Shown: in pieces, positions 1 through 64,000 of the stretch | How positions within the stretch are numbered: position 1 is the stretch's first letter | Layout: each line of letters starts with the position of its first letter | Assembly: GCA_900290365.1 (NCBI GenBank) | Contig: OMOE01000167.1 | Span: 6,305-70,304 of the forward strand | Origin: Syntrophobacter sp. SbD1 | GTDB lineage: Bacteria; Desulfobacterota; Syntrophobacteria; Syntrophobacterales; Syntrophobacteraceae | Direction: 5' to 3' | Length of the DNA stretch: 64,000 bases | The notes under the pieces: model-generated | Seen by the model: only the letters and a program-made list of their open reading frames with translations | Told to the model about the DNA's origin: nothing | Databases searched by the model: none | Made by a program: the position numbers and the translations under genes

Positions 1-1
1 A

Positions 2-502
2 CGAGACGTCTCCACACCTAGAGAAAAAAAGGAATCGTTGTACGGGCTCGTAGTGAGATCTCTTCCCTGGCAGATGGATTTCAAGAGATCCGGAGTGAGG
101 GTTTCATTGCTCATGCCGCTCGTCCTTGGAATACTTGTCGGGATTCTGGCTGCGATAATGGGCGTGGGGGGCGGATTCATCATGGTCCCGGTAATGGTTT
201 ATCTGCTGCGGATGCCGATGCACGTCGTCGTTGGAACAAGTCTGTTCCAGATCCTTTTTACCTGCGTCAATGTTACAATCATGCAGGCATGGAGGAACCA
301 CACGGTGGATTTCGTCCTGGCGCTGGTGCTGCTCATCGGATCGTCCATAGGCGCTCAGGTGGGGGCGAAGCTCGGCAAGAAACTGCGCGGAGACCAGCTA
401 AAAATACTGCTGGCCTCACTGGTGCTCGTGGTCATGTTCAAAATGCTCTATGAACTCCTGGCCCGGCCCGAGGTGCTCCTTGCTTATGTGGGAGGACATT
501 AG
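2..502 (+). CDS. TSUP (TauE/SafE, DUF81) family membrane anion exporter, C-terminal half; 5' end lies outside the window
   Basis: The frame is open from nt 2; the listed ORF merely starts at an internal TTG at 38. Multi-TM hydrophobic sequence with the GVGGGFIMVP motif typical of DUF81 repeats. Confidence 0.7.
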   Translation, partial: RDVSTPREKKESLYGLVVRSLPWQMDFKRSGVRVSLLMPLVLGILVGILAAIMGVGGGFIMVPVMVYLLRMPMHVVVGTSLFQILFTCVNVTIMQAWRNHTVDFVLALVLLIGSSIGAQVGAKLGKKLRGDQLKILLASLVLVVMFKMLYELLARPEVLLAYVGGH

Positions 503-504
503 AA

Positions 505-1272
505 ATGAAGACACTATACTTTTTCCTCCTTTTGGCCCTGGGCCTTTTAACAGTTTCAAATGCTGCCGCGCAGGACGCGGCCCGGTTGACGGTCGAGCCC
601 GCCGCCATCAGCATCGGGGCTCTATACAACGGCATAACTCTTACCGCTGCCGGATCGATTCCGGAGGATAGCGAAGCCATCGTCCGGTTTATCGGGGCCA
701 CCTGTGATTTGCACATGAAGGAGAGAGGCAAAGTGGGCGGCGTCGTGTGGATGAACCTCGATTCGATCACCTTCAAGGGCGCCCCCAGCGTCTGCCTGGT
801 TTCCTCGGCAGCCGATTTCAACGGCCTCGAAGCAAATGGAGGCGTCTCGGTAAAGCTGCTGAGGCTCTCCGGTCTCAAGGGAGCCATCCAGGTGGAAGCC
901 AACGGAGGCGGGCACGAAAATGCCGTTGAAGAGTTCCTGAAATTGAAACGGAAAGAAGGTCTGTACAAGGAGTTAGTAGGGAACATCTCATATGAGAGCG
1001 CAGTTGAAGGGCAGAAACGCTTCCGGGCGCAGGTCCCGATCCCCTCCCGCCTGGCCCCCGGCTCTTATATGGTCGAACTCGCTGCGGTTAGAAACGGCGA
1101 GGTCGTTGCGCGGGCTGAACAGCCGGTTGATGCGGCCCTGGTAGGGTTTCCGGCCATGTTGGCAGCACTGGCCTTCGAGCACTCGGCCCTTTACGGCATT
1201 CTAGCCACAATTATAGCCCTGCTTGCAGGCCTTGCGATCGGATTGATTTTTCAGAGCAAGGGAGCGCATTGA
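505..1272 (+). CDS. Membrane protein resembling the TIGR02186 family (signal peptide plus C-terminal TM helix), the usual neighbour of DUF81 genes
   Basis: ATG lies 2 nt after the upstream stop. N-terminal signal-like LLLALGLLTVSNAAAQ and C-terminal hydrophobic helix ILATIIALLAGLAIGLIF. Family assignment is from memory of the gene-pair context only. Confidence 0.5.
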   Translation: MKTLYFFLLLALGLLTVSNAAAQDAARLTVEPAAISIGALYNGITLTAAGSIPEDSEAIVRFIGATCDLHMKERGKVGGVVWMNLDSITFKGAPSVCLVSSAADFNGLEANGGVSVKLLRLSGLKGAIQVEANGGGHENAVEEFLKLKRKEGLYKELVGNISYESAVEGQKRFRAQVPIPSRLAPGSYMVELAAVRNGEVVARAEQPVDAALVGFPAMLAALAFEHSALYGILATIIALLAGLAIGLIFQSKGAH

Positions 1273-1290
1273 AGCAGTGAGCGGTGAACA

Positions 1291-3942
1291 GTGAGCAAAA
1301 CGATGAATGTCATTGACGGTCTGAGGAAGGTTTTTTCCTTCTGGTCGCCCACAAAGCCAAGTCTACCCTTTTCGGTGCTGTTTAAAAAGTTCAGGAGCAT
1401 CCTGGAGCGCAATAACCGGATCCTCGAACTTATGGCCGACATGGGTGACAAGCTCGGGGGCGAGTATGTCTTTGACCGTCAGTATGTTTTAGACATAAGC
1501 GAGAATATAGGAGATCTGGTCTTCAAGCTGATTTCAGACCTGTGCGTTATGACACAGACCGAGAATGTGGATCTTTTTATCTCATTCGAACGTATACAGA
1601 ACGACATCCAGGAGGAGCTGGCCGGAAGGCGTGCTTTTCCGATGATCAGGCCGGCGGTCCTGCTCGATGAACTCAACGGCGACCTCAATGAGGAGGTCGG
1701 AAACAAGTTCGCAAACATCGGGGACATCCGCAATACGCTGGGTCTGCCCACCATGGACGGGTTTGCTATAACGACCAGGGCATTTTTCGACTTCATGAAG
1801 GCAAACGGTCTTCTCAAGCACATAGAGACCTCTCTGGCAGCGGTGGACCTAAAGGATGAGACCGCGTTCGAAGCAATGTGCGATGATGTGCGCACGCGCA
1901 TTTTGAAGGGGACTATTCCCCGGCATGTAGTTTCAAGCATAAATGCCATGCTCGATGTCGTAAAGGGCAGAGCCGAGGTGAGATACCCGCGCTTTGCCGT
2001 AAGGAGCAGTGCCTGGGGCGAGGACAGCGAATTCAGTTTTGCCGGGCAATATGAAAGCGTGCTCAATGTCCCGGGGAATGGAATCGCGGAAGCCTACCGG
2101 CGGGTTATAGCCAGCGCCTACACGCCTGAGGCCTGGCGGTACAGGCTTCATCGAGGATTCCGGGAAAGTGAGATGGCCATGGCGGTCGGATGCCAGTTGA
2201 TGGTCGACGCCGAAGTCAGCGGCGCAATGTACACTTATGCCCCGCTTCCCCTTGAAAAGGAAGCCATGATGATAAGCGCCGCCTGGGGCCTCGGACCGGC
2301 AGTTGTGAGCGGTCTCGCCGAATCGGATACCTTCGTTTTGGACAGGATGCCACCACATAATATCCTTTCGAACGAGTCAGGGCACAAAGTGAGCAAAATG
2401 GTCATGGACCTGAACGGCGGCACGGCCTGGCGTGAAGTTCCCGGCCATCTGCAGGATAAACCGTGCCTTTCGGACGAATATATACAGAGGCTGGCCCAGG
2501 CGGCCATAATGATCGAAAGATACTACAGACGTCCCCAGGACGTTGAATGGGCCTTTGACAGCAAAGGCAATTTGTATATCCTCCAGTCAAGACCTCTCAA
2601 CGTTCGGCCGAACCAGCCGGACCGTCATCGGCTCTATATCGATCATGCGTCCCTTTCGGCGCAGGTTCTTTTTTCGGGAAAGGGCACCGTTGTACAGGGA
2701 GGTGTGGCGTCGGGAAAGGTCTATGTGGCCCGGGCAGATGATGATCTCAATGATTTCCCGTACGGGGCCATCCTGGTGGCCCGCTATACCTCTCCCAAAT
2801 ACTCCAAGATCATGCGCAAAGCCAGGGGCATACTAACCGACATTGGTTCGGCCACCGGGCATATGGCCACTTTGGCGCGCGAATACCGGGTCCCTACGGT
2901 GGTGGATACCGGAGTGGCCACCAAAGTTCTGAAGACGGGCGATGAGGTGACGCTGGATGCGATCCAGAACGTGGTCTACGAAGGAACGGTCAATGAACTG
3001 AGCCAATTTGAGATCACCCAGGAAGAGGTCTTCGAAGAATCGTATGAGTACCGGCTGCTAAAAAGGATACTCAAAAAAGTGAATCCCCTCAATCTGGTCG
3101 ATCCTCACAGCGAGTCTTTCAAGGCAGCCCGGTGCCTGACGTTTCATGACATCACACGGTTCGTTCATGAAAAAGCGGTTGAGAGACTCATAGATCTGAG
3201 CGAAAATTACCAGAACTATCACGACAGGACCCCCAAACGACTGGATTGCGACATTCCTCTGGGTTTGGTGATAATCGATATAGACAAGGGCACGAGCGCG
3301 CTTCCCGAGGCTCGGTCCATGACGGTCGAGCAAATTGAATCCGCACCCATGAAAGCGATGCTGCAAGGGCTTTCGGAAAGCGGAATGTGGGAAACCACCC
3401 CGGTTGCCGTGGACATGGGAAGCATGATGTCGAGCTTCACAAGAACTTTCAGCTCATCGCTGGCCGGCCCCGAGGATGTGGGCCGCAACCTGGCGGTGAT
3501 ATCGAACAACTACATGAATCTCCACCTTAGGCTCGGTTATCATTTCACCATCCTGGACGCCTACATTGGAGATGAACTCAACGATAATTACATTTATTTC
3601 CGGTTTCTGGGGGGTGTTTCAGATCTCCAGCGCCGTTCGCGCCGGGCCAGGTTTATAGCCGAGGTCATGGAGTGCTACGATTTCCGTGTCGAAGTACATG
3701 GAGATTTGATTGTGGGCAGGCTTAAAAAAATGTCCCGCGACAGGATGGTCTCGAGAATGAAGGTGCTTGGCGGCCTGATAGGTTATACTCGCCAACTCGA
3801 TATCAGCATGATAAGCGATGAACGGATCGGCCAGCATGTGGCCGAATTCATGCACAGAATTGACGTTCTTACGGAGGTGGGAGATGACGTCCCAATGTGC
3901 CGGCTGCCAGCAACAAAAGACGCAGATTCTTATACTCGATGA
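1291..3942 (+). CDS. PpsA/PPDK-like phosphohistidine enzyme, paralogue 1 (N-helical region + ATP-grasp + swivel His domain + unassigned ~300-aa C-domain)
   Basis: VRSSAWGEDSEFSFAGQYESVLNV and PQDVEWAFDSKGNLYILQSRP match the PPDK_N ATP-grasp. GSATGHMATLAREYRVPTVV is the PEP-utiliser mobile domain (His codon 2860-2862). I recognise no PEP/pyruvate TIM-barrel motifs in the last ~330 aa. Start is GTG 1291 or ATG 1303. Confidence 0.85.
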   Translation: MSKTMNVIDGLRKVFSFWSPTKPSLPFSVLFKKFRSILERNNRILELMADMGDKLGGEYVFDRQYVLDISENIGDLVFKLISDLCVMTQTENVDLFISFERIQNDIQEELAGRRAFPMIRPAVLLDELNGDLNEEVGNKFANIGDIRNTLGLPTMDGFAITTRAFFDFMKANGLLKHIETSLAAVDLKDETAFEAMCDDVRTRILKGTIPRHVVSSINAMLDVVKGRAEVRYPRFAVRSSAWGEDSEFSFAGQYESVLNVPGNGIAEAYRRVIASAYTPEAWRYRLHRGFRESEMAMAVGCQLMVDAEVSGAMYTYAPLPLEKEAMMISAAWGLGPAVVSGLAESDTFVLDRMPPHNILSNESGHKVSKMVMDLNGGTAWREVPGHLQDKPCLSDEYIQRLAQAAIMIERYYRRPQDVEWAFDSKGNLYILQSRPLNVRPNQPDRHRLYIDHASLSAQVLFSGKGTVVQGGVASGKVYVARADDDLNDFPYGAILVARYTSPKYSKIMRKARGILTDIGSATGHMATLAREYRVPTVVDTGVATKVLKTGDEVTLDAIQNVVYEGTVNELSQFEITQEEVFEESYEYRLLKRILKKVNPLNLVDPHSESFKAARCLTFHDITRFVHEKAVERLIDLSENYQNYHDRTPKRLDCDIPLGLVIIDIDKGTSALPEARSMTVEQIESAPMKAMLQGLSESGMWETTPVAVDMGSMMSSFTRTFSSSLAGPEDVGRNLAVISNNYMNLHLRLGYHFTILDAYIGDELNDNYIYFRFLGGVSDLQRRSRRARFIAEVMECYDFRVEVHGDLIVGRLKKMSRDRMVSRMKVLGGLIGYTRQLDISMISDERIGQHVAEFMHRIDVLTEVGDDVPMCRLPATKDADSYTR

Positions 3943-4285
3943 TGAGCCTATCGTGTGCAAGAGGCTCAGACCTGCTTTCCAAAAAGCGGGCTACGAGGTG
4001 GAAACCTTTACCGACAGCGCTTCCGCTATGGCCAGGATAGAGGAAAAGAAGTTCGATATCATCATTACCGACCTGAAGATGAAGGGCGTGGACGGAATGC
4101 ATTTTCTGGAGCGGATCAAGGAGATTGCGCCCGATACCGGCGTTATAGTCATAACCGGATTTGCCACCTCTGAAACTGCCGGGGAGTCATTCCGGAAAGG
4201 GGCATTCGATTTTGTGGCCAAACCGTTCAAGTTGAACGACATAATCGATACTGTCCGGCGGCTGGAGGGAAATCGGAAGAGATGA
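3884..4285 (+). CDS. Stand-alone CheY-like response regulator receiver domain
   Basis: ILILDDEP ... DIIITDLKMKGVDG ... VIVITG ... VAKPF supplies the acidic pair, phospho-Asp, T/S and Lys positions. GGAGGTG RBS lies 4-5 nt before ATG 3884. The gene overlaps the end of paralogue 1. Confidence 0.8.
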   Translation: MTSQCAGCQQQKTQILILDDEPIVCKRLRPAFQKAGYEVETFTDSASAMARIEEKKFDIIITDLKMKGVDGMHFLERIKEIAPDTGVIVITGFATSETAGESFRKGAFDFVAKPFKLNDIIDTVRRLEGNRKR

Positions 4286-4374
4286 AAGGGTTAGAAATGG
4301 TGGTTCGTACATAAAGACCCTTTTGCGTGATACGAAGAACGCCGCCGCCATGGAAGGCGGCGCTACCATGGTAG

Positions 4375-6897
4375 ATGAAAGTTCCTATGCGCCTTCCGTT
4401 CATCTCACACAGGCGACAGAAGCCTTCCTCCGATCAGGGGCTGGAATGGGTCCGATCCCTGTTTGCAAAATTCCAGCGTATTCAGAAATACAATACCAGG
4501 GCCTTGGAAGTAATGGCCGAAATGGACCGTGCCCTGGGCGGAGAGTACATTTTCGACCGCGCCTTCCTTGAAAGCTCCGTTCGAGAGTTGAGCGGTCTCG
4601 CATACCAGGTTGTCTACAGCCTGAACGCCATGTCGCAGAACGGATACGTCGCTCTCTACGACAGGTATCAAAGCATAAAAGGCGTTCTGGATGACATCCT
4701 TGCCGGGGGACTGGGACCTTTTGGATCGAGTCTTGCCCTGCCGTATTCAGTACTTGGCCTTGAAATGGAGCCTCTGGCGGGGGCCTTGAATGTGTGCCTG
4801 GCCGAGGCGCGAAATCGCCTGGACATTCCCGCCCCCGACGGCTTTGCGGTGACGGTGACCGGCTGCTCGCAAATGATGGCCGCAGGCGGGGGGGATTTTG
4901 ATATTTTTGCTAAACCGGCGTCGCTCGAGGTTGCTGATTTCCCCCCGGAATTGGTCGAGGCGATTAACCACCAGATGGAGTCGCTGTTTGCAAGATGCGG
5001 AGGCCCGGTTCCTCTGATCGTGAGAATCTGTCCGGCTGCCGCAAACAACCAGACCCGGACCGAGACGGTCCGGCTGCCCTCGCAGGTGTTTACCAACGTT
5101 GGCTCCGATGAACTCCTGGAAACCTGCCGAATGGCCCTGGACAAATATTTGGCTTCATCCGAAGGACCCGATCCCGCGCCGGTGGCCCTGGCGGTCCATG
5201 AGGCTGTGCCCGCCCAGGTTGCCGGCTCAATTTCTCTTGTGACTTCGCCCGATTCGCCTTCGGGAGGACTTTTTTGTATAACGGCCTGGCCGGTGGGTGC
5301 GCCTGACAGCAGGGAGACCTTTTTTCTTCGCCGGACCTACCCATTCGATCCCGTTGAATCGGAAATCAAAGCGAAACCTTACAACGAGCGGATCTACCCC
5401 GGTGTGCATCCCCTGTCGATCACGCCAAAAGGCCTCTACAGAGGTTCTGCCCTCCTTGGTCCCTCTTTTCTCAGGGGCATTGCGGCATGCGCCTCGGCTT
5501 TTGAGCGGATTGTCGGCTGCCCCCAGGATCTCGATTGGGTCAGGGGCGATGCCGCGCGGCCGGTTATAGTGAATGTGAGGGCGGCGGGCGAGCTTGACGG
5601 TTCGATGGAGAGCGATTTCGATGCGCCGTTTTCCGAAGAGGAGGATGAGGGAAATTGGGTCGAGGACGCCGAGGTGATGCTTGCCGGGGGTGAGACCGCG
5701 CAGACGGGTATAGCAGCCGGTCCGGTGGTACATGTTCGTGAAAGCGAAATGGATCTGTTCCCCCATGGCGCCGTCGCCGTTGTCAGATATGCATACCCCA
5801 GTTTGAGCGCCATCATGAGCAGGGCTTCCGCTGTAGTGACCGAAATCGGCGCCTCCATCGGGCACCTGGCCACAATAGCCAGAGAACTGCGCATACCCGC
5901 CATCTTTGGCGCCGCAGGGGCAATGCAGAGATTGCCTGAGGGGACCGAAGTCACAGTTGACGCCGGGGAAAAGAGGGTCTACCGGGGGATAGTCGAGCCT
6001 CTGTTGGCCTCCCGGGCAACCGGCACGGAACTGTATCCGAGCGATCCGGAATACGTTACACTCCGCCGCCTGCTGCGCTGGATATTGCCCCTGGAACTCA
6101 TCGATCCTGAGTCCAGTACTTTTTGTGTGGATAATTGCCGCACTTATCACGACGTTATTCATTTTTCCCACGAGAGATCCATTGAGGAACTTCTAAAGAT
6201 CCAGGAGCACGGCGCCGGGCTGAAAAGTCCGTATGTTCGCAAACTCGGGATCGATACGCCGATCGATCTGTTCGTGCTCGATATTGGCGGCGGGGTGTCC
6301 CCGGGGGCCGGGGCTTGTGTGGAATTCGATGACGTCATTTCAAAGCCGTTCCTTGCATTCCTTAATGGGCTGACCCTCAAGGAAGTCTGGAACCGGGACC
6401 CGGGATCCCTCAACCTCAGAGGAATAATCTCCGGGCTTGACCGTACGTTTTCGGCCATGATGGAACTGCCTGAATACGCCGGCAGAAATCACGCAATCCT
6501 GGCGGAAAACTACATGAACGTCGGCCTTCGGCTCGGTTATCATTACAGTGTGATCGACAGCTATCTCTGCGGCAATGTAAATCAAAATTACGTCTATTTT
6601 CGTTTCGCAGGCGGTTTTGCCGATGAGAATCACCGGCGGCGCAGGGCTGAGCTTATAAGGTCTATCCTGGACCAACTGGGCTTCAAGGTGAGAATCAAAG
6701 GCGATCTCGTTCTGGCAAAGCTCAAACTGGTGGACAACCGGGAGGTAATCTCGGCATTAAAGGTCCTGGGAGAGCTTACGGGATTTACCCGGCAGATTGA
6801 TCTTGCGATGGACTCGGAAGATAAAATTGAAGAATTCGCCAGGCTATTCAATGAAAAATCCGGCCGCGCAGGCAAAGAGGAGAAAAACGGTGTCTAG
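4375..6897 (+). CDS. PpsA/PPDK-like paralogue 2 with a degenerate ATP-grasp but an intact swivel His domain and the shared C-domain
   Basis: GASIGHLATIARELRIPAIFG (His codon 5863-5865). C-domain NYMNVGLRLGYHYSVIDSYLCGNVNQNYVYFRFAGG parallels paralogue 1. The ATP-grasp signature positions read PLIVRICPAAANNQ and CPQDLDWVRGDAARPVIVNVRAAG. Confidence 0.75.
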   Translation: MKVPMRLPFISHRRQKPSSDQGLEWVRSLFAKFQRIQKYNTRALEVMAEMDRALGGEYIFDRAFLESSVRELSGLAYQVVYSLNAMSQNGYVALYDRYQSIKGVLDDILAGGLGPFGSSLALPYSVLGLEMEPLAGALNVCLAEARNRLDIPAPDGFAVTVTGCSQMMAAGGGDFDIFAKPASLEVADFPPELVEAINHQMESLFARCGGPVPLIVRICPAAANNQTRTETVRLPSQVFTNVGSDELLETCRMALDKYLASSEGPDPAPVALAVHEAVPAQVAGSISLVTSPDSPSGGLFCITAWPVGAPDSRETFFLRRTYPFDPVESEIKAKPYNERIYPGVHPLSITPKGLYRGSALLGPSFLRGIAACASAFERIVGCPQDLDWVRGDAARPVIVNVRAAGELDGSMESDFDAPFSEEEDEGNWVEDAEVMLAGGETAQTGIAAGPVVHVRESEMDLFPHGAVAVVRYAYPSLSAIMSRASAVVTEIGASIGHLATIARELRIPAIFGAAGAMQRLPEGTEVTVDAGEKRVYRGIVEPLLASRATGTELYPSDPEYVTLRRLLRWILPLELIDPESSTFCVDNCRTYHDVIHFSHERSIEELLKIQEHGAGLKSPYVRKLGIDTPIDLFVLDIGGGVSPGAGACVEFDDVISKPFLAFLNGLTLKEVWNRDPGSLNLRGIISGLDRTFSAMMELPEYAGRNHAILAENYMNVGLRLGYHYSVIDSYLCGNVNQNYVYFRFAGGFADENHRRRRAELIRSILDQLGFKVRIKGDLVLAKLKLVDNREVISALKVLGELTGFTRQIDLAMDSEDKIEEFARLFNEKSGRAGKEEKNGV

Positions 6898-9566
6898 CAT
6901 CGTCGCTCGATTGTTTCAAAAATTGCGCGAGCGGCGGCTGACTCGTGCGGCAAAATTCCTTGACGACCTCAAGGTCCGGTATCACACTTTCCGGATTCTC
7001 CTTGCCAATAATGAGTACTCGCTGGATCTGATGAGGTCGCTTGACCTGTCACTGAGGTCCGGGAGTTCCGAAATGCCGGAGATAGCCGAAGAGCTTCTAA
7101 GCGTCACCTACGAGCTTGTCGACGGTCTGAACAGGCTGAGCGGGGACCGTCACCAAAGACTTTATGAAACGCATTACAGCCTTGCGGGTGCTATCCGCAA
7201 CGAACTGGACGCCATCATGGCGGTCCAGTCCCATGCGCCGGCTTTTGTTTTCCTGGATCATCCGGCAGCCGATCTGCGGGAAGAGGTCGGAGGCAAGGCT
7301 GCCGGCCTGGCCCAGTTGCGCAAGGCCGGCTTTCCCGTTCCTGACGGTTTTGCCGTTACGTCGAACTCCTGCGAGGGAATACTATCGGCCAACGGTCTCG
7401 ATCTTTTTATTCGGCAGAGGGCGCAAAGACTGGAGGCCGGGTACAACCGAGGCACGGACTTCGAGGCTGACGCAGAGGAGATTCGCCTCCGCATTCTCGA
7501 CGCGGTTTTTCCGCAAGACTTCGAACAGGAGCTTCGGCGCGCTTACGAACGGCTCACCGGTTCGGGGGAAACGGCCATATCCGTGCGCAGCAGCGCTTCG
7601 GTCGAAGACCGGATTGAACACTCCTTTGCCGGTCAGTTCAAGAGCATACTTAACGTGATTTCATTCGATGGATTGAAGGACGCGTTAAGGGAAGTGATTG
7701 CAAGCAACTACAGCCCCGGGGCGATTTCCTACCGCCTTCACGCCGGACTGTCCCTGGCCAGGCACGACATGGCCGTTTTATGTCAGCGGATGATCCGGGC
7801 AGAGTCGGCAGGGATACTGTTCACTATAGATCCGGCAGACCCGGAAAACGGGCGGATGCTTATCAGCGCCGTTCCCGGGCTGGGAATAACGGCCGTGAGC
7901 GGGAGCGCTCCGGCGGATCTCTACCGGCCCTCGAGGGAACCAACAGACGCAGGCCCGATGGCGGATTGGGCGCAAGTTGCCAAAAAGACCCACCGCGCTG
8001 ATCCCGGGTTTAATGGAGGCATCGAGGAGCGGGAGCTTCCCGAAAATGAACAGGTCCTCCCCGTGCTTTCCGAGGACCGGGTCCACTCCCTCGTTAGCAT
8101 CGGCCGCCGGATCGAAAGCCTGGTCGGAAAACCGCAGGATATCGAATGGGCATTTTCGCAGGAAGGCGAGCTTGTGATCCTGCAGTCAAGGGATATCCGG
8201 CTTGCCCTCAAAAGCAGGCAGGCAGCGGAGGCTGCGCGGGGAGAAGTCCTTCTTAGAGGAGGGGTATGCGCCTCGCCGGGCCGGTGCGTGGGCAAGGTCA
8301 AAGTAGTTCATTCGACCCGTGATTTTGAGGACTGGCGTAAAGATCCTTCACGCGAGCCGGGTATCCTGGTGCTTCCACAGAGTATGTCGGATGCCGCAGG
8401 CTTCGTCCCGGAATTCGAAGGCGTGGTTGTGGATTTGGGCAACCCTGCCGATCACCTGGCCGTAACGGCAATTCGAAGGCGTGGTTGTGGATTTGGGCAA
8501 CCCTGCCGATCACCTGGCCGTAACGGCTCGGGAGTACTCCCGTCCGATGATGACCGGGGCCGGTAAGGCGACCCAAACGCTTCGGGACGGCCAGTGGGTT
8601 ATCCTGGACGCGGACATGGCCATGGTCTTCAAGGCCCCCGAGGAGGCCTGGTCGGCCGCCCAACGGGTTGGCAACGCTAATATGGAAGGCGGTTCGCAAA
8701 CCCGCAGGGCCGGGCGCAATGTCGCCTCACGCCCAGAGGCAGCCCGGCTCAGACAGTTGATCGAGCCTTTGAATCTGACCGACGCATACGGGCCAACGTT
8801 TTCCATACAGGAGTGCCGCTCTCTGCATGATCTGATCCGCTATAGCCATGAAATGGCTGTCCTGGCAATGTTCCAGACCGGAGACGACATCCTGGAGTCG
8901 GCGGAGGTGCTGGTGCGGCGACTCGAGGGCGCCGTACCGCTGCATTTCCTGATTATCGATCTGGGCGGCGGTATCGCTTCTGAAAGTAATAAGTTCAGGG
9001 TCCGGCTTGAAGATATCCTGTCGCTCCCCATGCTGGCGCTCTGGAAGGGGATACTGACGCCGGGGCTCAGATGGAACCTGCCGCCCCCCGCAGCCATGGT
9101 TTCCGGGCTCATGTCCCGATCCATGTTCGACTCGGGCAGCGCCAGGCCCATCGGCCAGCAGAACTACGCCTTGATTACACGGGATTATCTGAATCTGAAC
9201 GCGCGCGTTGACTATCATTTCGCCATGGTTGACGCGGTTTGCGGATCAAATCCGAGAGAGAACCATATCCGTTTCAGGTTCAAGGGGGGCGGGACGACCG
9301 CTGTGCAGCGCGAGCGGCGTGCGCTGTTCATAACCGAAGTGCTCGAAGCGAACAATTTTTTTGTAGACCAGCGGGGCGACCTGGTGACTGCGTCCATCCT
9401 GGAAACACAGCAGTCTGAAACCGAGGACCGGCTTGTCATGCTGGGAAGGCTGCTCGGATTTAGCAGGCTGCTCGATGCGACCATGCGCGACGACACCGTC
9501 CACAAAAAAGTGGCGCGTGCGTTTATTGATGGCGATTATGCGCTGACAACAGTGGGTCAGGAGTGA
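6890..9566 (+). pseudogene. PpsA/PPDK-like paralogue 3, split into two ORFs (to 8566, and 8481-9566) by a 58-bp tandem duplication
   Basis: VRSSASVEDRIEHSFAGQFKSILNV, PQDIEWAFSQEGELVILQSRD, GNPADHLAVTAREYSRPMMTG, and C-domain DYLNLNARVDYHFAMVDAVCG..NHIRFRFKGG. A GTG at 6890 overlaps the stop of paralogue 2 (GTGTCTAG), with GAGGAG 7 nt upstream. Deleting one 58-bp copy joins the frames (frame arithmetic checked) into one ~872-codon ORF. Confidence 0.8.
8412..8527. repeat. Perfect 58-bp tandem duplication (8412-8469 = 8470-8527)
   Basis: Read directly: aattcgaaggcgtggttgtggatttgggcaaccctgccgatcacctggccgtaacggc occurs twice with no mismatch and exactly 2.0 copies. The flanking bases differ. Confidence 0.97.
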
Positions 9567-10222
9567 TAGAAACGCATCCTGGGCAGTTCTACGGCAGTGA
9601 GCATGTTTCCGTAGGCCGCCCCCGTGTCGATGCCGATCTTGCCTGGCGCAACGAAAGGCGTCTCGAAAGGGGTGTGGCCAAAGACGGTTACCTCGCTTGA
9701 AGTGCTTTCGTCTTGTAAAAATATGTCCCGCACGCTCAGGAGACGATCCAGCGGGCAGTGCTCGAGGTCCTCTCCGGGTATAGTCCCCGCGTGGACAAAA
9801 AGATAGCCGCCCAGCCTGAAGTGTGGCTGGAGCCTTTCGAGAAAACGGATATGTTCGACCGGCATAAAGGATAAATCCCCCAGGGATCGAACCGGGGCGT
9901 TCGAGTAGCTGTTCAGGGTATCCTCCACACCGATGGATCGAAGCGTTCTCAGATAATCGAGATTGCCCGTGCGGGAATACTCCAGCAAAGCATGTTCGTG
10001 ATTTCCCATCAGGAAAACCGTGTTTCGAACCTTTCCCCCTGTCTTCAGAAGATAATCGATCACCTCACGCGATCCGGTTCCCCTGTTAATGTAGTCCCCG
10101 AGAAAAACCAGGTAATCCTTCTCCGGATCGATGGGCAACCGCTCGATCAGAGAGGTGAGCTTTCGATTGCAGCCGTGGATGTCGCCAACCGCGAATATCT
10201 TCTGTTCCGCAAAAAGGTTCAT
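9557..10222 (-). CDS. Calcineurin-like metallophosphoesterase (PrpA/ApaH-type Ser/Thr phosphatase or Ap4A hydrolase family)
   Basis: Motifs GDIHGC, GDYINRG, GNHE and VHAG in canonical order. The 3' end overlaps the stop of paralogue 3 by 10 nt (convergent). Confidence 0.85.
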   Translation of the reverse strand: MNLFAEQKIFAVGDIHGCNRKLTSLIERLPIDPEKDYLVFLGDYINRGTGSREVIDYLLKTGGKVRNTVFLMGNHEHALLEYSRTGNLDYLRTLRSIGVEDTLNSYSNAPVRSLGDLSFMPVEHIRFLERLQPHFRLGGYLFVHAGTIPGEDLEHCPLDRLLSVRDIFLQDESTSSEVTVFGHTPFETPFVAPGKIGIDTGAAYGNMLTAVELPRMRFYHS

Positions 10223-10230
10223 CGGGACCT

Positions 10231-10300
10231 TCGAGTTTTGAGTTTCGAGTTTTGAGTTTTTAGTTAGTCAACTCAAAACTGAAAACTGTTGAAAACTGTT
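10231..10300. repeat. Intergenic low-complexity block: 14-bp x2 (10231-10258) and 10-bp x2 (10281-10300) arranged as an imperfect palindrome
   Basis: tcgagttttgagtt x2, then aactcaaaactgaaaactgtt gaaaactgtt on the other arm. Lies directly upstream of the phosphatase start. Confidence 0.8.
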
Positions 10301-10475
10301 CATATGGTGTATTCGCCCCGGAAACATACAAGGTTCACTGAGGGGCGCATCGAAATATCAGTATATCCCAGACTACAAGCGTTCCCTACTCGTTTCTTTG
10401 TCCCTTCACCCCGCTTCGCTCGTACCCTTCGCGTTCTTCGTGACCAAGCTCTTCTTGCCCCGACCGACAAGACCA

Positions 10476-11051
10476 TCAGATTCTCATCGTCACATCGCGG
10501 CTCCATGTCTGACGGTACTGGGCAGCGGCCTGCTGCGCTACGGTGGCGTCTTCGATCTTCCCCCCGGCTGCAAGCTCACCTGCAAGGACAAATGGAATGA
10601 TATCGCTCAATTCCACGATAAAGGGAGTAAGATCGGTCATGTGCCGTTGGGCCATCGAGGCGATTTGGGTTTCATCGAGGGCCAGCGCCGTCGTTTGCAG
10701 CATCCCGTAGCTGATGACCGCCATATTGAGTAAAGTGTAATCGTCCCTGAGATTTTTTGAAACCGGCTCATTTGATCTAAGTTTTCCGTAGATGTTCGCA
10801 AAAGATCCCACAACCGATGTTGCCGCCTTCTTCAGCCTGGCTTCAAAATTCCCATCGAGTGTTGACAGATTTCGTTCAAGTTCGGCTACATGCGTTGTTA
10901 ACGCCGCATCGATTCTTTGAAGGGCTCCCAGGGCATTGTTAAACTTCCTTAGTCGTTCATCGTGGACCTGGCGCTCGATGCGTTGAAGGGCAAGTTGTTC
11001 GACGCCCAGCATATCGGCCAGATTTTCCCGAAGTACTTCCGATCCCGTCAT
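10476..11051 (-). CDS. Hypothetical all-helical protein, possibly ferritin-like (DUF892/YciE-type)
   Basis: GGAGG RBS 6 nt before the ATG. The helical pattern resembles YciE-like proteins, but the match is weak and by eye only. Confidence 0.45.
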   Translation of the reverse strand: MTGSEVLRENLADMLGVEQLALQRIERQVHDERLRKFNNALGALQRIDAALTTHVAELERNLSTLDGNFEARLKKAATSVVGSFANIYGKLRSNEPVSKNLRDDYTLLNMAVISYGMLQTTALALDETQIASMAQRHMTDLTPFIVELSDIIPFVLAGELAAGGKIEDATVAQQAAAQYRQTWSRDVTMRI

Positions 11052-11507
11052 TGCAGACCTCCAATGGTTATTCTTCTATTTTGGCTAATTCATTCGAATT
11101 ACAGACATTTGTTTTGTAATTTAAGCAGCTTTGCGCAAAAGGAAAGCAGAGGGGCAGATCACCGTATCCCACTCGAATGAGAATTTCTCGCGCGAAGGCG
11201 CGATTGACAACCCGGCCGCAACCCATCGATTCGTTCGAGGGGCCACGGTCGATCTTGAGCCGCGAAGAGGGAGCCCAAATCAATATCCTTGTGCCCCCCT
11301 TCATTGGGTTTGAGAAACTCAATTTTTCTGTCGCTAAATCAGAACAGCTTAGAGTCGCCTTTGAGGAAATCGCTCCGCCCTTATTGAAGCCCGCAGCCCC
11401 CCTTCGTTTACAATAGCCTACATATAATTACCTTAAATTAAACGGACTTGGCTGTCTCTGCCGTCAATGGGACAGTGTAAACGTTAACCTCCAGGGAGGG
11501 TACTTCG

Positions 11508-12017
11508 ATGTACAGCAAAGTTAAAATCATGGGACACCCAGTTCATCCCATGCTGGTGAATTTTCCGATCGCCTTTTACGTCTCGACCCTGATCGCGTTC
11601 ATTATATACAGCATTTTCGGCGACCCATTTTGGTTCTGGGTAGGTCTTGCGGCAAACTTCGCCGGAGTTGCGATGGCGTTTGTGGCGGCCACTTTCGGGT
11701 TTATCGACTGGACGTTCGGCATTCCGTACGGGTCGGCTGCTAAGGATACCGGCGCAAAACATATGTTGCTCAATATTGTTTCGCTCCTGTTGTTCATAAC
11801 CTGTTTGATCCTAAATGCCGGCCAGTGGAATGCTATTCTACCGGTTGCCAGGGGGATCGTTATCTTACCTCTGTTTGGGGTAATTTTGACAATCGGCGCG
11901 GGCTATTTCGGGTGGACGCTGGTGCAGAACCATCACGTCGGGGTTGAGTTCTCGCCCGACGAAGAACGCTGCATAAGTGAATCGCGATCCGCTGGATTTA
12001 CCAGAGACACGGTGTAG
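11508..12017 (+). CDS. DUF2231 domain membrane protein
   Basis: N-terminal GHPVHPMLVNFPIAFY signature, four predicted TM helices, GGGAGGG RBS. Confidence 0.75.
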   Translation: MYSKVKIMGHPVHPMLVNFPIAFYVSTLIAFIIYSIFGDPFWFWVGLAANFAGVAMAFVAATFGFIDWTFGIPYGSAAKDTGAKHMLLNIVSLLLFITCLILNAGQWNAILPVARGIVILPLFGVILTIGAGYFGWTLVQNHHVGVEFSPDEERCISESRSAGFTRDTV

Positions 12018-12147
12018 GCTTGAGTGCACAATGTAATCTATTTATTTTCAACGACAGAGGCATTAATTTTGTCTGACGTTCCCATAACGAGGGGGACCTG
12101 TGGCGAAAGCATTTTCGGCAGTGGCAATTCAGAAACTGTAAAACCAA

Positions 12148-13803
12148 ATGAGCCTCTCTCTAGATGCCAGACATTTGAAACGTTACAGGGAACTTGCCGG
12201 ATTTCTGATCAAGTACGGGCGCTCAGATATATTTTTTCGGGCCGGGCTTGAAAAAGTGCTCGATGAACAGCCTGCTGCCGAAAGGGTCAGCCCCGGGGCG
12301 GAAGAGCTTCCCAAAGACCTGGAGAAGATGGGTCCCACATACGTAAAACTGGGGCAGTTCCTTTCCACCCGCTCCGATCTGCTGGAGCCCCAATATATTG
12401 AAGCCCTCTCTCGCCTTCAGGACAGAGCCGAATATTTTTCTTATGAGAAGGTCGAGTCAATTATTACTTCCGAGCTGGGGCTGCCCGTAGCCAGGCTGTT
12501 TTCCTTTTTCGACAAGACGCCTCTTGCCGCCGCTTCCCTGTCGCAGGTCCACCGGGCTATCCTTCTTGACGGGCGCTCCGTGGCCGTAAAGGTCCAAAGG
12601 CCCGGCATCCGCGATCAGATAGCCCTGGACCTCGATGTGCTCCTCGAGTTGGCCGGATTTCTGGACAGACATATCGACGTGGCTAAGAGGTTTATGCTCC
12701 AGGAGACCATCGAGGAATTCCGAAAAGCGCTTGTCCAGGAACTCGATTTCAAGGAGGAAGCTCAGAACCTGGTGATACTCTCGGAGAACCTTGAAGAATA
12801 CGAGAAAATTGTGGTGCCGTTGCCCGTCCATGCCTATACTACCTCGAAAGTGCTCACCATGGAACATATCCGAGGGCAAAAGATTACAAGCATACATCCC
12901 CTTGGCAGGCCTGAAATCAACGGGCACGAACTTGCCGATGAGCTGTTCAGTGCGTACCTCAAGCAAATCCTTATCGATGGGTTCTACCACGCCGATCCGC
13001 ACCCCGGAAATGTGTTCCTGACTGACGATGGGCGTCTGGCATTGATAGATTTGGGTATGGCCGCCCGCATCTCCGACGGTATGCAAAAAAAGCTTCTCAG
13101 GTTCACCCTGGCTATAAGCGAGGGCAAAACCGATGAGGCCGTCCAGTATGCGATTGAAATCGGCGAAAAGACCCCTGCTTTTGACGAGCAGGCCTTTGGC
13201 AAACAGGTGCAGGAATTCATAACGCGCTGGCAGAGGATTAGAATCGGGCAAATGGAGATCGGCCGGGTCATCCTGGAGGTGCTCAAAGTGGCGGGAACCA
13301 GCGGTTTTCGTTTCCCGGCCGAACTGGCGATGCTCGGAAAGTGCATGCTAAATCTCGACAATATCGGCCGAACTCTGGACCCGGCATTCGATCCGAACGC
13401 GGCTATCCGCAGGCATGCCGGAAAACTCTTAAGGCAAAGGCTTTTAAAGAGGCTGTCGAGCGCCACCCTTTATAAAATGGCCATGGAGTCGGAAGAACTG
13501 GCTGAAAATTTCCCTCAAAAGCTCAGAAAGATAATCGACATCTTCGCCGACAACGATTTCAGGGTCGGCGTCAATGCTATTGATGAAAAATACCTCATGA
13601 GGATGTTCCAAAAGATCGCCAACCGCATTGCGATCGGGATTATAATAGCGGCCATCATTATCGGGGCAGCAATACTAATGCGTGTGGAAACCCCCCGGTT
13701 CACGCTTTTCGGGTATCCAGGGCTGGCAATAATTTCTTTTCTCATTGCCGCCATAGGGGGACTTATATTCGCAATCGTAATGTTGATAAAAGACGAAAGG
13801 TAG
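12148..13803 (+). CDS. ABC1/UbiB (AarF) family atypical kinase with C-terminal TM helices
   Basis: GPTYVKLGQFLSTRSDLLEPQYIEALSRLQD, AAASLSQVHRA, VAVKVQRPG, HADPHPGNV and IDLGM. Confidence 0.85.
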   Translation: MSLSLDARHLKRYRELAGFLIKYGRSDIFFRAGLEKVLDEQPAAERVSPGAEELPKDLEKMGPTYVKLGQFLSTRSDLLEPQYIEALSRLQDRAEYFSYEKVESIITSELGLPVARLFSFFDKTPLAAASLSQVHRAILLDGRSVAVKVQRPGIRDQIALDLDVLLELAGFLDRHIDVAKRFMLQETIEEFRKALVQELDFKEEAQNLVILSENLEEYEKIVVPLPVHAYTTSKVLTMEHIRGQKITSIHPLGRPEINGHELADELFSAYLKQILIDGFYHADPHPGNVFLTDDGRLALIDLGMAARISDGMQKKLLRFTLAISEGKTDEAVQYAIEIGEKTPAFDEQAFGKQVQEFITRWQRIRIGQMEIGRVILEVLKVAGTSGFRFPAELAMLGKCMLNLDNIGRTLDPAFDPNAAIRRHAGKLLRQRLLKRLSSATLYKMAMESEELAENFPQKLRKIIDIFADNDFRVGVNAIDEKYLMRMFQKIANRIAIGIIIAAIIIGAAILMRVETPRFTLFGYPGLAIISFLIAAIGGLIFAIVMLIKDER

Positions 13804-14053
13804 CACGAAAGAAAACATCATCGTTTACCAAACAGGTTTAGCTTGCGCAGTTTCCCCTTTTCATTTTTTTGCAGGTGTTTTAGTATCTTTCCGGGATAAA
13901 ATAGTTATGTTGTGTTTGTCAGTTCGAGTTGATTTGGGCTCAAGTGGGCTTGTCCAGCGGACTCTGCGCCCGAGCTAAGGCAGGTTCGCTTCTCATATCA
14001 AAATAGTAGTGCGGATATGGGAAGGTTGTCGTTACTGAAAGGAGATTTGTTTA

Positions 14054-14398
14054 ATGATTCACATGTCAGAGAAAGCCGAAACTGTTTTGCAGGATTATTT
14101 CAAGGAAAAGCAGATCACTCCGATCCGGATATTCCTCCAGACCGGTGGCTGAGCGGGTCCATCCCTTGCAATGGTTCTGGACGAACCAAAAGAAACTGAT
14201 GATGTTTATAAGCTGAACGGCTTTACCATGCTGGTCGATAAGGACCTTCATGAGAAGACCAAGGATATTACAGTCGATTATGTATCCTACGGGATGGGTT
14301 CCGGCTTCCGGGTGGCATCGGAAATCCCGATTGCAGGCGCCGGCGGAGGCGGGGGCCCCGTCGTGCAGTTGCTAGACAGGACCAAGGTCCGAGGGTAA
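14054..14398 (+). CDS. HesB/IscA-like protein with an in-frame UGA at 14150-14152 (candidate selenocysteine)
   Basis: GAAAGGAG RBS 8 nt before ATG 14054. Reads MIHMSEKAETVLQDYFKEKQITPIRIFLQTGG-TGA-AGPSLAMVLDEPKETDDVYKLNGFTMLVDKDL..., so the UGA sits where the family has the Cys of GGC.G. The downstream 75-aa ORF (14171-) is in the same frame and has no RBS of its own. Confidence 0.6.
14153..14185 (+). promoter_or_regulatory. Possible bacterial SECIS hairpin immediately 3' of the UGA
   Basis: GUCCA...UGGAC and CCAU...AUGG pairings are possible within gcgggtccatcccttgcaatggttctggacgaacc. Not folded computationally. Confidence 0.3.
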
Positions 14399-14410
14399 AG
14401 AACGAAGATC

Positions 14411-14446
14411 AAGGGTGGGCACTGTTTTCAGTGCCCACCCTTTTTT
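14411..14446. terminator. Bidirectional rho-independent terminator between the convergent HesB-like gene and sodC
   Basis: aagggtgggcactg-tttt-cagtgcccaccctt followed by ttttt; perfect 14-bp stem. Confidence 0.85.
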
Positions 14447-14470
14447 GACTTTACTCTTAACGTGTTCGAG

Positions 14471-15007
14471 TTACTTCACAATTCCGATGACGCCGCAAGC
14501 TGCTCGCGCGCCTGATCCGCCCGTCGGTTGGGTTTTGAAATCATCGGCCCCGGCATGAACGATTACCGAACGGCCTATTATCGATTCCGGCCCTGCGAGC
14601 CTTATGAGATTATCTGTTACTTCAAGTGTGGCCACGCCGTTTTTGTCTGCTTCGATGTTGCCCAGATCGCCGACGTGACGCATTTTGGAATTCGGACCTG
14701 CGTGGGGCATATCAGTGGGATTGAAGTGACCGCCTGCGGAATTTGCGTCGGGCGAAGTGCAGTTTCCAAACTCGTGAATGTGAAACCCGTGCGGACCAGG
14801 TGACAGGCCCTCAATGCTTGCCATGATTCGAACCCCGCCTGCGTCCTTTTTAAAGCTCACAACCCCATGTACTTTGCTGCCTTCCGTAGGGTTCATAACG
14901 GCGACCGCCTGTGTAACTTCAGATTCGGCAATCTTTCGGGAACATCCGGTAAGGGCCACCCCCAAAATGAGTCCTGAAAGCAGCACACCTTTGACAATTT
15001 CTTTCAT
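14471..15007 (-). CDS. sodC: Periplasmic Cu/Zn superoxide dismutase (lipoprotein signal)
   Basis: LTGCS lipobox, HGFHIHEFGNC, GGHFNP, HVGDLGN and GGSGARAACGVIG. Confidence 0.92.
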   Translation of the reverse strand: MKEIVKGVLLSGLILGVALTGCSRKIAESEVTQAVAVMNPTEGSKVHGVVSFKKDAGGVRIMASIEGLSPGPHGFHIHEFGNCTSPDANSAGGHFNPTDMPHAGPNSKMRHVGDLGNIEADKNGVATLEVTDNLIRLAGPESIIGRSVIVHAGADDFKTQPTGGSGARAACGVIGIVK

Positions 15008-15220
15008 CTTCCTCCTCCTGATTTAGCGAAAAATTTGATTATGAAATAATTTCTTCTGGATCAAATAAGATCAAATAGTTCAAATGGGAGGGAAAGTAAA
15101 ATTTTTGGATGAAAATTCCAATCAAAAAGTGGTAACTATGCCTCCAAACGGGATTAAGGACAAAGGTCCACAAAAAAATTGGTCACGAAGAACGCGAAGG
15201 GTACACGATCGACAACCCGT

Positions 15221-15344
15221 CCGCATTCCGCCGACCTGTTCGAGGGGCGAACCCTCACCTTGTTCGGGTTCCGCGTTAAACGCCGCATTCCGCCGACCTG
15301 TTCGAGGGGCGAACCCTCACCTTGTTCGGGTTCCGCGTTAAACG
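15221..15344. repeat. Perfect 62-bp intergenic tandem duplication (15221-15282 = 15283-15344), with a degenerate partial third unit near 15390-15420
   Basis: ccgcattccgccgacctgttcgaggggcgaaccctcaccttgttcgggttccgcgttaaacg occurs twice with no mismatch. Confidence 0.95.
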
Positions 15345-15605
15345 TTCGAACCTACGTTAGACGCTTATAGTTCGGCGTCTGATCTTAAGCCCTCACTTCG
15401 TTCGGACTTCGCGTTAGCCATTGCTGAGCGCGTTTAAATGCTTCAAGCTTGGCGTCCGATCTTCTGTGAGGACGCGTGAGGACGCATGGTCGATCTTGAG
15501 GCACACAAAGGGGAAATCTTTTGAAATTGATACGAATTATTTTTCAATTTCTTCATGCTCTTCGTGTATCCTCCGTGCTCTTCGTGTCCAAAAAAGGAAC
15601 TTGAG

Positions 15606-16094
15606 ATGGCCAATTCAAAAATCAAGGGAACAGCACTATTTTTCATCCTGGCAAGCGTCCTGGCCGCACTCGATCAGCTTTCGAAATACTACATCGTCTG
15701 CGCTATTCCCCTGAACACCGGGATCAATGTAATCCCCGGGTTTTTTAATCTGGTTCATGTTCATAATTCGGGGGGGGCTTTCAGTGTTTTTGCCGGTTCG
15801 GGATATCCCTGGAAGAGGTATCTCTTCATTGGCCTGACAGTGGTGGTGGTGGCCGCAATAGCCTACGCTTACGGCAAAACGGGTAAAAAGGATAACTGGA
15901 CCCGAATCGCATACGTATGCATTGCCGGCGGGGCAATGGGGAACCTGATCGATCGGATTAGATTAAGCGGCGAAGTTGTCGATTTTCTGGATATCTACGT
16001 TGGGAAATGGCACTGGCCGGCCTTCAATGTGGCCGACGCCGCCATTTCTACGGGCGCGGTAATGCTGCTGGTCTCGCTTATGAGAAAAAAGTAA
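15606..16094 (+). CDS. lspA: Lipoprotein signal peptidase (signal peptidase II)
   Basis: FFNLVHVHNSGGAFS, GNLIDR, VVDFLD and WPAFNVAD. ATG 15606 with an AAGGA RBS; the upstream part of the listed ORF runs through repeat DNA. Confidence 0.9.
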   Translation: MANSKIKGTALFFILASVLAALDQLSKYYIVCAIPLNTGINVIPGFFNLVHVHNSGGAFSVFAGSGYPWKRYLFIGLTVVVVAAIAYAYGKTGKKDNWTRIAYVCIAGGAMGNLIDRIRLSGEVVDFLDIYVGKWHWPAFNVADAAISTGAVMLLVSLMRKK

Positions 16095-16149
16095 GGGCCA
16101 TAAAAGATTTTGTCGGATTTAACAGAGCCTGCCCCGGACTCGATCCGGG

Positions 16150-16284
16150 GGATTTACAGGATTAAGAGCAAAAGAATGGAAAATCAGGGCAGGGCCTTTT
16201 TTGACAGGATTTACAGGACTAAGAGCAAAAGAATGTCGCGCGGGCCTTGCAAAACAGTTTGTTTTTAATCCTGTAAATCCTGTC
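16150..16284. repeat. Dispersed word-repeat family copies (GGATTTACAGGATTAAGAGCAAAAGAATG x2, then the inverted TAATCCTGTAAATCCTGTC)
   Basis: Same words as at 38139-38167, 39340-39367 and 46436-46464. Confidence 0.8.
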
Positions 16285-16288
16285 GAAG

Positions 16289-17002
16289 TTATTTATTTTC
16301 GGTCTTTTTGGCCAGCTTTACAGTGAACTCCCTCGGGGACCTCTTTCTTGAAAGCCTGTCATAGATTTCCTGCTGAATTACAAGACGATCGCTAAGGATC
16401 TGCGTGATGACTCCGCCGTGCTCTCCGGCCGGCGTTCCTATGCTGACTATATACCCCCTGCCGGTGGAATCCTCGATGACTGCCCTGCTGCCGAGCTGAC
16501 CCCAGGTAATCGCCTTGAGTCCTCTTTCGATTTCACTCATGGTCATTTTTTGCAAAGGCGTCAATGCAAATCCGGCCGAATCATCCCCCTCTTCAGGCGA
16601 GTGCCCCTGGGCTGTTGTTTCTAAATTTACGAAAGGGACAAATGGATCGAGCGCCTTTACCGACACAAAGGTAAAATCGGGGGTCATCAGGGCTGAGGCT
16701 GTTTTATGTACCAGAAGTGCGTATTCCGGCGAACAATTCATTGAAGCGGCCCCGGGCTGGGGTGCAGACACATCGGGCGCCTGCGGCACAGTCGTTTGAT
16801 CCGTAGCCTGCTGTGCCGGTTGGGCCTGCTGTGCGCCTCCCTCAGAAACAGCAGATGGATTGGAAGCGGCCTGGTCAGTGCTCTGCCGGGCCTGCTCCTG
16901 GGCTGCTGAAATGGAAAAATTCAAAGCCGCCGCTGCAAGCAGCAGGACAATGATAAGATAAAAATGGCGTTCGATTGCTTTTCTCCCAAGAGGCGCTTTC
17001 AT
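16289..17002 (-). CDS. Secreted/anchored protein with a Q/A-rich linker and a PilP-like C-terminal domain
   Basis: N-terminal TM/signal. The C-terminal block MSEIERGLKAITWGQLGSRAVIEDSTGRGYIVSIGTPAGEHGGVITQILSDRLVIQQE resembles the PilP/GspC HR beta-domain pattern. Alternative start at 17053. Confidence 0.5.
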   Translation of the reverse strand: MKAPLGRKAIERHFYLIIVLLLAAAALNFSISAAQEQARQSTDQAASNPSAVSEGGAQQAQPAQQATDQTTVPQAPDVSAPQPGAASMNCSPEYALLVHKTASALMTPDFTFVSVKALDPFVPFVNLETTAQGHSPEEGDDSAGFALTPLQKMTMSEIERGLKAITWGQLGSRAVIEDSTGRGYIVSIGTPAGEHGGVITQILSDRLVIQQEIYDRLSRKRSPREFTVKLAKKTENK

Positions 17003-17114
17003 GGCTCCCCCAAGTATCTGTAGATAAAATCCTGTCAATGCCCTGACAAACATCTAATATCAATACACTATTTTTTGGCCAGATCAAACAATTTCCAAGA
17101 AGATTTCGACTTTT

Positions 17115-19521
17115 TCATTGCCGGTTCGAAGCTGATGCGATTGATCTTCCCGCGCGCAACTGCTTGCAGAAATCTTCCACCAGAGTTCGCTTCTGATAGC
17201 CGGGGTAAAGCTCGATTACCTTTTCGAAAGCCGCTATAGCTCCTTCTGTATCTCCCGCCTCGGATGAAAAGAATCCGAGCGCCAGCCATGCGTTCGAGTC
17301 TTCCGGGTCGCCTTTTAGCACTTTTCTTGCCGCTTCTACGGCGTGGTCCCCGTCACCTCTGGCATAATTATACCACCCCTTGAGCAGCCGGGCGTCACGA
17401 GAACCGGGAAAAATTTGCAGGGCAGCATCCAGTCGATTTTCCCCGAGTGCCTGGAAAACCTTCGGCAAATGTTTCTGTTGCACTAAAAATGCCACAACCA
17501 TGTCGAAATTGAATCTGGAAAAAGGATTTCGTACATATTTTTGGAAGGAGTTCCATTTTTCTTTTTGAGCGCTATTCTGGGCATCTTCCTTTTGGAGGTT
17601 TTCCATTTCTGTTTTCAGGTGCGGATCACCGGGGTCGTTTGCGTACTCCCGCTCAATTATCTCACGGGCATATTGCGCCTCCCCGTGTTTCTTGAATTCT
17701 TTGGCGACCCAGAGTCCAGGGGGCAGGTCTCCGGGGTCGAGTATGCCGTCATGGTTCGGGTCTAAGCCCTGCGGGCCGAACTCGGCAAGAATTGCCCTTG
17801 CGGTCATTTCAACCAGGCCCTTCTTGTAGAAGGAATTATCGGTCAGTTGCACGTACTTGAGCGCTTCGAGCGTCCATCTGTATGCTTCTTCGGGCTTCTT
17901 TGCGATAATGCATGCCTGGGCCAGGTTCAGGCAAAGATTCGGAAGGGGTCCTCCATCGAGCCCGTTGACCTTATCTTTTAAAAATTCCTCGTCGCGTTCG
18001 ATCGCTTCGTCAATTCTCCCCAGTTTTATAAGGGCTATGGTTATGGCGTTCTGGGCAAGAGCATCGGTCTCGCGTCCCTTTCTTCCGAGTTCAATTGATC
18101 TCTCGGCGTATTTTATGGCGTCCTCGTACCGGTCGACTGTGCAAAGCACATTGGCGAAGTCGGAATTTGCCCGCGGACTGTTGGGAGCTTTTGCTACCGC
18201 ATCGTAATGGATCGTGACCGGGTCTTCCCAAGCGCCGTTCCGGGAGAATGTCAGAAGGGTAAGGCACGCGGCGACAATGAGAAGGGATGAGCAGGCAGCC
18301 TTTGCGAATTCGGCTTCCGGGAGCCGGCGTGCGGCCTGCCGGAAAACAGTCACAAGAATGGCGGTTATTGAAAGATAAAAGCCTATCGAGGGCAGGTAGA
18401 GCCTGTGTTCGAAAACCAGTTCCAATGGAATGATCGTCGATTCGATTACGAGATTCAAAAAGAACCAGGCAATTCCGAATGTGATCACAGGAAATCGCCT
18501 TCGGAACCTGATCGCGAGGAAAATGAGGGCGCCGATCACAAGCAGAGAAGGAAGCGTAGTAAGAGGGCTTAAAAGCGAAGTGGAAATCTCGACTTCATGG
18601 TCCATAGACAGGCGGGCCGGGTTTGGCCAGAGAAGAAGCGACATGTACCATACGACTGCCCTTCCTTCGGTGAGCAGGCGCTCAATCAGATTGAAATCCC
18701 TCTTGGCGTAACCGCTGAGAAGTTCAGGCAATACGACCGCGAAGGCATAAAAGGAGGATGAAAGCAGTGCGGCAGCAGTAGCCGCGCGGACTTTCCAGCC
18801 GGTTTTCCGGCACAGGGCCCAGGCTTTTTTCAGCCAGGCGGAATCGAAAAACCAGATATCGGTTATGGCCAGCGCAACCGGCAGGACCGCCGAGTTTTCT
18901 TTCGAAAGAAAGCTACAGAGGGAGCTAAGCGCGCAAAGAAAGAAGAAAAAGATGGCGCTCCTTTTTTTGTCCCCCGAAAGAAGGCGCGCCTTTATAAAGC
19001 ACGCCACGCTCAGCGTAAAAAAAAGCGCCTGTATGGAAGCCATGCGCTGAACGAGGTATGTGACGGCGCTTGTCTGAAGTGGGCTCAAGGCCCATACGGC
19101 GGCGGCGCAGAGCGGCGGCGGCGCAGAGTGGAAGAAGGCCTGCAATTTCATGGATTGGCCCTTCTGCGCCTCTGTTCTTTCCGGCTGCAAGAACCTGCCT
19201 GAAGAACCAAAAGACTGCCACGAACGCCAGCAAGTGGATCAGCAGATTCACGGCATGAAAATAAATGCCTTTGCTGTGACCCAGAGAGTGATTGAGCGCC
19301 AGGGTGATTACGGGCAGAAATCGCGTCCAGCCGAATTTTGACTGAGAAAGCGAAAGAATGCTCGAAACCGAGACTGAATCCAGATAGAGGGCTTTGTCAT
19401 ATATGAATGATTGAAAATCATCGAGGAAAGGCGGCGAGGTGAAAGTGTTCGAGTAAGCGGAAATAATCATCAAAACGATGAAAAAGGCAAGAATGTGAGG
19501 CAGCGCTTTTTTCGCCCGCAT
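17115..19521 (-). pseudogene. Polytopic membrane protein with C-terminal TPR repeats (TMTC/PMT_2-like glycosyltransferase-type family), frameshifted by a 16-bp tandem duplication
   Basis: The N-terminal ORF (MRAKKALPHILAFF...FLDDFQSF...) and the 691-aa ORF are offset by one frame. Removing 19113-19128 gives ...AGLLPLCAAAVWALSPLQTSAVTYLVQRMASIQALFF..., continuous and family-like. Confidence 0.75.
19097..19128. repeat. Perfect 16-bp tandem duplication (cggcggcggcgcagag x2)
   Basis: Read directly: 19097-19112 = 19113-19128, exactly 2.0 copies. Confidence 0.97.
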
Positions 19522-19572
19522 ACCTGTCCTTTCCCCCAATTGCCCGGGCGAAAAAATAGAAAGAATAGATAA

Positions 19573-19609
19573 CACAAAGAATGCCGGTATCATACCGGCA
19601 TTCTTTGTG
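19573..19609 (-). terminator. Rho-independent terminator downstream of pilA
   Basis: Perfect 18-bp inverted repeat cacaaagaatgccggtat / ataccggcattctttgtg, followed on the minus strand by a T-rich tract (ttatctattctttctatttttt). Confidence 0.8.
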
Positions 19610-19636
19610 CTCGGTCTTCTTTTGCTTGCAGCAGAT

Positions 19637-20104
19637 TTATTGTGCGCCTGCCAAGCCCATGTTTGCGGCAAGCGTACCACCAAAAGTCCAGCCGGTAATT
19701 ACTTGCGCATTGTTTCCAAGAATCGGCGATGCGGTAATAGTCTGGTTATACAGGGACGAGAGCTCAGTGCAGCCCGCACCCACGATTGCGAAGGTGATTT
19801 TGAAGTTAGAAGTGGCGCCGGCGGCGGAAGTTACCGTCGGGGTAAAGCAATGGGTGTTGGCATCCGTGAACATGGCATTTACGGTTGCACCAGCGCCAGG
19901 GAACATCTGCTGAAAGCTGAAGTAAGTCGCCAGATCGGTTTGGATTGAGTGAATTCCGGGGATAACCTTGCTGGTCAGGCGCGCTTTCTGAATATACTTT
20001 TGATAGTACGGGACAGCGACCGCAGCCAGGATGCCGATGATGGCAACGACGATCATAAGTTCCACCAATGTAAAGCCTTTGCTCTCTCTCATTCTGATAA
20101 ACAT
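19637..20104 (-). CDS. pilA: Type IV major pilin
   Basis: Prepilin leader [10 protein letters not shown] followed by [38 protein letters not shown] 6 nt upstream of the ATG. Confidence 0.9.
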
Positions 20105-20249
20105 TGTTCTCTCCTTGGTTGGGTAATGGTTTTCTGGTTTTATAGGATAATACTCCTACTTGGTTTCTCCGCGTTCTTATGAAAGATCGTCAATCGCCTC
20201 CTGTTGCTTAAGCCTTTTTTTCGCCAGTGTTGTGTTGCGGGAAAGGTAG

Positions 20250-20265
20250 AGCAAAATTGATGCCT
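20250..20265 (-). promoter_or_regulatory. Sigma-54 (-24/-12) promoter candidate for pilA
   Basis: Minus strand reads aGGCATcaattTTGCt, with correct GG-N10-GC spacing, ~145 nt upstream of the pilA ATG. Confidence 0.55.
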
Positions 20266-20398
20266 CCATTCCCATTTTTCACAATAAATCTGTCGGGTCT
20301 CAGCAAGTCGGCTCTGTGATTAGATTATCAGTCATCGATCCGGCAGGGCCGGTGGGCAAAGACTGCGGCGTCCGGCATGAGTTGGCGCCTCCGGCTAA

Positions 20399-20429
20399 CA
20401 ATTTTCGTCACTAACTGTGACGAAAATTG
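20399..20429. promoter_or_regulatory. 13-bp perfect inverted repeat, candidate enhancer-binding-protein (PilR-type) site
   Basis: caattttcgtcac-taact-gtgacgaaaattg, ~140 nt upstream of the sigma-54 promoter. A 12/13 half-site lies at 21174-21186. Confidence 0.4.
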
Positions 20430-20597
20430 GCTTTCGGAAACTCGTGCCAAGTTGCATTCAAGAGCGGGCGGGGATAAACCCCGTAAGCGTTCAAACAAGA
20501 AATAATACATGTTAGACGTCAATCGCCTGAAATGTTTCAGACTTTTTTATGGTGTCAGGGTGTCCATAGGGACGTGAGGAACTGCTGCGAAAAATTC

Positions 20598-20678
20598 TTG
20601 GTGGGCACGGTAAAGTTGTGCACGCATCCCTCCTGCGGTCCTTTTCGTAGTTTAAGGTGTCCCGCAGGGACATGTGAG
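20598..20678 (+). repeat. Left copy of a ~75-bp imperfect direct repeat bracketing the 20.7-30.4 kb block
   Basis: ttggtgggcacggtaaagttgtgcac...cttttcgtagtttaaggtgtcccgcagggacatgtgag, compared with 30395-30465. Confidence 0.7.
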
Positions 20679-20745
20679 ACTGGGGTGGAATTTAAATGCG
20701 GGAGCAGAGTTTGTCTTATCAGCATACTGATTTGTTTGCCGCAGT

Positions 20746-21056
20746 TTATTGTATGCCTTGCAATCCCATGTTCAAGGCAAGTGAGCCGGAATAAGACCAA
20801 CATGTAACTAACCCCGAGAGCAGTTGCGACCAGAGGGTGTCGAGAGATGTGAGTGGAGCCTGGTTTTTGAGAGTGAAGCTAATAACGGTGCCGGCAACCC
20901 CTGCACCAAAAGAAGTGCTGTCACCGTCCGCTGCCATTTGCGCTATGGAGCGGCCCGTGTCGGGAAGTCTCCGTTAATGGCGTAATAGGTGGCGACGTTG
21001 ATTTGGAATGTGTGTATTCCGGGCCAAACCAAGCTGGTGAGGCGCTATCTCTGAAT
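20746..21056 (-). pseudogene. Pilin pseudogene or silent copy lacking the N-terminal alpha-helix
   Basis: Minus strand reads IQR*RLTSLVWPGIHTFQINVATYY... (pil[26 protein letters not shown]), and after a frame change ...WSYSGSLALNMGLQGIQ* (pil[18 protein letters not shown]). It contains two in-frame stops, and homology stops where the FTLVELM helix should begin. Confidence 0.7.
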
Positions 21057-21360
21057 GTGCCATCTTTGCCGAATCGCCTAAAAAGGTCATCGGATTAACT
21101 TTGTGGCGTATAGGCCAGTGTGCGGATAGTGGTGGAAGGTTATAATGAAGGACACTTATTGCCGCAGAGCGGACAATTTTTGTCACTACCTCGGAAAACC
21201 TCACGAAGAGCGTGCGCAGAATACGAGGTACGAATTTTGCTAGGTATATACCCATCATAATGAGATATTTACCCGAGCCGGCCCCGAAAGAGCCAGCGCA
21301 AGGATGGTCCCAGCAGGATCTGCTCTGTATGGTTTCGTGAAAAATTCAAGGACCCGACAA

Positions 21361-22428
21361 ATGAATATCTTTGTAAACATAAGTCATCCTGCCCACATGC
21401 ATTTTTTTAAGAATGCAATGAGGATACTCTCGCAAAGAGGGCATCGCGTGCTCGTTGGCGCAAGGATAAAAGAATTCACACTTCAATTGCTGAACGAAGC
21501 CCATTTTGAATACAAAACTTTGACAAAAAAAGGAAAAGGGCCCTTGGGTCTTGTTAAGGAATTAATTGAACAGCAGATAAAAATAATGGGAATAATCCGT
21601 AAAACCCCTGTGGATCTCATGCTTCAGATAAGCGGCATATTCAATGCCCCGGTTGGCAAGTGCTGCGGGATTCCGACGCTCGCGTTTTCAGATACCGAAA
21701 ACGACAAATTGGCTAATCAGGTATCTTTTTCACTGAGCAAGCACGTGATCTCCCCCACCTGCTTCAACCATGGTGCGGGGGGATCGTGGGCCAATCAGGT
21801 CCACTATCCAGGGTATCACGAACTGGCTTATTTATCACCTCGCTATGCCCCTGAAGTGGGACGGCCGCACGACAGATTCCTCCTTCGCTTTGTGGGCTGG
21901 GGGGCCGGTCATGACATAGGGGAGAAAAGCCTTTCAATCGAATCGAAAATAGAACTCGTCCGGATATTGAGCCGGTTCGGGTCGGTCCACATCTCTTCCG
22001 AAGCACCCTTGCCCGAGTCCCTGGCAAATCTGGCTTTCAAAATGCATCCATCAAAGATCCATGATTTTATGGCGACATGCAAACTGATAGTAGGAGAATC
22101 CGCCACCATGGCTTCGGAAGCTGCCTGCCTTGGAATCCCGGCCATTTTTATCTCCAACACCGGTAGAGGCTATACGACCGAGCAGGACACCAGATACGAT
22201 CTGGTCAGGCATTACCGCCTGGACCAGTGGCAGGAGATATCGCAGAGAGTGGAGGAATGGGCACAACGAGATCTTTATGAGGAATGGCAGCAAAAGCGCC
22301 GGAAAATGTTGAGCGACAAGATAGATGTTACTTCCTGGTTGGTCGACCTTGTGGAAGGCTACCCGGGAAGCATCGTGGATGCGAAAAGAGGGCATTTCGA
22401 AGAGTACCGAATTAAGTTTGCGGTTTAG
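21361..22428 (+). CDS. DUF354 family protein (GT-B / UDP-sugar epimerase-like fold)
   Basis: MNIFVNISHPAHMHFFKNAMRILSQRGHRVLVGAR matches the DUF354 N-terminal signature (HPxHVHFFKN). Confidence 0.7.
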   Translation: MNIFVNISHPAHMHFFKNAMRILSQRGHRVLVGARIKEFTLQLLNEAHFEYKTLTKKGKGPLGLVKELIEQQIKIMGIIRKTPVDLMLQISGIFNAPVGKCCGIPTLAFSDTENDKLANQVSFSLSKHVISPTCFNHGAGGSWANQVHYPGYHELAYLSPRYAPEVGRPHDRFLLRFVGWGAGHDIGEKSLSIESKIELVRILSRFGSVHISSEAPLPESLANLAFKMHPSKIHDFMATCKLIVGESATMASEAACLGIPAIFISNTGRGYTTEQDTRYDLVRHYRLDQWQEISQRVEEWAQRDLYEEWQQKRRKMLSDKIDVTSWLVDLVEGYPGSIVDAKRGHFEEYRIKFAV

Positions 22429-22481
22429 CGGAAGATTTTGGGCAGGGCGGTTACGATTCTCTAATAAGAAATTATGAACCT

Positions 22482-23645
22482 ATGTGCGACGTTTTCAAAA
22501 TATTGACGGGCGTGCTGGATGCGGCTCACGAAACCGATTACAGCGGATTCAGTAAATTTGACGCCCTGAATAGCCCTTTTCTCAATACCTTATCTTTCAA
22601 TAACAAGTGGCTGCGATTGGCATTCACACAACTTGTAAAAGAATCGCCCATAAACTTCAGACCCTTATTAAGGGTTAAGAAATCCAGGAACCCTAAGGGG
22701 ATAGCGCTATTTGCCGGTGCATATCTGTCTTTGTACAAAACAACAGGTATTGTGAGATATCTCGACCGGGCCGAGGACCTTATCGGATGGCTCCTGGAAA
22801 ATCCCAGTTCCGGCTATCGCCATCTTTGTTGGGGTTATAATCACATTTGGCAAAATACCATTTTCCTTCAGGGAATGTATGAACCTAACGCGGTAGTGTC
22901 CATATTCGCAGGTGAGGCGCTTTTGTGCGCTTACGAAGCTACAGGAAATAATCGGTATCTCAGCGCCGCCCGTTCCGTGGCCGATTTTATACTCTTCGAC
23001 TTGCCCGTCCTTTATCATTCCGGTGATGAACGAGCGATTGCGTATGTACTAAAAGAGGTTGACGCCGTTGTTTTGAACAACCAGGTCCTTGCAGGGGCGT
23101 TTTTGGCCAAACTTTGGAGGCACACGGGTGAACGCCACTTAATCGAAACAGCGCGCCAACTTATCAACTACACCGTCAATCGGCGAACGGACTACTACGC
23201 CTGGTATTATACATACCCCAGGGAAAAATCCAGGATCACGCATGACAACTACCATACCGGCGGTATCCTTGACGGCTTGGTCGAGTACTACGAACACACC
23301 GGAGACGACAGATATCTGGCAGTCTATTGGCGTGGCCTGGATTACTACCAGGCTAATCTGTTCGAACCCGATGGCAGCCCGAGATGGATGAGCGACAGAA
23401 AATATCCTTTTGATATACATGGTTCCGCTCAGGGCATCATTTCTTTCAAGAAAGCATCCCGCCACGACCGCAGGTTCCTCCCCGAAGCCGAAAAGATTGC
23501 GGGCTGGGCCGTTGCGAACCTGTATCGTGAGGAAACACGTGATTTTGCCTACCGCAAGGGCAAATGGTTTAAGTGGAATTATTCCTTGATGAGGTGGTGC
23601 AACGCCTGGATGGCAAGATCCCTGGCTTTTTCGCTCGAAGGTTGA
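22482..23645 (+). CDS. Hypothetical protein, aromatic-rich, possibly an alpha/alpha-toroid sugar-acting enzyme
   Basis: Uninterrupted 387-codon ORF in an operon-like series. I recognise no diagnostic motif. Confidence 0.55.
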   Translation: MCDVFKILTGVLDAAHETDYSGFSKFDALNSPFLNTLSFNNKWLRLAFTQLVKESPINFRPLLRVKKSRNPKGIALFAGAYLSLYKTTGIVRYLDRAEDLIGWLLENPSSGYRHLCWGYNHIWQNTIFLQGMYEPNAVVSIFAGEALLCAYEATGNNRYLSAARSVADFILFDLPVLYHSGDERAIAYVLKEVDAVVLNNQVLAGAFLAKLWRHTGERHLIETARQLINYTVNRRTDYYAWYYTYPREKSRITHDNYHTGGILDGLVEYYEHTGDDRYLAVYWRGLDYYQANLFEPDGSPRWMSDRKYPFDIHGSAQGIISFKKASRHDRRFLPEAEKIAGWAVANLYREETRDFAYRKGKWFKWNYSLMRWCNAWMARSLAFSLEG

Positions 23646-23649
23646 CAAA

Positions 23650-25587
23650 ATGTGCGGTATTGCTGGTTTTTTCTATTTTTCAGGGCGGAGTCCGGATAAT
23701 GCGGCCGGTCTGCTGCACGGCATGTCGGACCTTATGAAGCATAGAGGACCTGACGGCCAGGGTCTGTTTTCGCAAAACGGAGTTGGACTGGTGCATCGCC
23801 GGCTTGCCATAATAGACCTCCAAACGGGAAATCAGCCGATGGTCTCTGCCGATGGCCGCCTCCAGGTTGTTTATAACGGCGAGATTTACAATTACCGGGA
23901 CCTGCGCCGCCAGCTCGATTCATACCCGTTTCGAACCCGCAGTGACACTGAAGTCCTGCTTGCAGCCTACGAACGGTGGGGCGAAGATTGCTTCAAGATG
24001 CTCAATGGCATTTTCGCTTTTGCCTTGTGGGACTCCGGTTGTCGTCGGTTGCTCCTTGTCCGTGACCCTTTTGGGGTAAAACCGCTCCATATTCACATCA
24101 ACAAGGACAGGATAGCCTTTGCATCGGAGATCAAATCCATCCTGTCGCTTCCGGATGTACAGGCGGAGGTGGACTACCAGGGTCTCCATGATTTTATGAA
24201 TGTTCGCTATGTTCCGGGGGCGGGCACGCTGTTCGCGGGGATCTCCCGGCTCGAACCCGGGCATACTATTTCGGCGGATGAACGTGGGACCAGGAATCGA
24301 AAATATTTCGATTTTGAGCCGCGCGTGGAAACCGGTGTAAGTGAAGGGGAATGGTGCGAGCGAATCGTATCGGCCACAAAATGTGCGGTGAAAAGACAAC
24401 TCATGTCTGATGTCCCGTTAGGGGTCTACCTCTCGGGGGGATTGGATTCGGGCACGCTGGTAGCTATGATGCATGCTTTGGGGGCGCCTGAAATTCTGAC
24501 TTTTTCGTTGGGTTTTAACGAACCGACCGATGAGCTCGGGGATGCGGCAATTGTTGCCAAACACTTCGGAACGGATCATTTCCCCTTGCTGATCGATCCG
24601 GAGCCACTGAAGTTCATGGATAAAGTCCTCTGGCACGTAGAGGAGCCCCAGGTGAACATGCTGCAGGGCTACATAATGGCCGAACATGCGGCAAAAAAGG
24701 TCAAGGTGGTGCTGGGAGGCCTGGGGGGAGATGAATTGTTCGCTGGTTATGTTACAAATATTTACCTCAAGAATTCCCGTTGGGGCCGTCAACTAACCCC
24801 CAAATGGCTCCAAAACACGGTTCTATCACCGCTATCGCGGTCGGCTTATCGCCTGGGGTCTCGTTTCGATTTAAAGTGGGAGGAGTTCCGGAGAGGAATC
24901 CAGTTGCTCTGTGCGGCAGGTGCTCCGGAGCGATTCTACGCAATCTTGCGAAACGTATGGGACTATGATCCGGAAGTGTCCCGCTCGCTCTACGGGGAGC
25001 GGATGATCTCACGTGAACACCTCTCGGTGGTTCGACACTTCGATCCCCATTTTCGCCATGGCGTCAATTCGGACACACTTACCGATTCGCTATGGCTCGA
25101 ATTTAATACCAAAATGATTGACGACTTCCTGCTGTCGGAAGACAGGGTCTCCATGGCGCATGGGCTCGAATCCCGCGTGCCCTTCCTCGATCTCGATCTG
25201 GTGAAGCTGGCGTTTTCGATTCCGGTCAAGCTCAAGATGCGCGGAAACGAAACGAAGTCTCTTTTCCGGAAGGCTATGAGCGCCTATTTGCCCGAACCGA
25301 TCCTGAACAAAAAAAAGTGGGGGTTTTCTTTCAACCCATACTATCAATTCCAGAAAGACCTGAAAATCGCAATCCAGGAACGATTGACTCCACAGACGGT
25401 AAAGGAGCTTGGATTCTTCAATTACGAGTTCATCGAAAAGATCTTGAAGCATCCTCCTCATCCAAGGCTCCGGTGGCATTATTTTATGTTGTGGGTCATG
25501 CTCGGATTTCACCAATGGCACGATATTTTCATAAAGAAAAATGGATTTCGGAACTGTTCCCTGGAGATTACAGGCAATAGCCGATAA
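23650..25587 (+). CDS. Asparagine synthase (glutamine-hydrolysing) family amidotransferase
   Basis: N-terminal MCGIAGFF nucleophile, HRGPDG, and the YLSGGLDSG PP-loop. Confidence 0.9.
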   Translation: MCGIAGFFYFSGRSPDNAAGLLHGMSDLMKHRGPDGQGLFSQNGVGLVHRRLAIIDLQTGNQPMVSADGRLQVVYNGEIYNYRDLRRQLDSYPFRTRSDTEVLLAAYERWGEDCFKMLNGIFAFALWDSGCRRLLLVRDPFGVKPLHIHINKDRIAFASEIKSILSLPDVQAEVDYQGLHDFMNVRYVPGAGTLFAGISRLEPGHTISADERGTRNRKYFDFEPRVETGVSEGEWCERIVSATKCAVKRQLMSDVPLGVYLSGGLDSGTLVAMMHALGAPEILTFSLGFNEPTDELGDAAIVAKHFGTDHFPLLIDPEPLKFMDKVLWHVEEPQVNMLQGYIMAEHAAKKVKVVLGGLGGDELFAGYVTNIYLKNSRWGRQLTPKWLQNTVLSPLSRSAYRLGSRFDLKWEEFRRGIQLLCAAGAPERFYAILRNVWDYDPEVSRSLYGERMISREHLSVVRHFDPHFRHGVNSDTLTDSLWLEFNTKMIDDFLLSEDRVSMAHGLESRVPFLDLDLVKLAFSIPVKLKMRGNETKSLFRKAMSAYLPEPILNKKKWGFSFNPYYQFQKDLKIAIQERLTPQTVKELGFFNYEFIEKILKHPPHPRLRWHYFMLWVMLGFHQWHDIFIKKNGFRNCSLEITGNSR

Positions 25588-25636
25588 ATGAAAATGCGGG
25601 ACGGTTCAGTCCTGAAATCGTTAAGGAAGGCGGGAC

Positions 25637-26425
25637 ATGTTCATTGGAAGTGAGTTAGCCTACCACCCAGAATATTCTCTGCTGCAAAGAGTCTATATCC
25701 GATTGCTCGGCGTCCCCATAGTCGGATTGCGTATACGCATGCGAAATATTTTTTCGCTTATCCCTGGGAACCGCTCTTATCGTAAAATCCTTGACGCGGG
25801 CTGCGGACTGGGAGTGTTTTCCTTTCATCTGGCAAGGTGTTTTCCACAAGCCGAGGTGCTGGGCATCGATCTGAGCGGTGATATGGTCCGGAGCGCGGAG
25901 CACATACGCGTGATGGCCGGAATTCCCAATGTGAGGTTCAAGGCGGCTGACATTGCAGGCATGAATGAGGAGGGGCAGTTCGACCTTGCCATATGCGTGG
26001 ATATTCTGGAGCATATTGAAGATGCCGATGCCGCGCTGCACGCGTTGCATCGGGCCCTCGGCAGTGGAGGGGTGCTGGTGCTGCACGTGCCGAACCTATA
26101 CCGTCGTTATCCCGTATGGAAAAAGAGCCTGAACTTTGACGTGGAAACGCATGTGAGACCCGGATACGAGTTGCGGGACATCCTGCACCGGGTGGAAAAT
26201 GCCGGGTTTTCCATATTGGAGAAAGGCTATACTTACGGGTTTCTGGAGACCCTCGCCAACAATATAAGCTATATGATTACTCGCGCCCGCAGACAAAATA
26301 AGAATCTTTATGCCCTGGCGTTTCCCTTTTTAAACGCTTTGTCGTGGTTTGGGGCTCGAGCCCGCCCCAAAGAGCTTGGTGCGGGGATTTATGTGGTTGC
26401 AGTGAGGGGAAAGTTCAATGATTGA
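25637..26425 (+). CDS. Class I SAM-dependent methyltransferase
   Basis: ILDAGCGLGVF motif I, DLAICVDILEHI, VLVLHVPN. Confidence 0.8.
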   Translation: MFIGSELAYHPEYSLLQRVYIRLLGVPIVGLRIRMRNIFSLIPGNRSYRKILDAGCGLGVFSFHLARCFPQAEVLGIDLSGDMVRSAEHIRVMAGIPNVRFKAADIAGMNEEGQFDLAICVDILEHIEDADAALHALHRALGSGGVLVLHVPNLYRRYPVWKKSLNFDVETHVRPGYELRDILHRVENAGFSILEKGYTYGFLETLANNISYMITRARRQNKNLYALAFPFLNALSWFGARARPKELGAGIYVVAVRGKFND

Positions 26426-27218
26426 TGAAAAGAATCACGTAATTGAAAATAGAGATATGTTGAAACGGATTGCCGACTTTTGGTCCGCTCAGCTCAATAA
26501 CGAGATATTCCTGCGCAATCACCCGAATGTCCTGCGCGGCAGCAGGGAGTACTTTGAAATCATCCTGGCCGCTCGGCTTAAGTACATCTACTATCTTCCA
26601 AAGATGATTGAGTTTCTGGAGACCATTCCTGTCAAGACCCTTCTTGAGGTCGGTTGCGGTATGGGAACAGACACCGTGGTATTCGAGTCCAAAGGATTCC
26701 AGGTTACAGGAATCGACCTCGCATCGGCGCACCTGCAATTGGCCTCTCGTCTATTTGAATATTATGGCGCCAGGGGGAGTTTCCTTGAAGCAAATGCAGA
26801 AAGACTTCCTTTTTCAAACGAAGCTTTCGGGGGCGTTTACTCATTTGGTGTACTGCATCATACTCCAAATACCGCTCTTGGAATTAGTGAGATCCATCGG
26901 GTGCTGAAACCCGGAGGCCGGGCTGTGGTTATGCTCTACAATCGCAATTCGTTGAATAACTTTGCACATTGGGTCACCCGGAAAGGTTTTGAGAATGCCG
27001 TTAAAAGAGACGCAGCAAACAGCGACGCGCCGGTGACATACAGGTTTACCAGGAAGCAGGTTGGTTCTATGTGTTCGATGTTTACCAAGTGTGAGATAAG
27101 CACCGAGTATCTGTTTGGAGCAGGCTGGAGTCGAATATACGGCCTGGTGCCCAAGCAGGTCCACGAAAAGCTGAGTAAGATTTGGGGATGGCATTTGGTA
27201 GCCTATCTTGAAAAGTAA
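26418..27218 (+). CDS. Class I SAM-dependent methyltransferase
   Basis: LLEVGCGMGTD, GVLHHTPN, LKPGGRAVV. 8-nt overlap with the upstream gene. Confidence 0.8.
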   Translation: MIDEKNHVIENRDMLKRIADFWSAQLNNEIFLRNHPNVLRGSREYFEIILAARLKYIYYLPKMIEFLETIPVKTLLEVGCGMGTDTVVFESKGFQVTGIDLASAHLQLASRLFEYYGARGSFLEANAERLPFSNEAFGGVYSFGVLHHTPNTALGISEIHRVLKPGGRAVVMLYNRNSLNNFAHWVTRKGFENAVKRDAANSDAPVTYRFTRKQVGSMCSMFTKCEISTEYLFGAGWSRIYGLVPKQVHEKLSKIWGWHLVAYLEK

Positions 27219-27235
27219 GAGTCTGTAATAGATAA

Positions 27236-28741
27236 ATGCGGAGTATGAGGCAAATGGGCAGACGTATTCGTGAGGAAATCGTTCTGGTGGCGCCCGGATT
27301 CCCGAGAAGGCAAATCGGCGCCATTCAGCATCTTCCCCTGGCCATTCTATGTCTAGCCGCATGGCTTCGTGAGAGAGGCAGTTATGATGGGCAAGTGAAG
27401 GTGCTCGATGCAAATGTTCGCAACGTCTCGGCGCCGGACTTCACCAACGCGGCAGTGGTAGGGATTTCTGCTATGACCGGCTATCAGGTCAAGCATGGTT
27501 TGAGAATTGCTGCAATGGTCAGAGAAGCCAATCCAGGCGCATTGATTGTCTGGGGTGGAATCCACCCGTCCCTTTTGCCGGAACAGACCGCCGCCCATCC
27601 TCTAGTCGATGCGGTTGTGGTTGGGGAAGGCGAACAGACTTTCCTGGAAGTGATCGATGCTGTGTTTAGCGGACGCGATATAGACGGTATTCCCGGTACA
27701 TATGTTCCGGGTTCGGATGGAGGGCTGGCGGTAGTCTCAAGGCGAGAATTTCTGGACTTGGATAGCATGCCCCTTCCGGCGTATGATTTGGTTAATATGG
27801 GTGATTATGCCGGGATCGAGAATCAGTTTGATTACCAATCTTCCAGGGGTTGCCCGTTCAAATGTGGATTCTGCTACAATACGGTCTTTTGTGGCAGCCG
27901 GTGGCGAAAGAAAGCATCCCGCAAGGTGGTCGAAGAACTCATCTATCTTCACGAGAAGTACAAAGTTGCGGCCTTCGCACTGGTAGATGACGAATTTTTC
28001 ATAGATTTGAAAAGAACAGAAGCGATTTTCGATGGGATACTCGCGAGCGGGAACAAATTTAGTCTTGTGGCCTCTTGCAGGTTGGATACGGTCCGCCGCT
28101 TTCCTGCAGCTCTGATCGATAAAATGAAACAAGCCGGTGTGATCCAAATGTTCTTCGGGGCGGAATCCGGTTCTCCCAAAATACTTCGTGCGATTCAGAA
28201 GGGTATCTCGACAGAAGATATGATAGAGGGAGCGAAGGTGGTAGCTGAGGCCGGAATCCGGCCGATATTGAGCTTCATGAGTGGGTTTCCCGGAGAAACC
28301 TCCGAGGACTTTGACAGGACGATCGATATTATTCCTCAGCTTTGGGCGACACATTCTCTGATTACTATCAATGGGATATTCCCATTCAACCCTTACCCGG
28401 GCACGGCCCTTTACTTAAGGTCTCTTGAACTGGGATTGAAGGCGCCAGAGTCGCTCGATCAATGGGGGGAGTGGAACTTCCAGTATGAACCGGACAATCC
28501 GTGGCTCTCCTCCGATATGAAGTATAAGATGGAAATTGCATTTTACATGGTGCGATTTATGTATTATTTGGCAAGGCTTGAAGATAGATATAAGGGTAAG
28601 CCAATTGTTCGCATTATCAAAATATTATCTTGGCCCGCCGTGTGTGCGGCCAAGATAAGGATGAGCAGACATAAATTCGGTATGGCATTAGAGTGGAGAG
28701 TTTTTGCCTTACTAGCTAGAAAGACATTTGGGTATCTATAA
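27236..28741 (+). CDS. B12-binding-domain radical SAM enzyme
   Basis: N-terminal Rossmann-like B12 region, then SSRGCPFKCGFCYN (CX3CX2C). Confidence 0.85.
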   Translation: MRSMRQMGRRIREEIVLVAPGFPRRQIGAIQHLPLAILCLAAWLRERGSYDGQVKVLDANVRNVSAPDFTNAAVVGISAMTGYQVKHGLRIAAMVREANPGALIVWGGIHPSLLPEQTAAHPLVDAVVVGEGEQTFLEVIDAVFSGRDIDGIPGTYVPGSDGGLAVVSRREFLDLDSMPLPAYDLVNMGDYAGIENQFDYQSSRGCPFKCGFCYNTVFCGSRWRKKASRKVVEELIYLHEKYKVAAFALVDDEFFIDLKRTEAIFDGILASGNKFSLVASCRLDTVRRFPAALIDKMKQAGVIQMFFGAESGSPKILRAIQKGISTEDMIEGAKVVAEAGIRPILSFMSGFPGETSEDFDRTIDIIPQLWATHSLITINGIFPFNPYPGTALYLRSLELGLKAPESLDQWGEWNFQYEPDNPWLSSDMKYKMEIAFYMVRFMYYLARLEDRYKGKPIVRIIKILSWPAVCAAKIRMSRHKFGMALEWRVFALLARKTFGYL

Positions 28742-28776
28742 AATATTCACACCTAACTTTATTGTGACATTTTATC

Positions 28777-29337
28777 ATGAAATTACTTTCAAATTTATTT
28801 CAAGATGAACGAGGGACTAATAGACAGAGCGTTGGAAAGAATCTGTCTGATTTTCTGGTAGATTTGTTTCTGGAATATCTCCCGCACGCACCGATAGCCA
28901 ACAGGTTAAAATCAAAACTTATGTCTCTGCGTGGCGCCAAGATGGGCTGTAGAGTCAAGTTGTTGAAAGGAGTCTGGGTCGATCGGTTTGAGGGCCTTGT
29001 AATCGGTGATGATGTTTCGATTTCAAAGGACGTTATAATCTTGGCGGTAGGCGGTGTCGAGATAGGTGATCGCTCCATGATCGGTCCCGGCAGTAAGCTG
29101 ATATCCGCCGGCCATTTGATCCCCGAAGGTCGCGGCCCGATGAGATTTTCTGGAGGCTTTCTGAAAAAAATCACTATTGAGAAGGACGTGTGGATAGGCG
29201 CCCAAGTCGTCATATTGCCGGGCATAAAGATAGGGGAGGGTGCTATAATAGCGGCTGGCGCAGTGGTTACAAAGGATGTTCCTCCATTCGCGATCGTAGG
29301 TGGAGTGCCTGCCGGTATGATCCGGATGAGGGATTGA
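28777..29337 (+). CDS. Hexapeptide-repeat (left-handed beta-helix) acyl/acetyltransferase
   Basis: Repeating [LIV]G-x4 hexapeptides: [43 protein letters not shown]. Confidence 0.8.
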
Positions 29338-29446
29338 TCTACCGTTATTCTTGCATCTCATTTTCCTTCGGTCCCAAATCTTGGATACTTTAAACTCATT
29401 GCAGTTAGTTCTATTCCATAATGGACAGACCGTGTCGGACAATTTA

Positions 29447-30382
29447 ATGAAATTAAACTTCAGGCACATATTAAAACTGATAATCACTGTAGGATTAATC
29501 GTCTACTTATTACAGTCATGTCATCCGCAACAATTACTATCGACTATATTAGACATAAATATCTCCTTGGCATGTATAATATTTATTATTAACTTAGCGC
29601 TACTCGCTTGTGGTGCATTAAATTTATGGCTGCTGTTGAACTCGATATGTCGTATACCGTTCAGATCATTTATGAATTCGTATATCTATGGCTATGCTAT
29701 TAATTTATTCGCTCCTGGTCAGCTAGGTGATGCTAGTGTAGCCATATTTCTTAAAGACCATGGAATTTATTATAGTCAATCGGCTCTTGCCTATGCAGTT
29801 GATAAGCTTATAACATTAATATTTATTCTGTTAATAGGATGTATTGGAGCAAAATATATAATCGTTGGATTTACAGAACCAATATGGATATTTGGTATTC
29901 CTATAATATGTGTTTTGGTTGGTGCAGGTGGTAGTGCACTGCTATTATATATCCCCTATGATACTGGCAAGCTGGGGCGTATCAAAAGCTTCATAACGAA
30001 TATATATAAAGAATCACTTCAATGGAAGTCCAAGGGGCAGGCGATAACTATAAATATAGTAATAACTATTCTCAGATGGTTATTGTTAAGTGTGATATAT
30101 TATCTTGCATTTCGTGCTTTTGGAGTCGATGCCAAGTGGCCGGCAGTGGGTATAATTCCGATAGTATCGACCTTGATCGGGTATATACCGATTTCGATCG
30201 GGGGCATTGGCGCCGTGGAATTATGTGCAGTATATCTTTTTTCATTAATTTCCATTGATAGAGTTTATGTAATTGATGTTTATATCTTTCTAAGATTCAC
30301 AACATACGTGCAGGCTGCTGTAATTCTCGGTCTATGTAACTGGCAATGCGGAAGGATACGGACTGTTACGAAAAGTTCCTGA
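29447..30382 (+). CDS. Flippase-like / UPF0104 (lysyl-PG synthase TM region-like) membrane protein, markedly AT-rich
   Basis: ~8 TM helices, N-terminal KLNFRHILKLIITVGLIVYLL, and GIGAVE near the C-terminus. Start chosen at the internal ATG. Confidence 0.6.
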   Translation: MKLNFRHILKLIITVGLIVYLLQSCHPQQLLSTILDINISLACIIFIINLALLACGALNLWLLLNSICRIPFRSFMNSYIYGYAINLFAPGQLGDASVAIFLKDHGIYYSQSALAYAVDKLITLIFILLIGCIGAKYIIVGFTEPIWIFGIPIICVLVGAGGSALLLYIPYDTGKLGRIKSFITNIYKESLQWKSKGQAITINIVITILRWLLLSVIYYLAFRAFGVDAKWPAVGIIPIVSTLIGYIPISIGGIGAVELCAVYLFSLISIDRVYVIDVYIFLRFTTYVQAAVILGLCNWQCGRIRTVTKSS

Positions 30383-30394
30383 TGGGTTGCGCAA

Positions 30395-30465
30395 TTGGTG
30401 GGCACGATAAAGCTGTGCCCACCCTATACCTTTTCATAATTTTGGGTGTCCCCGCGGGACATGAG
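30395..30465 (+). repeat. Right copy of the ~75-bp imperfect direct repeat; also forms terminator-like hairpins 3' of the LUD gene
   Basis: ttggtgggcacgataaagctgtgcccacc...ttttgggtgtccccgcgggacatgag. Confidence 0.7.
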
Positions 30466-30480
30466 TTGCGTGGAGAACGC

Positions 30481-31125
30481 TTAGTACCCCAAATCCTCCC
30501 CAACCAGCTTCACATGGATGCGGCCTCGTGTTCTGTGGCCTTCTATGATGCTCCACAGGTTGCAGACCCGTTCGGGTGATCGGCAGTCGGTGCAGAGCCC
30601 GCTGGCCGCACAGGGTGTTTCGACCCCGGTACGCAGAGCGTTAATCGGCGCCGCGAAGTGTTTGACCCTGGCAATGGCGCAATCAAGGTCGGTGGCGACT
30701 TTATTCATTCCAACCACCAGGATCACCTTTGCGGGACCGAACATCATGGCCGCCACGCGGTTTCCCAGCCCATCGAGGTTTACCAGCCTTCCATCCAGGG
30801 TTATGGCGTTGCAGCTGGCGATCATAATGTCCGCACCGAGCCCCTTGTGTCTGGCTGCCATGCTTTCCTGATGCGAAATCCCATGCCGGTAAGGATCGAT
30901 TACCTTAACGTTCGGAATATCGGCTATTCTGTTCCACAGCCCCATCGAAGTTGTCGTACTGGAACCACAGCGGTAGACGGTGGCCCCATGCGGGATCATT
31001 GAGAGCACCTCTTCGAGCGCCTGGGCGGCGGTGGCCGCATAACTGCCCTCCATGCGGCGTTTTTCGAGGTTCTGAATTATTTGCTGCGAGACATTTTCAT
31101 TCCATTGGATACGGTTTTTATCCAT
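30481..31125 (-). CDS. LUD (DUF162, LutC/YkgG-like) domain protein
   Basis: CGSSTTT, NAITLDGRLVNLDGLGNRVAAMMFGP, and a C-terminal Cys cluster TPCAASGLCTDCRSPERVCN. Confidence 0.8.
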   Translation of the reverse strand: MDKNRIQWNENVSQQIIQNLEKRRMEGSYAATAAQALEEVLSMIPHGATVYRCGSSTTTSMGLWNRIADIPNVKVIDPYRHGISHQESMAARHKGLGADIMIASCNAITLDGRLVNLDGLGNRVAAMMFGPAKVILVVGMNKVATDLDCAIARVKHFAAPINALRTGVETPCAASGLCTDCRSPERVCNLWSIIEGHRTRGRIHVKLVGEDLGY

Positions 31126-31142
31126 CTTGAACTCCTCTAGAG

Positions 31143-31177
31143 GGGAAGCGGGAAGCGGGAAGCGGGAAGCGGGAAGC
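31143..31177. repeat. Heptanucleotide repeat (GGGAAGC)x5
   Basis: Read directly. Lies 18 nt upstream of the LUD start codon on the opposite strand sense. Confidence 0.95.
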
Positions 31178-31240
31178 AAGCGAGCGGTTTTCTTCCAACT
31201 TCATGCTCCTTGCTTCTTGCTCCTCGCTCCCTTCACTCCC

Positions 31241-32191
31241 CTAACTCACCAGGCATACAATGGCGCCCCTCGCGTTCTGCAGCACTTTGGAGGCGTGGCT
31301 TCCCATGAGAAACGGCTTTCGGTCCCGGAAGCTTTTTTTGCCCATGACCACGATCTGAAACTTGTGGGTTTCGATTTCATTAAGAAGGTCCCGCGCAATA
31401 CCTTCCTTACTGTCGAGGATGAGGCTCTGCACCCTTTGGTTCCCAACTCCTCGCTCCAGCAGCAGATCGCGTCCTTCGGACATGTAACTGCCCACCATTT
31501 CGGTCCACTCGGACTTCCATTTTTCGATTCGGCTCTGCCTGTCTTTCTGCTCCGCAGGGTCGAGAATGTGACCGTCATCCCAGAACGTGGGGGGTACGGG
31601 GGGAATAATGTGCATAAAGGTATAGCTCAACCCCGGGCAGGGGCCGAACAGCTCGGCCGTATAGTAGGAGAGTTCCCGAACCTCCGGCGCTCCCTCCATT
31701 GCAATCATTACCTTCATTGAATCTTCCACGGTGGTATCCACGATCCATACGGCCTTGTCGAGCGCGTACTGTGCCACCTTGCCCACAATGGTCCCGAGCA
31801 GCAGCGCCTCAACCTGGCTCCTCCCGCGCCTTCCCAAGACTATCGTGCGGATTTGCTCGGCATCCGCCTGTTTGATTATGTCCGAGGCCGGGTCGAGGCA
31901 GTCGAGTTTTAGCCTGGGATCGATGTTGGCGCCCGGAAAACCCGCATCGGTCAGCATCTTGGAAGAGGCCTCCAAAACTGCCTGGCCAATCCTTTCCTGA
32001 TCTTTGAAGGGGAGCTTGCTGCTTTCTTCGATATCCATGCAGATGTCCCCCGGAAGAAGAGTGGAAACCTGCGGAACGCAATGAAAAAGCACAATTTTCA
32101 TATCTTCCTGGTCCTTGAGCAGCCGTCCCAGGATCGACACCGTTTCGAGCCCCTTTCGCGTACCATCCACCGCCAAAAGTATTTTTCGCAT
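31241..32191 (-). CDS. Tandem universal stress protein (2 x UspA domain)
   Basis: MRKILLAVDG..., IVLGRRGRS... and VVMGKKSF...GSHASKVL motifs occur twice. Confidence 0.85.
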   Translation of the reverse strand: MRKILLAVDGTRKGLETVSILGRLLKDQEDMKIVLFHCVPQVSTLLPGDICMDIEESSKLPFKDQERIGQAVLEASSKMLTDAGFPGANIDPRLKLDCLDPASDIIKQADAEQIRTIVLGRRGRSQVEALLLGTIVGKVAQYALDKAVWIVDTTVEDSMKVMIAMEGAPEVRELSYYTAELFGPCPGLSYTFMHIIPPVPPTFWDDGHILDPAEQKDRQSRIEKWKSEWTEMVGSYMSEGRDLLLERGVGNQRVQSLILDSKEGIARDLLNEIETHKFQIVVMGKKSFRDRKPFLMGSHASKVLQNARGAIVCLVS

Positions 32192-32287
32192 AAGCGCCCC
32201 CTTTTTTGTAGTTGAATTCCATATCTAACCACAGCCCGGCATGCCCGCAACCAAAAGACTGAAAGCGATTTGCCGATTGCAAAAAAA

Positions 32288-34219
32288 TCAATCGCCTGCG
32301 TTTATCTGTGTCAGAAAGGTATCGATTTCATCGAGGCAATGAACCACCCGGCAGGGCGGGAGGCTCTTGACGAAGACCTGTCCATAGCTCTTGGTGAGCA
32401 TGCGGATATCGAAAACGGCTATTACCCCACGGTCCCTGGATGAACGGATCAGCCGTCCGATTCCCTGCTTCAACTGGATTGCGGCCCTTGGCACCTGGTA
32501 CTGATAAAAGGCATTGCCGCCGCTGCGGCTGATGCGGTCCAGCCTGGCTGCAATCACAGGGTCATCGGGGACTTCGAACGGCAATTTGTCGATGATAAGG
32601 CAGCTCAGAGCCTCCCCCGGCACATCGATCCCCTGCCAGAAGGAACTGGTCGCCAGGAGGACCGAATCGACCTTGTCCTTGAATTCCTGGAGAAGCGCAC
32701 GTTTGGTCTTTTGCCCCTGGATGAGCAGCGGGAATGAGATCTTGCCCTCAAAGAGCTTATGGACTTCGTGCATGTTTCTGTAGCTGGTGAAAAGGAAAAG
32801 GGCCCGTCCGCGGGTCTTTTCGATTATTTCAGCGGCCTCGGCAGCCATCCGGGCGCAAAATGCCCCGTCATTGGGCGCCGGGAACCGCGACGGTATGTAA
32901 GCTATTGCCTGCCGCTCATAGCTGAACGGAGAGCGCAGCAGTAATTCACGGCTGTCCGGCGGTACCCCGAGAGAGTTTCGCACAAATTCAAAACTCCCGG
33001 CTACGGACAACGTGGCTGAGGTCATTACCACAGCGGTAACAGAGGGGAAAAGAAATTCGTTTAGCACCGGCCCGACGTCTATGGGCGTAGCATTTACAAA
33101 AACCCCCTGCTGCGACACTTCATGCCAGTAAACGAGGGATTGATCCTTTTGCTCGATGAGCAACTTGAGGGCGGTGGAAAGCTCGCCGGCACGGCGGCCG
33201 GTTCCGGCAAAGTTTTCGACTTTTTCGGCCAAAGGTTCGACCATGGCTGGAAGTTCATCCAGGGCGTGAGCAACCTGCCGGCATGTACCGGCGAAATCTT
33301 CCCCGGCCCTTGAAGGTTCGAAGCGAAATCGCCCCATCCGGTTTTGGGACTGGGCCAGGTTGTGGTAAAAAAGACGGCTCAACACCTCAAGCTGCTGACC
33401 AACTGTTTGAACCGCCTTTAAATCAAGCTTTTTCGACCCGCCGCGGCATTCCTTCACAATGTCCTGGCCAAGCTGCGCTATAGCGAAACTGCTGAAATGA
33501 ACCCCGAAGTACTCGCCCACCACGTCTTCCAACTGGTGGGCTTCATCGAAGACAACCGCCTGATATTCCGGAAGTACTTCGCCTAGTCCCCTCTTGCGCA
33601 GCGACAGGTCCGCGAAAAACAGGTGGTGATTCACCAGCACTATGTTGGCGCGGGACGCCTCGTTTCTCATCCGTGTCAGGTGGCATCGTGAGAATTCCGA
33701 ACACTGCTGGCCCAGGCAATATTCGGAATTCGAATTGACCTCGTTCCAGGTCCGAAAATTGTCGGGCAGCCAATCGACTTCGGAACGGTCGCCCGTATTT
33801 GATGTTGCAGCCCACTTCTGGAACCGGCGAAAGAGCTTTGCTTCCTCCTTGTTCCAGAGCGTCGGCTGATAGCAGAACTGGAGAAACCGGCGCCGGCACA
33901 GGTAATTTCTGCGTCCCTTGAGGCAGACTGCCTTAAGCGTCGGGTCTATATTTTTCTTGAGAAAGGGGATGTCGTGATCGAGGATTTGGTCCTGGAGCGT
34001 CTTTGTGCCGGTCGATACGATCACCTTTTTACCACTGAGTATTGCAGGGATCAGATATGCCCAAGTCTTGCCCGTACCGGTCCCTGCCTCTGCCATGAGC
34101 GGAGTTTGAGAACGAAAGCTCTCAAAGACGGCCTGGGCCATTTCGAGCTGGCCCTGGCGGTACTCGAAGCCTTGAACTTTTGAGGCCAAAATTCCTTCAG
34201 GCCCGAAATATTTTTGCAT
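32288..34219 (-). CDS. dinG: DinG/XPD-family ATP-dependent DNA helicase with an Fe-S cluster
   Basis: AEAGTGTGKTWAYLIPA, VFDEAHQLED, four Cys (CLKG..NYLC..C..C) between motifs I and II, and C-terminal QGIGRLIR. Confidence 0.88.
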   Translation of the reverse strand: MQKYFGPEGILASKVQGFEYRQGQLEMAQAVFESFRSQTPLMAEAGTGTGKTWAYLIPAILSGKKVIVSTGTKTLQDQILDHDIPFLKKNIDPTLKAVCLKGRRNYLCRRRFLQFCYQPTLWNKEEAKLFRRFQKWAATSNTGDRSEVDWLPDNFRTWNEVNSNSEYCLGQQCSEFSRCHLTRMRNEASRANIVLVNHHLFFADLSLRKRGLGEVLPEYQAVVFDEAHQLEDVVGEYFGVHFSSFAIAQLGQDIVKECRGGSKKLDLKAVQTVGQQLEVLSRLFYHNLAQSQNRMGRFRFEPSRAGEDFAGTCRQVAHALDELPAMVEPLAEKVENFAGTGRRAGELSTALKLLIEQKDQSLVYWHEVSQQGVFVNATPIDVGPVLNEFLFPSVTAVVMTSATLSVAGSFEFVRNSLGVPPDSRELLLRSPFSYERQAIAYIPSRFPAPNDGAFCARMAAEAAEIIEKTRGRALFLFTSYRNMHEVHKLFEGKISFPLLIQGQKTKRALLQEFKDKVDSVLLATSSFWQGIDVPGEALSCLIIDKLPFEVPDDPVIAARLDRISRSGGNAFYQYQVPRAAIQLKQGIGRLIRSSRDRGVIAVFDIRMLTKSYGQVFVKSLPPCRVVHCLDEIDTFLTQINAGD

Positions 34220-34230
34220 AGAACCTCTTC

Positions 34231-34545
34231 AGACACGGATGGACACAGGTTTCAGACACGGATAGATAAGGATGAATTCATGCCAAAAATAAGTGGTGAA
34301 CCGGGCAGTTTCACTACCATGGTTCCTTATGCCCGGTGCGTATCCATCCATCCGCAACCAAAGCGTCAGACACGGATGGACACGGATGAACACGGATAGA
34401 TGAGGATGAATTCATGGCGCCGCCAAAAATAAATGGTGAACAACCGTGTCACAGCCGTAATTTCTCATGCTCGGTCCTTGTCCAGCCACCCGCAATCAAA
34501 GCAATCAGACACGGATAAACACGGATGGATAAGACATTGATTAAT
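34231..34545. repeat. ~140-bp imperfect tandem repeat (~2.2 units) built from CAGACACGGATGGACACGG words
   Basis: Units start at 34231, 34367 and 34507. Each contains aggatgaattcatg and ccaaaaataa(g/a)tggtgaac. Confidence 0.8.
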
Positions 34546-34931
34546 TTATAACAGCACCCTTTTGTATTCGACGCGGGGCCTGCCGAAGTTAAATAATACC
34601 CCTACTTGCAGGCCGCCGGCCTTCAAGTAGTTCAGCAACTGTCCGGTGTGTGAGAGATTGAGCCGGTCAATAGCTTTCACTTCCACGATAATCTTTTTCT
34701 CCACCAGGATGTCGCAGTAGTATATCCCCAACCTCGTGTCTTTGTACATGACATCAAGAGGGACTTCTTCCTGTACGGATAAACTCTGCTGGACAGTTCA
34801 TGCACGAGCGCTCTTCGATAAATTACCTCGAGAAACCCATGCCCCAAGGTATTGGAAACCTCGAATGCGGCTCCAATAATGGACTCGGTGACGGTTTCAA
34901 CCCCTTTGTCCAAAGATATTCTCACGTTCAT
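34546..34931 (-). pseudogene. GxxExxY (PD-(D/E)XK-like) protein gene, frameshifted
   Basis: The N-terminal part ESIIGAAFEVSNTLGHGFLEVIYRRALVHEL and the C-terminal part YYCDILVEKKIIVEVKAIDRLNLSHTGQLLNYLKAGGLQVGVLFNFG lie in different frames, overlapping around 34680-34750. Confidence 0.75.
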
Positions 34932-34966
34932 CGCTATCCGTGTCTATCCGTGTCACAGCTTTTGTC

Positions 34967-36553
34967 TCACAGCTTTACCTGCTGGACGAAAATGATGTTC
35001 GGGTGACACCTCAGGGCTTCAAGGGCCTCCGCTGGGGCTTCGTTGTCGAGCCGCACTATTGCGATCGCCCGGTCTCTTTCGCGGCTGCGGGCGAGGTGCA
35101 TGTCGGCGATATTGACATTGAAAGTGCCGAGCGTTGTCCCTATGTGGCCGATGGTTCCGGGTTTGTCGAAGTTCTGGATAATGAGGTTGATTCCTTCCAA
35201 TTCTGCTTCGAGCATGTAATCGTTTAGGCGAACCAGCCGGATTGCCTGGCCGAGAAAAACCGCCCCGGAGGCGGAGTATTGCATTTTCCCGGGTCCTTTC
35301 ACAGTTACGGTAATCTCCCCGGTATAGCCCCTGCACTGAGAAGTAGTGGACGTGGTAAGCTCTATCTGGCGCTGTTTTAGAAGAAGAGGCGCGTTTATGA
35401 GGTTCACCTTTTCCGCCATTATCGGGTCGAGCAATCCCTTTATTACGGTCTGGGTAAGGGGCTGGGTAGGGACTTGTTCGAGGTCCTGTCCCGCATAGGT
35501 TATTTGAAGTTTGAGCACCGGGCTGCAAAGCTGACCCTGAAGCCGGCCGAGCCGCTCTGCAAGGCGCAGGTACGGTTTGATCCTTTCGTAGTCCTTCATG
35601 CTGATCGACGGGAAGTTGATGGCGTTTCGAATCAGCCCTCGCTGCAGGTAGTCCAGAATTTGAGAAGCGATCTCGACAGAGACATTTTCCTGCGCCTGTT
35701 GGCTTGAGGCGCCAAGATGAGGGGTGAAGACGGCATTGGGCATGCCGAGCAGAGGGCTTCCGGTGGGGGGCTCTTTTTCGAAAACATCTAGTGCCGCCCC
35801 TGCCACATGCCCGCTGGAAAGAAATTCGCCCAGGGCTTGCTCATCGATCAGCCCCCCTCTGGCACAGTTGACAATGCGCACGCCCGGCTTTGTCTTTGCC
35901 AGAGTATCGCGGTTCAGGATATAGCGGGTCTCGTCGGTGAGGGGCGTGTGAACCGTGATAAAATCCGATCCGGCCAGCAGAACGTCGAGTGAGACATATT
36001 CGACGCCCAGGACTGCCGCCATGTCGGGCACGATATGCGGGTCATAGGCAAGGACCCTCATTTTCATTGCAAGCGCGCGATCGGCGACAATCGAGCCTAT
36101 TTTCCCAAGCCCCACAATCCCAAGGGTTTGGTGGTAGAGTTCGGTGCCGACAAATTTCTTTTTTTCCCAAAGCCCCTTGCGCATGGATTCGGTTGCCTGC
36201 GGGATGTGGCGCGCCAGTGCGAGCATCAACGCCAGGGTATGCTCGGCGGCGGCCATCGCGTTTGCCCCCGGGGTGTTCATAACCAGGACCCCGCGTGCGC
36301 TCGCCGCATCGACGTCGATATTGTCCACACCCGTGCCTGCCCTCCCGGCCACTTTCAGCCTCGGGGCCCCGGCGAGCAGTTCTGCCGTGACCTTTGTGCG
36401 GCTGCGCACGATCATGGCGTCGTATTCAGGCAGCATGGCCTTGATTTCATCGGCACCGGCCCCTTCGGGCATATCCGCCTCGACCCCTTCGGCCGAGCGC
36501 AACATCTTCAAACCGCTTTCATCGAGTCCGTCGCAAATCAGAATTTTCAGCAT
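34967..36553 (-). CDS. serA: D-3-phosphoglycerate dehydrogenase with a C-terminal ACT domain
   Basis: GIVGLGKIGS NAD motif, CARGGLID, TPHLGAS, 528-aa long form. Confidence 0.92.
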   Translation of the reverse strand: MLKILICDGLDESGLKMLRSAEGVEADMPEGAGADEIKAMLPEYDAMIVRSRTKVTAELLAGAPRLKVAGRAGTGVDNIDVDAASARGVLVMNTPGANAMAAAEHTLALMLALARHIPQATESMRKGLWEKKKFVGTELYHQTLGIVGLGKIGSIVADRALAMKMRVLAYDPHIVPDMAAVLGVEYVSLDVLLAGSDFITVHTPLTDETRYILNRDTLAKTKPGVRIVNCARGGLIDEQALGEFLSSGHVAGAALDVFEKEPPTGSPLLGMPNAVFTPHLGASSQQAQENVSVEIASQILDYLQRGLIRNAINFPSISMKDYERIKPYLRLAERLGRLQGQLCSPVLKLQITYAGQDLEQVPTQPLTQTVIKGLLDPIMAEKVNLINAPLLLKQRQIELTTSTTSQCRGYTGEITVTVKGPGKMQYSASGAVFLGQAIRLVRLNDYMLEAELEGINLIIQNFDKPGTIGHIGTTLGTFNVNIADMHLARSRERDRAIAIVRLDNEAPAEALEALRCHPNIIFVQQVKL

Positions 36554-36558
36554 TGGCT

Positions 36559-37278
36559 TTACCCCAGATAAGCTTTTTGAATCTCCGGATTTTGGGAAAG
36601 CGCCTGTGATTGACCTTCAAGCACAATTTTCCCGGCTTCAAGAACATAAGCGCGATGAGAGTACTTTAAAGCAATCCTTGCGTTTTGTTCCACTACTAAA
36701 AACGTGGTGCCGCTCTCATTGAGTTCTTTGAGCGCACGAAAAAGAACGGTCATAAGAAGAGGCGAGAGCCCCATTGAAGGCTCGTCGAGCAAGACGAACC
36801 GGACGCCGCTCATCAAGGCGCGGCCGATTGCGAGCATCTGCTGCTCCCCGCCGCTCAGCAGGTCCCCGCGCTGAGACCTGCGGTCGGCCAGGCGGGGGAA
36901 GAGCGCAAAAACACGTTCGAAGTCCCTTTGCATCTGCTCGCGGTCATTTCTTGAAAATGTCGCCAGCTTGAGGTTTTCAAAGACGGTCAGGTTTCCGAAA
37001 ATATGTCTGCCTTCCGGCACAAGCCCGATTCCATGCCTGGAGACCAGGATATGTGCAGGGATGGGAAGAAGACTGAGTCCGTCTAATTTTATGCTGCCGC
37101 TGCTTACCCGGGGCCCTTCGGGAGGCGGAAGGCGCATGATGCTCATAAGAGCGGTCGATTTGCCTGCGCCGTTGGCGCCAAGCAAAGCGACTATCTCGCC
37201 CTTGTTGACACTAAAGGATATCCCGTGCAGAGCCTCTATATTTCCGTACTTTACATGAAGATCAGATACCTCGAGCAT
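36559..37278 (-). CDS. livF: Branched-chain amino acid ABC transporter ATP-binding protein
   Basis: GANGAGKST, LSGGEQQMLAIGRAL, LLDEPSMGLSP. Confidence 0.9.
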   Translation of the reverse strand: MLEVSDLHVKYGNIEALHGISFSVNKGEIVALLGANGAGKSTALMSIMRLPPPEGPRVSSGSIKLDGLSLLPIPAHILVSRHGIGLVPEGRHIFGNLTVFENLKLATFSRNDREQMQRDFERVFALFPRLADRRSQRGDLLSGGEQQMLAIGRALMSGVRFVLLDEPSMGLSPLLMTVLFRALKELNESGTTFLVVEQNARIALKYSHRAYVLEAGKIVLEGQSQALSQNPEIQKAYLG

Positions 37279-38050
37279 GGCCCGGTTCTTCTCCTCCAAG
37301 ATAAGCCTCGATTACGCGGGGGTCCCGTCTTATTTCATCGGGTGTGCCCTCGGCGATCGTCTGGCCGAAATCGAGCACTTTCATGTTCCCGCACACGCTC
37401 ATTACCACCCGCATGTGATGTTCTATCAAAAGAATTGTCAACTTGAATTCGTCTCGAATCCAGCGGATCGTTTCTATCAACTGGCCGATGTCGCCCGGGT
37501 TCATTCCGGCGGCCGGCTCATCGAGCAGAAGGAGCCTGGGCCGAAGCGACAGCGCGCGGCCTATTTCCACACGCCGCTGAAGTCCGTAGGGCAGATTTTT
37601 TGGGAATTCGAGGGCATAGTGCCCAAGCCCGAGCAGATCGATCAGTTCTTCAGCCCTCTTTTTCACCCGCCGCTCGCCTGTTACGAATTTTTCGGTGCGC
37701 AGAACCGAGTGCAAAAACCCGTAACCGAGCTGATGATGCTGGGAGACGCAAAGGTTTTCGAAAACACTCAAGCTGTTCCAAAGGCGGATATTCTGAAATG
37801 TGCGCGCTATTCCCCGGGAGGTGACCTGGTGTGGCCGCAGGCCTGTTATGTCGAGGTCCAGAAAACTGATTCGACCTTCCGAAGGACGGTAGAAGCCGCT
37901 CACAAGGTTGAATATAGTGGTCTTGCCGGCGCCGTTCGGGCCTATCAGCCCCATCAGCTCTCCACCCTGAAGGGTCAGGCTGAAATTACATACGGCCCTT
38001 AGACCTCCGAAAAAGTGCGTTACGTTATCTAGTTCAAGAAGAGCCATCAC
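37262..38050 (-). CDS. livG: Branched-chain amino acid ABC transporter ATP-binding protein
   Basis: GPNGAGKTT, LPYGLQRRVEIGRAL, LLLDEPAAGM, and a C-terminal LivG-type extension. Confidence 0.9.
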   Translation of the reverse strand: MMALLELDNVTHFFGGLRAVCNFSLTLQGGELMGLIGPNGAGKTTIFNLVSGFYRPSEGRISFLDLDITGLRPHQVTSRGIARTFQNIRLWNSLSVFENLCVSQHHQLGYGFLHSVLRTEKFVTGERRVKKRAEELIDLLGLGHYALEFPKNLPYGLQRRVEIGRALSLRPRLLLLDEPAAGMNPGDIGQLIETIRWIRDEFKLTILLIEHHMRVVMSVCGNMKVLDFGQTIAEGTPDEIRRDPRVIEAYLGGEEPGHARGI

Positions 38051-38084
38051 AAATCCAAGGCAAAAGGCAAAGACAAATAAATCT

Positions 38085-38167
38085 CACCACAGAGACACAG
38101 AGGACACGGAGAAAAATTGTAGCTTTTTTCTTTATTTTTAATCCTGTAAATCCTGTTAATCCTGTCC
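38085..38167. repeat. Word-repeat module inside the livM-livG spacer
   Basis: caccacagagacacagaggacacggagaa ... taatcctgtaaatcctgttaatcctgtcc. Confidence 0.8.
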
Positions 38168-38187
38168 AAATCTTTGGCGAATCGCTT

Positions 38188-39201
38188 TTAATCTTTTTGC
38201 CTTATTTTTAACAGCTTCGGGAAAATATCGGGCAGTTCCCGATGTCCCATTATTCCCTCCGGCCGGAAAAACATCAGGAGGATGAGCAGAAGGGGCACCA
38301 CCACCCATTTTATGATGCCAAGCGGCCTGAATGCCTCAAGGGCAAGCGTAATGACGATCGCGCTGATCACCGAGCCGCTCAATGATCCCATTCCGCCGAG
38401 ATAAACCATTACCAGCACTTCAGTCGATTTCATAATGGTGAAAGTTCCGGGATTTATATAACCCAGCACGTGCGCGAAGAGTCCCCCGGCTATTCCGGCC
38501 AACCCTGACGAAAGCATGAAAGCCGTTATTTTCATATGCTGCGTGTTTATGCTCATGATCTCAGCCGCAATCTCGTCATCCCTTAACGCAATGATGCCTT
38601 TGCCGTAGGTGGAATTTACCAGCCGATGAATTATCCACACAGTAACGCCAACGCATATGAAGACCCAAATCATGGTCCAGGGGAGATTGACGACCGCCTG
38701 CATCGCATCGATCACGTTGCGCATGCCCATGAAGCCCCGTGCGCCTCCAATCGGCTGAATATTTTCCACCGAGCTTTTGACAATATAGTTAACCGCGAGG
38801 GTAATGATCGCCAGGTAGTCGCCCCTGGTCCTGAAAGAAGGCACCGCTACGAGCAGGCCGGCAAGCGCAGCAGCGGCCCCGCCGGCGGCCAGAGTAACCG
38901 GAAAGAGAAAAATTGCGCTGGAAGGTGAGAGCAGAGGCGGTCCGAAAACCGAGCTGGTGGTGAAGAGCATTACGTTGAGTATGGAGGCAACATAGGCTCC
39001 GACGGCCATGAACCCGGCATGTCCCACCGAGAATTCCCCCATGTAGCCGTTTACGATGTTTAACGAAGCAGACAGGATTATGTTTATCCCGACATACATT
39101 ATAACGAGTTGAACGTAGGCGTTCAAAACGCCGAGCTTGGATGCGGCGACGGCCAAGGTGCAAATTATCGTATAAGATAGAAGGTACCCATATTTGCGCA
39201 A
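38188..39201 (-). CDS. livM: Branched-chain amino acid ABC transporter permease
   Basis: Polytopic; typical LivM layout. TTG start with an AAGGA RBS. Confidence 0.85.
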   Translation of the reverse strand: MRKYGYLLSYTIICTLAVAASKLGVLNAYVQLVIMYVGINIILSASLNIVNGYMGEFSVGHAGFMAVGAYVASILNVMLFTTSSVFGPPLLSPSSAIFLFPVTLAAGGAAAALAGLLVAVPSFRTRGDYLAIITLAVNYIVKSSVENIQPIGGARGFMGMRNVIDAMQAVVNLPWTMIWVFICVGVTVWIIHRLVNSTYGKGIIALRDDEIAAEIMSINTQHMKITAFMLSSGLAGIAGGLFAHVLGYINPGTFTIMKSTEVLVMVYLGGMGSLSGSVISAIVITLALEAFRPLGIIKWVVVPLLLILLMFFRPEGIMGHRELPDIFPKLLKIRQKD

Positions 39202-39223
39202 TTGAAAATCCTTGGTACCTATT

Positions 39224-39390
39224 CACCTCCGGCCCAGAAGCACTGCCGGGGCAGGCTGCGAGGCACAGGGCGCAGAGAAAAGGGAATGGGCATGCAGGAA
39301 AAACCTTAAGCAAAAAGGGATCTGGCTTTTAGTTTTTCTTAATCCTGTAAATCCTGTTAATCCTGTCTAAGCACTTCTCTGTGTCTCCGT
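39224..39390. repeat. Word-repeat modules inside the livH-livM spacer
   Basis: A ~54-nt block at 39224-39277 is homologous to 40357-40411. taatcctgtaaatcctgttaatcctgtc lies at 39340-39367, followed by ttctctgtgtctccgtggtg. Confidence 0.8.
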
Positions 39391-39402
39391 GGTGAATGTT
39401 TA

Positions 39403-40359
39403 CTAGATCTTTGTGACCCTTGCCACGCCGAAAATCCCTGTGGGCTTTATACTTAGGAACAACAACAGAATGCTGAAAGCAATCAGATCGCGCAAGGTCG
39501 ATGGAAAGAAGGCCGCGACGAAAATTTCGACGAACCCGAGGAGAAATCCCCCCGCAATGGCGCCGCGTATTTCACCGATTCCTCCCAGGACGGCCGCAAT
39601 GAAAGCCTTCCAGCCTACGAGCGCCCCCATATAGGGATCGAGTACCGGATAGGCGGTGGCGAAGAGCACCCCGGCAAGGGCAGCCAGCGAAGAGCCCAGG
39701 ACAAAGGTGAAAACGATGACCGTATCCAGTGGAATACCCATCAGCGGCACCGCCATCCTGTCATAGGAGATAGCCCGCATAGCCATTCCGATCCTGGTCC
39801 TGCGAACGAGTGTTTCGAGCAAAACGAAGATGATCACCGTCGTGAGGATCACCAGTACTTTAACGTTGGTGAAAGTTACTCCTCCAATTGTATAGGCGGT
39901 ATTTGAAAGAAGCTGGGGAAAGCTGCGCCGGCTCGCTCCAAAAATGGCCAGATTGCCGTTTTCAAGGATAAGCCCGCACATAAGGGCCGTAATTACAACA
40001 TAGAGGCGCGATGCGCCCTTGCGCCGAAGCGGGCGGTAGGCAACCCGCTCGAGGGCTACTCCAACCCCCGATGTAATAATCATGGTGGCCATCACGGTCA
40101 GGCCGAAAATCAGCGCCGAAGGCAACCCGGGCGAAATCCACGCATACCGGCCAAGCAAAAGAGAAGCTATGAAAAAGCCGATATATGCCCCCACCATGAA
40201 TATGTCGCCATGGGCGAAATTGATCAGGAGCAATACCCCGTAGACCATCGTGTAACCCAGGGCTATCAAGGCGTAAAAGCTCCCCCACTGCAGGGCGTTA
40301 AGCAGATCCTGGAGAAATGTTTCTAAGAGCAAGCAACGGTTCCCTTCCAAACAGTTCAC
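39403..40359 (-). CDS. livH: Branched-chain amino acid ABC transporter permease
   Basis: FLQDLLNALQWGSFYALIALGYTMVYG signature. The true start is probably TTG 40332 (GGAAGGGA RBS). Confidence 0.85.
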   Translation of the reverse strand: MNCLEGNRCLLLETFLQDLLNALQWGSFYALIALGYTMVYGVLLLINFAHGDIFMVGAYIGFFIASLLLGRYAWISPGLPSALIFGLTVMATMIITSGVGVALERVAYRPLRRKGASRLYVVITALMCGLILENGNLAIFGASRRSFPQLLSNTAYTIGGVTFTNVKVLVILTTVIIFVLLETLVRRTRIGMAMRAISYDRMAVPLMGIPLDTVIVFTFVLGSSLAALAGVLFATAYPVLDPYMGALVGWKAFIAAVLGGIGEIRGAIAGGFLLGFVEIFVAAFFPSTLRDLIAFSILLLFLSIKPTGIFGVARVTKI

Positions 40360-40360
40360 C

Positions 40361-40630
40361 CCCGGCCCAAAAGAACTGCCGGGGCAGGCTGCGAGGCGCA
40401 GAGGGCACGGAGAAACACAGCCTACATTAAAAGACTAAAAGCGATTTATCCGATCGACAACTCCCACGCAATCCGGCTATTCCTTCGAAGGGCCACGGTT
40501 GATGTTGAGATGACACAGATTTTCACAGATTATTTTTATTTACTTATGCTTCTATCTGCGCTTATCTGAGTCATCTGTGGATAAAATAGATTCTTCTGCT
40601 CTGTGACCTCTGTGCCTCCGTGGTAATCGC
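40361..40630. repeat. Word-repeat modules inside the livJ-livH spacer
   Basis: ccggcccaaaagaactgccggggcaggctgcgaggcgcagag, cacagattttcacagatt, ctgcgcttatctgagtcatctgtgg and ctctgtgacctctgtgcctccgtgg. Confidence 0.75.
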
Positions 40631-40638
40631 TTCTATCC

Positions 40639-41808
40639 TCAGGGACAGATCGACCTATACCATTCAAATTCTTCCTTGTCGCTGATCTTGACTATCACAG
40701 CGCACTTGGCGGGGTTTCCCCCCTGGGAGAAGGTCATCTTGCCGGTAATCCCTTCGAAATCTTTTACCCTGGTGAGCTGGTCCTTAACGGCCTCCCGGTC
40801 CTTTTCAATATTTCCGCTCAGTGCGCCGGTATTGCTGATTGCCAGGCACATCAGGTTTATCGCGTCCCAGGTAAGGGCGGCTACGTCATCGGGAACATAG
40901 CCGTATTTGGCTTTGTACTTGTCGATGAATTCCCGGGTTGCCCCCTTTGCGCCGGCAGCGGCATAATGAGTGCTGAAATAAGACCCGATGCATGCGTCAC
41001 CGCAAAGGGTCATCAGTTCGGCCGATCCCCAACTGTCGCTTCCAAGTATAGGCTTATTCCACCCAAGTTCCCGAGCCTGTCTTACAATGAGCGGCACTTC
41101 ATCATAATACTGTGGCGTAAAAAGAATATCGGCATCGGATTTGGATATCTTGGTCAACTGAGCGCTAAAATCCTTGTCGCCGTGAGTGAAGGTTTCGAAC
41201 GCAACGACCGAACCGGGCCCGTTGATCTTCTCGAAAGCCTCTTTGAAGAACTCGGCAAGCCCCTTGGGGTAGTCGCTCGAGATGTCGTAGAGAACCGCCG
41301 CCTTTTTGGCATTGAATTCCGCAGCTGCGAATTTCGCTACAACCGGTCCCTGGAAAGCATCCAGGAAACATGCCCTGAAAACGTAAGGCCTGTTTTCGGT
41401 TGTCTGGGGATTGGTCGACCAGGGCGAGATCATGGGGGTCTTATTTGCGTTGCAGACTTCGCCTGCGGGTATCGCCTGCTTGCTCGCCTGGGGACCGATG
41501 ATTCCGATCACCTCGTCCTGGGCGATCAGCTTGAGCGCGGCGGCCACAGCGGATTCCGCCTTGGACTCGTTGTCTTCATAAATGAACTCGAGCCTGTACG
41601 TCTTGCCGCCAACCTTGAGCCCACCAGCCTCATTGATTTCCGCGATCCGGATTTGCGCGGCATATTTGGAAGATTCACCTACTTTGGGAATGTCTCCGGT
41701 CATTGGAATATTAAAGCCTATCTTGATGGTATCGGCGCTCCAGGCCGTAGGCATAACCATGAGGGCCGCAACAAGAACCAGCTCCGCAACAAAGATCGGT
41801 CTACGCAT
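40639..41808 (-). CDS. livJ: Branched-chain amino acid ABC transporter substrate-binding protein
   Basis: Signal peptide; IKIGFNIPMTGD and GIIGPQAS type-I PBP motifs. Confidence 0.88.
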   Translation of the reverse strand: MRRPIFVAELVLVAALMVMPTAWSADTIKIGFNIPMTGDIPKVGESSKYAAQIRIAEINEAGGLKVGGKTYRLEFIYEDNESKAESAVAAALKLIAQDEVIGIIGPQASKQAIPAGEVCNANKTPMISPWSTNPQTTENRPYVFRACFLDAFQGPVVAKFAAAEFNAKKAAVLYDISSDYPKGLAEFFKEAFEKINGPGSVVAFETFTHGDKDFSAQLTKISKSDADILFTPQYYDEVPLIVRQARELGWNKPILGSDSWGSAELMTLCGDACIGSYFSTHYAAAGAKGATREFIDKYKAKYGYVPDDVAALTWDAINLMCLAISNTGALSGNIEKDREAVKDQLTRVKDFEGITGKMTFSQGGNPAKCAVIVKISDKEEFEWYRSICP

Positions 41809-41973
41809 GCTACTTCCCTTTCTAGATCAATAGTGTAGTCATACTTTCACCGGTCATGTAAGGTCACCTGCGGGGGATTTGCCTTGCCGCCGCCGAAGGC
41901 AGCGGCAAACCTGGCTGGCGGTCCCACCGCCATCGCTGTTTACCGCACAACGGGAAAGGCTGTCAATCGGCAA

Positions 41974-42174
41974 CTATCTGTCTTCTCTCGTGTGCCATAC
42001 GCGTAACATATAGATTGTCGATCCCTGGATTTCTTGTCGCATCTCGTAATGTCCCACGATTATACTGCGAACTTCGCGCGGCTCAAATTCGTGAAGTTTC
42101 CTGCCGATGCGAGGGTACTCAAGGAGGCGGAGCGGGGCTGTGGCCAACGCTTGAACGATGCGAGCCGCCGCATG
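41974..42174 (-). pseudogene. ParE/RelE-family toxin remnant (C-terminal ~65 codons, no start codon)
   Basis: Minus strand reads AAARIVQALATAPLRLLEYPRIGRKLHEFEPREVRSIIVGHYEMRQEIQGSTIYMLRVWHTREDR*, preceded in frame by a TAA. Confidence 0.55.
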
Positions 42175-42210
42175 TTATTAAATCTGATTATTTCAAATGG
42201 GAAAGCCACT

Positions 42211-42283
42211 TAGCGAGGCTCAGAATCGAACTGAGGACACGAGGATTTTCACTCCGGTCGAGACCCCGGTCCTGCTCGGCCAC
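42211..42283 (-). pseudogene. tRNA-Ser-like remnant (D-arm and T-arm words present, no acceptor pairing)
   Basis: Minus strand reads GTGGCCGAGCAGG..CCGGGGTCTCGACCGG..CCTCAGTTCGATTCTGAGCCTCGCTA. The 5' acceptor complement is absent and the anticodon loop is malformed. Confidence 0.3.
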
Positions 42284-42431
42284 TGTGGGGTTGGACGAGG
42301 AAATTGGAAAGGGCTACAACGCAGTGGCAGGGACGGTGATTCCCCACCGCCCCTGCGTCACTTCATTCATGCGGAATTAGGAATTCGTTCTTCATTCCTA
42401 ATTCGTAATTCTTAATTCCTAATTGCCCTTC

Positions 42432-44123
42432 CTAGTACATATCATCCATGCCGCCCATGCCACCCATTCCACCCATACCGCCCATGCCGCCCATTCCTCC
42501 CATGCCACCCATACCGCCTCCGGGGGGCATCATTGAGGAACCTTTCTTCTTGGGCTTTTCAGCGATGATGGCTTCGGTTGTGAGAAGCAGCGATGCGACG
42601 CTTGCAGCATTCTGGAGGGCGAACCGCACCACCTTGGTGGGGTCTATAACGCCTGCTTCCACCAAGTCGCCGTATTCATCGGTTTCCGCATTGTAGCCGT
42701 ATGATCCCTGGCCTGCCTTTACCTTCTCGACGACAACCGAACCTTCGCGGCCTGCATTGTCTGCGATCTGGCGGATCGGCGCCTCGAGCGCACGCTTTAC
42801 AATGTTGAGGCCAAAGCGTTCCTCGCCTTCGAAGTTCAACTTTTCGAGCGCCGCTACGCAGCGCAGAAGGGCAACGCCTCCGCCCGGGACAATTCCTTCT
42901 TCCACGGCGGCCCTGGTAGCATTGAGCGCATCTTCGACGCGCGCTTTCTTTTCCTTCATCTCGGTTTCGGTGGCAGCGCCGACCTTTATCACCGCAACTC
43001 CGCCGACCAGCTTCGCAAGTCTTTCCTGAAGTTTTTCACGGTCGTAATCCGAGGTCGTCTCTTCTACCTGGGCGCGAAGCTGCTTCACACGGCCTTCTAT
43101 AGCGTCGCGGGAACCCGCTCCGTCTACGATTGTCGTGTTGTCTTTGGTGATGTTGATGCGCTTGGCCGAACCCAGGTCCTTCAATGTAATGCTTTCGAGC
43201 TTGATGCCGATGTCTTCGGAGACTACCTTGCCGCCGGTAAGAATAGCGATATCTTCAAGCATTGCCTTGCGCCGGTCGCCAAACCCGGGGGCCTTAACGG
43301 CGCTCACCTTCAAGGTTCCCCTCAGCTTGTTTACCACCAGGGTCGCCAGGGCTTCGCCATCCACGTCTTCTGACAGTATCAGAAGCGGCCGCGCCATTTT
43401 TGCGATCTGTTCGAGGATGGGCAGTATGTCTTTCATGTTGCTGATCTTCTTTTCATTGATCAGGATCAGGGGTTCTTCGAGAACCACTTCCATCCGCTCG
43501 GCATCGGTCACAAAATAGGGAGAAATGTAGCCGCGGTCGAACTGCATGCCCTCAACGATATCAAGGGTCGTTTCCATGCTCTTGGCTTCTTCGACCGTGA
43601 TGACGCCTTCCTTGCCAACCCTGTTCATGGCTTCGGCAATAATGTCGCCTATAGTGGCGTCATTGTTGGCGCTTATCTTTCCGACCTGGGCAATCTCTTT
43701 TTGGTCCTTAGTCGGTTTGCTGAGCCTTTTGAGTTCCTCGACGACTGCTGCAACCGATTTTTCGATTCCGCGTTTGAGGCCCATCGGGTTGTGTCCGGCG
43801 CTCACCAGTTTCGCGCCTTCGTGAAAAATGGATTGCGCGAGGATCGTGGCGGTAGTTGTGCCGTCGCCTGCGACGTCAGAGGTTTTGCTCGCCACTTCTT
43901 TAACCATCTGGGCGCCCATGTTTTCGAACTTGTCCTCCAGTTCGATTTCCTTTGCGACCGTTACCCCGTCCTTGGTGATAGTGGGCGATCCCCAGGATTT
44001 TTCCAGCACCACGTTGCGCCCTCTCGGGCCAAGGGTCACCTTGACCGCATTGGCCAGGATGTCAACTCCCTTCAATAGTTTGTCTCTTGCCTTAACATCA
44101 TATTTGATTTCTTTAGCCGACAT
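42432..44123 (-). CDS. groL: Chaperonin GroEL (Cpn60) with an extended GGM tail
   Basis: [39 protein letters not shown]..., DGTTTATIL, and a C-terminal (GGM)x8. Confidence 0.98.
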
Positions 44124-44138
44124 CTGTTCGATCTCCTT

Positions 44139-44426
44139 TTATTCCAGAATCCCAAGTATATCGTCCTCACGCATCACCAGATAATCTTCATCTCCGAGCT
44201 TGATCTCGGTGCCGCCGTACTTGTTGAAGATCACCCGGTCACCCGGCTTTACCTGCAACGGGCTGATTGTGCCGTCTTTGAGGATAATTCCGGTCCCCAC
44301 GGCAATAACCTTGCCCTGCTGTGGTTTTTCCTTGGCGGTATCCGGAATGATGATGCCTCCGGCGCTCTTTTCCTGTTCCTCGAGACGCTGAACGATGACT
44401 TTGTCGTGAAGCGGTTTGTACGCCAT
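44139..44426 (-). CDS. groS: Co-chaperonin GroES (Cpn10)
   Basis: [44 protein letters not shown]. The upstream part of the listed ORF is leader sequence. Confidence 0.97.
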
Positions 44427-44484
44427 ACTGCTATACTCCTTGATTGTTTTTGGTGGTTTACCTGAGACGAATCCGGACACAATA

Positions 44485-44511
44485 CTAGCACTCTTTTTCA
44501 CTGAGTGCTAA
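44485..44511 (-). promoter_or_regulatory. CIRCE operator (HrcA binding site) of groESL
   Basis: Minus strand reads TTAGCACTC-AGTGAAAAA-GAGTGCTAg, against the consensus TTAGCACTC-N9-GAGTGCTAA. Confidence 0.9.
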
Positions 44512-44691
44512 TCAATATAAAACGAAGAGTGAAAAAATCAAGGGATAAAAGAGAAATAGGGGGATTGAGGGATTGAGGGAAGGGGGTGCAGGCCACCCAT
44601 TTCGTCAGATGAACCGCAGCCTCGCGAACGAATCGCAGGATTTCGCGAGTTGTCGATCGGTGAATTGCCGCATAACTCCGTTTATAGGCGC

Positions 44692-44719
44692 TTGACGCTA
44701 TTAGCGCACTGCGCTAATA
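44692..44719 (+). promoter_or_regulatory. Sigma-70-like promoter with an overlapping palindromic operator
   Basis: TTGACG-16 nt-TAATAC. The perfect palindrome TTAGCGCA-C-TGCGCTAA (44701-44717) spans the spacer and the -10 element. Confidence 0.5.
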
Positions 44720-44747
44720 CGATTACCGTTAGAAAGGGGCAAGAGCC

Positions 44748-44849
44748 ATGATCGAAGAAAAAATGGCCCCGATGCACCCCGGTGAAGTTCTGAAAGAGGA
44801 CTTCCTGGACCCTATGGGAATGAGCTGGAAAAGTTGGAACAGGAAGTGA
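44748..44849 (+). pseudogene. HigA-type antitoxin remnant with an internal deletion of the HTH
   Basis: MIEEKMAPMHPGEVLKEDFLDPMGMS is the HigA N-terminus. It then joins out of frame to a C-terminal-like ELEKLEQEVKIRTAA*. Confidence 0.45.
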
Positions 44850-44965
44850 AGATACGCACAGCAGCTTAAAGGAACCGGGCCGGTCTTGCAGAAAAGAAGA
44901 CGGTGCCGAAAACTGGAAGCTTGCAGATCACAACATTGTGAAACTAACTAATTGTTCTTGATTCT

Positions 44966-45628
44966 ATGTCGAAGCTCTTATACCAATTGCCCCAAAATGC
45001 CCTCCGCTGTTTTAAGGGTTATAATCTGTGTTGGCATTTTTTGGCCGTAGTTCTTACGTACATCATTGTATCTTCCGGTTTTGATTGGTATTATTTCATC
45101 TCTACCCGAACCCCGGCGCTGAGGGCCTTTCTTTTTCCGGCTGTCGTGCTCGGTATGATTTTGCCGGTTGTTGTTCCATTGATCCTGTTGGCAATCGGCG
45201 CTTTAGGAAAAACTCTCAAAATCAAAATCACCGCCTTCACCTTGGGACAGGCCGCCATTTTGGGCCTGGCTATCTCATCCTTCTACAAAGCTTTTACAGG
45301 CAGGATTCCACCTCCCCATTTCTTTAGCTATGGTGCGCTCATAGACAGCAGCCACGGATTCCGCTTCGGTTTATTGCGTGGTGGAATGTTTTGGGGTTGG
45401 CCCTCTTCACACACCACCGTTGCGTTCGCCATGGCTGTTGCGCTTTGGGAGTTATATCCTGAAAACAGGCTTGTTCGATACGCAGCCGTCTCATACGCCT
45501 TTTATGTTGGAATTGGTGTCTCGATTACAATCCATTGGTTCTCCGAATTCGTAGCCGGCGCCATCATCGGTTCACTAATCGGAGCGGTCGTTGGAAGAAG
45601 CTTCGCAGGTGAGTGGGTGAGTAGGTGA
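44966..45628 (+). CDS. PAP2-family (type 2 phosphatidic acid phosphatase-like) membrane phosphatase
   Basis: KAFTGRIPP (KX6RP), WPSSHT (PSGH) and SITIHWFSEFVAG (SRX5HX3D-like) in order. Confidence 0.75.
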   Translation: MSKLLYQLPQNALRCFKGYNLCWHFLAVVLTYIIVSSGFDWYYFISTRTPALRAFLFPAVVLGMILPVVVPLILLAIGALGKTLKIKITAFTLGQAAILGLAISSFYKAFTGRIPPPHFFSYGALIDSSHGFRFGLLRGGMFWGWPSSHTTVAFAMAVALWELYPENRLVRYAAVSYAFYVGIGVSITIHWFSEFVAGAIIGSLIGAVVGRSFAGEWVSR

Positions 45629-45679
45629 ATCTCAAGAACCACACCATCAGTTTCCAGGGAGCGTCTCATCCTAATGGAT

Positions 45680-46330
45680 TCATTCGAAATTCCTAATTGC
45701 CCCTCTAAGGGCTCGCACAGCCTCCGCAATATCCGCCGCCTGTGAGATTGCCGTGACCACGGCAACCTTTCGCGCCCCGTTGGCCAGGACCTCATTTATA
45801 TTGGTTTCCTTTATTCCGCCCATCACTGTAAACGGGATTCGCAGACCGGGGGCTATCTGCGAGATCGCCTCGGGGCCGAGGAAGTACTTGACGCCCTCTT
45901 TGGTTCCGGTCGGGAAAATCGGTCCGATATTAACGTAATCAGCCCCTTCATCCTGAGCTCGGAGGGCCTCTTCGAGGTTGTGCGAGGATGCGCCGATCAG
46001 TAGATCGGGGGCGATCTTTTTTGCAGCCGGAACAGGAAAGTCCTCCTGCCCGAGGTGCACTCCGTCGGCGCCAACGGCTATGGCCACATCCACCCTATCA
46101 TTTATGATGAGCATTATGCCGGCCTTTGCCGTGCGCTCCCTGAAAATTTGGGCCAGCATATAGAAGTCCCTCTCGCACAGGTCTTTTTCCCTGAGCTGAA
46201 CGATTCTAGCCCCGCCTTCGATCAGGCCGTCGAGTACTTCAATATCGGAGCGGCCCATGGAAAGCTTCTCGCAGGTGACCGGATAGATGTCGACGGCTTC
46301 GAAACGTGATTTTCTTTCATCTCTTGTCAT
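45680..46330 (-). CDS. thiE: Thiamine-phosphate synthase
   Basis: IVQLREKD, INDRVDVAIAVGADGVHLGQED, GASSH, ADYVNIGPIFPT, MGGI. ATG at 46330. Confidence 0.9.
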   Translation of the reverse strand: MTRDERKSRFEAVDIYPVTCEKLSMGRSDIEVLDGLIEGGARIVQLREKDLCERDFYMLAQIFRERTAKAGIMLIINDRVDVAIAVGADGVHLGQEDFPVPAAKKIAPDLLIGASSHNLEEALRAQDEGADYVNIGPIFPTGTKEGVKYFLGPEAISQIAPGLRIPFTVMGGIKETNINEVLANGARKVAVVTAISQAADIAEAVRALRGAIRNFE

Positions 46331-46435
46331 AAAAATACCCGCTGTTCTTTTGTAGCAAGGGGAGGGCTTTATGCCCTCCCGGAGCACCCGATTTGAACGC
46401 AACTTTGATTTAAAAGTTGAGTTTTTCCTTATTTC

Positions 46436-46464
46436 TAATCCTGTAAATCCTGTTAATCCTGTCC
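46436..46464. repeat. Word-repeat copy (TAATCCTGTAAATCCTGTTAATCCTGTCC)
   Basis: Identical to 38139-38167 and to 39340-39367. Confidence 0.9.
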
Positions 46465-46599
46465 AAGTCTTTAGTAATTGCTTCCGTACCCCCAACACGA
46501 TATCTTTTTTTAAAGTTATCAGACTAATACGCTTTTGGATAGAGACAGATGTGCCTGCGCTGATATAACATATGACGACTACAACCAAGGAGGGGTCGA

Positions 46600-47064
46600 A
46601 TGGAATGGTTCTTCAGGACCGATGACACGTGGCAGAACCTGATTGTGCGGGTCAGCCTCGGGGCAGTAATGTTCCCGCATGGAGCGATGAAGCTTTTGGG
46701 ATGGTTCGGAGGCAGCGGCGTTTCGGGGACCGTTGCGGCTTTTTCTCAAAACTTTCACATTCCCCCGTTTTTGACTCTGCTCGTCATAGCGGCCGAATCT
46801 TTGGGCGCGCTGGGGCTGATTGCCGGTTTTGCCACCAGGCTGTGCGCATTCGGGATTTTTTGCGACATGCTCGGGGCTATTTATCTCGTTCACTGGCCCA
46901 ACGGGTTTTTCATGAACTGGTTTGGCAAGCAGCATGGAGAAGGGTTCGAATATCACCTCCTGGTCATCGGTATGTCACTCGCACTCATGGTCGCCGGAGG
47001 AGGCAGGTTCTCGGTGGACAGTGCCATATGTCCCAAGAGCTTTCATAACAGGATAAGTCTATAA
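46600..47064 (+). CDS. DoxX family membrane protein
   Basis: LIVRVSLGAVMFPHGAMKLLGWFGG and four TM helices. Confidence 0.75.
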   Translation: MEWFFRTDDTWQNLIVRVSLGAVMFPHGAMKLLGWFGGSGVSGTVAAFSQNFHIPPFLTLLVIAAESLGALGLIAGFATRLCAFGIFCDMLGAIYLVHWPNGFFMNWFGKQHGEGFEYHLLVIGMSLALMVAGGGRFSVDSAICPKSFHNRISL

Positions 47065-47067
47065 GGA

Positions 47068-48234
47068 TTACCTGGACCTCAACGCCGAAACGATATTCAT
47101 GCGGGCGGCTCTGACAGAGGGCAGCGCACCTCCCACTATTCCCATCACGATTGCAAATATCACCGAATCGGCAACTATCCGGCGGCTTAGAAGAAAGCGG
47201 AAGGTCAGCTCCGAGAAAGTGGTCCAGTTCATCGTGGAGATAGTTATCCTGTTCATGCACGAGGCGGCGGCCAGACCGGTCACGGCGCCGAGCAGGCTCA
47301 AGAATACCGCTTCGGCCATAAACGCAAGCAGGATGAAGAGCCGGCGAAACCCGAGCGCCCTCAGGGTCCCGATTTCCGAGGTGCGCGCCGAAACGGCGGC
47401 GTACATGGTGATCATGGACCCGGTAATGGCCCCAAGGCTAAAGATGAGCGTGAGGCTTATTCCCAGAATTCGGATAAATCTGGCCATCAATTCCGATTGG
47501 GCTTCATAGTACTTGTCCTCGCGCCTGGCTTCCTCCACAAGGCGGGGGTCTTTGAGCACGGTTTCTTTCAATTCCGGCAGGGTCGACGGGTCCCTCATCC
47601 GGATGAGCACCGATGAATAGACCGTTCTTTTGAAAGCGCCCATAAGGCTATCGACGTCTCCCCAGATTTCCGAGTCGAAAGCGGTGCCGCCGGCATCCAT
47701 AATGCCTGAAACCGTCCAGGTGTGTCCCCCGAAATTGATGGTCCCGCCAAGACCGGCGATTTTGAATTTTTTGGCGATATTTCTGCCTATCAGGATTTCA
47801 GTGGAACCTGCATTGAACTCGCGCCCCGCAACTATTTTGATCTGAGGACGCAGTGCGAGGGAAACTCCGTGCGTTGCCCCACGCACCTGAATATTTGACC
47901 GAGAGCCGGTCTCCTTTTTGGCAAGAGTGATCAGCACTACCAGTTCGCGAGCTGCGAGCAGTCCCAGGTCATGGTCTACGGCCACCTGCGGAAACGACTC
48001 GAGGATTGCGGCATCTTTTCTCTCTATGAGACTCTGGACCTCGGTTTCTGCCGATCTGCGGATAAAAACGGCGTTTTCGGAGCTTCCCGAAGTGATCAGT
48101 GTCTGCTGGAAGCCTTCGGCAAGCATCAGGACCGTTGCGAAAACGAAAATGACCAGTCCCATACCGCCCGCCGTCAAAAGGGTGGTAAGGCGCCGAACGA
48201 GCAGATTGCGATAACTGTAATAGAAAAGGAGCAT
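47068..48234 (-). CDS. ABC transporter permease, MacB/FtsX-like (no adjacent ATPase gene)
   Basis: N-terminal TM, large periplasmic domain, and a C-terminal FtsX 3-TM block (RTSEIGTLRALGF). Confidence 0.8.
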   Translation of the reverse strand: MLLFYYSYRNLLVRRLTTLLTAGGMGLVIFVFATVLMLAEGFQQTLITSGSSENAVFIRRSAETEVQSLIERKDAAILESFPQVAVDHDLGLLAARELVVLITLAKKETGSRSNIQVRGATHGVSLALRPQIKIVAGREFNAGSTEILIGRNIAKKFKIAGLGGTINFGGHTWTVSGIMDAGGTAFDSEIWGDVDSLMGAFKRTVYSSVLIRMRDPSTLPELKETVLKDPRLVEEARREDKYYEAQSELMARFIRILGISLTLIFSLGAITGSMITMYAAVSARTSEIGTLRALGFRRLFILLAFMAEAVFLSLLGAVTGLAAASCMNRITISTMNWTTFSELTFRFLLSRRIVADSVIFAIVMGIVGGALPSVRAARMNIVSALRSR

Positions 48235-48290
48235 TCAGATCACTTGGAGCCGTGAAACTTTGTCAGTGGTTTTGCTGTTCCATTCGCTGG

Positions 48291-48377
48291 TTAGCTGCGG
48301 GATTTCCACTCTTTTGGGTCGCGACGGCCATGAAAAACGGCGAGTATGGTCGCGACGTCCTGCTGAGCGCAGGCGCC
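48291..48377 (-). pseudogene. RelE/ParE toxin remnant (last 28 codons only)
   Basis: Directly after the antitoxin stop, in the same frame: GACAQQDVATILAVFHGRRDPKEWKSRS*. Confidence 0.45.
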
Positions 48378-48602
48378 TCACTTCGAGGTTTCCAGCCTAC
48401 GCTTTATCTCTTCCCACGATTTGCCCTCATCGGGAGATGCTTCCCGGGAGTTAAGCCTCCTGTCAAGCTCTGTTTTTTGTGCTTCGGTTAATTGTAGCGA
48501 CTCTTGTTCGGCAGCAATACTATCCCATAACTCTTCAACCATAAGTATCCGCTCAGCCACACTGAGTTTCTTCATCTCTGATGGTGTCAAGCACTGTTCC
48601 AT
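48378..48602 (-). CDS. Addiction-module antitoxin component (TIGR02574-like)
   Basis: LSVAERILMVEELWDSIA...LTEAQKTELDRRL...SWEEIKRRL. Confidence 0.7.
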   Translation of the reverse strand: MEQCLTPSEMKKLSVAERILMVEELWDSIAAEQESLQLTEAQKTELDRRLNSREASPDEGKSWEEIKRRLETSK

Positions 48603-48696
48603 ATATTGCCCTCCAATTGGCGTTATCACGTTTAAATCAAGTGCCGGTGACAATCGAGGATAGGGCAAAAAATTATATCAGCGTGAACCCGCCGTA

Positions 48697-49788
48697 TCAA
48701 TCGGAAAAAGAGCCGATCCTTTCAGCCGCTTCCCGGTCAAGGGTTTCGATAAGCTTAAGTATCAGTTTCAGGGTGTTCGAGTAGTCCGTTATATCGAGTA
48801 TGGTGTTGTGTGTATGGACATATCGCGACGGGACGGCCAAAACAACGGTGGGCACTCCGGATGCATGCAGGTGAATAGGGCCCGCATCGGTACCGCCTTT
48901 CCTCCTGACGGCCACCTGGTGGGGAATGGAGTTTTTCTCAGCCGTTTCGATCACGAATTCGGTAAATTTGCGATTCATGATCGCAGATGAGTCTATGATG
49001 CGGATCTGGGGACCCGAACCGACAACCGCCTGCCGGTCCTGTTTGCTCGTGCCGGGCAGATCGTCTGCTGGAGCGCCTTCAGCCACAATGGCCAGATCCG
49101 GGTTTGTCGAAAATGCTGCCGCGCGTGCGCCCCGCATCCCCATCTCCTCCTGGATGGTCCCCGCAAAAATGAGTGTATTAGGATGGGACATTTTTGCGCT
49201 CTCCAGTGCCGCATGGATCACCAGGGAAAGGCCGGCCCTGTCATCGAAAGCTTTGGACAGCAGCAGGTCAGGGTTGTGCATCCGCACAAAAGGACTGTCC
49301 GGCACTGCCGGGTCTCCGAGCCGGATGCCGAAATCGCGCGCCTCGCCGGCATCGCGGGCGCCCACGTCGATGAACATCTCCTCTATGCCCATCACCTTTT
49401 CGCGTTCGGCATCGGAGAGGAAATGAGGAGGCTTTGCGCCTATCACGCCCGGAATTTCGATTCCTTCCCTGGTGCGAATTCGCACTCGTTTGGCAAGCAG
49501 CGTGTGCGCCCACCATCCGCCGAGCACAAGGAATCTTATGAGGCCGTCATCCATTATTGTCTGCACCATGAGACCGACTTCGTCCATGTGCGCGGGAATA
49601 AGTATCCGGGGATAGGCTGAGCTGCCTTTTCTTTCGCAAAAGATGTTGCCGGCCCTGTCGGCAAAAACGCCTTCTCCAAGCTCACTTCGAAAGAGCCGCC
49701 GCACCTCGTTTTCCTGCCCTGGCGCACCGTGGGCCTGGCTCAGTTTTTGGAGAAGCTCCACCCCTTTTTCTTTTATCGTATCGTTCAT
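48697..49788 (-). CDS. M42 family metallopeptidase (FrvX/glutamyl aminopeptidase-like)
   Basis: HGAPGQENEVR, HMDEVGLMV, AFDDRAG, QEEMGMRGA, and TVVLAVPSRYVHT. Confidence 0.88.
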   Translation of the reverse strand: MNDTIKEKGVELLQKLSQAHGAPGQENEVRRLFRSELGEGVFADRAGNIFCERKGSSAYPRILIPAHMDEVGLMVQTIMDDGLIRFLVLGGWWAHTLLAKRVRIRTREGIEIPGVIGAKPPHFLSDAEREKVMGIEEMFIDVGARDAGEARDFGIRLGDPAVPDSPFVRMHNPDLLLSKAFDDRAGLSLVIHAALESAKMSHPNTLIFAGTIQEEMGMRGARAAAFSTNPDLAIVAEGAPADDLPGTSKQDRQAVVGSGPQIRIIDSSAIMNRKFTEFVIETAEKNSIPHQVAVRRKGGTDAGPIHLHASGVPTVVLAVPSRYVHTHNTILDITDYSNTLKLILKLIETLDREAAERIGSFSD

Positions 49789-50180
49789 CTTCCGGTCTCC
49801 ACGTGCACAACTGACGTTGGTCGTTCGTCGGGCGCAAAACCTGCCCGCTCGCTGTTATCGTGTTTTAAATGTAATTGCAGTGGGGCACAATAGAAATCAG
49901 GCGGTTTGAAAGCAAGGAGATTTTAGTCTCGTGAAGGGAGAAGCCTCGATGTGGGTTTTAAGGGGGCGCAAAACCCCAAACATTTGCCACAATGATGAGA
50001 GCATCACGAGCCGATATGAGGTATAATAGATACGCCCACCGCCCTGAATTCTGCTTCTCACCTGTGTCTTAATGCTTGACCGGTTCCCTATATCACTTTA
50101 AATTCAACTCATTGGAATTTGTAGATTCTACTGTTTGCTTTCGGCCCAAATATTTACTGCCCGGGGATTGGAGATAAATC

Positions 50181-51437
50181 ATGTTGGATTCAACGGCGGC
50201 TGTGGACAAGATATTGGTCTGTGTGAGCGCCAGTACTTCCAGTGCGAACGTGATACGATACGCTGCAACAAAGGCCGAGGGCATGCACACCAGGTTTTTT
50301 GCGGTGCATGTGGAAACTCCTCGCGGGATGCTGCTGCCCGAAGATGAGCGCAACCGGGCTATGGACAATATGAGGCTGGCCGAGCAACTCGGGGCTGAAA
50401 CAGCTACCCTGACAGGTCGAAACATTGCCGAAGAAACGATGAGGTTCGCGCGCGAGAAGGGCATAACAAGGATAATAGCCGGAAAACCAGGACGTTCGCT
50501 ACTACGGAGTATTTTCCTGGCCAGCCCTGTGGATCGCCTGGTGCACATCAGCGGAGAAATCGACATTGAGATTGTCTCAGGTGAATCCGGGGAGGCGTTT
50601 CGCGCGCCCTATCGCATTAGGTCCCGTGAAATTCCCTGGTCGGATTATGGAACGGGCTTACTTTTTTACATGCTTGCTACGGGGCTCTGCTTCCTGATGT
50701 TCAGGCGTTTCGATCTGAGCAACCTCATAATGGTCTATTTGCTGGCTGTTATGGTGACGGCCATTGAGACCGGGCGCGGACCGGCAATTGCCATCTCTCT
50801 GCTGAGCGTGCTGTCGTTCGATTTCTTTTTTGTTCCCCCGCGTTTTTCGTTCACGGTGGATGACGCTCAGTACATAGTGACTTTCATCGTCATGTTTGCG
50901 GTCTCTTTGACTATAAGCCACCTTACGGAGCTGATGCGCAGGCAGACTCGAACGGCCCGTCTGCAAGAGAGGCAGGCAGCCGCGATGCATGGTCTGAGCC
51001 GACAGCTTGCCGGCTCCAGGAGTGTTGAAAAGATCTTGAAGATAACCGTGGAGTACATCTCGGAGATTTTCGACTCCAAAGTGATAGTCCTGTTGCCTGA
51101 CAAGGACGGCAGATTGAAGACGGGCGGTGGCGACCCTTCCCTTGTATTTCAAAAGGATGTGGTCCGGCAACTCGACGTTGCGAGCAAAGCATTCAAAACG
51201 GGGGAATCAACCGGGTGGGGAACCCAACACGAGCCGGAAAACGAAATACTCTATGCCCCGCTTCAAGTAGCGGATTTAACTCTTGGAGTTGTCGCGCTGC
51301 GGCCCGGCGATCCTGATAGGTTTCTCATGCCCGATCAGCGCTACCTGTTCGAATCGCTTGTGAAGCAGGTGGCCCTTTCACTTGAAGTTGAGTTTATGGC
51401 CGAAAGATGCATACCGTTGCAATCGGCGGTTTTCTAA
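50181..51437 (+). CDS. KdpD-like sensor fragment: USP-like + DUF4118 membrane + GAF-like domains, no histidine-kinase core
   Basis: ILVCVSASTSSANVIRYAATKAE...RIIAGKPGRS (the KdpD USP region), 3-4 TM helices, and a GAF-like tail. The ORF ends before any HisKA H-box. Confidence 0.7.
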   Translation: MLDSTAAVDKILVCVSASTSSANVIRYAATKAEGMHTRFFAVHVETPRGMLLPEDERNRAMDNMRLAEQLGAETATLTGRNIAEETMRFAREKGITRIIAGKPGRSLLRSIFLASPVDRLVHISGEIDIEIVSGESGEAFRAPYRIRSREIPWSDYGTGLLFYMLATGLCFLMFRRFDLSNLIMVYLLAVMVTAIETGRGPAIAISLLSVLSFDFFFVPPRFSFTVDDAQYIVTFIVMFAVSLTISHLTELMRRQTRTARLQERQAAAMHGLSRQLAGSRSVEKILKITVEYISEIFDSKVIVLLPDKDGRLKTGGGDPSLVFQKDVVRQLDVASKAFKTGESTGWGTQHEPENEILYAPLQVADLTLGVVALRPGDPDRFLMPDQRYLFESLVKQVALSLEVEFMAERCIPLQSAVF

Positions 51438-53296
51438 TCTTTCTTCATCGTATCGGGGCGGCAGCCAAAATAGCTGATTTCAAAGTTAAACTCAGGGAAT
51501 TTCCTGGGCAGGGTCATCAGGTTGAACACCATGACCCCGATTGCGAGTCTGTCCAGCCATGAGGACATAGGCCAGCCGAAGTGAACGGTAATATTTTTGT
51601 CAGGCAACTCATATTTGAGAATCTTGAGCAGAAGCAAAATACGCTGATATAGCTTGCCCCGCAGAAGGGGAAAACGGAAATGGTTTATCGCCATTTTTGG
51701 CGGAATGCCCTGGCGCGGTGTATAAAAGGTTATGTAAGCTTCATTTTCCTTAGGATCTTCGAGGGATTCTTCCCGGGGACGGCGGAATATTACGTGTACG
51801 TCCGGCGAGGATGATTCCGCCAGGAAGAGTATCATTTCCATCTCATTGTCGGCCTGGCCGATCTGAACGATTTCCGGCGCCCTTTTCTTTGCAAGCAGGC
51901 TTCCCGCCACGAGGACAAAAAAAGTTATCCCTCCCCACAGAGCCGTTCCATGGGGCTTGTCTATCGCCAGAAAAATGAAGCAGCTTATCAGGATTATCCA
52001 GAGAATAAGCGTGCCGATGCGGCTGGTGTAATAAGGGATTACTTCCTTGGTGCCCACAAAATAGCGGTAAATTAAAAGCGATCCCATATTTATGCAAAAA
52101 CTCGCCAGGAGCCCTATAGCGTACATATCGGCAAGAACTTGCTGAGAGCCGCTTGTAATTACGATGACGATTGAAAAGAAAATCGCATTTAGAATGTGAA
52201 TCCGGTAGAGCGAATGTCGCCGGTTCGTAGCGATCAGCCACAGGAATCCGTAGCGGTGCGCCACGCGCTCGATCAGTTCGCTTGAGGCGACGAAAGCGGT
52301 ATTAACGGCCATAATCAAAGTGATGCTGGCCAGTCCGGCAACCAGGATGCCGAATAATGTCCCGTTGAGCAATGTTGCATAATGGGTGACCAGGTCGCCT
52401 TCATGCTCGCTGAAATTGATCGGGGCGCAAAGAACCAGTCCTGCAACCAGAGGTGTCGCGATGCCCACTGTAAGCGCCAGGAAAAGATATGCCTTATGGA
52501 TCTCGCGCCAGCTCCGCACAAAACCGGCCGTCTGTATGACCGATTCGATTCCTGAATAGGCCAGGATACAAAATGCTATGTGGCTTATGAAATTGCCGTA
52601 ATCATGGAGAAGTGAGCCCGTCTCAAGCGGCTTTAACGCTTCACCGCCGGACTCTTTGAGGCGCGCCAGGGCAGAGCTGTCAAATTCGACTATCCCGGAT
52701 GCAATAAGGTTCATCATAACGAAGGCGGCCATGATGAAAATCAGGAACGTAAACCTGGCATTCTCTCTTATGCCGAGAATATTTAGTCCTGCCATTGCCC
52801 AGAGAATCCCGAGCACGAGAAAGACAACAAGGGACGGGTTCTCAGCAACATGAGGGAAAAATGAAGTCGCATTAAGAACGGCGCTCACAGCCGAAATACA
52901 CGCGGTGAGTATATAATCGACCATAATGGAAGAAACGGCCACAAAGGATATCATCGGACCAAGCACGAGGTAGGAGAAAGAATATACTCCTCCACCAATG
53001 AGACCGTTATGCTCCAGGATTTCAGCAATCTCGGTAAACCGCGTGCTCATGAACCGGATAAGAATGCTGGTAATGGCGATGAAAACTATGGCTTTCAAAC
53101 CGATGAATCTGAATGCTTCGGCAGGGACATAAAAGATGGACGTAAATTCGTCCATAAGGGTGATTATTGCAACCGCCAGCCAAGTCAGCCAAATTCGGCC
53201 CGTCTGGGAAACGGTGAGAAGATTCGGCCGTCTCATTAGGTAGACGAAGGTTACCACAAGTGACAGATTGAGGAGGAAGAGAACGATGAACTTCAT
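51434..53296 (-). CDS. APC-superfamily transporter resembling KimA (K+/H+ symporter) with a cytoplasmic C-domain
   Basis: 12 TM. GGGVYSFSYLVLGP...SSIMVDYILTACISAVSAV parallels the KimA GGGAYIVS...LLVDYILTVAVS. Preceded by a c-di-AMP riboswitch. Confidence 0.65.
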   Translation of the reverse strand: MKFIVLFLLNLSLVVTFVYLMRRPNLLTVSQTGRIWLTWLAVAIITLMDEFTSIFYVPAEAFRFIGLKAIVFIAITSILIRFMSTRFTEIAEILEHNGLIGGGVYSFSYLVLGPMISFVAVSSIMVDYILTACISAVSAVLNATSFFPHVAENPSLVVFLVLGILWAMAGLNILGIRENARFTFLIFIMAAFVMMNLIASGIVEFDSSALARLKESGGEALKPLETGSLLHDYGNFISHIAFCILAYSGIESVIQTAGFVRSWREIHKAYLFLALTVGIATPLVAGLVLCAPINFSEHEGDLVTHYATLLNGTLFGILVAGLASITLIMAVNTAFVASSELIERVAHRYGFLWLIATNRRHSLYRIHILNAIFFSIVIVITSGSQQVLADMYAIGLLASFCINMGSLLIYRYFVGTKEVIPYYTSRIGTLILWIILISCFIFLAIDKPHGTALWGGITFFVLVAGSLLAKKRAPEIVQIGQADNEMEMILFLAESSSPDVHVIFRRPREESLEDPKENEAYITFYTPRQGIPPKMAINHFRFPLLRGKLYQRILLLLKILKYELPDKNITVHFGWPMSSWLDRLAIGVMVFNLMTLPRKFPEFNFEISYFGCRPDTMKKD

Positions 53297-53474
53297 TTAG
53301 TTTCCGCTGAGCCTCGTCACAATTTTGTTTTAATTTAATATCGTGAAGCAAAATAAAACTGCTGAAGATCGCGGAAAAGCGTGGGAGGGGAGCCTTGGGC
53401 GGATTTGTACGGGAGACTCACGCCCAGTGCTAAGACGTGTACAATCTCATACATTCCGTTTAAGAAAGTACCCT

Positions 53475-53600
53475 CTTGACGCCTGCGAGGTTAGCTGACG
53501 GGCTCGGGCCAATGAGGTTGCCCTACGCCATTTGGCGATACGCCCCTTTTTTCTGGGTCCCCCGCTCCAAAGACCGGATTCGGCGATTAAAGCGTGGGCA
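53475..53600 (-). promoter_or_regulatory. c-di-AMP riboswitch (ydaO/kimA class)
   Basis: Minus strand reads ACGCTTTAATCGCCGAATCC...GGAGCGGGGGACCCAGAAAAAAGGGGCG...CCCGAGCCCGTCAGCTAACCTCGCAGGCGTC. The conserved cores AGCGGGGGACCCA and CCGA.CCCGUCAGCUAACCUCG.AGGCG are both present. Confidence 0.8.
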
Positions 53601-53628
53601 ATGTAAATCCTTGCAAAGCGCATGTCAA
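53600..53628 (-). promoter_or_regulatory. Sigma-70 promoter driving the riboswitch and transporter
   Basis: Minus strand reads TTGACA-17 nt-TACATT. The predicted +1 falls at the 5' edge of the riboswitch. Confidence 0.7.
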
Positions 53629-53802
53629 GAAAGTTAACGTGCCCCACATTTCATTTTGAAATGATTTGCAATAATTTGCATTGCGATTCAGCCTTGCCCC
53701 TGGAGAGGTCTTTTTCTTTAATTTATTGAAGTTAAAGGATATTATTGCCTGCTCCGGATGCGGGGCATTAGATTGCCTGATACTCCGGCACCGGCCGGGA
53801 GG

Positions 53803-55623
53803 ATGACTATGAGATTGAGGACAAAACTTATTCTGGCATTCAGCGGGCCGCTCGCCATTCTGATCATTCTCGGCCTGATCAGCGCTCGAACGATCACGAA
53901 GTCCAGCCACACGGTGGAGAGGATTTTCCGTGAAAACTACGACAGCGCCGACGCATGCCTTAAGATGAAAGACGCCATCCTAGTGATGGATGGAACGGCG
54001 GAGATATTTGTTTGGGACGGTGTGAAGGACGAAAAAACAATTGCCGCCGATCTGGAGTTTGTAAATCACCTCCGGTTCCAGCAGGGCAACGTAACGCTTC
54101 CGGGCGAGCAGGATTTGACCGATTCTCTAACAAATCAATGGAACACGTATCGGGTGGCGTTAGAGAAGTTTTTCACCCTATCCTCAGAAGGAACGGACCG
54201 GAGGCAGTTTTATCGAAACAGCATCCTGCCGCAGTCCCAGCGCGTTTTGGACATTGCGCAGCGAATTATCGACATAAACCTCAACAACATGGTTTCCACA
54301 GACGGGCAGGTACGCAAGGAGGCGGCGGAAACCAACCGCACCCTGCTGCTCCTTGTGCTCTCAGGCATCCTGCTCTCGGCGCTCTTCGTTGGAATATTCT
54401 GGCAATCCATGGTGAGGCCTATTTCCAGGCTTATGGATTCCGTACAGGAGATCCAACGCGGAAACCTCGACTTCTTTGTCCATGTGCATTCGAAGGATGA
54501 AATAGGAAACCTGGCCTCCGCATTCAATGAAATGACTTCAACCCTTCGCCGGTTCAGAAAAATGAACCGGACAAAGCTCCTGCGTTCTCAAAGGGCGACC
54601 ATTTCGGTGCTGAACGCTCTTCCACAGGCAATCGCCGTTTGCAATCCAGGCGGTGGGATCGAACTTTCAAACGAGGCCGCGGTGAAGATGTTCGCCCTTG
54701 CTCCCGGGAAATCTATTAAGGACGCAGCAGATGAAAAGATAGTCGAACTGTTCTCACAGGCGAACCTGGAAATGCGGCCGTTTTGCAACAAGGGATGGGA
54801 TTGGGCAATCCAGAAGTTTTCGGACGGCGATGAAAAGTTTTTCCTGCCCGAAGCAATTCCGATATTCGATGATGAGCATGGACTGATCGGCGTTACCATG
54901 GTCATCTCCGACGTTACCAGGCTGCGGCAGCTCGATGAGGCAAAAAATGGCCTGATTTCGACCGTTTCACACGAGCTCAAGACCCCCTTGACTTCCATCA
55001 GGCTAGCAACGCATGCCTTGCTCAATGAAAAACTGGGAGTCCTGAACCCCAAGCAGACGGAACTTGTCTTGGCCGCCCGCGAGGAAAGCGATCGGCTGCA
55101 CAGGATCATCGAGAATTTGCTCGAACTTGGCAGGATGGAATCCGGTGGAGCCAGGCTCGATCTTATGCCGATCAGTGCGGAGGAAATCCTGCTGGCAGCC
55201 GCAGATGAAATGAGGACTGCCTTTGCCGACAGGGGCGTATCACTTTCCCTCGAATTGCCGGCCGATTCACCCCGGGTACTTGCCGACAGGCTCAGGCTGG
55301 GAATTGTATTCGCAAACCTGCTTAACAACGCGCTCAAGCACACCCCTCCCGGAGGCCGGGTTACGCTCTCCGGGCGCGAAGAAGGCGGCGAAGTGCTCTT
55401 TTCCGTCGAAGATACCGGTGAGGGAATACCCCAGGAGAATTTGCCCCACATTTTTGAAAAATTCTTTCGAGTGCCGGGATGTGAAGAGTATGGGACCTCG
55501 GGATTGGGACTGGCCATAGTGAAAGAGATTACCGAGGGTCATGGAAGCAATATCAAAGTGAACAGCAGTCCCGGAAAAGGCGCCAGGTTCGAATTCGCGC
55601 TCAGCAAGGCTGAATCGGTTTGA
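53803..55623 (+). CDS. Sensor histidine kinase (periplasmic/4-helix sensor, HAMP, PAS-like, HisKA, HATPase_c)
   Basis: H-box STVSHELKTPLTSI, N-box LLNNALKHT, G1 VEDTGEGIP, G2 GTSGLGLAIV. Confidence 0.9.
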   Translation: MTMRLRTKLILAFSGPLAILIILGLISARTITKSSHTVERIFRENYDSADACLKMKDAILVMDGTAEIFVWDGVKDEKTIAADLEFVNHLRFQQGNVTLPGEQDLTDSLTNQWNTYRVALEKFFTLSSEGTDRRQFYRNSILPQSQRVLDIAQRIIDINLNNMVSTDGQVRKEAAETNRTLLLLVLSGILLSALFVGIFWQSMVRPISRLMDSVQEIQRGNLDFFVHVHSKDEIGNLASAFNEMTSTLRRFRKMNRTKLLRSQRATISVLNALPQAIAVCNPGGGIELSNEAAVKMFALAPGKSIKDAADEKIVELFSQANLEMRPFCNKGWDWAIQKFSDGDEKFFLPEAIPIFDDEHGLIGVTMVISDVTRLRQLDEAKNGLISTVSHELKTPLTSIRLATHALLNEKLGVLNPKQTELVLAAREESDRLHRIIENLLELGRMESGGARLDLMPISAEEILLAAADEMRTAFADRGVSLSLELPADSPRVLADRLRLGIVFANLLNNALKHTPPGGRVTLSGREEGGEVLFSVEDTGEGIPQENLPHIFEKFFRVPGCEEYGTSGLGLAIVKEITEGHGSNIKVNSSPGKGARFEFALSKAESV

Positions 55624-55778
55624 AAAACAGGTGCTGCATGGCCAAAAATCCGTATCCGGTAAGTAGGTATACTATTCGATGAGGCAGGAAGAACTGGCAT
55701 TTTGCTCAATTCGGCTTTACAATTAACAAAAAATAACGAACATTGTTATCGCGGGTACCTATGAGAGGAGCCAGCGCC

Positions 55779-56042
55779 ATGAATGTTTCCCTCACGCCAC
55801 AGCTCGAAGAGTTGGTTAAAAAGAAAGTTGAAAGCGGCCTATACGGTTCCGCAAGCGAAGTTATGCGCGAAGCCTTGCGCCTTCTGGATGAACGGGACCG
55901 CCTTCATACCATGCGTCTTGAAGAATTGAGAGCGGAAATCAAAAAGGGTTTGGAGAGTGGCGAGCCGACGCCATTGGATGTTAAAGCCATCAAGGCACGG
56001 GGGCGCGAACGCCTTGCCGCACAAAAGAGGATGCCCACCTGA
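55779..56042 (+). CDS. parD: ParD-family (CC2985/TIGR02606-like RHH) antitoxin
   Basis: MNVSLTPQLEELVKKKVESGLYGSASEVMREALRLL; GAGAGGAG RBS. Confidence 0.8.
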   Translation: MNVSLTPQLEELVKKKVESGLYGSASEVMREALRLLDERDRLHTMRLEELRAEIKKGLESGEPTPLDVKAIKARGRERLAAQKRMPT

Positions 56043-56155
56043 TGGCCCGCGTCCTTAAGCGCCCGCAGGCGGCTGTCCGTTACGAACTCAAATGGCGCGT
56101 CCTTGGCCGGTTCTCCTTTATCAGCCTGTCCAGGCCAAATTTTTTGACCCGATAG
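56042..56155 (+). pseudogene. parE toxin remnant (N-terminal ~12 codons recognisable)
   Basis: A TGATG overlap start gives MARVLKRPQAAV..., then the frame runs into the 3' end of the convergent activator gene and loses similarity. Confidence 0.4.
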
Positions 56156-57651
56156 TTCATTTGCCGGAATGTAAGACCCAGATCGTCGGCGGCCCTTCTC
56201 CTGATCCACTTGTTGCGCTCAAGCGCCGCCGAAACTTCCTTTCGTTCGATTTCGTCCAGGCGGGACCAGGCGGAAATCGACTCAAGGCCTTTCGGCCCGT
56301 AACCCGCCGCCCTGTTCGGGTCGAATATCGATGCAAGGTCACCCGGTTCGATCTCCTCGCCTTCAGCCATTACCACCAGGCGAATTACGGCATTTTTCAT
56401 CTCCGCCAAATTTCCCGGCCAGTCATATTCGCACAGTTTCTTTAATGCTTGCGGGCTCAATTGAGTCGTTCTGCCCTGTTCCCTGCATGCATCCTCGAGA
56501 AAATGCCCGATCAATAATGGTATGTCTTCTTTTCTGTCACGGATCGAAGGCACATGAATCGGCAGGGTGCCGAGCCTGCTCAGCAGGTCTTTTCTGAAGG
56601 ACCCAGCAGCCGCTGCATCGGAAAGACTGCCGCTCGATACGGCGATGAGCCTCACATCGCCCCCCTTGGGCTTAGTCGTTCCAAAACCGCCTGCTTGCAG
56701 CTTGTCAAGAAAGTCCAACAACTTCACCTGGTGGGACGCCGAGAGGTCGCCCACCTCATCGAGAAGCAATGAGCCGCCGGCCGCCTTGTCGAAGGCGCCT
56801 CGCGAGGAGCAGATCTCGTCCATGCCGCCGCTATGGAACCCGGTTCCACTTCCGAACAGCTCAGTTTCCAGCAGGTCCTCGGGAAGAGAGCAATGAACTT
56901 TTACAAAAGGAGAGGATGCCCTGCCGCTAAGTTCGTGAACGATCCGGGCGACCGAACTTTTTCCCGTGCCCGGTTCACCCCAGATCAGAACAGGCGCTTC
57001 GGTGGGCGCCACCTTCCTGATTTGGACCTCGAGCCTCCGGCCCGCCATGCTCTTGCCAAGGCATACCAGCCCGAGATGCTCTTCGGAAATCTTCGCCCTT
57101 AGAGCCATATTTTCTCTTACCAGAGTCTCCTCGCGCCTCCTTACCTGGGATTGCAGGCTCAATACCCGGGCAACAAATGAAGCCAGCATCGAAAGGAACT
57201 GCATGTCATCGGCCAGCGGCGCCTGATCTCCGAACAGATCGTCCATGATGATCGCTCCCATGACTTCATCGGAGAGGGTGACCGGGGCGCCGAGCAAGCG
57301 GACCTGTTCCTTTTGAATGGAATGAAGAGCCTTGCGGTCCAAAAAAAGAGGCCTCGGGTTATCGCGCAGAACAACGAAGGGCTGGGGAATGCGCAATACA
57401 AGGTCAAACCCGGTTTTGTAAAGGGTGCGGATCATCTGTTCCGTGTCACCGCGCGAATCTTGCCTGGTTGGGGTAAAGAAAAAACGCACCTCTTCCCTGT
57501 TGCTGACGATGATGGCGGCAGTCGCCCGGGGAACAGCCTGTGAAAGGACTCCCAGCACTCCCTCGATGGCCTGTTCGAGATAGAGCGCACGATCTATCAT
57601 CCTGTGCATCACAGAAAAGATATTTAATTTTAGTTCACATAGGTTGTCCAT
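56080..57651 (-). CDS. Sigma-54-dependent transcriptional activator (GAF + AAA+ + Fis-type HTH), no receiver domain
   Basis: Walker A GEPGTGKS, Walker B GGSLLLDEV, RKDLLSRL, and a C-terminal HTH AADDLGLTFRQMNYRVKKFGL. The GAFTGA loop is atypical (see findings). Confidence 0.88.
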   Translation of the reverse strand: MDNLCELKLNIFSVMHRMIDRALYLEQAIEGVLGVLSQAVPRATAAIIVSNREEVRFFFTPTRQDSRGDTEQMIRTLYKTGFDLVLRIPQPFVVLRDNPRPLFLDRKALHSIQKEQVRLLGAPVTLSDEVMGAIIMDDLFGDQAPLADDMQFLSMLASFVARVLSLQSQVRRREETLVRENMALRAKISEEHLGLVCLGKSMAGRRLEVQIRKVAPTEAPVLIWGEPGTGKSSVARIVHELSGRASSPFVKVHCSLPEDLLETELFGSGTGFHSGGMDEICSSRGAFDKAAGGSLLLDEVGDLSASHQVKLLDFLDKLQAGGFGTTKPKGGDVRLIAVSSGSLSDAAAAGSFRKDLLSRLGTLPIHVPSIRDRKEDIPLLIGHFLEDACREQGRTTQLSPQALKKLCEYDWPGNLAEMKNAVIRLVVMAEGEEIEPGDLASIFDPNRAAGYGPKGLESISAWSRLDEIERKEVSAALERNKWIRRRAADDLGLTFRQMNYRVKKFGLDRLIKENRPRTRHLSS

Positions 57652-57835
57652 GCTTGCCGCCTTCTCGTTCGTTTAAAAACTGGATATCCGGGCTGGCTCC
57701 CCCGAACGGGTCTTGCCGCATAGCTTCCAGTTCCGTGCCAAACCGGAATAAGCCCGTTTTTGATAGCGAAATCAGAAAATTCAGATGAATTCTGTGCACA
57801 AAACGGCACAATTATGTTCGTTTAACCCTATTGAA

Positions 57836-57851
57836 GGCACAGTATTGTGCC
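57836..57851. promoter_or_regulatory. Palindromic UAS (GGCACA-N4-TGTGCC), NtrC-type enhancer site candidate
   Basis: ggcacagtattgtgcc, with a second GCACA-containing site at ~57795-57812. Confidence 0.55.
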
Positions 57852-57928
57852 AATTATGATATGTGTTTTGAACCAACCCTGCCGTCAAAAACTTTCCGAA
57901 CCCCACTCTTGGCCGCGATGGAAGTATT

Positions 57929-57944
57929 TGGCAGATAAATTGCT
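57929..57944 (+). promoter_or_regulatory. Sigma-54 promoter of glnB-amt
   Basis: TGGCAGataaaTTGCT, with exact -24 GG / -12 GC spacing, 105 nt upstream of glnB. Confidence 0.8.
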
Positions 57945-58000
57945 CACTGATTAACCGCCACGCAGCACCAGAAATCTCCACATGTCCCACAACGGTTTAA

Positions 58001-58387
<387 letters not shown>

Positions 58388-58493
58388 GACGAATGAGGAT
58401 CCATGAGTGTGCCTGAAACCGCCGCCCCAAAACGGGAGGCTGGATTTTTTCCGGCTAAAGAACGTTTAATCGAAATAAGAGGAGAGATAAAAA

Positions 58494-60197
58494 ATGGCTG
58501 GATGGAAAAGAGCGCGGGTACTTCTGTTCGTTTCAACATTTATAGCCTTGATGTTAATGCTGCGCCCGGCCGTTGCAGAGGAAACTTCCCCCCAAGTTGG
58601 AGTTCAAGCTGCTGCGGCACAGCCTGCAGAGCCGCAACCCGACCCCGCTGGAATTGCGACGGGGACTAAGGCGGATGCCCTGGATGCGGCCGGTAATCCT
58701 TTTGTTGTTGCCGAGCCCACCGACACAAAGGATCCCGACTACGCGAAGAAGAAAAAGGAGTACGAAGAATACCAGGAGCAGGCAGCCAAAGAGCCCCTCG
58801 CGGTTAAGCTGGCCGACACCGTGGGGCATGGCCGGATTGCGACCAATTTCAACTGGACACTCGTCACAGGTTACCTGGTGCTCTTCATGCAAGCAGGCTT
58901 CGCCCTTCTCACCTGCGGTTTGGTGCGCAAGAAAAACGCCGCCCATCTAATGATGCTTAACTTCGCCGCATACGTCTTCGCCTTCCTGGCATACTACGCA
59001 TGCGGCTACGCCTTCCAGTTCGGCGCCGTCGCAGTGAATGCGGCTCCAACGAATCTCGGTGGGATCCCGACTCTAAATGAGTTCCTCATTGGAAGCGGCC
59101 AGTGGGGCTTCCTGGGCGGCAAAGGCTTTTTCTTGAGCGGCCCGGCCTACGACGCCGGGAGCAATTGTCTCACGCTGTTCGAAGTCGTGTTCATGGAGAC
59201 GGCCGGGTATATCATCGTAGGCGCCATCTGTGAGCGGATCACTTTCTGGGGATTCATCCTCTGTGAGATCTTCATGGGCGCCTTCCTCTACCCCATATTC
59301 GGTTGTTGGGTCTGGGGCGGCGGCTGGATGTCGCAGTTAGGCGCCACTATGGGCTTTGGCCACGGCTACGTGGATTTTGCCGGCTCGACCGTTGTCCATG
59401 GAGTGGGTGGCTTCGCCGCAATGGCGCTCGCCTATATTCTCGGCCCACGCATCGGCAAGTACGGTAAGGACGGCAAGCCTCGAGCCTTTCCCGCGCACAA
59501 CCTCGCCTTTGTCGTGACCGGCACCTTTATTCTCCTGTTTGGCTGGATGGGTTTTAACCCGGGCTCAACCCTCGGCGCGTCGGACCTGCGCATTTCGGTG
59601 ATAGCCGTTAACACCAATCTCGCCGCAGTCGCTGCTTCGGCGACGGCCTTGATTTTCTGGTACTGGCGTTTCGGCAAACCGGACATCACGATGGCGTGCA
59701 ATGGCATGCTCGCAGGTCTCGTTGCCATTACTGCGCCTTGTGCGTTTGTTAGCCCGAACTCCGCCGTTATGATCGGCATCCTTGCGGGCATCCTCGTTTG
59801 CCTCGGAGTTCTTTTTAATGAGCGGGTGATCAAAGTCGACGATCCCTGCGGGGCCATCTCCGTGCACGGATATTGCGGCTGGCTAGGGGCCGTTTGTGTC
59901 GGCATTTTTGCTGATGGCACCTATGGTTCAGGCTGGAACGGCGTCGGCGCAACGACCTACCTCGGCAAAGCCGGCCAGGGTGTGACTGGTCTTCTCCATG
60001 GGGACGTGACGCAGTTCCTGACCCAGCTTGGCGGGGCCACCTTCCTGGCGCTGTACGCTTTCGGGTTTACCTTCATCGTGTTTAAAATCGTGAACGCCGT
60101 CAAGTCGATGCGCGTCTCTGAAGAAGTGGAACGCGAAGGACTCGACGTTCCGGAATTTGGTTTGCATGCTTACCCCGAGGACTCCTTGGTCGCATAG
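58494..60197 (+). CDS. amtB: Ammonium transporter (Amt family) with a long N-terminal extension
   Basis: Signal peptide. FMQAGFALLTCG, DFAGSTVVHGVGG, GWMGFNPGS, VHGYCGWLG. Confidence 0.95.
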   Translation: MAGWKRARVLLFVSTFIALMLMLRPAVAEETSPQVGVQAAAAQPAEPQPDPAGIATGTKADALDAAGNPFVVAEPTDTKDPDYAKKKKEYEEYQEQAAKEPLAVKLADTVGHGRIATNFNWTLVTGYLVLFMQAGFALLTCGLVRKKNAAHLMMLNFAAYVFAFLAYYACGYAFQFGAVAVNAAPTNLGGIPTLNEFLIGSGQWGFLGGKGFFLSGPAYDAGSNCLTLFEVVFMETAGYIIVGAICERITFWGFILCEIFMGAFLYPIFGCWVWGGGWMSQLGATMGFGHGYVDFAGSTVVHGVGGFAAMALAYILGPRIGKYGKDGKPRAFPAHNLAFVVTGTFILLFGWMGFNPGSTLGASDLRISVIAVNTNLAAVAASATALIFWYWRFGKPDITMACNGMLAGLVAITAPCAFVSPNSAVMIGILAGILVCLGVLFNERVIKVDDPCGAISVHGYCGWLGAVCVGIFADGTYGSGWNGVGATTYLGKAGQGVTGLLHGDVTQFLTQLGGATFLALYAFGFTFIVFKIVNAVKSMRVSEEVEREGLDVPEFGLHAYPEDSLVA

Positions 60198-60369
60198 AAT
60201 ATAGGTGAGTGGGTGAATAGGTGAGTGGGAGTGTAAACCTCGCTCCGACTCACCCACTTCACCCATTCACTCATTTTTGAAATAAGTGCGTTTTGGTATG
60301 AACAAATTGGATATAAGAATGAGTTCCCTCACAAAAACGGCACAATTATGTTCATAGACCTCAATTGTA

Positions 60370-60385
60370 GGCACAGTTTTGTGCC
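60370..60385. promoter_or_regulatory. Palindromic UAS, paralogous to 57836-57851
   Basis: ggcacagttttgtgcc. Confidence 0.55.
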
Positions 60386-60462
60386 AAATATGTTACGAGT
60401 TTTGAACCTATCCCGCCGAAAAAACCTTTTCTAGACTCACTCTTGGCCGAAATGACAGCCTT

Positions 60463-60478
60463 TGGCAAACAAATTGCT
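60463..60478 (+). promoter_or_regulatory. Sigma-54 promoter of the APC permease gene
   Basis: TGGCAAacaaaTTGCT, with exact spacing, 120 nt upstream of ATG 60599. Confidence 0.8.
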
Positions 60479-60598
60479 CTTTGTGTTGACTGCATGCAAA
60501 GCTCCAGAAGTTTCCACATCTTGCAAGGCGGCAATTTTTCACGGCGAAGAAGTAAACGACTACTATTTTACTAATCAATCGAATGAGGAAGGTGACTT

Positions 60599-62122
60599 AT
60601 GGCACAGGGAGAAATGAAAAAGACACTGGGGCTGACCGGTGTCACGGTGAATGCAATGGCGTTGATTGCGCCGGGGGCATTTTTATGGTTGACCTACCAG
60701 GTGCAGGCCTCGCAGGTGGATTTGGCCGGCAACACTACTGCGATGGATATGTTTGCCGGACTTTTTGTCGCATTGATTCTGGCATTCCTGACCGCAGTTT
60801 CCTATTCCAAGCTCGCGGAACTCTATCCGGATGCCGGGACGGGCAGTTCATACTACTTTACCGAACAGGCCTTGCTGGGGGAGGACAAGCTGTCGCCTTT
60901 CGCCAGGTTGTCCAAGTTTGTGGTGGGCTGGTTCTCGCATCTTTACTACTGGGTATACCCGGGCGTAATGGTAGCAATGATGGCTACGCTCATAGTCTAT
61001 ATTTTCCAGCAGTTCGGTATCGATCTCTCCGCTTTCTGGCAGATTGTGGTCGCGGTATTATTCGCATTCATGGTCGGATACATAGCTTTTCGCGGGATCA
61101 CCGGGTCAACCGTATCCAGTGTGGTGATCAATGTTATCCAGATCATTGCTTTGCTGGTAGTAACGATTCTGGCGCTGGTTTACCGTTTTACCAACCCCGA
61201 GCATGTTGAGTTCGTTCACTCGACACTCTCCTCGATTGTAATGCCTCACAGTTTCTCAAACGTGATGTTCCAGGCTACTGTGGCAATATTGCTGCTGGTT
61301 GGTTTCGAATCGGCCACGGCCCTTACGGCAGAAGCCAAGTCGCACAAGCACGTAAGCCGAGGGGTCATGATCTCGCTGGTTATCCAGGGACTCTTAATGT
61401 ACCTTTTCGAATACTTCGGGGCCAATGCCTGGATTAACACGGCTTATACCGGGAAAGACGCCAAGGGCGCAGTGGTCACCGGCCTTGACGCCGCAGCCGC
61501 CTCCAGCGCTCCGCTTGGAGACATGGTGCAAAACCTTGGCAATGCTCTTCTGGGCAACATGGGCTTCGTCCTGATGATTACGGTCGCGATTACGGTGGCT
61601 ATCGCCGTAATAGGCACCACTTTGGCCTGTTATAACACCGGGGTGCGCGTTACCTACGCAATGTCGAAGGATAAGGAAATGCCGAGCTTCCTCGGGTTTT
61701 TGCATCCCAAACACGCGACGCCGCATGCAGGCATACTGGCGATGACCATTGCCTCGGCAGTGATCGGTGCGTTCGGGGTCCTTTCGGTCGTAAACCTGAC
61801 CGCCATAACCTTCTGGTCCAATATCGGCACCTTCGTTCTCTACGGGATGACAAATGTGATAGCGCTGGTGGCGTTTTTGCGGCATCCGCAGCGAAATGCG
61901 TTCACGCACATAGTGGTTCCCGTTCTCGGCACTTTTGCCAACATCGCCATGCTGGTCGCGGTGCTCTACCTGGGAATCCTTGGCGGCGGCGATACCCAGA
62001 CCGCTGCTATGTACTCGATCATAGCCACCGGGGTATGGCTTGTGATTGGCGTTGTTTACCTGTTTGTACAAAGCTCCCGTACCCGCAGGAAAATAATTGG
62101 AGTACCTGTTGAAACCCATTAA
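60599..62122 (+). CDS. APC-family amino acid/polyamine permease, apparently nitrogen-regulated
   Basis: 12 TM; NAMALIAPGAF and FESATALTAEAK motifs; GAGGAAGG RBS. Confidence 0.85.
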   Translation: MAQGEMKKTLGLTGVTVNAMALIAPGAFLWLTYQVQASQVDLAGNTTAMDMFAGLFVALILAFLTAVSYSKLAELYPDAGTGSSYYFTEQALLGEDKLSPFARLSKFVVGWFSHLYYWVYPGVMVAMMATLIVYIFQQFGIDLSAFWQIVVAVLFAFMVGYIAFRGITGSTVSSVVINVIQIIALLVVTILALVYRFTNPEHVEFVHSTLSSIVMPHSFSNVMFQATVAILLLVGFESATALTAEAKSHKHVSRGVMISLVIQGLLMYLFEYFGANAWINTAYTGKDAKGAVVTGLDAAAASSAPLGDMVQNLGNALLGNMGFVLMITVAITVAIAVIGTTLACYNTGVRVTYAMSKDKEMPSFLGFLHPKHATPHAGILAMTIASAVIGAFGVLSVVNLTAITFWSNIGTFVLYGMTNVIALVAFLRHPQRNAFTHIVVPVLGTFANIAMLVAVLYLGILGGGDTQTAAMYSIIATGVWLVIGVVYLFVQSSRTRRKIIGVPVETH

Positions 62123-62150
62123 AGTTACTATAGACTTAACCCGTTAAATT

Positions 62151-62185
62151 GGCAGAAGGGCGCATTTCGAGAGCGCCCTTCTGCC
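62151..62185 (+). terminator. Hairpin 3' of the permease gene (no clear U-tract)
   Basis: ggcagaagggcgc-atttcgaga-gcgcccttctgcc, 13-bp perfect stem. Confidence 0.4.
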
Positions 62186-62235
62186 CGTTGGAGGCCTCCT
62201 TGCGAGCCAGCACTGCTTCTAAGAGGGATTATGTA

Positions 62236-62985
62236 GTGGATGCCTTACAGGTGCACGGTCTTTCCGATAAGGGGAGCCGTCAAAACAACGAAGATTACTT
62301 CGGCTATTACATGCCTACCGGGGGGCTCGACCGCCTGGGAAGCCTGTTTGCGGTTTCGGACGGCGTGGGCGGAAGCGCTGCCGGGGAGGTCGCCAGCGCC
62401 GAGGCGGTCAACGTGTTGCTCCAGGAATATTATTTCGGCGATCATACGGACAAAGTCCCCGAGAGGCTAAAAAACGCATTCCGAAATACTTCCCTGCACA
62501 TTTACGATCTTTCGATCAGTCATAGTTCGACGCGCCACATGAAGTGCACCCTCTCCACTCTTTTGTTGAAACAAAACCGGTTCTTTATCACACATGTCGG
62601 TGACTCGAAAATCATGCTGCTGCGCGATAATGATATGATCCAACTGACCAAGGACCACAACCTGGTGGGAAAACTCATGCGCCTTGGACTGGTAACCGCT
62701 GAAGAGGCGCGTACACATCCCAACAAAAATGTGCTATTGAAAGCGGTTGGGGATGGCCCATTGCTGATGCCTGATTTTTATTCGGGGGTCATCCGGCCCG
62801 GGGACCTTTTTTGTATGATTACCGATGGGATACTGGAACATGCCACCCACGACGAGTTAAAATCATTTCTCATCGAGCAGGGTTCGTCCACAAATGAATT
62901 GGCCGAGCTGATAGCCGAACTCAACAGGCGCGGCGGCCAGGATAACATGACCATCATGACGGTTAGAGTTAACAGGATTTACTAA
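62236..62985 (+). CDS. PP2C-family Ser/Thr protein phosphatase
   Basis: SDKGSRQNNEDY, AVSDGVGG, HVGDSK, MITDGI, GGQDNMT. GTG 62236 with an AAGAGGGA RBS. Confidence 0.88.
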   Translation: MDALQVHGLSDKGSRQNNEDYFGYYMPTGGLDRLGSLFAVSDGVGGSAAGEVASAEAVNVLLQEYYFGDHTDKVPERLKNAFRNTSLHIYDLSISHSSTRHMKCTLSTLLLKQNRFFITHVGDSKIMLLRDNDMIQLTKDHNLVGKLMRLGLVTAEEARTHPNKNVLLKAVGDGPLLMPDFYSGVIRPGDLFCMITDGILEHATHDELKSFLIEQGSSTNELAELIAELNRRGGQDNMTIMTVRVNRIY

Positions 62986-63002
62986 AAGAGGCGGTGACAA
63001 AA

Positions 63003-63341
63003 ATGACTAAAATAGAATGCATCCTGCGGCCGGATAGGATTTCGGAAGTGAGCAAAATCCTTGGCAGCCTGGGGATCAAAGGGATGACCGTAACAGAGGT
63101 GATCGGCTGCGGATTGCAGAAAGGCCACATCCGGGATGACTGGAACACCGAGTTCAAGATCAATCTGCTGCCGAAAACCAAAATAGAGATGGTGGTCTCC
63201 GACAGCATGGTTGATGACGTAGTAAACGCCGTAATCAAAATTTCCCGCACTGGCGAAATCGGAGACGGCAAAATTTTCACCTATCCCCTTGGTAACGCCA
63301 TACGGATTCGCACGGGTGAAACCGGCGAGGATGCAATCTAG
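63003..63341 (+). CDS. P-II family signal protein paralogue with a non-canonical T-loop (Thr49, Phe51)
   Basis: MTKIECILRPDRISEV...GMTVTEVIGCGLQKGHIRDDWNTEFKINLLP...TGEIGDGKIFT...IRIRTGE. Confidence 0.88.
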   Translation: MTKIECILRPDRISEVSKILGSLGIKGMTVTEVIGCGLQKGHIRDDWNTEFKINLLPKTKIEMVVSDSMVDDVVNAVIKISRTGEIGDGKIFTYPLGNAIRIRTGETGEDAI

Positions 63342-64000
63342 GGTTTTCTCAATAAAAGCAGAAGAATCGCAATCAGAACGGCAGCCAACACTGCCCCTCC
63401 GTATATCAGCAGGTTATTCCGCTTGGTGGGGAGGACAGCGGCCATCGGCGGGTCGGGTTCATTCACCCATTTGAGGTCTGCCGGGTCGGGTTCATTCACC
63501 CATTTGAGGTCTGCATTTTCAGGAAAGCGCAAATCATTTGCCATCTGCTCCGCCGAGTCGTAGCGTTCATCCTTTCTTCTGCGCAACGCTCTGCGAATGG
63601 CCGCCCATATCCCTGGATGCAAACCTTTTACCCCCGTGAGCGGTTCAGGGTCTTTGGTCATGTGCAGGTACATGACCGTCAGCGGATTATCCCCGGTAAA
63701 CGGAGGAGATCCGCTTAAAAGGTTATACATGAGGCAGCCGACTGCATAGATATCGCTTTTTGCAGTGCCGCGTTCTCCTTTGATCTGTTCGGGGGCCATG
63801 TATTCGGGGGTCCCCATGAGACCCGAAAAACCGCGCCAGGTAACCCGGGGCGCCCCTTCCATGAGCGCGATGCCGAAATCGAGAATTTTCAAATGGCCAT
63901 CCGGGCCCAGCACAAGGTTTTCCGGTTTTATATCACGGTGATACACTCCCCTTTCATGGCAGTAGTGTAGCGCATCCAACAGGTTTGCCACTATCTTTAC
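63338..64000 (-). CDS. Hanks-type Ser/Thr protein kinase, C-terminal part with TM anchor; 5' end lies outside the window
   Basis: HRDIKPENL, ILDFGIA, GTPEYMAPEQ, and a C-terminal TM LLIYGGAVLAAVLIAILLLLL. The frame is open to nt 64000. Confidence 0.9.
   Translation of the reverse strand, partial: VKIVANLLDALHYCHERGVYHRDIKPENLVLGPDGHLKILDFGIALMEGAPRVTWRGFSGLMGTPEYMAPEQIKGERGTAKSDIYAVGCLMYNLLSGSPPFTGDNPLTVMYLHMTKDPEPLTGVKGLHPGIWAAIRRALRRRKDERYDSAEQMANDLRFPENADLKWVNEPDPADLKWVNEPDPPMAAVLPTKRNNLLIYGGAVLAAVLIAILLLLLRKP
63449..63514. repeat. Perfect 33-bp in-frame tandem duplication inside the kinase gene
   Basis: 63449-63481 = 63482-63514, giving ADLKWVNEPDP twice in the juxtamembrane linker. Confidence 0.95.

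Follow-up and report, generated by a model that had tools for sequence, protein, structure and literature searches.

The 64,000-nt window analysed here, from Syntrophobacter sp. SbD1, carries beside its type IV pilin gene pilA what is most likely a swappable gene cassette for the synthesis and decoration of a sugar carried on a lipid; a GT-C enzyme encoded next to the pilin gene would then attach this sugar to the pilin. This reading is based on the genes present, the folds predicted for their products, synteny, the replacement of one cassette by another in congeners and the recurrent linkage of a core gene set to GT2, GT-C and pilin genes; from these we infer the lipid carrier, the sequence of steps, the enzyme chemistry, the flipping activity and the role of pilin as acceptor. 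The core enzyme set is widespread, yet it has never been characterised.

Gene content of the cluster

ORF calling with Pfam and NCBIfam scans resolves positions 21361–30382 into eight co-oriented, close-set genes on the plus strand, with intergenic gaps of 4–53 nt. They encode a DUF354 protein (21304 or 21361 to 22428; PF04007, 40 bits against a cut-off of 22), a 387-aa six-hairpin protein (22482–23645; only weak GH88, GH127 and AGE matches in Pfam/NCBIfam), an AsnB-type glutamine-dependent amidotransferase (23650–25587; Pfam, and TIGR01536 at 442 bits against a cut-off of 267), SAM methyltransferases 1 (25637–26425) and 2 (26418–27218), both from domain scans, a B12-binding radical SAM enzyme (27236–28741; B12-binding and Radical_SAM domains), a WcaF/Maa-like hexapeptide-repeat acyltransferase (28777–29337; Pfam/NCBIfam) and a UPF0104/LPG_synthase_TM flippase-like membrane protein (29351–30382; PF03706, 108 bits). 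Methyltransferase 1 belongs to the conserved core; methyltransferase 2 and the radical SAM enzyme are variable accessories. The preliminary description of this DNA spoke of nine genes while itself listing eight; the tight co-oriented packing and the 8-nt overlap of the methyltransferase pair that it reported are borne out.

Domain scans of the eight genes agree with it that GT2, GT4, Wzx, Wzy and NDP-sugar synthesis domains are absent, and support its exclusion of a Wzx/Wzy O-antigen or EPS locus. To call the cluster free of glycosyltransferases is too strong, since the DUF354 protein has a predicted GT-B fold and a GT4 gene stands in its place in congeners.

Predicted functions of the cassette proteins

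The AlphaFold2 model of the DUF354 protein (pLDDT 93) retrieves GT1 enzymes, MurG and UDP-GlcNAc 2-epimerases in Foldseek searches (TM 0.57–0.68), and its profile matches MurG weakly (E=0.004). With its predicted GT-B fold, it may be either a glycosyltransferase that works on a lipid-linked sugar or a nucleotide-sugar 2-epimerase. The 387-aa protein has 1387 homologues, with 65–87% identity across Desulfobacterota. The search proposed for it in the preliminary description gives no strong HMM match, and structure comparison points towards six-hairpin sugar enzymes: the AlphaFold2 model (pLDDT 87) has an (alpha/alpha)6 six-hairpin fold, and Foldseek returns glucose/cellobiose 2-epimerases, GH76 and GH88 (TM 0.62–0.64, 13–16% identity). 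This member of a large uncharacterised family is a candidate sugar epimerase/isomerase or glycan-trimming enzyme. The two predicted folds are compatible with several reactions, and DUF354 could be an epimerase instead of a transferase.

The AsnB protein retains Cys2 and the SGGLDS motif and may amidate a sugar carboxylate or form an acetamidino group. The radical SAM enzyme (motif SSRGCPFKCGFC), in which CPFKCGFC is intact, is of the cobalamin-dependent class B and likely a C-methylase; a search for its subfamily confirms the domains but reaches no NCBIfam equivalog cut-off. Both enzymes have sub-threshold matches to models from peptide pathways, AsnB to the NCBIfam lasso cyclase model (240 bits, cut-off 525) and the radical SAM enzyme to the RiPP methylase ApyD (148 bits against 750). 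A RiPP-like peptide product, with AsnB as a lasso-type cyclase and with the B12-radical SAM enzyme and methyltransferases as tailoring enzymes, would draw on these two scores and is scarcely credible: AsnB passes the asparagine-synthase model and retains the glutaminase Cys2, the cluster has no precursor peptide, protease or exporter, and glycosylation genes are the neighbours in 80 related loci.

For the UPF0104 protein, NCBIfam gives MprF and a glucosaminyl-phosphatidylglycerol flippase at 22–23 bits against cut-offs of 320–600. The LPG_synthase_TM domain and these weak MprF-type matches would suit modification of a membrane lipid head group that UPF0104 then flips, like the MprF flippase domain. 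This is a highly improbable reading, given that the cluster lacks an aminoacyl-PG synthase (DUF2156) domain and any lipid-synthesis gene, that its core is consistently tied elsewhere to GT2 and GT-C genes and to genes for sugar modification (DegT, hexose dehydratase and GFO oxidoreductases among them), and that the DUF354 and six-hairpin proteins have carbohydrate-enzyme folds. The preliminary description had left a choice between a lipid head group and a glycan on a surface protein; the glycan is the better supported of the two, and the lipid head group has little in its favour.

The pilin and the GT-C/TPR gene

The pilin genes noted as adjacent are confirmed by the 155-aa type IV pilin gene pilA (19637–20104, minus strand; N_methyl motif and NCBIfam pilin models), whose product is the presumed acceptor. 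Where congeners have two intact pilA copies, the window has one and a decayed second copy (20749..21059, minus strand), which in a tblastn search of pilA against the segment lacks the N-terminal helix, contains a stop codon in frame and changes frame. Directly downstream of pilA lies a gene for a TfpW-like/TMTC-like GT-C/TPR membrane glycosyltransferase (17115..19521, minus strand). The protein has an LDD motif after TM1, at least eight hydrophobic segments and C-terminal TPRs matched by Pfam. Its N-terminal membrane domain aligns with PMT/PMT_2-family proteins (hhalign probability 93.7%), and Pfam PMT_2 directly matches 1 of 20 family members; a search with the N-domain profile found no PDB entries. 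Relatives bear the JGI name ‘protein O-mannosyl-transferase’, and the gene is present in 18 of 24 congeners and in all nine genomes of a sister family.

In the window, a perfect 16-bp tandem duplication (19097–19128) breaks the GT-C/TPR gene into two overlapping frames, to which the intact 807-aa orthologue of congener G012 aligns as two pieces. The final transfer step is thus possibly off, barring an assembly error in the duplication. An island that is decaying in this genome and has no function is nevertheless improbable. The frameshift, the pilin remnant and the lack of a GT2 in the cluster would fit such decay, but none of the eight cluster ORFs is broken, AsnB and the radical SAM enzyme keep their catalytic motifs, and the cluster's products share 78–87% identity with orthologues of two other species (62% for the flippase-like gene). 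The duplication may itself stem from misassembly of this 182-contig MAG or from reversible slippage, and the two closest relatives, like the window's genome, have no GT2 in or beside the cluster, yet their GT-C gene is intact.

A variable slot beside pilA

The chromosomal frame sodC–lspA–hyp254–GT-C/TPR–pilA(–pilA2)–[variable]–LUD is kept in the congeners G012, G019, G002, G008 and SPRUCE 384; the contig of G011 stops just beyond pilA. The DUF354 cassette fills the slot in the window, in G012 and in SPRUCE 384. SPRUCE 384 has methyltransferase 2, whereas the G012 cluster, collinear in other respects, lacks it. Other cassettes occupy the same slot in G019 (GT4–MT–UPF0104–B12rSAM), G002 (MT–GT4–MT–GT2) and G008 (MT–GT4–MT–GT2–UPF0104), and the GT4 of these congeners stands where DUF354 would. 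A six-hairpin orthologue occurs in only 1 of 24 congeners. Most likely, a fixed slot next to pilA holds a variable glycan cassette, of which the cluster is one allele.

The core module in other lineages

The core, (GT2)–DUF354–AsnB–six-hairpin–methyltransferase, recurs in 80 loci from many phyla, often with UPF0104, acetyltransferase and GT-C genes. In 27 of the 80, DUF354 is immediately preceded by a GT2. Most have a methyltransferase after the six-hairpin gene, and among the genes downstream of this methyltransferase is either a B12-radical SAM enzyme or a bi-domain oxidoreductase. Partners were counted over the 46 loci with full flanks, in a set that is drawn mostly from MAGs and includes related, non-independent loci: DUF354 in 45, AsnB in 43, methyltransferase in 37, GT2 in 35, UPF0104 in 24, GT-C in 23 and pilin in 13. 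All 13 pilin-bearing loci also have a GT-C, with the pilin gene beside it; a TPR-type GT-C occurs in 18 loci, 13 of which have a pilin. As just five strict pilin-motif ORFs occur in the window's 4.67-Mb genome, a pilin would be expected by chance in about 2% of 21-kb windows, against 28% observed. In the gammaproteobacterial loci L072 and L074, pilin, one or two GT-C/TPR genes, GT2, DUF354, AsnB and six-hairpin genes form a co-directional, near-contiguous string; similar strings occur in three delta-type loci (L029, L032 and L065, including Ca. Electronema). In these other lineages pilin, GT-C/TPR and core genes run in the same direction, with short gaps or overlaps. The comparison of the cluster with pilA that the preliminary description called for thus gives both a pilin in 13 of 46 loci and a conserved slot beside pilA in congeners.

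No pilin lies within 10 kb in 33 of the 46 full loci, so the core module works on other acceptors as well. It is conceivable, though unlikely, that the cluster in the window too supplies a GT-C with a lipid-linked sugar donor for non-pilin targets (lipid A/LPS core, a polysaccharide or periplasmic proteins), with the pilA site serving as a recombination hot spot. Besides the loci without a nearby pilin, the many with ArnT/PMT_2-type GT-C genes lacking TPRs, the Arn-like formyltransferase and aminotransferase genes in some, and the further PMT_2/TPR paralogues adjoining a GT2 at C95 of the window's genome all lean that way. Against it, the sole GT-C near the slot in the genus is the conserved one directly downstream of pilA, glycan genes always fill the slot, and pilin linkage recurs in other lineages, both in the co-directional strings and in the TPR-type GT-C loci. 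Synteny with GT-C/TPR–pilA, the alternative slot cassettes and these strings favour a surface-protein glycan with pilin as the likely acceptor.

Proposed pathway for pilin glycosylation

In the pilin glycan pathway, a polyprenyl-phosphate GT2 would place a sugar on undecaprenyl phosphate at the cytoplasmic face. Its gene, directly upstream of DUF354 in many related loci, would lie elsewhere in the window's genome, where polyprenyl-phosphate-type GT2s are found at C1:30960–31994 (54% identity with the DUF354-linked GT2 from locus L025) and at C95. The DUF354 GT-B protein may then extend or convert the sugar, AsnB may amidate a carboxyl group (e.g. uronic acid to uronamide) and the six-hairpin protein may epimerise or otherwise remodel it. 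The two methyltransferases, the B12-radical SAM enzyme and the hexapeptide acyltransferase would add methyl and acyl decorations, UPF0104 would flip the lipid-linked product to the periplasmic face, and the TfpW/TMTC-like GT-C/TPR enzyme would transfer it to pilin.

Comparison with known glycosylation systems

TfpW, a GT-C of 646 aa whose gene comes immediately after pilA, is described as having a DDX motif on the periplasmic side and a TPR domain at its C-terminus (bioRxiv 10.1101/2020.04.19.049825). The P. aeruginosa group IV system (Pa5196/PA7) resembles the present locus in its described architecture (a GT-C with C-terminal TPRs, a DD motif in periplasmic loop 1 and a gene position immediately downstream of pilA), in its lipid-linked sugar of cytoplasmic origin, as proposed here, and in its variable pilin accessory region. 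It differs in that its D-arabinofuranose is made by DprE1/DprE2-type genes unlinked to pilA, whereas a DUF354/AsnB/six-hairpin/methyltransferase set adjoins pilA here; in that UPF0104 is a dedicated flippase candidate here, whereas none is known for TfpW; and in the TfpW proline motif YX6PFX7P, absent from the GT-C/TPR protein.

Three-component systems (Gtr, Arn and pentofuranose systems with a GtrB/ArnC-type GT2, a small flippase and a GT-C; PMC11127046) share the scheme of a cytoplasmic polyprenyl-phosphate sugar, flipping and GT-C transfer, with possible modification of the lipid-linked sugar, as by ArnD, and related loci hold GT2, flippase-like and GT-C genes together. In contrast, the flippase candidate here is UPF0104 rather than GtrA or ArnE/F, the tailoring enzymes number five to seven rather than none or one, and the GT2 is unlinked in the window's genome.

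For archaea, Makarova et al. (2015, PMC5898192) predicted that the UPF0104 family (arCOG00899), whose genes lie beside those of an AglD-like GT2 and a PMT/STT3-like enzyme, acts as a glycosylation flippase. This triad of UPF0104, Dol-P/Und-P-type GT2 and GT-C, with predicted protein glycosylation, recurs in the present loci, whose cluster-linked GT2s match models of polyprenyl-phosphate glycosyltransferases best (AglJ, which is the top NCBIfam match, PpgS, Dol-P-hexose transferase and ArnC), all under cut-offs. The GT-C here is bacterial, pilin-linked and of the TPR type, the archaeal role is itself a prediction, and the archaeal description makes no mention of a DUF354/AsnB/six-hairpin core. 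In Tannerella forsythia, the O-glycosylation cluster includes an AsnB homologue annotated as a putative glycan-modifying enzyme, and the glycan carries N-acetylmannosaminuronamide, an acetamidino group and O-methyl groups (PMC6120980). An AsnB homologue, several methyltransferases and glycosyltransferases share one protein-glycosylation locus, but that locus relies on a Wzx flippase, en-bloc decasaccharide transfer and NDP-sugar genes (wecB/wecC, pse), none of which occurs here.

Base composition and the flippase-like gene

The flippase-like gene, with a likely ATG start at 29447, is a true compositional outlier at 36.3% G+C (33% GC3): 1-kb windows of the genome average 52.4% (sd 3.2) and fall below 37% in just 0.02% of cases. 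The AT-richness noticed by eye from 28.5 kb onwards is therefore real for the last gene, but the strong deviation is limited to it, since the other seven genes have 48–52% G+C and the 28.5–29.3 kb stretch dips only to 40–46%. Flanks described as well over 50% G+C are so on the right (52–58%), and the left is at about 50%. Foreign origin of the last genes, proposed on these grounds, is not supported. Orthologues of the flippase-like gene are equally AT-rich (35–37% G+C) at the same position in three congeners, one of them with a different cassette, and the closest database relatives of the protein (56–67% identity) are apparently of the same lineage, so the gene is, judging from composition and relatives, an old, fast-evolving resident of the slot rather than a recent import into the genome.

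Gene content of the cluster and its neighbours

Eight co-oriented genes make up the cluster, which runs from 21304/21361 to 30382 according to the ORF list and to scans with Pfam and NCBIfam. The preliminary description had them rightly as co-oriented and tightly packed (the gaps are 4–53 nt), but counted nine, although its own list held eight. The first gene, on the plus strand, encodes a DUF354 protein (PF04007, 40.3 bits for a cut-off of 22) and starts at 21361, as indicated by alignment with orthologues. Then come a 387-aa protein (22482–23645) with weak GH88/GH127/AGE-type matches, an amidotransferase of AsnB type, with Cys2 and SGGLDS and scoring above the cut-off of the asparagine-synthase model, a pair of SAM methyltransferases whose genes overlap by 8 nt, a B12-binding radical SAM enzyme (motif SSRGCPFKCGFC), a hexapeptide acyltransferase and, as last gene, that of a flippase-like LPG_synthase_TM/UPF0104 membrane protein, which probably starts at an ATG at 29447 and ends at 30382. 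The radical SAM enzyme joins an N-terminal B12-binding domain (PF02310) to a PF04055 domain with its CxxxCxxC core present as CPFKCGFC at residue 206, and is predicted to be of the cobalamin-dependent (class B) type; in the subfamily search proposed by the preliminary description, an NCBIfam scan, it falls below every equivalog model. Enzymes of class B serve as sugar C-methylases in aminoglycoside pathways.

Pfam and NCBIfam scans of the eight proteins and the flanking genes returned no Wzx, Wzy, initiating phosphoglycosyltransferase or NDP-sugar synthesis gene, and bear out the view that this is not a Wzx/Wzy-type O-antigen or EPS locus. The parallel claim that glycosyltransferases are missing holds for GT2 enzymes, none being encoded in 21304–30382 or the flanks, but not for DUF354, which is modelled as a GT-B fold. 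Pilin genes had been described as adjacent; a type IV pilin gene, pilA, does lie at 19637–20104 on the opposite (minus) strand. Directly downstream of pilA and co-directional with it (17115–19521) is the gene of a membrane protein with TPRs, a glycosyltransferase candidate named here GT-C/TPR. The same order, pilA then GT-C/TPR, is found in congeners.

Proposed route to a pilin glycan

From gene content, predicted folds and genomic context, we infer the following chemical steps, with their carrier and acceptor. A GT2 encoded elsewhere (in trans here) would make a polyprenyl-phosphate sugar, which DUF354 would extend or convert. AsnB would amidate the sugar and the 387-aa enzyme would remodel it, the methyltransferases, radical SAM enzyme and acyltransferase adding methyl and acyl groups. 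UPF0104 would then flip the lipid-linked sugar and the GT-C/TPR enzyme would move it onto pilin. It is tempting to propose that the core of this set (an optional GT2, DUF354, AsnB, the 387-aa protein and a methyltransferase) makes an undescribed amidated, methylated polyprenyl-phosphate sugar; that UPF0104 is its dedicated flippase, a piece absent from the model for TfpW, the group IV pilin glycosyltransferase of Pseudomonas aeruginosa; that GT-C/TPR enzymes similar to TfpW and TMTC put the sugar on the type IV pilins of cable bacteria and many other anaerobes; and that the variable slot next to pilA switches the surface chemistry of the pilus in a serotype-like way. Taken as a whole the proposal is tentative, its chances standing appreciably below even.

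DUF354, the six-hairpin protein and the GT2

The AlphaFold2 model of DUF354 (pLDDT 93) is built of alternating beta/alpha elements, and Foldseek relates it to GT1 enzymes, MurG and UDP-GlcNAc 2-epimerases (probability 1.0, TM 0.57–0.68); at the level of sequence profiles, similarity to MurG is weak (E=0.004). The modelled GT-B fold is assigned with high confidence, and the protein would be either a transferase or an epimerase. DUF354 has been predicted to be a glycosyltransferase whose catalytic residues are poorly conserved (PMC4520260). A literature search found no study treating the combination of DUF354, AsnB and the 387-aa protein.

HMM and structure searches, suggested earlier for the 387-aa protein, were rewarding as to its fold: the AlphaFold2 model (pLDDT 87) has 12 or more helices arranged in an (alpha/alpha)6 barrel, hence the name six-hairpin protein used here. 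Sequence matches are weak, with GH76 and LanC-like similarity by profile, and the nearest structures (glucose/cellobiose 2-epimerases, GH76 and GH88; Foldseek TM 0.62–0.64) are only 13–16% identical. For the cluster as a whole, a role in RiPPs has almost no support and is extremely improbable. The six-hairpin family (1387 matches), in which there are invariant His, Asp and Glu residues, shows 65–87% identity across Desulfobacterota, where the gene is sporadic (12 of 300 sampled genomes, in 12 genera). Two distant paralogues (31–33% identity) occur in congener G018, at C117:3958-5046 (L016) and C60:15892-17004 (L017), with a hexapeptide transferase on the contig of one and an AsnB-like gene on that of the other. 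The family seems to comprise sub-families having related partners.

Best models for the GT2s linked to the core in related loci are AglJ, PpgS, Dol-P-hexose transferase and ArnC, all under curated cut-offs. Two candidates for the GT2 acting in trans are encoded in the genome of the window, one at C1:30960-31994, sharing 54% identity with the DUF354-linked GT2 from locus L025, and one at C95:24807-25562, beside three PMT_2/TPR paralogues. The latter contig carries a second glycosylation-type locus (C95:24807-33557; L104 5808-14558), with the GT2, Dol-P-hexose-transferase-like, a 538-aa membrane protein without Pfam match and three tandem ORFs of ~700 aa adjoining a porin gene. Of these three ORFs, two were scanned: each has TPRs, and a weak PMT_2 match was found in one.

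The core and its partners across phyla

Eighty related loci were fetched and mapped by phmmer with reference proteins. They come from Desulfobacterota, Gammaproteobacteria, Latescibacterota, Omnitrophota, Chloroflexota, Planctomycetota, Acidobacteriota and one Altiarchaeota MAG, nearly all the comparative data being from MAGs. In the 46 loci with full flanks, used for partner counts, DUF354 is present in 45, AsnB in 43, a methyltransferase in 37, a GT2 in 35 and UPF0104 in 24. The GT2 gene stands immediately 5' of DUF354 in 27/80 loci. The genes after the core methyltransferase include, in most loci, either a bi-domain ADH/GFO oxidoreductase or a B12-radical SAM enzyme; a SPASM radical SAM enzyme is found in a few. 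Presence of the acetyltransferase and of further methyltransferases varies.

A GT-C enzyme, of TPR or PMT/PMT_2 type, accompanies the core in 23 of the fully flanked loci, and a pilin in 13, each time together with GT-C. The genome of the window, in 182 contigs, contains just five strict pilin-motif ORFs over 4.67 Mb, so that a pilin would fall within a 21-kb interval by chance in about 2% of cases. The observed 28% is well above this expectation and agrees with the co-occurrence of cluster and pilA that was to be checked; since related loci are not independent, the enrichment is indicative and not a formal test. The partners are further linked in co-directional strings, the genes overlapping or separated by short gaps, as in L074 (pilin-pilin-GT-C/TPR-GT2-DUF354-AsnB-six-hairpin-...-UPF0104) and L072 (pilin-GT-C/TPR x2-GT2-DUF354-...), with similar strings in L029 (Ca. 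Electronema), L032 and L065. In most related loci the core serves other acceptors, and this speaks for an acceptor other than pilin here too, a reading that we regard as rather unlikely.

The GT-C/TPR gene and the pilins

Assignment of the GT-C/TPR N-domain, as a multi-pass GT-C type whose first periplasmic loop carries an acidic DDX motif, is of moderate confidence. It is suggested by hhalign with PMT/PMT_2-family proteins of related loci (probability 93.7%), by 'PFLDDF' after TM1, with D45 conserved in at least 90% of alignment A4, and by at least eight hydrophobic segments. TPRs of multiple Pfam families cover residues ~340–665 of the 691-aa ORF and occur in the orthologue of congener G012 as well. 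Several relatives are named protein O-mannosyl-transferase by JGI, but Pfam PMT_2 directly matches only 1 of 20 family members. Solved structures gave no route to the assignment: a full-protein phmmer search returned TPR proteins only, and the N-domain profile found no PDB entry.

At 19097–19128 a perfect tandem duplication of 16 bp (cggcggcggcgcagag x2) breaks the gene into two frames; an artefact of assembly, a slippage switch or a mutation that inactivates the gene could account for it. Its intact orthologue in G012 (807 aa) matches the window in two pieces, and orthologues are intact in most congeners, with about 800–830 aa. The interval from pilA to the cluster contains the remains of a second pilin gene (20749–21059, minus strand), interrupted by a stop and a change of frame and devoid of the N-terminal helix. 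At this place congeners carry a pair of intact but divergent pilA copies, 51–76% identical to pilA of the window. The frameshift, this decayed pilin and the unlinked GT2 would fit a glycosylation system that is inactive in this strain, which we consider improbable.

An exchangeable cassette at a fixed slot

Congeners share the frame sodC-lspA-hyp254-GT-C/TPR-pilA(-pilA2), followed by a variable region and the LUD gene. The DUF354 cassette fills this slot in the window, in G012 (where the second methyltransferase is missing) and in a further MAG, SPRUCE 384. Other cassettes are GT4-MT-UPF0104-B12 radical SAM in G019, MT-GT4-MT-GT2 in G002 and MT-GT4-MT-GT2-UPF0104 in G008. The cassette is exchangeable, differing among congeners at one fixed slot, with glycan-type genes there every time and the GT-B glycosyltransferase GT4 occupying the place of DUF354 in other cassettes. 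A six-hairpin orthologue was found in 1/24 congeners searched (G012, 83% identity), plus SPRUCE 384, and the GT-C/TPR gene in 18/24 congeners and in 9/9 genomes of a sister family. A single-gene indel within the cassette concerns the second methyltransferase (26418–27218), 84% identical in SPRUCE 384 and leaving no trace in the otherwise collinear G012.

Such exchange recalls an O-antigen-like diversification, here of the pilus surface. It could be driven by pilus-specific phages, or by surface or electron-transfer properties. Pilin glycosylation is reported to shield P. aeruginosa from pilus-specific phages (bioRxiv 10.1101/150227).

The AT-rich UPF0104 gene

AT-richness had been ascribed to the last genes of the cluster. 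It holds for the UPF0104 gene, with 36.3% G+C and GC3 of 33% in a genome whose 1-kb windows average 52.4% (sd 3.2) and fall below 37% in 0.02% of cases, but not for the remaining seven genes, at 48–52%. The foreign origin deduced from it is not supported, since orthologues at the matching position in three other genomes (G012, SPRUCE 384 and G019) are equally AT-rich (35–37% G+C). A search of 5.8 billion proteins found best relatives 56–67% identical and no homologue outside the lineage closer than this 67%; several of these relatives appear to be of the same lineage as carriers of close six-hairpin homologues. The anomaly is therefore no mark of recent import into this genome but an old trait of a fast-evolving resident gene. 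Identity of the UPF0104 protein is 61–63% between window and congeners and 69–77% among congeners, compared with 78–87% between genomes for adjacent genes, a difference that shows faster divergence than in its neighbours. By analogy, an AT-rich, fast-evolving gene of this kind recalls wzx/wzy genes of O-antigen loci.

In archaeal glycosylation, UPF0104 is a predicted flippase, found beside an AglD-like GT2 and a PMT/STT3-like enzyme (PMC5898192). The protein belongs to neither GtrA nor ArnE/F and is a candidate flippase for the lipid-linked sugar, glycolipid flipping by the family being predicted. Modification of a lipid head group is the other role to weigh for such a protein; it has little support and is very improbable, as Pfam detects a TM domain only and no DUF2156 aminoacyl-PG synthase domain in the cluster, and the NCBIfam MprF model scores 23 bits for a cut-off of 600. 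With UPF0104, the locus provides a flippase candidate that would act on monophosphate-linked sugar donors.

Comparison with known glycosylation systems

To our knowledge, pilin glycosylation by a GT-C enzyme is known experimentally from essentially one system, TfpW of P. aeruginosa with D-arabinofuranose. TfpW of group IV strains is the closest experimentally studied system. This 646-aa GT-C is encoded directly downstream of pilA, carries a DDX motif on the periplasmic side and a TPR domain at the C-terminus, and is modelled as ArnT-like; it uses lipid-linked D-arabinofuranose, with a flippase that was not identified (bioRxiv 10.1101/2020.04.19.049825). Judged by this description, the likeness extends to architecture (GT-C N-domain, DD motif, C-terminal TPRs) and to position after pilA. 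However, the proline-rich motif YX6PFX7P is absent in 22/22 GT-C/TPR family members examined, and the sugar genes are unrelated to those of the DUF354 cassette. No Pseudomonas name appears among the 120 listed of 1415 relatives of a gammaproteobacterial GT-C/TPR member. TMTC enzymes also combine GT-C and TPRs; they have prokaryotic homologues, and ArnT is the nearest structure (PMC7801869).

The general logic proposed for the cluster is that of three-component periplasmic glycosylation by GT2, flippase and GT-C, as outlined in PMC11127046. The cluster differs in that its candidate flippase is of another family and its tailoring enzymes are unusually many; its GT-C is present, but frameshifted in the assembly, and a GtrB/ArnC/DPM1-type GT2 is not encoded with it. 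In Tannerella forsythia, a protein-glycosylation locus for a glycan with uronamide and acetamidino groups includes AsnB in a putative role (PMC6120980), and is a precedent, equally putative, for AsnB in protein glycosylation.

The arrangement of pilA with GT-C/TPR is widespread in Desulfobacterota and found in some Gammaproteobacteria, and is physically coupled to three unstudied families, DUF354, six-hairpin (>1,300 members) and UPF0104. For these three families, whose function is unknown, the locus provides assignments that can be tested.

Borders of the slot and minor genes

The right flank is housekeeping (a LUD-domain protein, Usp, helicase and SerA), and no integrase, transposase or tRNA gene was found near the cluster. 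Imperfect direct repeats of ~100 bp (20580–20680 and 30370–30470), containing the palindrome GGTGTCCC..GGGACA, bracket the pilin remnant and the cluster. A role as att sites or target-site duplications is rejected, since sub-segments of 20–42 bp recur on at least eight other contigs (C59, C134, C7, C1, C14, C95, C172 and C80) and the repeats are absent at the slot borders of congeners. They are part of a dispersed intergenic family and give no evidence for site-specific insertion. Promoter and terminator counts in the region are not above those of shuffled sequence.

Downstream of the GT-C/TPR gene, a 254-aa protein (16289–17053, minus strand; 48–64% identical in congeners) shows a single hydrophobic segment and a linker rich in Gln, Ala and Pro, and its C-terminal domain matches no family; the protein does not resemble TfpX or TfpY. 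Finally, delta-type loci repeatedly have a gene for a VKOR-DsbA fusion between or beside the pilin and PMT-type GT-C genes (L020 19309–21089, L029 16929–18125, L032 2761–3939 and L034 2582–3757), a placement that hints at a coupling of pilin disulfide formation to pilin modification.

Follow-up and report, generated by a model that had tools for sequence, protein, structure and literature searches.

A c-di-AMP riboswitch upstream of a KimA-related transporter gene in Syntrophobacter sp. SbD1, with a predicted role in the control of K+ uptake

Organization of the locus

In the window (the whole 64-kb stretch of Syntrophobacter sp. SbD1 DNA that was analyzed), a gene for a membrane transporter on the minus strand is preceded by a predicted sigma-70-type promoter, a complete riboswitch aptamer and a long leader. 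The promoter, the aptamer with the two strands of its pseudoknot, and the gene are located as follows.

53623-53628, minus strand: -35 hexamer TTGACA (promoter scan and conservation)
53600-53605, minus strand: -10 hexamer TACATT, separated from the -35 hexamer by a 17-nt spacer (promoter scan and conservation)
53466-53595, minus strand: full-length c-di-AMP riboswitch aptamer, RF00379 (cmscan)
53510-53519, minus strand: 5′ strand of the pseudoknot, the loop AACCUCAUUG of the second-half hairpin (position from the Rfam alignment)
53471-53478, minus strand: 3′ strand of the pseudoknot, the purine tail CAAGAGGG, which resembles a Shine-Dalgarno (SD) sequence (loop-tail duplex comparison)
51434-53296, minus strand: 620-aa KimA-related transporter of the APC/KUP type, P0001 (Pfam, sequence and fold)

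The aptamer and its promoter

The Rfam scan (cmscan) matched RF00379 to positions 53466-53595 (-) with 102.1 bits against a gathering score of 38 (E = 3.9e-23), and the alignment covers model positions 1-134 of 134 without truncation. This is the sole Rfam match at the gathering threshold within the 64-kb window and the single copy of the c-di-AMP riboswitch in the entire genome. The original prediction, made from the sequence alone, was a c-di-AMP riboswitch of the ydaO type, transcribed from a promoter of its own, and an Infernal search with RF00379 had been suggested as a check; the significance of the match and the retention of the promoter in orthologous loci bear this prediction out. Judged by its sequence, the RNA at 53466-53595 (-) is a genuine c-di-AMP riboswitch that comprises both pseudo-symmetric halves and the pseudoknot. 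High-affinity binding of two c-di-AMP molecules is a trait of this class, and the aptamer at 53595-53466 almost certainly binds the same ligand.

The boundaries of the aptamer had to be revised. The aptamer string that had been quoted originally occurs exactly once on the minus strand, as 118 nt at 53478-53595, with its 5′ end given 2 nt off, at 53597; its 3′ boundary, 53478, is 7-12 nt too early and cuts off the pseudoknot tail. The identity of the pseudoknot was deduced from the crystallized T. tengcongensis construct quoted in PMC5393176: the loop CCUC(A)UUG pairs with the tail CAAGAGG, and the second-half hairpin that presents this loop is closed by the pairing of 53523-53520 with 53509-53506. 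A single bracket string for the pseudoknot on the 47-sequence alignment was abandoned because the loop register had been moved between lineages by MAFFT, and the duplex of each loop with its own tail was therefore compared with the duplexes that it forms with the tails of other lineages. The own duplex is the better one in 33 of the 38 distinct combinations, that is, the pseudoknot covaries. Since the tail is part of the aptamer, the leader proper is ~170-174 nt long, slightly shorter than the 180 nt described originally.

The putative promoter TTGACA-17-TACATT at 53628-53600 (-) scores 10 of 12 matches in the promoter scan. Of the 14 orthologous loci with an aptamer, 13 keep its pattern, TTGAC(A/G)-17-TAnnnT, at a fixed distance of 11-14 nt upstream of the 5′ strand of P1, and transcription is predicted to start at approximately 53595-53592 (-).

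c-di-AMP signaling and distribution of the riboswitch

The presence of c-di-AMP signaling in this organism, which had been postulated together with a search for the corresponding cyclases and phosphodiesterases, agrees with the gene content of the genome, which encodes two diadenylate cyclases (a DAC-only protein and a DACND-DACNH-DAC protein) and one PgpH-type 7TMR-HD phosphodiesterase of the HD type. The aptamer is kept upstream of 13 of the 15 orthologs of the transporter gene in the genus, and the same riboswitch accompanies about 60 of the 80 members of the transporter family, in several phyla. Across the genus, the riboswitch is present in 29 of 39 genomes, nearly always as a single copy; in those genomes of the genus in which searches did not recover the KimA-related gene, the riboswitch precedes Kup (two genomes) or TrkH-TrkA/KtrBA (two genomes).

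The transporter is a distant relative of KimA

P0001 consists of about 12 TM helices followed by an alpha/beta C-terminal domain of ~140 aa. AA_permease_2 is its only Pfam match, no NCBIfam model matches it, and the databases label it an amino acid transporter and its family 'amino acid permease'. This name is uninformative because AA_permease_2 is also the only Pfam match of KimA itself. Among 177,635 distinct sequences of solved structures, KimA is the sole match to P0001 (E = 1.2e-6 with the single sequence and 1.5e-9 with the family profile), hhalign against KimA yields a probability of 95.5%, and a pairwise comparison of P0001 with KimA of B. subtilis gives 26% identity across 324 aa (E = 2.6e-9). 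The family profile assigns 39.5 bits to KimA and 0 bits or less to all other APC and Kup proteins that were scored, including the other APC paralogs of the genome, with -4.9 bits for the genome's Kup. The fold points in the same direction: with the structure model of P0001 (pLDDT 76.6), the top three Foldseek matches are KimA structures, aligned over ~624 columns, that is, at full length (E = 8e-13), against ~1e-8 over ~445 columns for generic amino-acid APC transporters.

Three more specific assignments of P0001 were considered and rejected. It is not the ortholog of KimA, given its 26% identity against 39% over 431 aa (E = 1e-84) for a 630-aa protein encoded elsewhere in the same genome, on contig C180; the gene of this KimA ortholog has no riboswitch. 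The earlier description of P0001 as a KimA-like transporter of the APC superfamily accordingly holds in the sense that KimA is its closest characterized relative and does not extend to orthology. Neither is P0001 a canonical Kup/HAK/KT protein, considering the absence of a K_trans (PF02705) match and the -4.9 bits of Kup; its TM1 reads LMDEFTSIFY, compared with the canonical (V/I)(F/Y)GD motif. A closer affinity to amino-acid transporters was dismissed as sequence searches reach none of the amino-acid APC chains of the PDB at E = 0.01.

The KimA residues D117, T121, S125, T230, E233 and Y377 have been assigned to the K+ site, the gate and H+ coupling (PMC6994465). They align to D127, T131, S135, S248, E251 and Y392 of P0001, all of which are invariant in 41 homologs; five are identical to those of KimA, and T230 is replaced by the invariant Ser (S248). 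In TM1 of KimA, D36 is essential for K+ binding and Y43 forms the outer gate. P0001 has an invariant D49 and an invariant Y56 with the same D-x6-Y spacing, which map onto D36/Y43 only in a non-significant global alignment (z = 0.3), and TM1 of KimA is not reached by phmmer, hmmsearch or hhalign, the alignments of which all begin at KimA residue 90.

Taken together, P0001 is a distant relative of KimA that belongs to a separate family and is predicted to be a K+/H+ symporter. The role in K+ uptake that had been proposed originally is plausible and gains from the invariance of the site residues; it is further backed by the riboswitch in about 60 of the 80 family members and by the placement of the same RNA in front of Kup and KtrBA in sister species. 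On these grounds, K+ is probably the substrate.

It is rather improbable that the riboswitch, although real, controls an importer of an amino acid, a polyamine or a compatible solute, all of which are known cargo classes of c-di-AMP-regulated transporters. Such a function could be read from the only Pfam match, AA_permease_2, with no NCBIfam match and a database name of amino acid transporter, and from the identity of just 26% to KimA in a genome that already encodes other K+ systems, namely Kdp, Kup and the KimA ortholog; amino-acid transporters also occur among ydaO-associated genes (PMC7266159). However, the family name carries no weight where KimA matches nothing else, KimA reaches E = 0.01 by sequence and no amino-acid APC transporter of the PDB does, the residues at the positions of the KimA K+/H+ site are invariant, and the same riboswitch stands before the K+ systems Kup or KtrBA in sister species. 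We therefore retain K+ as the probable cargo of P0001 in what follows.

The leader and its C-rich box

Between the aptamer and the start codon, the following features were identified.

53400-53458, minus strand: stable leader hairpin (MFE -22.1 kcal/mol, z = -2.84 against shuffles)
53368-53390, minus strand: conserved C-rich box CCCCUCCCACGCUUUUCCGCGAU (RNAalifold consensus pairing)
53390-53383, minus strand: CCCCUCCC, part of the C-rich box
53336-53416, minus strand: stretch with C in excess of G, a candidate rut (Rho-loading) region (composition)
53297-53315, minus strand: translation-initiation region (alignment of orthologs)

The leader had been called unusually long, which it is not among its relatives, as leaders of 160-365 nt are normal for the gene family in Thermodesulfobacteriota. 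The failure to recognize a convincing terminator or anti-RBS, in turn, was reproduced: a scan of three leaders, that of the window and those of two sister loci, predicted no intrinsic terminator, and the modeled accessibility of the ribosome-binding site (RBS) is 0.36 in one state and 0.37 in the other, being unchanged in most orthologs as well. The leader hairpin (53458-53400) shows compensatory changes in its inner stem among orthologs (alignment pairs 57:77 and 59:75) and is not followed by a U-tract, and a permissive Rfam scan of the leader returned no second known RNA element. The initiation region contains an invariant GAGG (53315-53312), a weak SD-like GGAAA (53305-53301) and an in-frame TAA right before the ATG. 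A leader peptide translated from the SD-like tail was rejected for the window since no ATG, GTG or TTG follows the tail, and a 39-codon leader ORF read by eye farther downstream was rejected since a 1-nt deletion disrupts it in a 99%-identical relative.

The C-rich box is complementary to the 3′ strands of P1 and the outer helix and to the pseudoknot tail, and lies ~95 nt downstream of these. In the RNAalifold consensus it pairs with UCGC-AGGCG-...-GGG, and in 10 of the 10 closest orthologs the tail of the pseudoknot is predicted to pair with it. According to the models, the box is unpaired with a probability of 0.39 when the aptamer strand is free and of 0.91 when the aptamer is closed. Compared with shuffles, the duplex between box and aptamer strand attains a modest mean z of -1.35, a score that is biased because the box was picked as the best partner of the tail, and the box-aptamer pairs show no covariation because both sides are nearly invariant. 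The sister group of the genus retains no more of this pairing than its GGG(GG):CCC(CC) portion. We also considered whether the box had accompanied the aptamer to its positions before Kup and KtrBA in the genus, and rejected this because the alignment scores for those leaders are at background level. On balance, we lean slightly towards the modeled pairing of the C-rich box with the aptamer strand.

The box is embedded in the stretch with an excess of C over G (53416-53336), the best 80-nt segment of which contains 29 C and 11 G and ranks in the top 0.5% of the 80-nt segments of the window (P = 0.037 against random stretches of equal length). C exceeds G in 48 of the 48 long leaders of the family, with a per-locus median P of ~0.09, which is modestly unusual. 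Rho is encoded in the genome.

Proposed switching mechanism and its alternatives

We propose that the sigma-70-type promoter (53628-53600, -) would give rise to an mRNA that starts with the complete aptamer and continues through the ~170-nt leader into the single transporter gene. High c-di-AMP would serve as a signal of K+ sufficiency, with two ligand molecules locking P1 together with the pairing of the pseudoknot loop (53519-53510) to its tail (53478-53471), whereas at low c-di-AMP the 3′ strands of the aptamer and the tail would pair instead with the C-rich box at 53390-53368. Closure of the aptamer would thereby free the C-rich, G-poor leader at 53416-53336 as single-stranded RNA, on which Rho could load, such that transcription would stop before the gene or early inside it. 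The OFF logic of the switch is very probable by analogy: all characterized c-di-AMP riboswitches are, to our knowledge, OFF switches. For the output step, Rho is preferred because there is no intrinsic terminator and the accessibility of the RBS does not change; Rho-dependent attenuation is a best guess, held tentatively and somewhat short of even confidence, and against it stands the fact that closure of the aptamer frees only ~20 nt, less than Rho normally needs. The account in its entirety (promoter, aptamer, OFF switch on a K+ importer and Rho-dependent output) appears to us evenly poised between right and wrong.

Translational control with the same OFF logic seems unlikely, although several observations speak for it. 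Here, the freed box (for example, UUUCCGC at 53376-53370) would prevent ribosome binding by pairing with the first codons or with GCGGAAA (53307-53301), located just before the start codon, and the 3′ strand of the open aptamer would capture the box and free the start. UUUCCGC does pair with GCGGAAA, at the position of the SD, in the MFE structure of the window, and the UCGC:GCGA pairing of the RNAalifold consensus would preclude this helix. Moreover, the pseudoknot tail is itself the SD of the transporter gene in four family members, which suggests that translational control is ancestral in the family, and translational control has been proposed for the terminator-less c-di-AMP riboswitches of Corynebacterium (PMC9960051). 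Nevertheless, for the window as for most orthologs, the two modeled states do not differ in RBS accessibility, and the pairing registers found by eye vary between species. Across 21 orthologs, shuffling of the start region leaves its duplexes with the box about as stable (mean z = -0.15; a single one of the 21 falls below -1.64), so the pairing of box and start, seen in the window as UUUCCGC:GCGGAAA and in locus L103 as GCGAUGAGC:GCUCAUCGU, was rejected as a general mechanism.

A non-canonical intrinsic terminator, with the box segment CCCACGC and the following UUUUCC (53384-53373) as the 3′ strand and U-tract and with a 5′ arm far upstream (the leader hairpin's GGGCGUG or else the aptamer strand), is very improbable: a run of four U does directly follow a segment able to pair with upstream G-rich segments, and the B. 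subtilis kimA leader uses an intrinsic terminator (PMC9960051, PMC5575661), but the scan was empty for the leaders of the window and two sister loci, the U-tract comprises just 4 U, the loops of the candidate stems span 29-90 nt, the box is 91% unpaired in the aptamer-closed model, and the aptamer strand as the 5′ arm would invert the logic to an ON switch, unfit for a K+ importer. Rho-dependent attenuation hence stays our tentative choice for the output of the window's riboswitch.

Leader ORFs in sister lineages

In other members of the family, the pseudoknot tail serves as the RBS either for the transporter gene or for an upstream ORF, and a start codon follows the tail after 1-7 nt in four loci (L071, L080, L081 and L092). 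Loci of the Desulfobaccales type encompass a conserved leader ORF of 57 codons that ends with PESHSP, and the loci of Spirochaetia, Dadabacteria and Ignavibacteriales carry a leader ORF of ~23 codons with the motif xSLIS. These observations are compatible with an expression platform that has not been described before for this class, an idea that we consider doubtful albeit worth stating. In Thermodesulfobacteriota and neighboring phyla, the tail would act as an SD that drives translation of the leader ORF across the C-rich leader; ligand binding would abolish leader translation and thus expose the transcript to Rho-dependent polarity. The window would then represent a decayed version of this platform, in which the leader ORF is gone and the closure of the aptamer directly exposes the C-rich Rho-loading site.

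Significance

The riboswitch class and its tie to K+ uptake are already known, and because both are textbook knowledge, the chief value of the present analysis lies in annotation. It yields a predicted function, c-di-AMP-repressed K+/H+ uptake, for a large family that goes by the name 'amino acid permease' and has no NCBIfam model, and that is widespread among uncultured Thermodesulfobacteriota with a sulfate-reducing or syntrophic lifestyle as well as in several further phyla. The locus further points to c-di-AMP/K+ signaling via RNA in a Gram-negative lineage, and the genus presents a case of one riboswitch reassigned among three different K+ uptake systems. Finally, the long terminator-less leader and the leader ORFs of the sister lineages make it possible to test whether this class includes an expression platform coupled to Rho or to translation.

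Comparison with known systems

The closest known counterpart is the leader of B. subtilis kimA (ydaO), which belongs to the same RF00379 class, has the same pseudo-symmetric halves and pseudoknot, and likewise forms the 5′ leader of a single APC/KUP-type transporter gene; repression at high c-di-AMP is expected here too. The differences concern the output, the target and the host: the kimA switch ends in an intrinsic terminator (PMC9960051), whereas none was found in the leader of the window; the kimA riboswitch controls KimA, whereas that of the window controls a 26%-identical relative; and the host here, unlike B. subtilis, is an uncultured, Gram-negative member of Syntrophobacteraceae. At the protein level, the modeled fold of P0001 resembles KimA (PDB 6S3K, 8B70 and 8B71) in combining a LeuT-fold membrane domain with a cytoplasmic C-terminal domain, and differs from it in having an additional helix at the N-terminus (residues 2-21) and a diverged region, TM1-TM2, that is out of reach of profile alignments.

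The riboswitches of Corynebacterium glutamicum nlpC and Streptomyces coelicolor rpfA share with the present one the lack of a canonical terminator downstream of the aptamer, and alternative pairings of the CUCC/GGAG type have been proposed for such terminator-less actinobacterial c-di-AMP riboswitches (PMC9960051). These actinobacterial switches, however, control genes of cell-wall hydrolases and not a transporter gene, the leader of the window is far longer and C-rich in comparison with theirs, and the S. coelicolor rpfA case has been reported to be Rho-independent.

We know of no c-di-AMP riboswitch that works via Rho. Outside this class, Rho-dependent attenuation was reportedly described by Hollands et al. 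in 2012 for the Mg2+ leader of Salmonella mgtA and the FMN riboswitch of E. coli ribB. With these two systems, the locus of Syntrophobacter sp. SbD1 has in common a long untranslated leader without an intrinsic terminator in a Gram-negative host and, as a proposal in the present case, the ligand-dependent exposure of a C-rich Rho site.

Riboswitch aptamer and promoter

The ydaO-type c-di-AMP riboswitch described in the original prediction was confirmed as an observation, while the interpretation attached to it was partly supported. RF00379, the c-di-AMP riboswitch family, is the sole Rfam match at gathering thresholds in the whole 64-kb window, spanning the full model (positions 1-134 of 134) with 102.1 bits against a cut-off of 38 (E = 3.9e-23). 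The element is almost certainly a genuine c-di-AMP riboswitch and very probably acts as an OFF switch. A string search of the window located the 118-nt sequence quoted in the prediction exactly once, at 53478-53595 on the minus strand; the end placed at 53597 is thus off by 2 nt. The proposed sigma-70-type promoter was recovered, and in sister species the pattern TTGAC(A/G)-17-TAnnnT holds a fixed position 11-14 nt 5' of the P1 strand at 13 of 14 orthologous loci with an aptamer.

Features of the riboswitch locus
53628-53600, minus strand: promoter-like TTGACA-17-TACATT (consensus scan, 10/12 matches)
53595-53466, minus strand: RF00379 aptamer
53519-53510, minus strand: second-half hairpin loop AACCUCAUUG, pseudoknot 5' strand, equivalent of the Thermoanaerobacter construct loop
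53478-53471, minus strand: purine-rich tail CAAGAGGG, pseudoknot 3' strand, equivalent of the Thermoanaerobacter construct 3' end
53296-51434, minus strand: 620-aa transporter ORF, first ORF 3' of the riboswitch on the same strand, with an in-frame TAA directly 5' of the ATG

In the crystallised Thermoanaerobacter construct, the second-half hairpin loop CUCCUUCG is complementary to the purine-rich 3' end CGAAGGAG, which constitutes the pseudoknot of the class (PMC5393176). The corresponding strands change together across the collected aptamers (UUG:CAA in the window, UCG:CGA in the sister species, CUUCCAA:UUGGAAG in the homologous locus L048 and UUCUCC:GGAGA in L089 and L090), and in 33 of 38 distinct combinations a loop forms a more stable duplex with its own tail than with a tail from another lineage (mean difference 1.6 kcal/mol). 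Since loop and tail covary as a pseudoknot, the aptamer does not end at 53478, as had been assumed, and extends to about 53471 (53466 according to Rfam). The leader is indeed long, and the earlier figure of about 180 nt becomes about 170-174 nt once the tail is counted in the aptamer.

A gene for a HAMP-PAS-HisKA-HATPase histidine kinase (53758-55623, plus strand) is divergent from the riboswitch promoter. About 10 close relatives keep this divergent arrangement, and two promoters are therefore probable within the 460-nt intergenic region. On the other side, a Usp-DUF4118-GAF ORF (50181-51437, plus strand), which resembles the sensor KdpD without its N-terminal domain or kinase core, is convergent with the transporter gene, the stop codons overlapping by 4 nt; 16 of 80 family loci have a homolog of this ORF in linkage with the transporter gene, either convergent downstream or on the same strand upstream.

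Transporter family

The only Pfam match of the 620-aa transporter is AA_permease_2 (93 bits), and NCBIfam yielded no match. Because KimA of B. subtilis also matches AA_permease_2 alone (141 bits), this name is uninformative on the substrate. A search of 177,635 distinct solved-structure sequences gave KimA as the sole match, both with the single transporter sequence (E = 1.2e-6) and with a profile of 41 family members (E = 1.5e-9); the PDB includes many amino-acid APC transporters, and none of them reached E = 0.01 with either query. The hhalign comparison of the family with KimA gave 95.5% probability. In the AlphaFold2 model (pLDDT 76.6, pTM 0.68), a helix at the N-terminus precedes a helical membrane domain, and an alpha/beta domain that begins near residue 485 forms the C-terminal part. 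For this model, Foldseek ranks the KimA structures 8B70, 8B71 and 6S3K as the three best PDB matches (about 624 columns, E = 8e-13 to 6e-10), followed by generic amino-acid APC transporters (about 1e-8) aligned over the membrane domain only, about 445 columns.

The K+ site and gate of KimA consist of D36, Y43, T121, S125, T230 and Y377, with E233 coupling the proton and D117 binding K+ in the exit tunnel (PMC6994465). In HMMER alignments, KimA D117, T121, S125, T230, E233 and Y377 lie opposite transporter D127, T131, S135, S248, E251 and Y392, all invariant among 41 homologs in an alignment reaching down to 56% identity. D49 and Y56 are also invariant among homologs, with the D-x6-Y spacing of KimA, and may be the counterparts of D36 and Y43, onto which they map only in a non-significant global alignment (z = 0.3).

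The genome contains four AA_permease_2 genes. One of them, on another contig (C180:19988-21181, minus strand, without a riboswitch), encodes a 630-aa protein that shares 39% identity with KimA of B. subtilis across 431 residues (E = 1e-84) and represents the true KimA ortholog. The riboswitch-controlled transporter shares 26% identity with KimA over 324 residues (E = 2.6e-9), which rules it out as the ortholog, and barely matches the C180 protein (E = 0.004-0.11). The family profile scores 39.5 bits with KimA and 66.6 bits with a 600-aa homolog from a neighbouring family of the order, and 0 bits or below with the other APC paralogs and two Kup proteins; grouping with amino-acid permeases, the outcome that would speak against the prediction, was not seen. 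Judged by these identities and scores, the transporter is assigned to a distinct, uncharacterised family with KimA as its nearest characterised relative, so "KimA-like" holds in the sense of kinship, not identity.

At the positions of KimA T121, S125 and Y377, the C180 ortholog has N, G and F, respectively. A second APC permease gene in the window (about 60626-62035, plus strand; 507 aa, AA_permease_2) is unrelated to the family (-9.8 bits with its profile).

Comparative evidence for a probable role in K+ uptake

The MAGs that carry close homologs of the transporter are labelled Syntrophobacteraceae, delta proteobacterium or Thermodesulfobacteriota. An aptamer profile search of species-representative genomes detected a same-strand c-di-AMP aptamer upstream in about 60 of 80 family loci, which belong to MAGs labelled Syntrophobacteraceae, Desulfobaccales, Desulfarculales, Spirochaetia, Dadabacteria and Ignavibacteriales. 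Within the genus of the window, RF00379 is present in 29 of 39 genomes, nearly always as a single copy, and gene and aptamer are adjacent in all 13 genomes where both were found. In four genomes where the KimA-related gene was not found, the single riboswitch lies 5' of a canonical Kup (K_trans + K_trans_C; G024 and G013) or of a TrkH-TrkA/KtrBA pair (G007 and G020), so that one regulator alternates among three K+ uptake systems within the genus. This swapping is the best indirect evidence for K+ uptake by the KimA-related transporter, given that the genomes are related and the independent events few. Together with KimA as nearest relative and the invariant residues at the KimA site positions, it supports the proposed role, and the protein is likely a K+ importer.

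The leaders of the Kup and KtrBA/TrkH-TrkA loci (L108-L111) are again long, about 100 to 450 nt. In two genomes (G012 and G006; loci L007 and L009), the transporter gene is kept and the aptamer has been lost through rearrangement with a kdpD-like fragment: the proximal leader has given way to sequence resembling one gene's end and an N-terminal piece of KdpD (…KVYLGYGPG.GKT…), and the distal leader is retained from the C-rich box onward. From sequence, this looks like natural loss of riboswitch control.

The genome of the window (4.67 Mb, 182 contigs, 92% complete) holds exactly one RF00379 copy and encodes two diadenylate cyclases (a 212-aa DAC-only and a 513-aa DACND-DACNH-DAC protein), a PgpH-type 838-aa 7TMR-HDED/7TM-7TMR_HD/HD protein, Rho, KdpA and a canonical Kup; TrkH was not found, its absence being unproven at 92% completeness. 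With the cyclases, the PgpH-type protein and the riboswitch, the organism is predicted to be able to make, degrade and sense c-di-AMP, as had been proposed.

Leader and candidate output mechanisms

Features of the leader
53458-53400, minus strand: sole significantly stable hairpin (-22.1 kcal/mol, z = -2.84)
53416-53336, minus strand: C>G-biased stretch, candidate Rho-loading site (best 80-nt window 29 C, 11 G)
53390-53368, minus strand: conserved C-rich box CCCCUCCCACGCUUUUCCGCGAU, most conserved part of an otherwise fast-evolving leader (ortholog alignment)

A permissive Rfam scan revealed no second RNA element in the leader. The inner stem of the hairpin shows compensatory changes among orthologs, and the sequence 3' of it, AAAUCCGCCC, has no U-tract. 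RNAalifold, applied to ten orthologous leaders, pairs the box with the aptamer 3' strands (UCGC:GCGA, AGGCG:CGCCU and tail GGG:CCC); these pairs are near-invariant, hence without covariation. Two folding proxies were used per ortholog: aptamer 3' strands plus leader for the ligand-free state and leader alone for the closed aptamer. The box is the predicted partner of the tail in 10 of 10 close orthologs, and in the window its unpaired probability rises from 0.39 in the ligand-free to 0.91 in the closed-aptamer proxy. Compared with dinucleotide shuffles, the duplex of aptamer strand and box exceeds chance moderately (mean z of -1.35, with 8 of 21 below -1.64), values biased by the choice of the box as the best partner of the tail.

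Closure of the aptamer by the ligand would expose the box as a Rho-loading site. The C>G-biased stretch ranks within the top 0.5% when every 80-nt segment of either strand of the 64-kb window is compared, a random leader-length stretch equals its bias with P = 0.037, and C exceeds G in all 48 family leaders of at least 120 nt, the per-locus bias being modest (median P about 0.09) and the loci not independent. Given the lack of a terminator, the unchanged accessibility of the ribosome-binding site, the exposure of the box and the presence of Rho, a Rho-dependent output ranks first, tentatively, although the freed segment is short. A translational relay is rather unlikely: the modelled ribosome-binding region is equally accessible in both proxies (0.36 and 0.37), in keeping with the failure of the original prediction to discern an anti-RBS, and the box forms no better duplexes with the start region than expected by chance (mean z = -0.15, 1 of 21 below -1.64), so that by-eye pairings between it and the SD region or first codons are unsupported as a conserved mechanism. 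Non-canonical intrinsic termination is improbable, as the terminator scan found nothing between aptamer and ATG in the window and two sister loci, which agrees with the prediction.

Leader classes and upstream ORFs

Distance from aptamer to transporter start across the family
1-16 nt: L071, L080, L081, L092; the tail (GGAGGA or GAGGGGG) serves as SD of the transporter itself
82-90 nt: Spirochaetia, Dadabacteria and Ignavibacteriales loci
160-190 nt: genus of the window
250-365 nt: Desulfobaccales-type loci

Long leaders are therefore typical of the family, and that of the window is not, as had been stated, unusually long. In the shortest class, where tail and SD coincide, ligand binding must hide the SD directly. 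In the Desulfobaccales-type loci, the tail AGGAGGAGGA is followed by an ATG opening a 57-codon ORF, exactly so in 8 of 10 loci examined; the ORF ends P-E-S-H-S-P-stop and spans a very C-rich stretch (up to 36 C and 8 G per 80 nt). Its third codon positions vary more than the first and second (0.44 vs 0.35 and 0.35), which fits translation, and it may be a riboswitch-controlled leader peptide. These ORFs (L053, L055, L056, L057, L059, L064, L065, L068, L069 and L070; 56 codons in L064) start 4-5 nt past the SD-like tail and are proline-rich, with the pattern M......AP.AH…P.PESH.P-stop. A second type of about 21-24 codons, read by eye in L089, L090, L094, L097 and L099 (labelled Dadabacteria, Spirochaetia and Ignavibacteriales), starts right after the tail and ends near the transporter start (MKYSFFDSLIS…, MKYDLFDSLIS…, MKHNPVSSLIS…). 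In the genus of the window such ORFs are sporadic and not conserved, and in the window itself no start codon follows the SD-like tail, which rules out a leader peptide there; its long leader may descend from riboswitch control over leader-ORF translation. Two loci carry a second c-di-AMP aptamer just 3' of the transporter gene (L048, about 5319-5440; L065, about 4884-5009), presumably controlling the next gene.

Comparison with known systems

The ydaO/c-di-AMP class is already well characterised: published work links it to K+ transporters, to amino-acid-type transporters and to genes for the cell wall and osmotic stress (PMC7266159), and experiments have established kimA and ktrAB of B. subtilis and kdpFABC of B. 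thuringiensis as targets (PMC5575661, PMC6488665). Diadenylate cyclases are known in Deltaproteobacteria (PMC5575661), and a translational mechanism has been proposed for terminator-less members of the class in Actinobacteria (PMC9960051). Novelty is limited to three points: this particular KimA-related transporter family with its predicted function, the reassignment of the riboswitch among K+ systems inside one genus, and a possible involvement of Rho or of leader-ORF translation in the expression platform.

Follow-up and report, generated by a model that had tools for sequence, protein, structure and literature searches.

A PII paralogue in a conserved four-gene cassette with an APC-type permease, a PP2C phosphatase and a tail-anchored Hanks kinase

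What does a PII protein do when its gene lies between those of a Ser/Thr phosphatase and a Ser/Thr kinase? PII proteins rank with the most widely distributed of signal proteins, and their known covalent controls are the nucleotidylylation of Tyr51 by GlnD-type enzymes and, in some cyanobacteria, the phosphorylation of Ser49. The question is raised by the end of a 64,000-nucleotide stretch of Syntrophobacter sp. SbD1 DNA (the window hereafter), where a second PII gene is flanked in this way, an arrangement from which an earlier note predicted a PII controlled by Ser/Thr phosphorylation, with its writer and eraser encoded alongside.

This PII gene occupies positions 63003..63341 of the forward strand and encodes 112 residues, which are covered over their full length by the Pfam P-II domain with a score of 90.7 bits, the cut-off being 25. 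Its AF2 monomer model (pLDDT 81.9, low confidence being confined to residues 38-52) retrieves E. coli PII, GlnZ and S. elongatus PII as top Foldseek matches (E about 1e-11), and the modeled fold, in which the double beta-alpha-beta core carries a disordered T-loop as in solved PIIs, identifies the product as a true PF00543 PII. The T-loop, GCGLQKGHIRDDWNTEF as read from the sequence (residues 37-55, 63111..63167, forward strand; in context GCGLQKGHIRDDWNTEFKI), has the tip W47-N48-T49-E50, with the codon of W47 at 63141-63143 and that of T49, ACC, at 63147-63149, while Phe51 (codon at 63153-63155) takes the place of Tyr51. Concerning the effector site, K58, G84, G87, K90, R101 and R103 are invariant in the family and Q39 is kept in 97% of it; R38 is changed to Leu in the clade, as it is in the sister GlnK clade. 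From these conserved ligand residues the ATP/ADP/2-oxoglutarate site is predicted to be intact. Two other identities were considered and rejected. A PII-like protein (SbtB, CutA, PstA/DarA) does not agree with the strong PF00543 match and the canonical TGEIGDGKIF and RIRTGE motifs, and a NifI1/NifI2 protein does not agree with a gene that is unpaired and has no nif genes in view, with a T-loop of canonical length or with a grouping among GlnK-type PIIs.

In a neighbour-joining tree, which carries no support values, the cassette-linked PIIs all fall in one monophyletic clade, sister to the amt-linked GlnKs of Firmicutes, and it is from such a GlnK that the clade appears to descend. Relative to GlnK, Tyr51 has been lost and R47-G48 at the loop tip is replaced by W47-N48. 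The paralogue does not reach the NCBIfam equivalogs GlnB/GlnK (NF008111, NF007946; 112.8 vs 202 and 104.9 vs 181 bits), and in place of their Tyr51 and amtB linkage it has Phe51 and an APC permease as linked gene. Among 154 distinct sequences of the PII family, W47 is found in 95%, N48 in 92% and E50 in 97%. Position 49, the least conserved of the W-N-T-E motif, holds Thr in 81% of the sequences and Ser in a further 4% (85% together), the other 15% having A, E, D, M, K, N, H or L, and position 51 is F in 40%, L in 38% and Y in 17%.

The phosphatase gene, at 62236..62985 of the forward strand, encodes a PP2C (PPM) Ser/Thr phosphatase of 249 residues (Pfam PP2C 1.5e-13; NCBIfam Stp1/IreP-type 1.3e-54). 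Its most likely start is the GTG at 62236, which fits the starts of the homologues; the alternatives are the TTG at 62200, used by gene callers on an identical contig, and 62149. The metal-binding Asp motifs by which the PPM/PP2C family is recognized are present (NED, SDGVGG, VGDS, TDG and QDN, conserved at >=97%, that is in at least that share, of 48 cassette PP2Cs), and with them the cassette enzyme looks active. Its closest solved relatives are Stp1 (2pk0, 2e-28) and the tPphA of the cyanobacterial PII system (2j82, 1.7e-26), the latter no better than the former.

On the reverse strand, positions 63338..64000 hold the C-terminal 220 codons of a Hanks Ser/Thr kinase (Pkinase 2.6e-31) whose N-terminus lies beyond the window, and which in relatives measures about 318-335 residues at full length. 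The fragment contains HRDIKPEN, DFG and GTPEYMAPE, and full-length orthologues also show the catalytic Lys; these motifs are without exception invariant in the family and place it among the Hanks-type Ser/Thr kinases, and the activation loop, PRVTWRGFSGLMGTPEYM, is invariant across the family as well. Translation gives a single C-terminal transmembrane anchor, LLIYGGAVLAAVLIAILLLLL (63350..63412, reverse strand), after which only RKP follows. Such a tail anchor without ectodomain is common to all cassette kinases and to the wider kinase family, so that the enzyme, which has no sensor domain, would be held at the membrane by its predicted anchor. A reading of the kinase as part of a defence system was rejected, the NCBIfam MADS6/PglW matches being generic to the kinase domain and far below cut-off.

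The features of the locus named in the earlier note are borne out by this survey: a second PII with Thr49 and with Phe51 for Tyr51; a phosphatase gene ending 17 nt upstream of it (stop 62985, PII start 63003); a convergent, membrane-anchored Hanks kinase whose stop overlaps that of PII by 4 nt, in CTAG; and a canonical GlnB with Tyr51 at 58049. The phylogenetic placement that it had left to be done has given the monophyletic, GlnK-derived clade described above, in which Tyr51 is indeed not conserved, and by Pfam, tree and Foldseek the protein is a bona fide PII and not one of the PII-like family that the note had named as a refuting outcome. Its trio of PP2C, PII and kinase adjoins as described, but as a unit it was drawn too small, for the conserved set also includes the permease upstream and is a quartet.

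This four-gene cassette, consisting of an APC permease, a PP2C, a PII and a tail-anchored Hanks kinase, is syntenic across two phyla, in 43 species-level genomes that belong to Syntrophobacteraceae/Desulfarculales or to Clostridia. Adjacency was assessed over 79 species-level loci, 43 with a PII of the clade and 36 with other PIIs from neighbouring lineages. PP2C adjoins PII in 42/43 of the former and in 0/36 of the latter (Fisher p = 9e-22), and both the kinase and the permease do so in 37/43 against 0/36 (p = 1e-16 each), an arrangement far beyond chance. The cassette has been kept in spite of rearrangements of strand and order, and the kinase gene is found on either strand among its loci, which argues for selection on proximity instead of an accident of operon inheritance. 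In two loci (L040/L042) PP2C and PII form a pair with neither permease nor kinase in view; this tight pairing points to a direct relationship between the two proteins, which phosphorylated PII as a substrate would explain no less well than mere docking. A search of the literature for a PII beside a PP2C, a Hanks kinase or a permease of this kind gave no relevant description, and to that extent the cassette appears to be undescribed so far.

The first gene of the cassette (60599..62122, forward strand) encodes an APC-superfamily permease of 507 residues (Pfam AA_permease_2 7.9e-20), with 59-89% identity among cassette loci. Its solved relatives were sought with phmmer and gave no PDB match, which also led us to reject a KimA-type K+ transporter, and an 11-sequence profile weakly resembles LAT/Asc-1 (2e-6), from which no substrate can be inferred. 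About 135 nt before the permease gene begins, a pattern search finds the sigma-54-type promoter TGGCAAACAAATTGC (60463..60477, forward strand), whose longer form TTGGCAAACAAATTGCT, or a motif close to it, precedes the permease in the window and in 25/25 deltaproteobacterial-type loci, and in 0/17 of the other loci tested, mostly Firmicute. As applied by the earlier note to this permease directly upstream of the paralogue's locus, 'nitrogen-regulated' is a putative label that rests on the sigma-54-type promoter. Farther upstream, a sigma-54 enhancer-binding protein with GAF, AAA+ and HTH domains (Pfam; 56080..57651, reverse strand) is the likely transcriptional activator of the cassette; most loci of the Syntrophobacteraceae type have an orthologue of it upstream, encoded on the opposite strand, which in L003/L004 and L092 is the immediate neighbour. 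In the window a canonical Tyr51 PII (58049-58387, forward strand) and the Amt ammonium channel that it precedes (58494-60197, forward strand), with a sigma-54-like site of their own by pattern search (57929-57943), are inserted between the activator gene and the permease gene. We place this glnB-amt pair outside the cassette because it is absent from that position in L003/L004. The link to nitrogen comprises the sigma-54 promoter, the GAF-type activator, glnB-amt next door and, in relatives, ANTAR regulators or glutamine synthetase.

Such surroundings could also mean that the paralogue acts elsewhere, on the GAF-type activator, on glutamine synthetase or on Amt, and that its adjacency to kinase, PP2C and permease is an inherited gene order without functional coupling. 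The activator and glnB-amt are indeed next door in the window, and regulation of GAF domains by PII is known from NifA-type proteins. However, Firmicute cassettes contain neither the activator nor amt, L003 has no amt at that position, and the cassette survives rearrangement across two phyla while 0/36 sister PIIs have it, so we give this explanation very little credence.

The strictest form of the phosphorylation proposal takes Thr49 as the site on which the co-encoded kinase and PP2C mainly act. This would be a Ser49-type system beyond the cyanobacteria that replaces the GlnD-type modification of Tyr51, with the phosphorylation state of PII controlling the permease or other targets. It would account for a loop apex with Thr or Ser in 85% of members, for the loss of Tyr51, and for a PP2C gene immediately upstream of PII in 42/43 loci and alone with it in L040/L042. 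Asp or Glu makes up 7/23 of the non-Ser/Thr replacements at position 49, as phosphomimetic drift would give, the PP2C is about as similar to tPphA as to Stp1, and T-loop phosphorylation with removal by a PP2C is an established PII mechanism (PMC4285133). The cyanobacterial system and this one share a hydroxyl residue at 49 followed by Glu50, a tPphA-like PPM/PP2C and, in idea, a T-loop phosphorylation, putative here, that replaces nucleotidylylation. They differ in that the residue at 49 is here not universally Ser/Thr and stands in the context D-W-N-T-E instead of R-G-S-E, and in that the kinase and phosphatase genes flank the PII gene, whereas in cyanobacteria glnB is unlinked to pphA and the PII kinase is still unidentified (PMC4285133; PMC11863333).

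Against this form of the proposal stands the behaviour of position 49 itself. Thr or Ser, which the proposal would expect in orthologues, is kept in 85% of the 154 sequences but not in the other 15%, in which kinase and PP2C are retained: loci with K49, A49, M49, D49, N49, H49 or E49 have full-length genes for both, with kinase catalytic motifs and activation loop invariant, and L49 too occurs in members whose kinase and PP2C are intact. A basal Desulfosporosinus/Acididesulfobacillus subclade is entirely non-Ser/Thr at 49, and its kinase and PP2C are highly conserved. Loss of Thr49 and loss of the kinase show no correlation; the kinase is missing from one A49 locus (L011) and also from two with T49 (L027 and L029), and K49, A49 and M49 loci keep it. 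Nor did a search for another invariant, family-specific Ser/Thr in PII as phospho-acceptor find one: T29, T83 and T104, the only universal ones, are general PII residues, and T59 and T93 are clade-typical without being universal. In the permease no invariant family-specific cytoplasmic Ser/Thr was found either, S253 in the loop after TM6 being invariant in the cassette and not in the wider family, but this counts against the reading preferred below.

A reciprocal scan that started from the kinase bears on the same point. Tail-anchored relatives, 37-53% identical to it, are accompanied by permeases 48-64% identical to that of the window and usually by a PP2C, and in eight of these permease-kinase loci PII is absent (L095, L100, L104, L108, L110, L114, L116 and L117), with glutamine synthetase directly downstream in four (L108, L110, L114 and L116). 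Other lineages of PII stand beside related kinases in L101, L103, L105, L106, L111 and L120, and some of them have no Ser/Thr at 49, carrying K49 ('PLKWGAKEY') or, in L101 and L105, NifI-like loops. With kinases only 37-53% identical, the PII-less module may work differently. A triad that occurs with no PII, or with PIIs of these kinds, is not what a kinase devoted to Thr49 would lead one to expect, and we judge the strict form of the proposal improbable. The earlier note's writer and eraser encoded alongside their PII are thus upheld in one part, the link of kinase and phosphatase to the paralogue being well supported, but as a whole they are only partly supported, for Thr49 as dedicated substrate is a hypothesis and does not make the most economical reading. 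The kinase very probably has a conserved substrate other than PII; phosphorylation of Thr49 is plausible, the case for and against it lying nearly level, yet it would not be the kinase's conserved job.

At the other extreme, PII might escape phosphorylation altogether and, by binding, tune the PP2C (or else the kinase) in response to 2-oxoglutarate/ATP/ADP; the permease, or the autophosphorylation of the kinase, would then be all that phosphatase and kinase act on. The existence of the triad without PII, the recruitment of several unrelated PII lineages and the tight pairing of PP2C and PII agree with this, and a variable position 49 between near-invariant W47, N48 and E50 looks like part of a binding epitope. 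The activation and P+1 segments of the kinase, which bind the substrate, are moreover invariant, while the T-loop tips of the PIIs vary (WNTEF, NGHEY, NDEQF, LDDEF, FENEL). This explanation, however, leaves 81% Thr at an exposed loop apex without special role and invokes a hypothetical PII-PP2C contact, and we know of no precedent for a PII that regulates a PP2C other than as its substrate. We hold it unlikely, if less so than the strict phosphorylation scheme.

The reading that we prefer, and regard as somewhat probable, is that the paralogue serves as the subunit that senses metabolites in a conserved cassette, linked to nitrogen, for the control of uptake. Permease, kinase and PP2C would form the older core, in which phosphorylation acts on the membrane complex, that is, the permease or the kinase itself, and PII would have been recruited to bring in a 2-oxoglutarate/energy signal; it is read as a recruited 2-oxoglutarate/ATP sensor because the other three occur without PII or with unrelated PIIs and T49 is variable. 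The re-tooled tip W-N-T-E would be its docking surface, and the preferred partner, by analogy to GlnK-AmtB, the cytoplasmic face of the permease. Within this reading Thr49 is the foremost candidate for a further phospho-switch, peculiar to the clade; its phosphorylation would prevent docking, and the neighbouring PP2C would undo it. We suggest this tentatively, as it could almost equally go either way. The complete chain, in which the tail-anchored kinase phosphorylates Thr49, the PP2C removes the phosphate and the switch gates the APC-fold permease, is possible and somewhat more doubtful than its first step.

Precedents for the parts of this reading can be named. In GlnK-AmtB, as here, a small PII with a conserved ATP/ADP/2-oxoglutarate site is co-encoded with a membrane transporter in a nitrogen-related operon, the nearest relatives of the clade are amt-linked Firmicute GlnKs, and by analogy the cassette is likely to work through a T-loop that docks on the transporter from its cytoplasmic side. 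Arg47, according to what Conroy and colleagues reportedly described in 2007, is the residue of GlnK that inserts into AmtB. The tip of the GlnK T-loop inserts into the AmtB pore exit (PMC4285133). The cassette differs by an APC-fold permease in place of Amt, W47-N48 in place of R47-G48, the loss of Tyr51, a PII below the NCBIfam GlnK/GlnB equivalog cut-offs, and the PP2C and tail-anchored Hanks kinase in the unit. In SbtB-SbtA and other 'valve plug' pairs of the PII superfamily, a PII-fold protein is co-encoded with a transporter that it is thought to gate, in work that does not mention APC-type permeases, kinases or PP2C (bioRxiv 10.1101/2023.08.10.552651); the present protein is a canonical PF00543 PII and not PII-like. 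Two further comparisons come from transporters. Kinase-controlled ones include PknF-Rv1747 in mycobacteria and Npr1-Mep2 in yeast, in which, as in the permease-kinase(-PP2C) core that exists without PII, a Ser/Thr kinase is tied genetically or functionally to a transporter. Here, in contrast, neither an FHA domain nor an autoinhibitory tail at the C-terminus was identified, the kinase has a tail anchor and no sensor domain, and a PII is inserted into the operon.

In Firmicutes no modification of PII has been reported, and the PII kinase of cyanobacteria has gone unidentified for about 30 years (PMC4285133), as was still stated in 2025 (PMC11863333). A PII gene flanked by those of a Ser/Thr kinase and a PP2C makes the question of a Hanks kinase with a PII substrate one that can be tested with four defined proteins. 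If the Thr49 phospho-switch is true, a PII kinase would have been identified for the first time, whatever the organism, and Firmicutes and Deltaproteobacteria would have their first covalently modified PII, with the switch gating a new class of PII target, the APC-fold permease. Independently of Thr49, the cassette points to APC permeases as a probable new class of PII target and to a broader, undescribed module of permease, tail-anchored kinase and PP2C, tied to nitrogen assimilation through glutamine synthetase and PII, in anaerobes of soil and peat.

The PII paralogue of the window (63003-63341, forward strand, 112 codons; P-II domain, 90.7 bits) lies between a PP2C phosphatase gene on the same strand, which ends at 62985 and gives a PP2C/Stp1-type domain match, and a convergent Hanks kinase gene (63338 to beyond 64000, reverse strand; Pkinase 2.6e-31), whose C-terminal 220 residues are in the window and whose N-terminus falls outside it. 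The likeliest PP2C start is GTG 62236, homologue starts being at most 4 codons away; TTG 62200 was picked by gene callers on an identical contig. Sequence reading and domain searches bear out the layout described in the earlier note: the PP2C gene stops 17 nt before the PII start, which is preceded by a Shine-Dalgarno-like AGAGG, and the PII stop TAG overlaps the kinase stop within the palindrome CTAG. The T-loop, GCGLQKGHIRDDWNTEFKI, carries W47, N48, T49, E50 and F51 (numbering from MTKIEC), including the Thr49 and Phe51 pointed out before. Lacking a sensor domain, the kinase ends in a single hydrophobic helix (LLIYGGAVLAAVLIAILLLLL) plus three residues and is tethered to the membrane beside the permease. 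The latter, an APC-superfamily member identified by domain search (60599-62122, forward strand), is encoded upstream of PP2C, and farther upstream are genes for an Amt channel and for a canonical Tyr51 PII, then a divergently oriented gene for a GAF-AAA+-HTH sigma-54 activator.

Other features of the region are recorded here. The kinase gene contains a perfect 33-nt tandem duplication (63449-63514, reverse strand) that doubles the juxtamembrane peptide ADLKWVNEPDP; this stretch is single-copy in two independent metagenome contigs (L001, L002), elsewhere 100% identical over the region, and the duplication is either a strain variant or a MAG assembly artefact. The listed ORFs include no obvious toxin partner for a ParD-type antitoxin-like gene (PF03693) at 55743-56042. 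At 50181-53296, a Usp-DUF4118-GAF protein, like the KdpD sensor part without kinase domain, is encoded convergently with a 620-aa AA_permease_2, followed by a HAMP histidine kinase (53758-55623). ORFs resembling this trio, the kinase compared by eye and the other two by length and N-terminus, directly follow the PII gene in L011, the sole Syntrophobacteraceae locus with A49 and without the Ser/Thr kinase.

The earlier assignment to PII proved correct. The paralogue aligns without gaps to solved GlnB and GlnK proteins (about 45-50% identity), and its AlphaFold model, built from 37 family members (pLDDT 81.9, uncertain in the T-loop only), retrieves solved PII proteins as top hits from the PDB; it scores below both the GlnB and the GlnK equivalog cut-offs of NCBIfam. 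Effector-site residues K58, G84, G87, K90, R101 and R103 are invariant in the family and Q39 is 97% conserved, so that sensing of ATP, ADP and 2-oxoglutarate is probably retained. One T-loop pattern is common to all of the best 120 database matches (68-100% identity), G[CF]GLQKGH, a variable stretch and W-N-T-E-[FLY]-N-I-N-LLPKTK. When 123 PIIs of the fetched loci are put in a neighbour-joining tree, every cassette-linked PII falls into one clade, whose sister group is amt-linked GlnK from Desulfofundulus, Pelotomaculum and Thermincola. Deltaproteobacterial cassette PIIs are nested within Firmicute ones, which suggests horizontal transfer, tentatively since the tree carries no support values. 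With respect to the sister group, the loop tip changes from Y46-R47-G48 to x-W47-N48 and conservation of Tyr51 is lost. In GlnK, Arg47 is the residue that inserts into the AmtB pore exit. Two cysteines also typify the clade: C6 (63018-63020), 96% conserved, is Ala in the basal subclade, and C36 (63108-63110), 91% conserved and common to the sister GlnK clade, stands in place of the canonical Phe36.

The order permease, PP2C, PII is kept around homologues of 85%, 74% and 71% identity, with a kinase of ~320 aa either convergent or co-directional immediately downstream. Synteny was scanned with the window's proteins in 79 loci, taking one genome per GTDB species. PP2C is a neighbour in 42/43 loci of the PII clade and in 0/36 of the other, mostly amt-linked, PIIs (Fisher p = 9e-22), while kinase and permease each occur in 37/43 against 0/36 (p = 1e-16 for both). 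Hence the PP2C-PII-kinase trio proposed earlier does recur in other genomes, as part of a set of four genes that includes the permease. Missing neighbours mostly reflect contig ends. Genuine exceptions are L011, L027 and L029, where no kinase gene is seen, and the pair L040 and L042, showing PP2C-PII only. Carriers comprise Syntrophobacteraceae and related 'delta' MAGs, Desulfarculales UBA702, Peptococcaceae, Desulfosporosinus, Acididesulfobacillus, Clostridium hydrogenum, Caproicibacter and Ruminococcaceae.

Within this range, the basal subclade (Peptococcaceae CEB3, Acididesulfobacillus, Desulfosporosinus; L057 5455-5820, L080 5422-5760, L067, L074) has no WNTE motif, and each of its loci has a second, more canonical PII nearby (YRGQE loop). 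In Peptococcaceae CEB3 and Acididesulfobacillus, permease, PP2C and kinase follow one another on a single strand and PII converges on them; for Desulfosporosinus, L067 has a different gene order, and in L074 the cassette is incomplete on the contig. Adjoining genes include an ANTAR protein before the cassette in L093, kdpABC (Kdp potassium pump) in L007 (1-3741) and, in an unrelated locus, a KdpC-KdpA fusion (L101, 7016-9445); the Kdp genes may be a coincidence or a K+/nitrogen link. A 109-aa UPF0060 (PF02694) membrane protein is found beside the kinase in several loci (among them L003 11469-11798, L090 5340-5669 and L092 6577-6906), a position that in the window genome is past the window end.

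Upstream of the permease, 26/26 deltaproteobacterial-type loci, window counted in, have a sigma-54 promoter reading TTGGCAAACAAATTGCT or close to it, and an orthologous activator is usually upstream on the opposite strand; the Firmicute cassette loci have neither. In the window, -24/-12 sites of this type are located upstream of glnB (57929-57943) and of the permease (60463-60477), both near the enhancer-binding protein (56080-57651, reverse strand). In L003 and similar relatives the activator and permease genes are immediate divergent neighbours, hence glnB-amt looks like an insertion between the two in the window genome.

The earlier note had proposed that Thr49 is phosphorylated by the adjoining kinase and dephosphorylated by the adjoining PP2C. 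Across 154 distinct family sequences, position 47 is W in 95%, 48 is N in 92%, 50 is E in 97%, and 49 is T in 81% and S in 4%, the remaining sequences having A (7), E (4), D (3), M (2), K (2), N (2), H (2) or L (1). Position 51 is F in 40%, L in 38% and Y in 17%. For Thr49 phosphorylation speak the exposed Thr at the loop apex, kept in 4/5 members, the D or E found in 7/23 replacements and the very tight PP2C-PII coupling. Against it, conservation within the W-N-T-E motif is lowest at the putative acceptor, and full-length kinase and PP2C genes are kept where residue 49 is K (L090), A (L091), M (L092, L035), D (L043), N (L044), H (L057, L080) or E (L067, L074, L081). In these loci the kinase catalytic Lys, HRD and DFG are invariant, as is the activation segment PRVTWRGFSGLxGTPEYMxPEQIxGERG; of 48 cassette PP2Cs, at least 97% conserve the metal-binding motifs. 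No other invariant clade-specific Ser/Thr was found in the PII family. Thr49 is the best candidate phospho-acceptor in the window organism, and we give its phosphorylation slightly less than an even chance.

The strict version, in which PII is the dedicated substrate of kinase and phosphatase, is improbable, given also the same permease-kinase module without PII or with PIIs lacking Ser/Thr49. A profile of the cassette kinases, scanned against metagenome contigs, retrieved one close relative plus 26 loci (L095-L120) with 37-53% identical kinases, equally tail-anchored wherever the contig includes the C-terminus. Their neighbouring permeases are, over the full length, 48-64% identical to that of the window, and PP2C is usually present too. 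Eight loci (L095, L100, L104, L108, L110, L114, L116, L117) have no PII within 5 kb; four of them (L108, L110, L114, L116) have a type-I glutamine synthetase gene directly after the kinase (about 40-100 nt), giving the operon order permease-PP2C-kinase-glutamine synthetase. L108 and L116 also show a divergent PucR-type GAF regulator, and L095 an ANTAR response regulator. Elsewhere, PIIs of other lineages accompany the kinase (L101 3454-4817; L105 360-1157; L106 5973-6311; L120 811-1149 and 3245-3619), none with Ser/Thr at position 49. One lineage, 'GRGRQKG[IV]PLKWGAKEY', is convergent with the kinase in L106 and L120 and downstream of it in L103; NifI-like PIIs occur as well (L101, L105), and in L101 three PII genes in a row separate PP2C from kinase, two of them NifI1/NifI2-like, one with a long insert in the T-loop. 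The PLKWGAKEY loop has a Trp near its tip as well, but at position 46. Because neither loss of Thr49 nor absence of PII alters the kinase, a conserved substrate or partner beyond PII-Thr49 almost certainly exists for it. Of the kinase/PP2C-controlled PII proposed earlier, the PP2C-PII coupling and a mostly conserved Thr49 stand, whereas the variability of Thr49 and a kinase conserved without it, or without PII, speak against Thr49 as the dedicated substrate. Purely allosteric action of PII, on PP2C or kinase, has to be taken seriously as an alternative, if a rather unlikely one.

The cassette parts are of known kinds (PII, PP2C, Hanks kinase, APC permease), and its logic is similar to that of GlnK-AmtB, where the GlnK loop tip enters the pore exit (PMC4285133), and of cyanobacterial PII-P/PphA. 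It differs in transporter class, loop tip, loss of Tyr51 and genomic coupling to a kinase/phosphatase pair. A 2015 review by Merrick reports no PII modification in Firmicutes or archaea and the kinase for cyanobacterial PII as unknown (PMC4285133), still unidentified according to a 2025 review (PMC11863333). Our full-text literature search found no description of a permease-PP2C-PII-kinase cassette.

The W-N-x-E tip, being near-invariant, resembles a docking epitope, for which the permease would be the favoured partner by analogy with GlnK-AmtB; phosphorylated Thr49 would be positioned exactly to block such docking. From the triads without PII or with other PIIs, the most conserved axis is, judged by gene content, the pair of permease and tail-anchored kinase, to which PP2C is usually added, and PII is a recurrent yet dispensable partner, the PII-less relatives being distant (kinases 37-53% identical). 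Nitrogen assimilation is, on the same reading, the context of the module throughout, to which PII would most plausibly bring a 2-oxoglutarate/energy signal.
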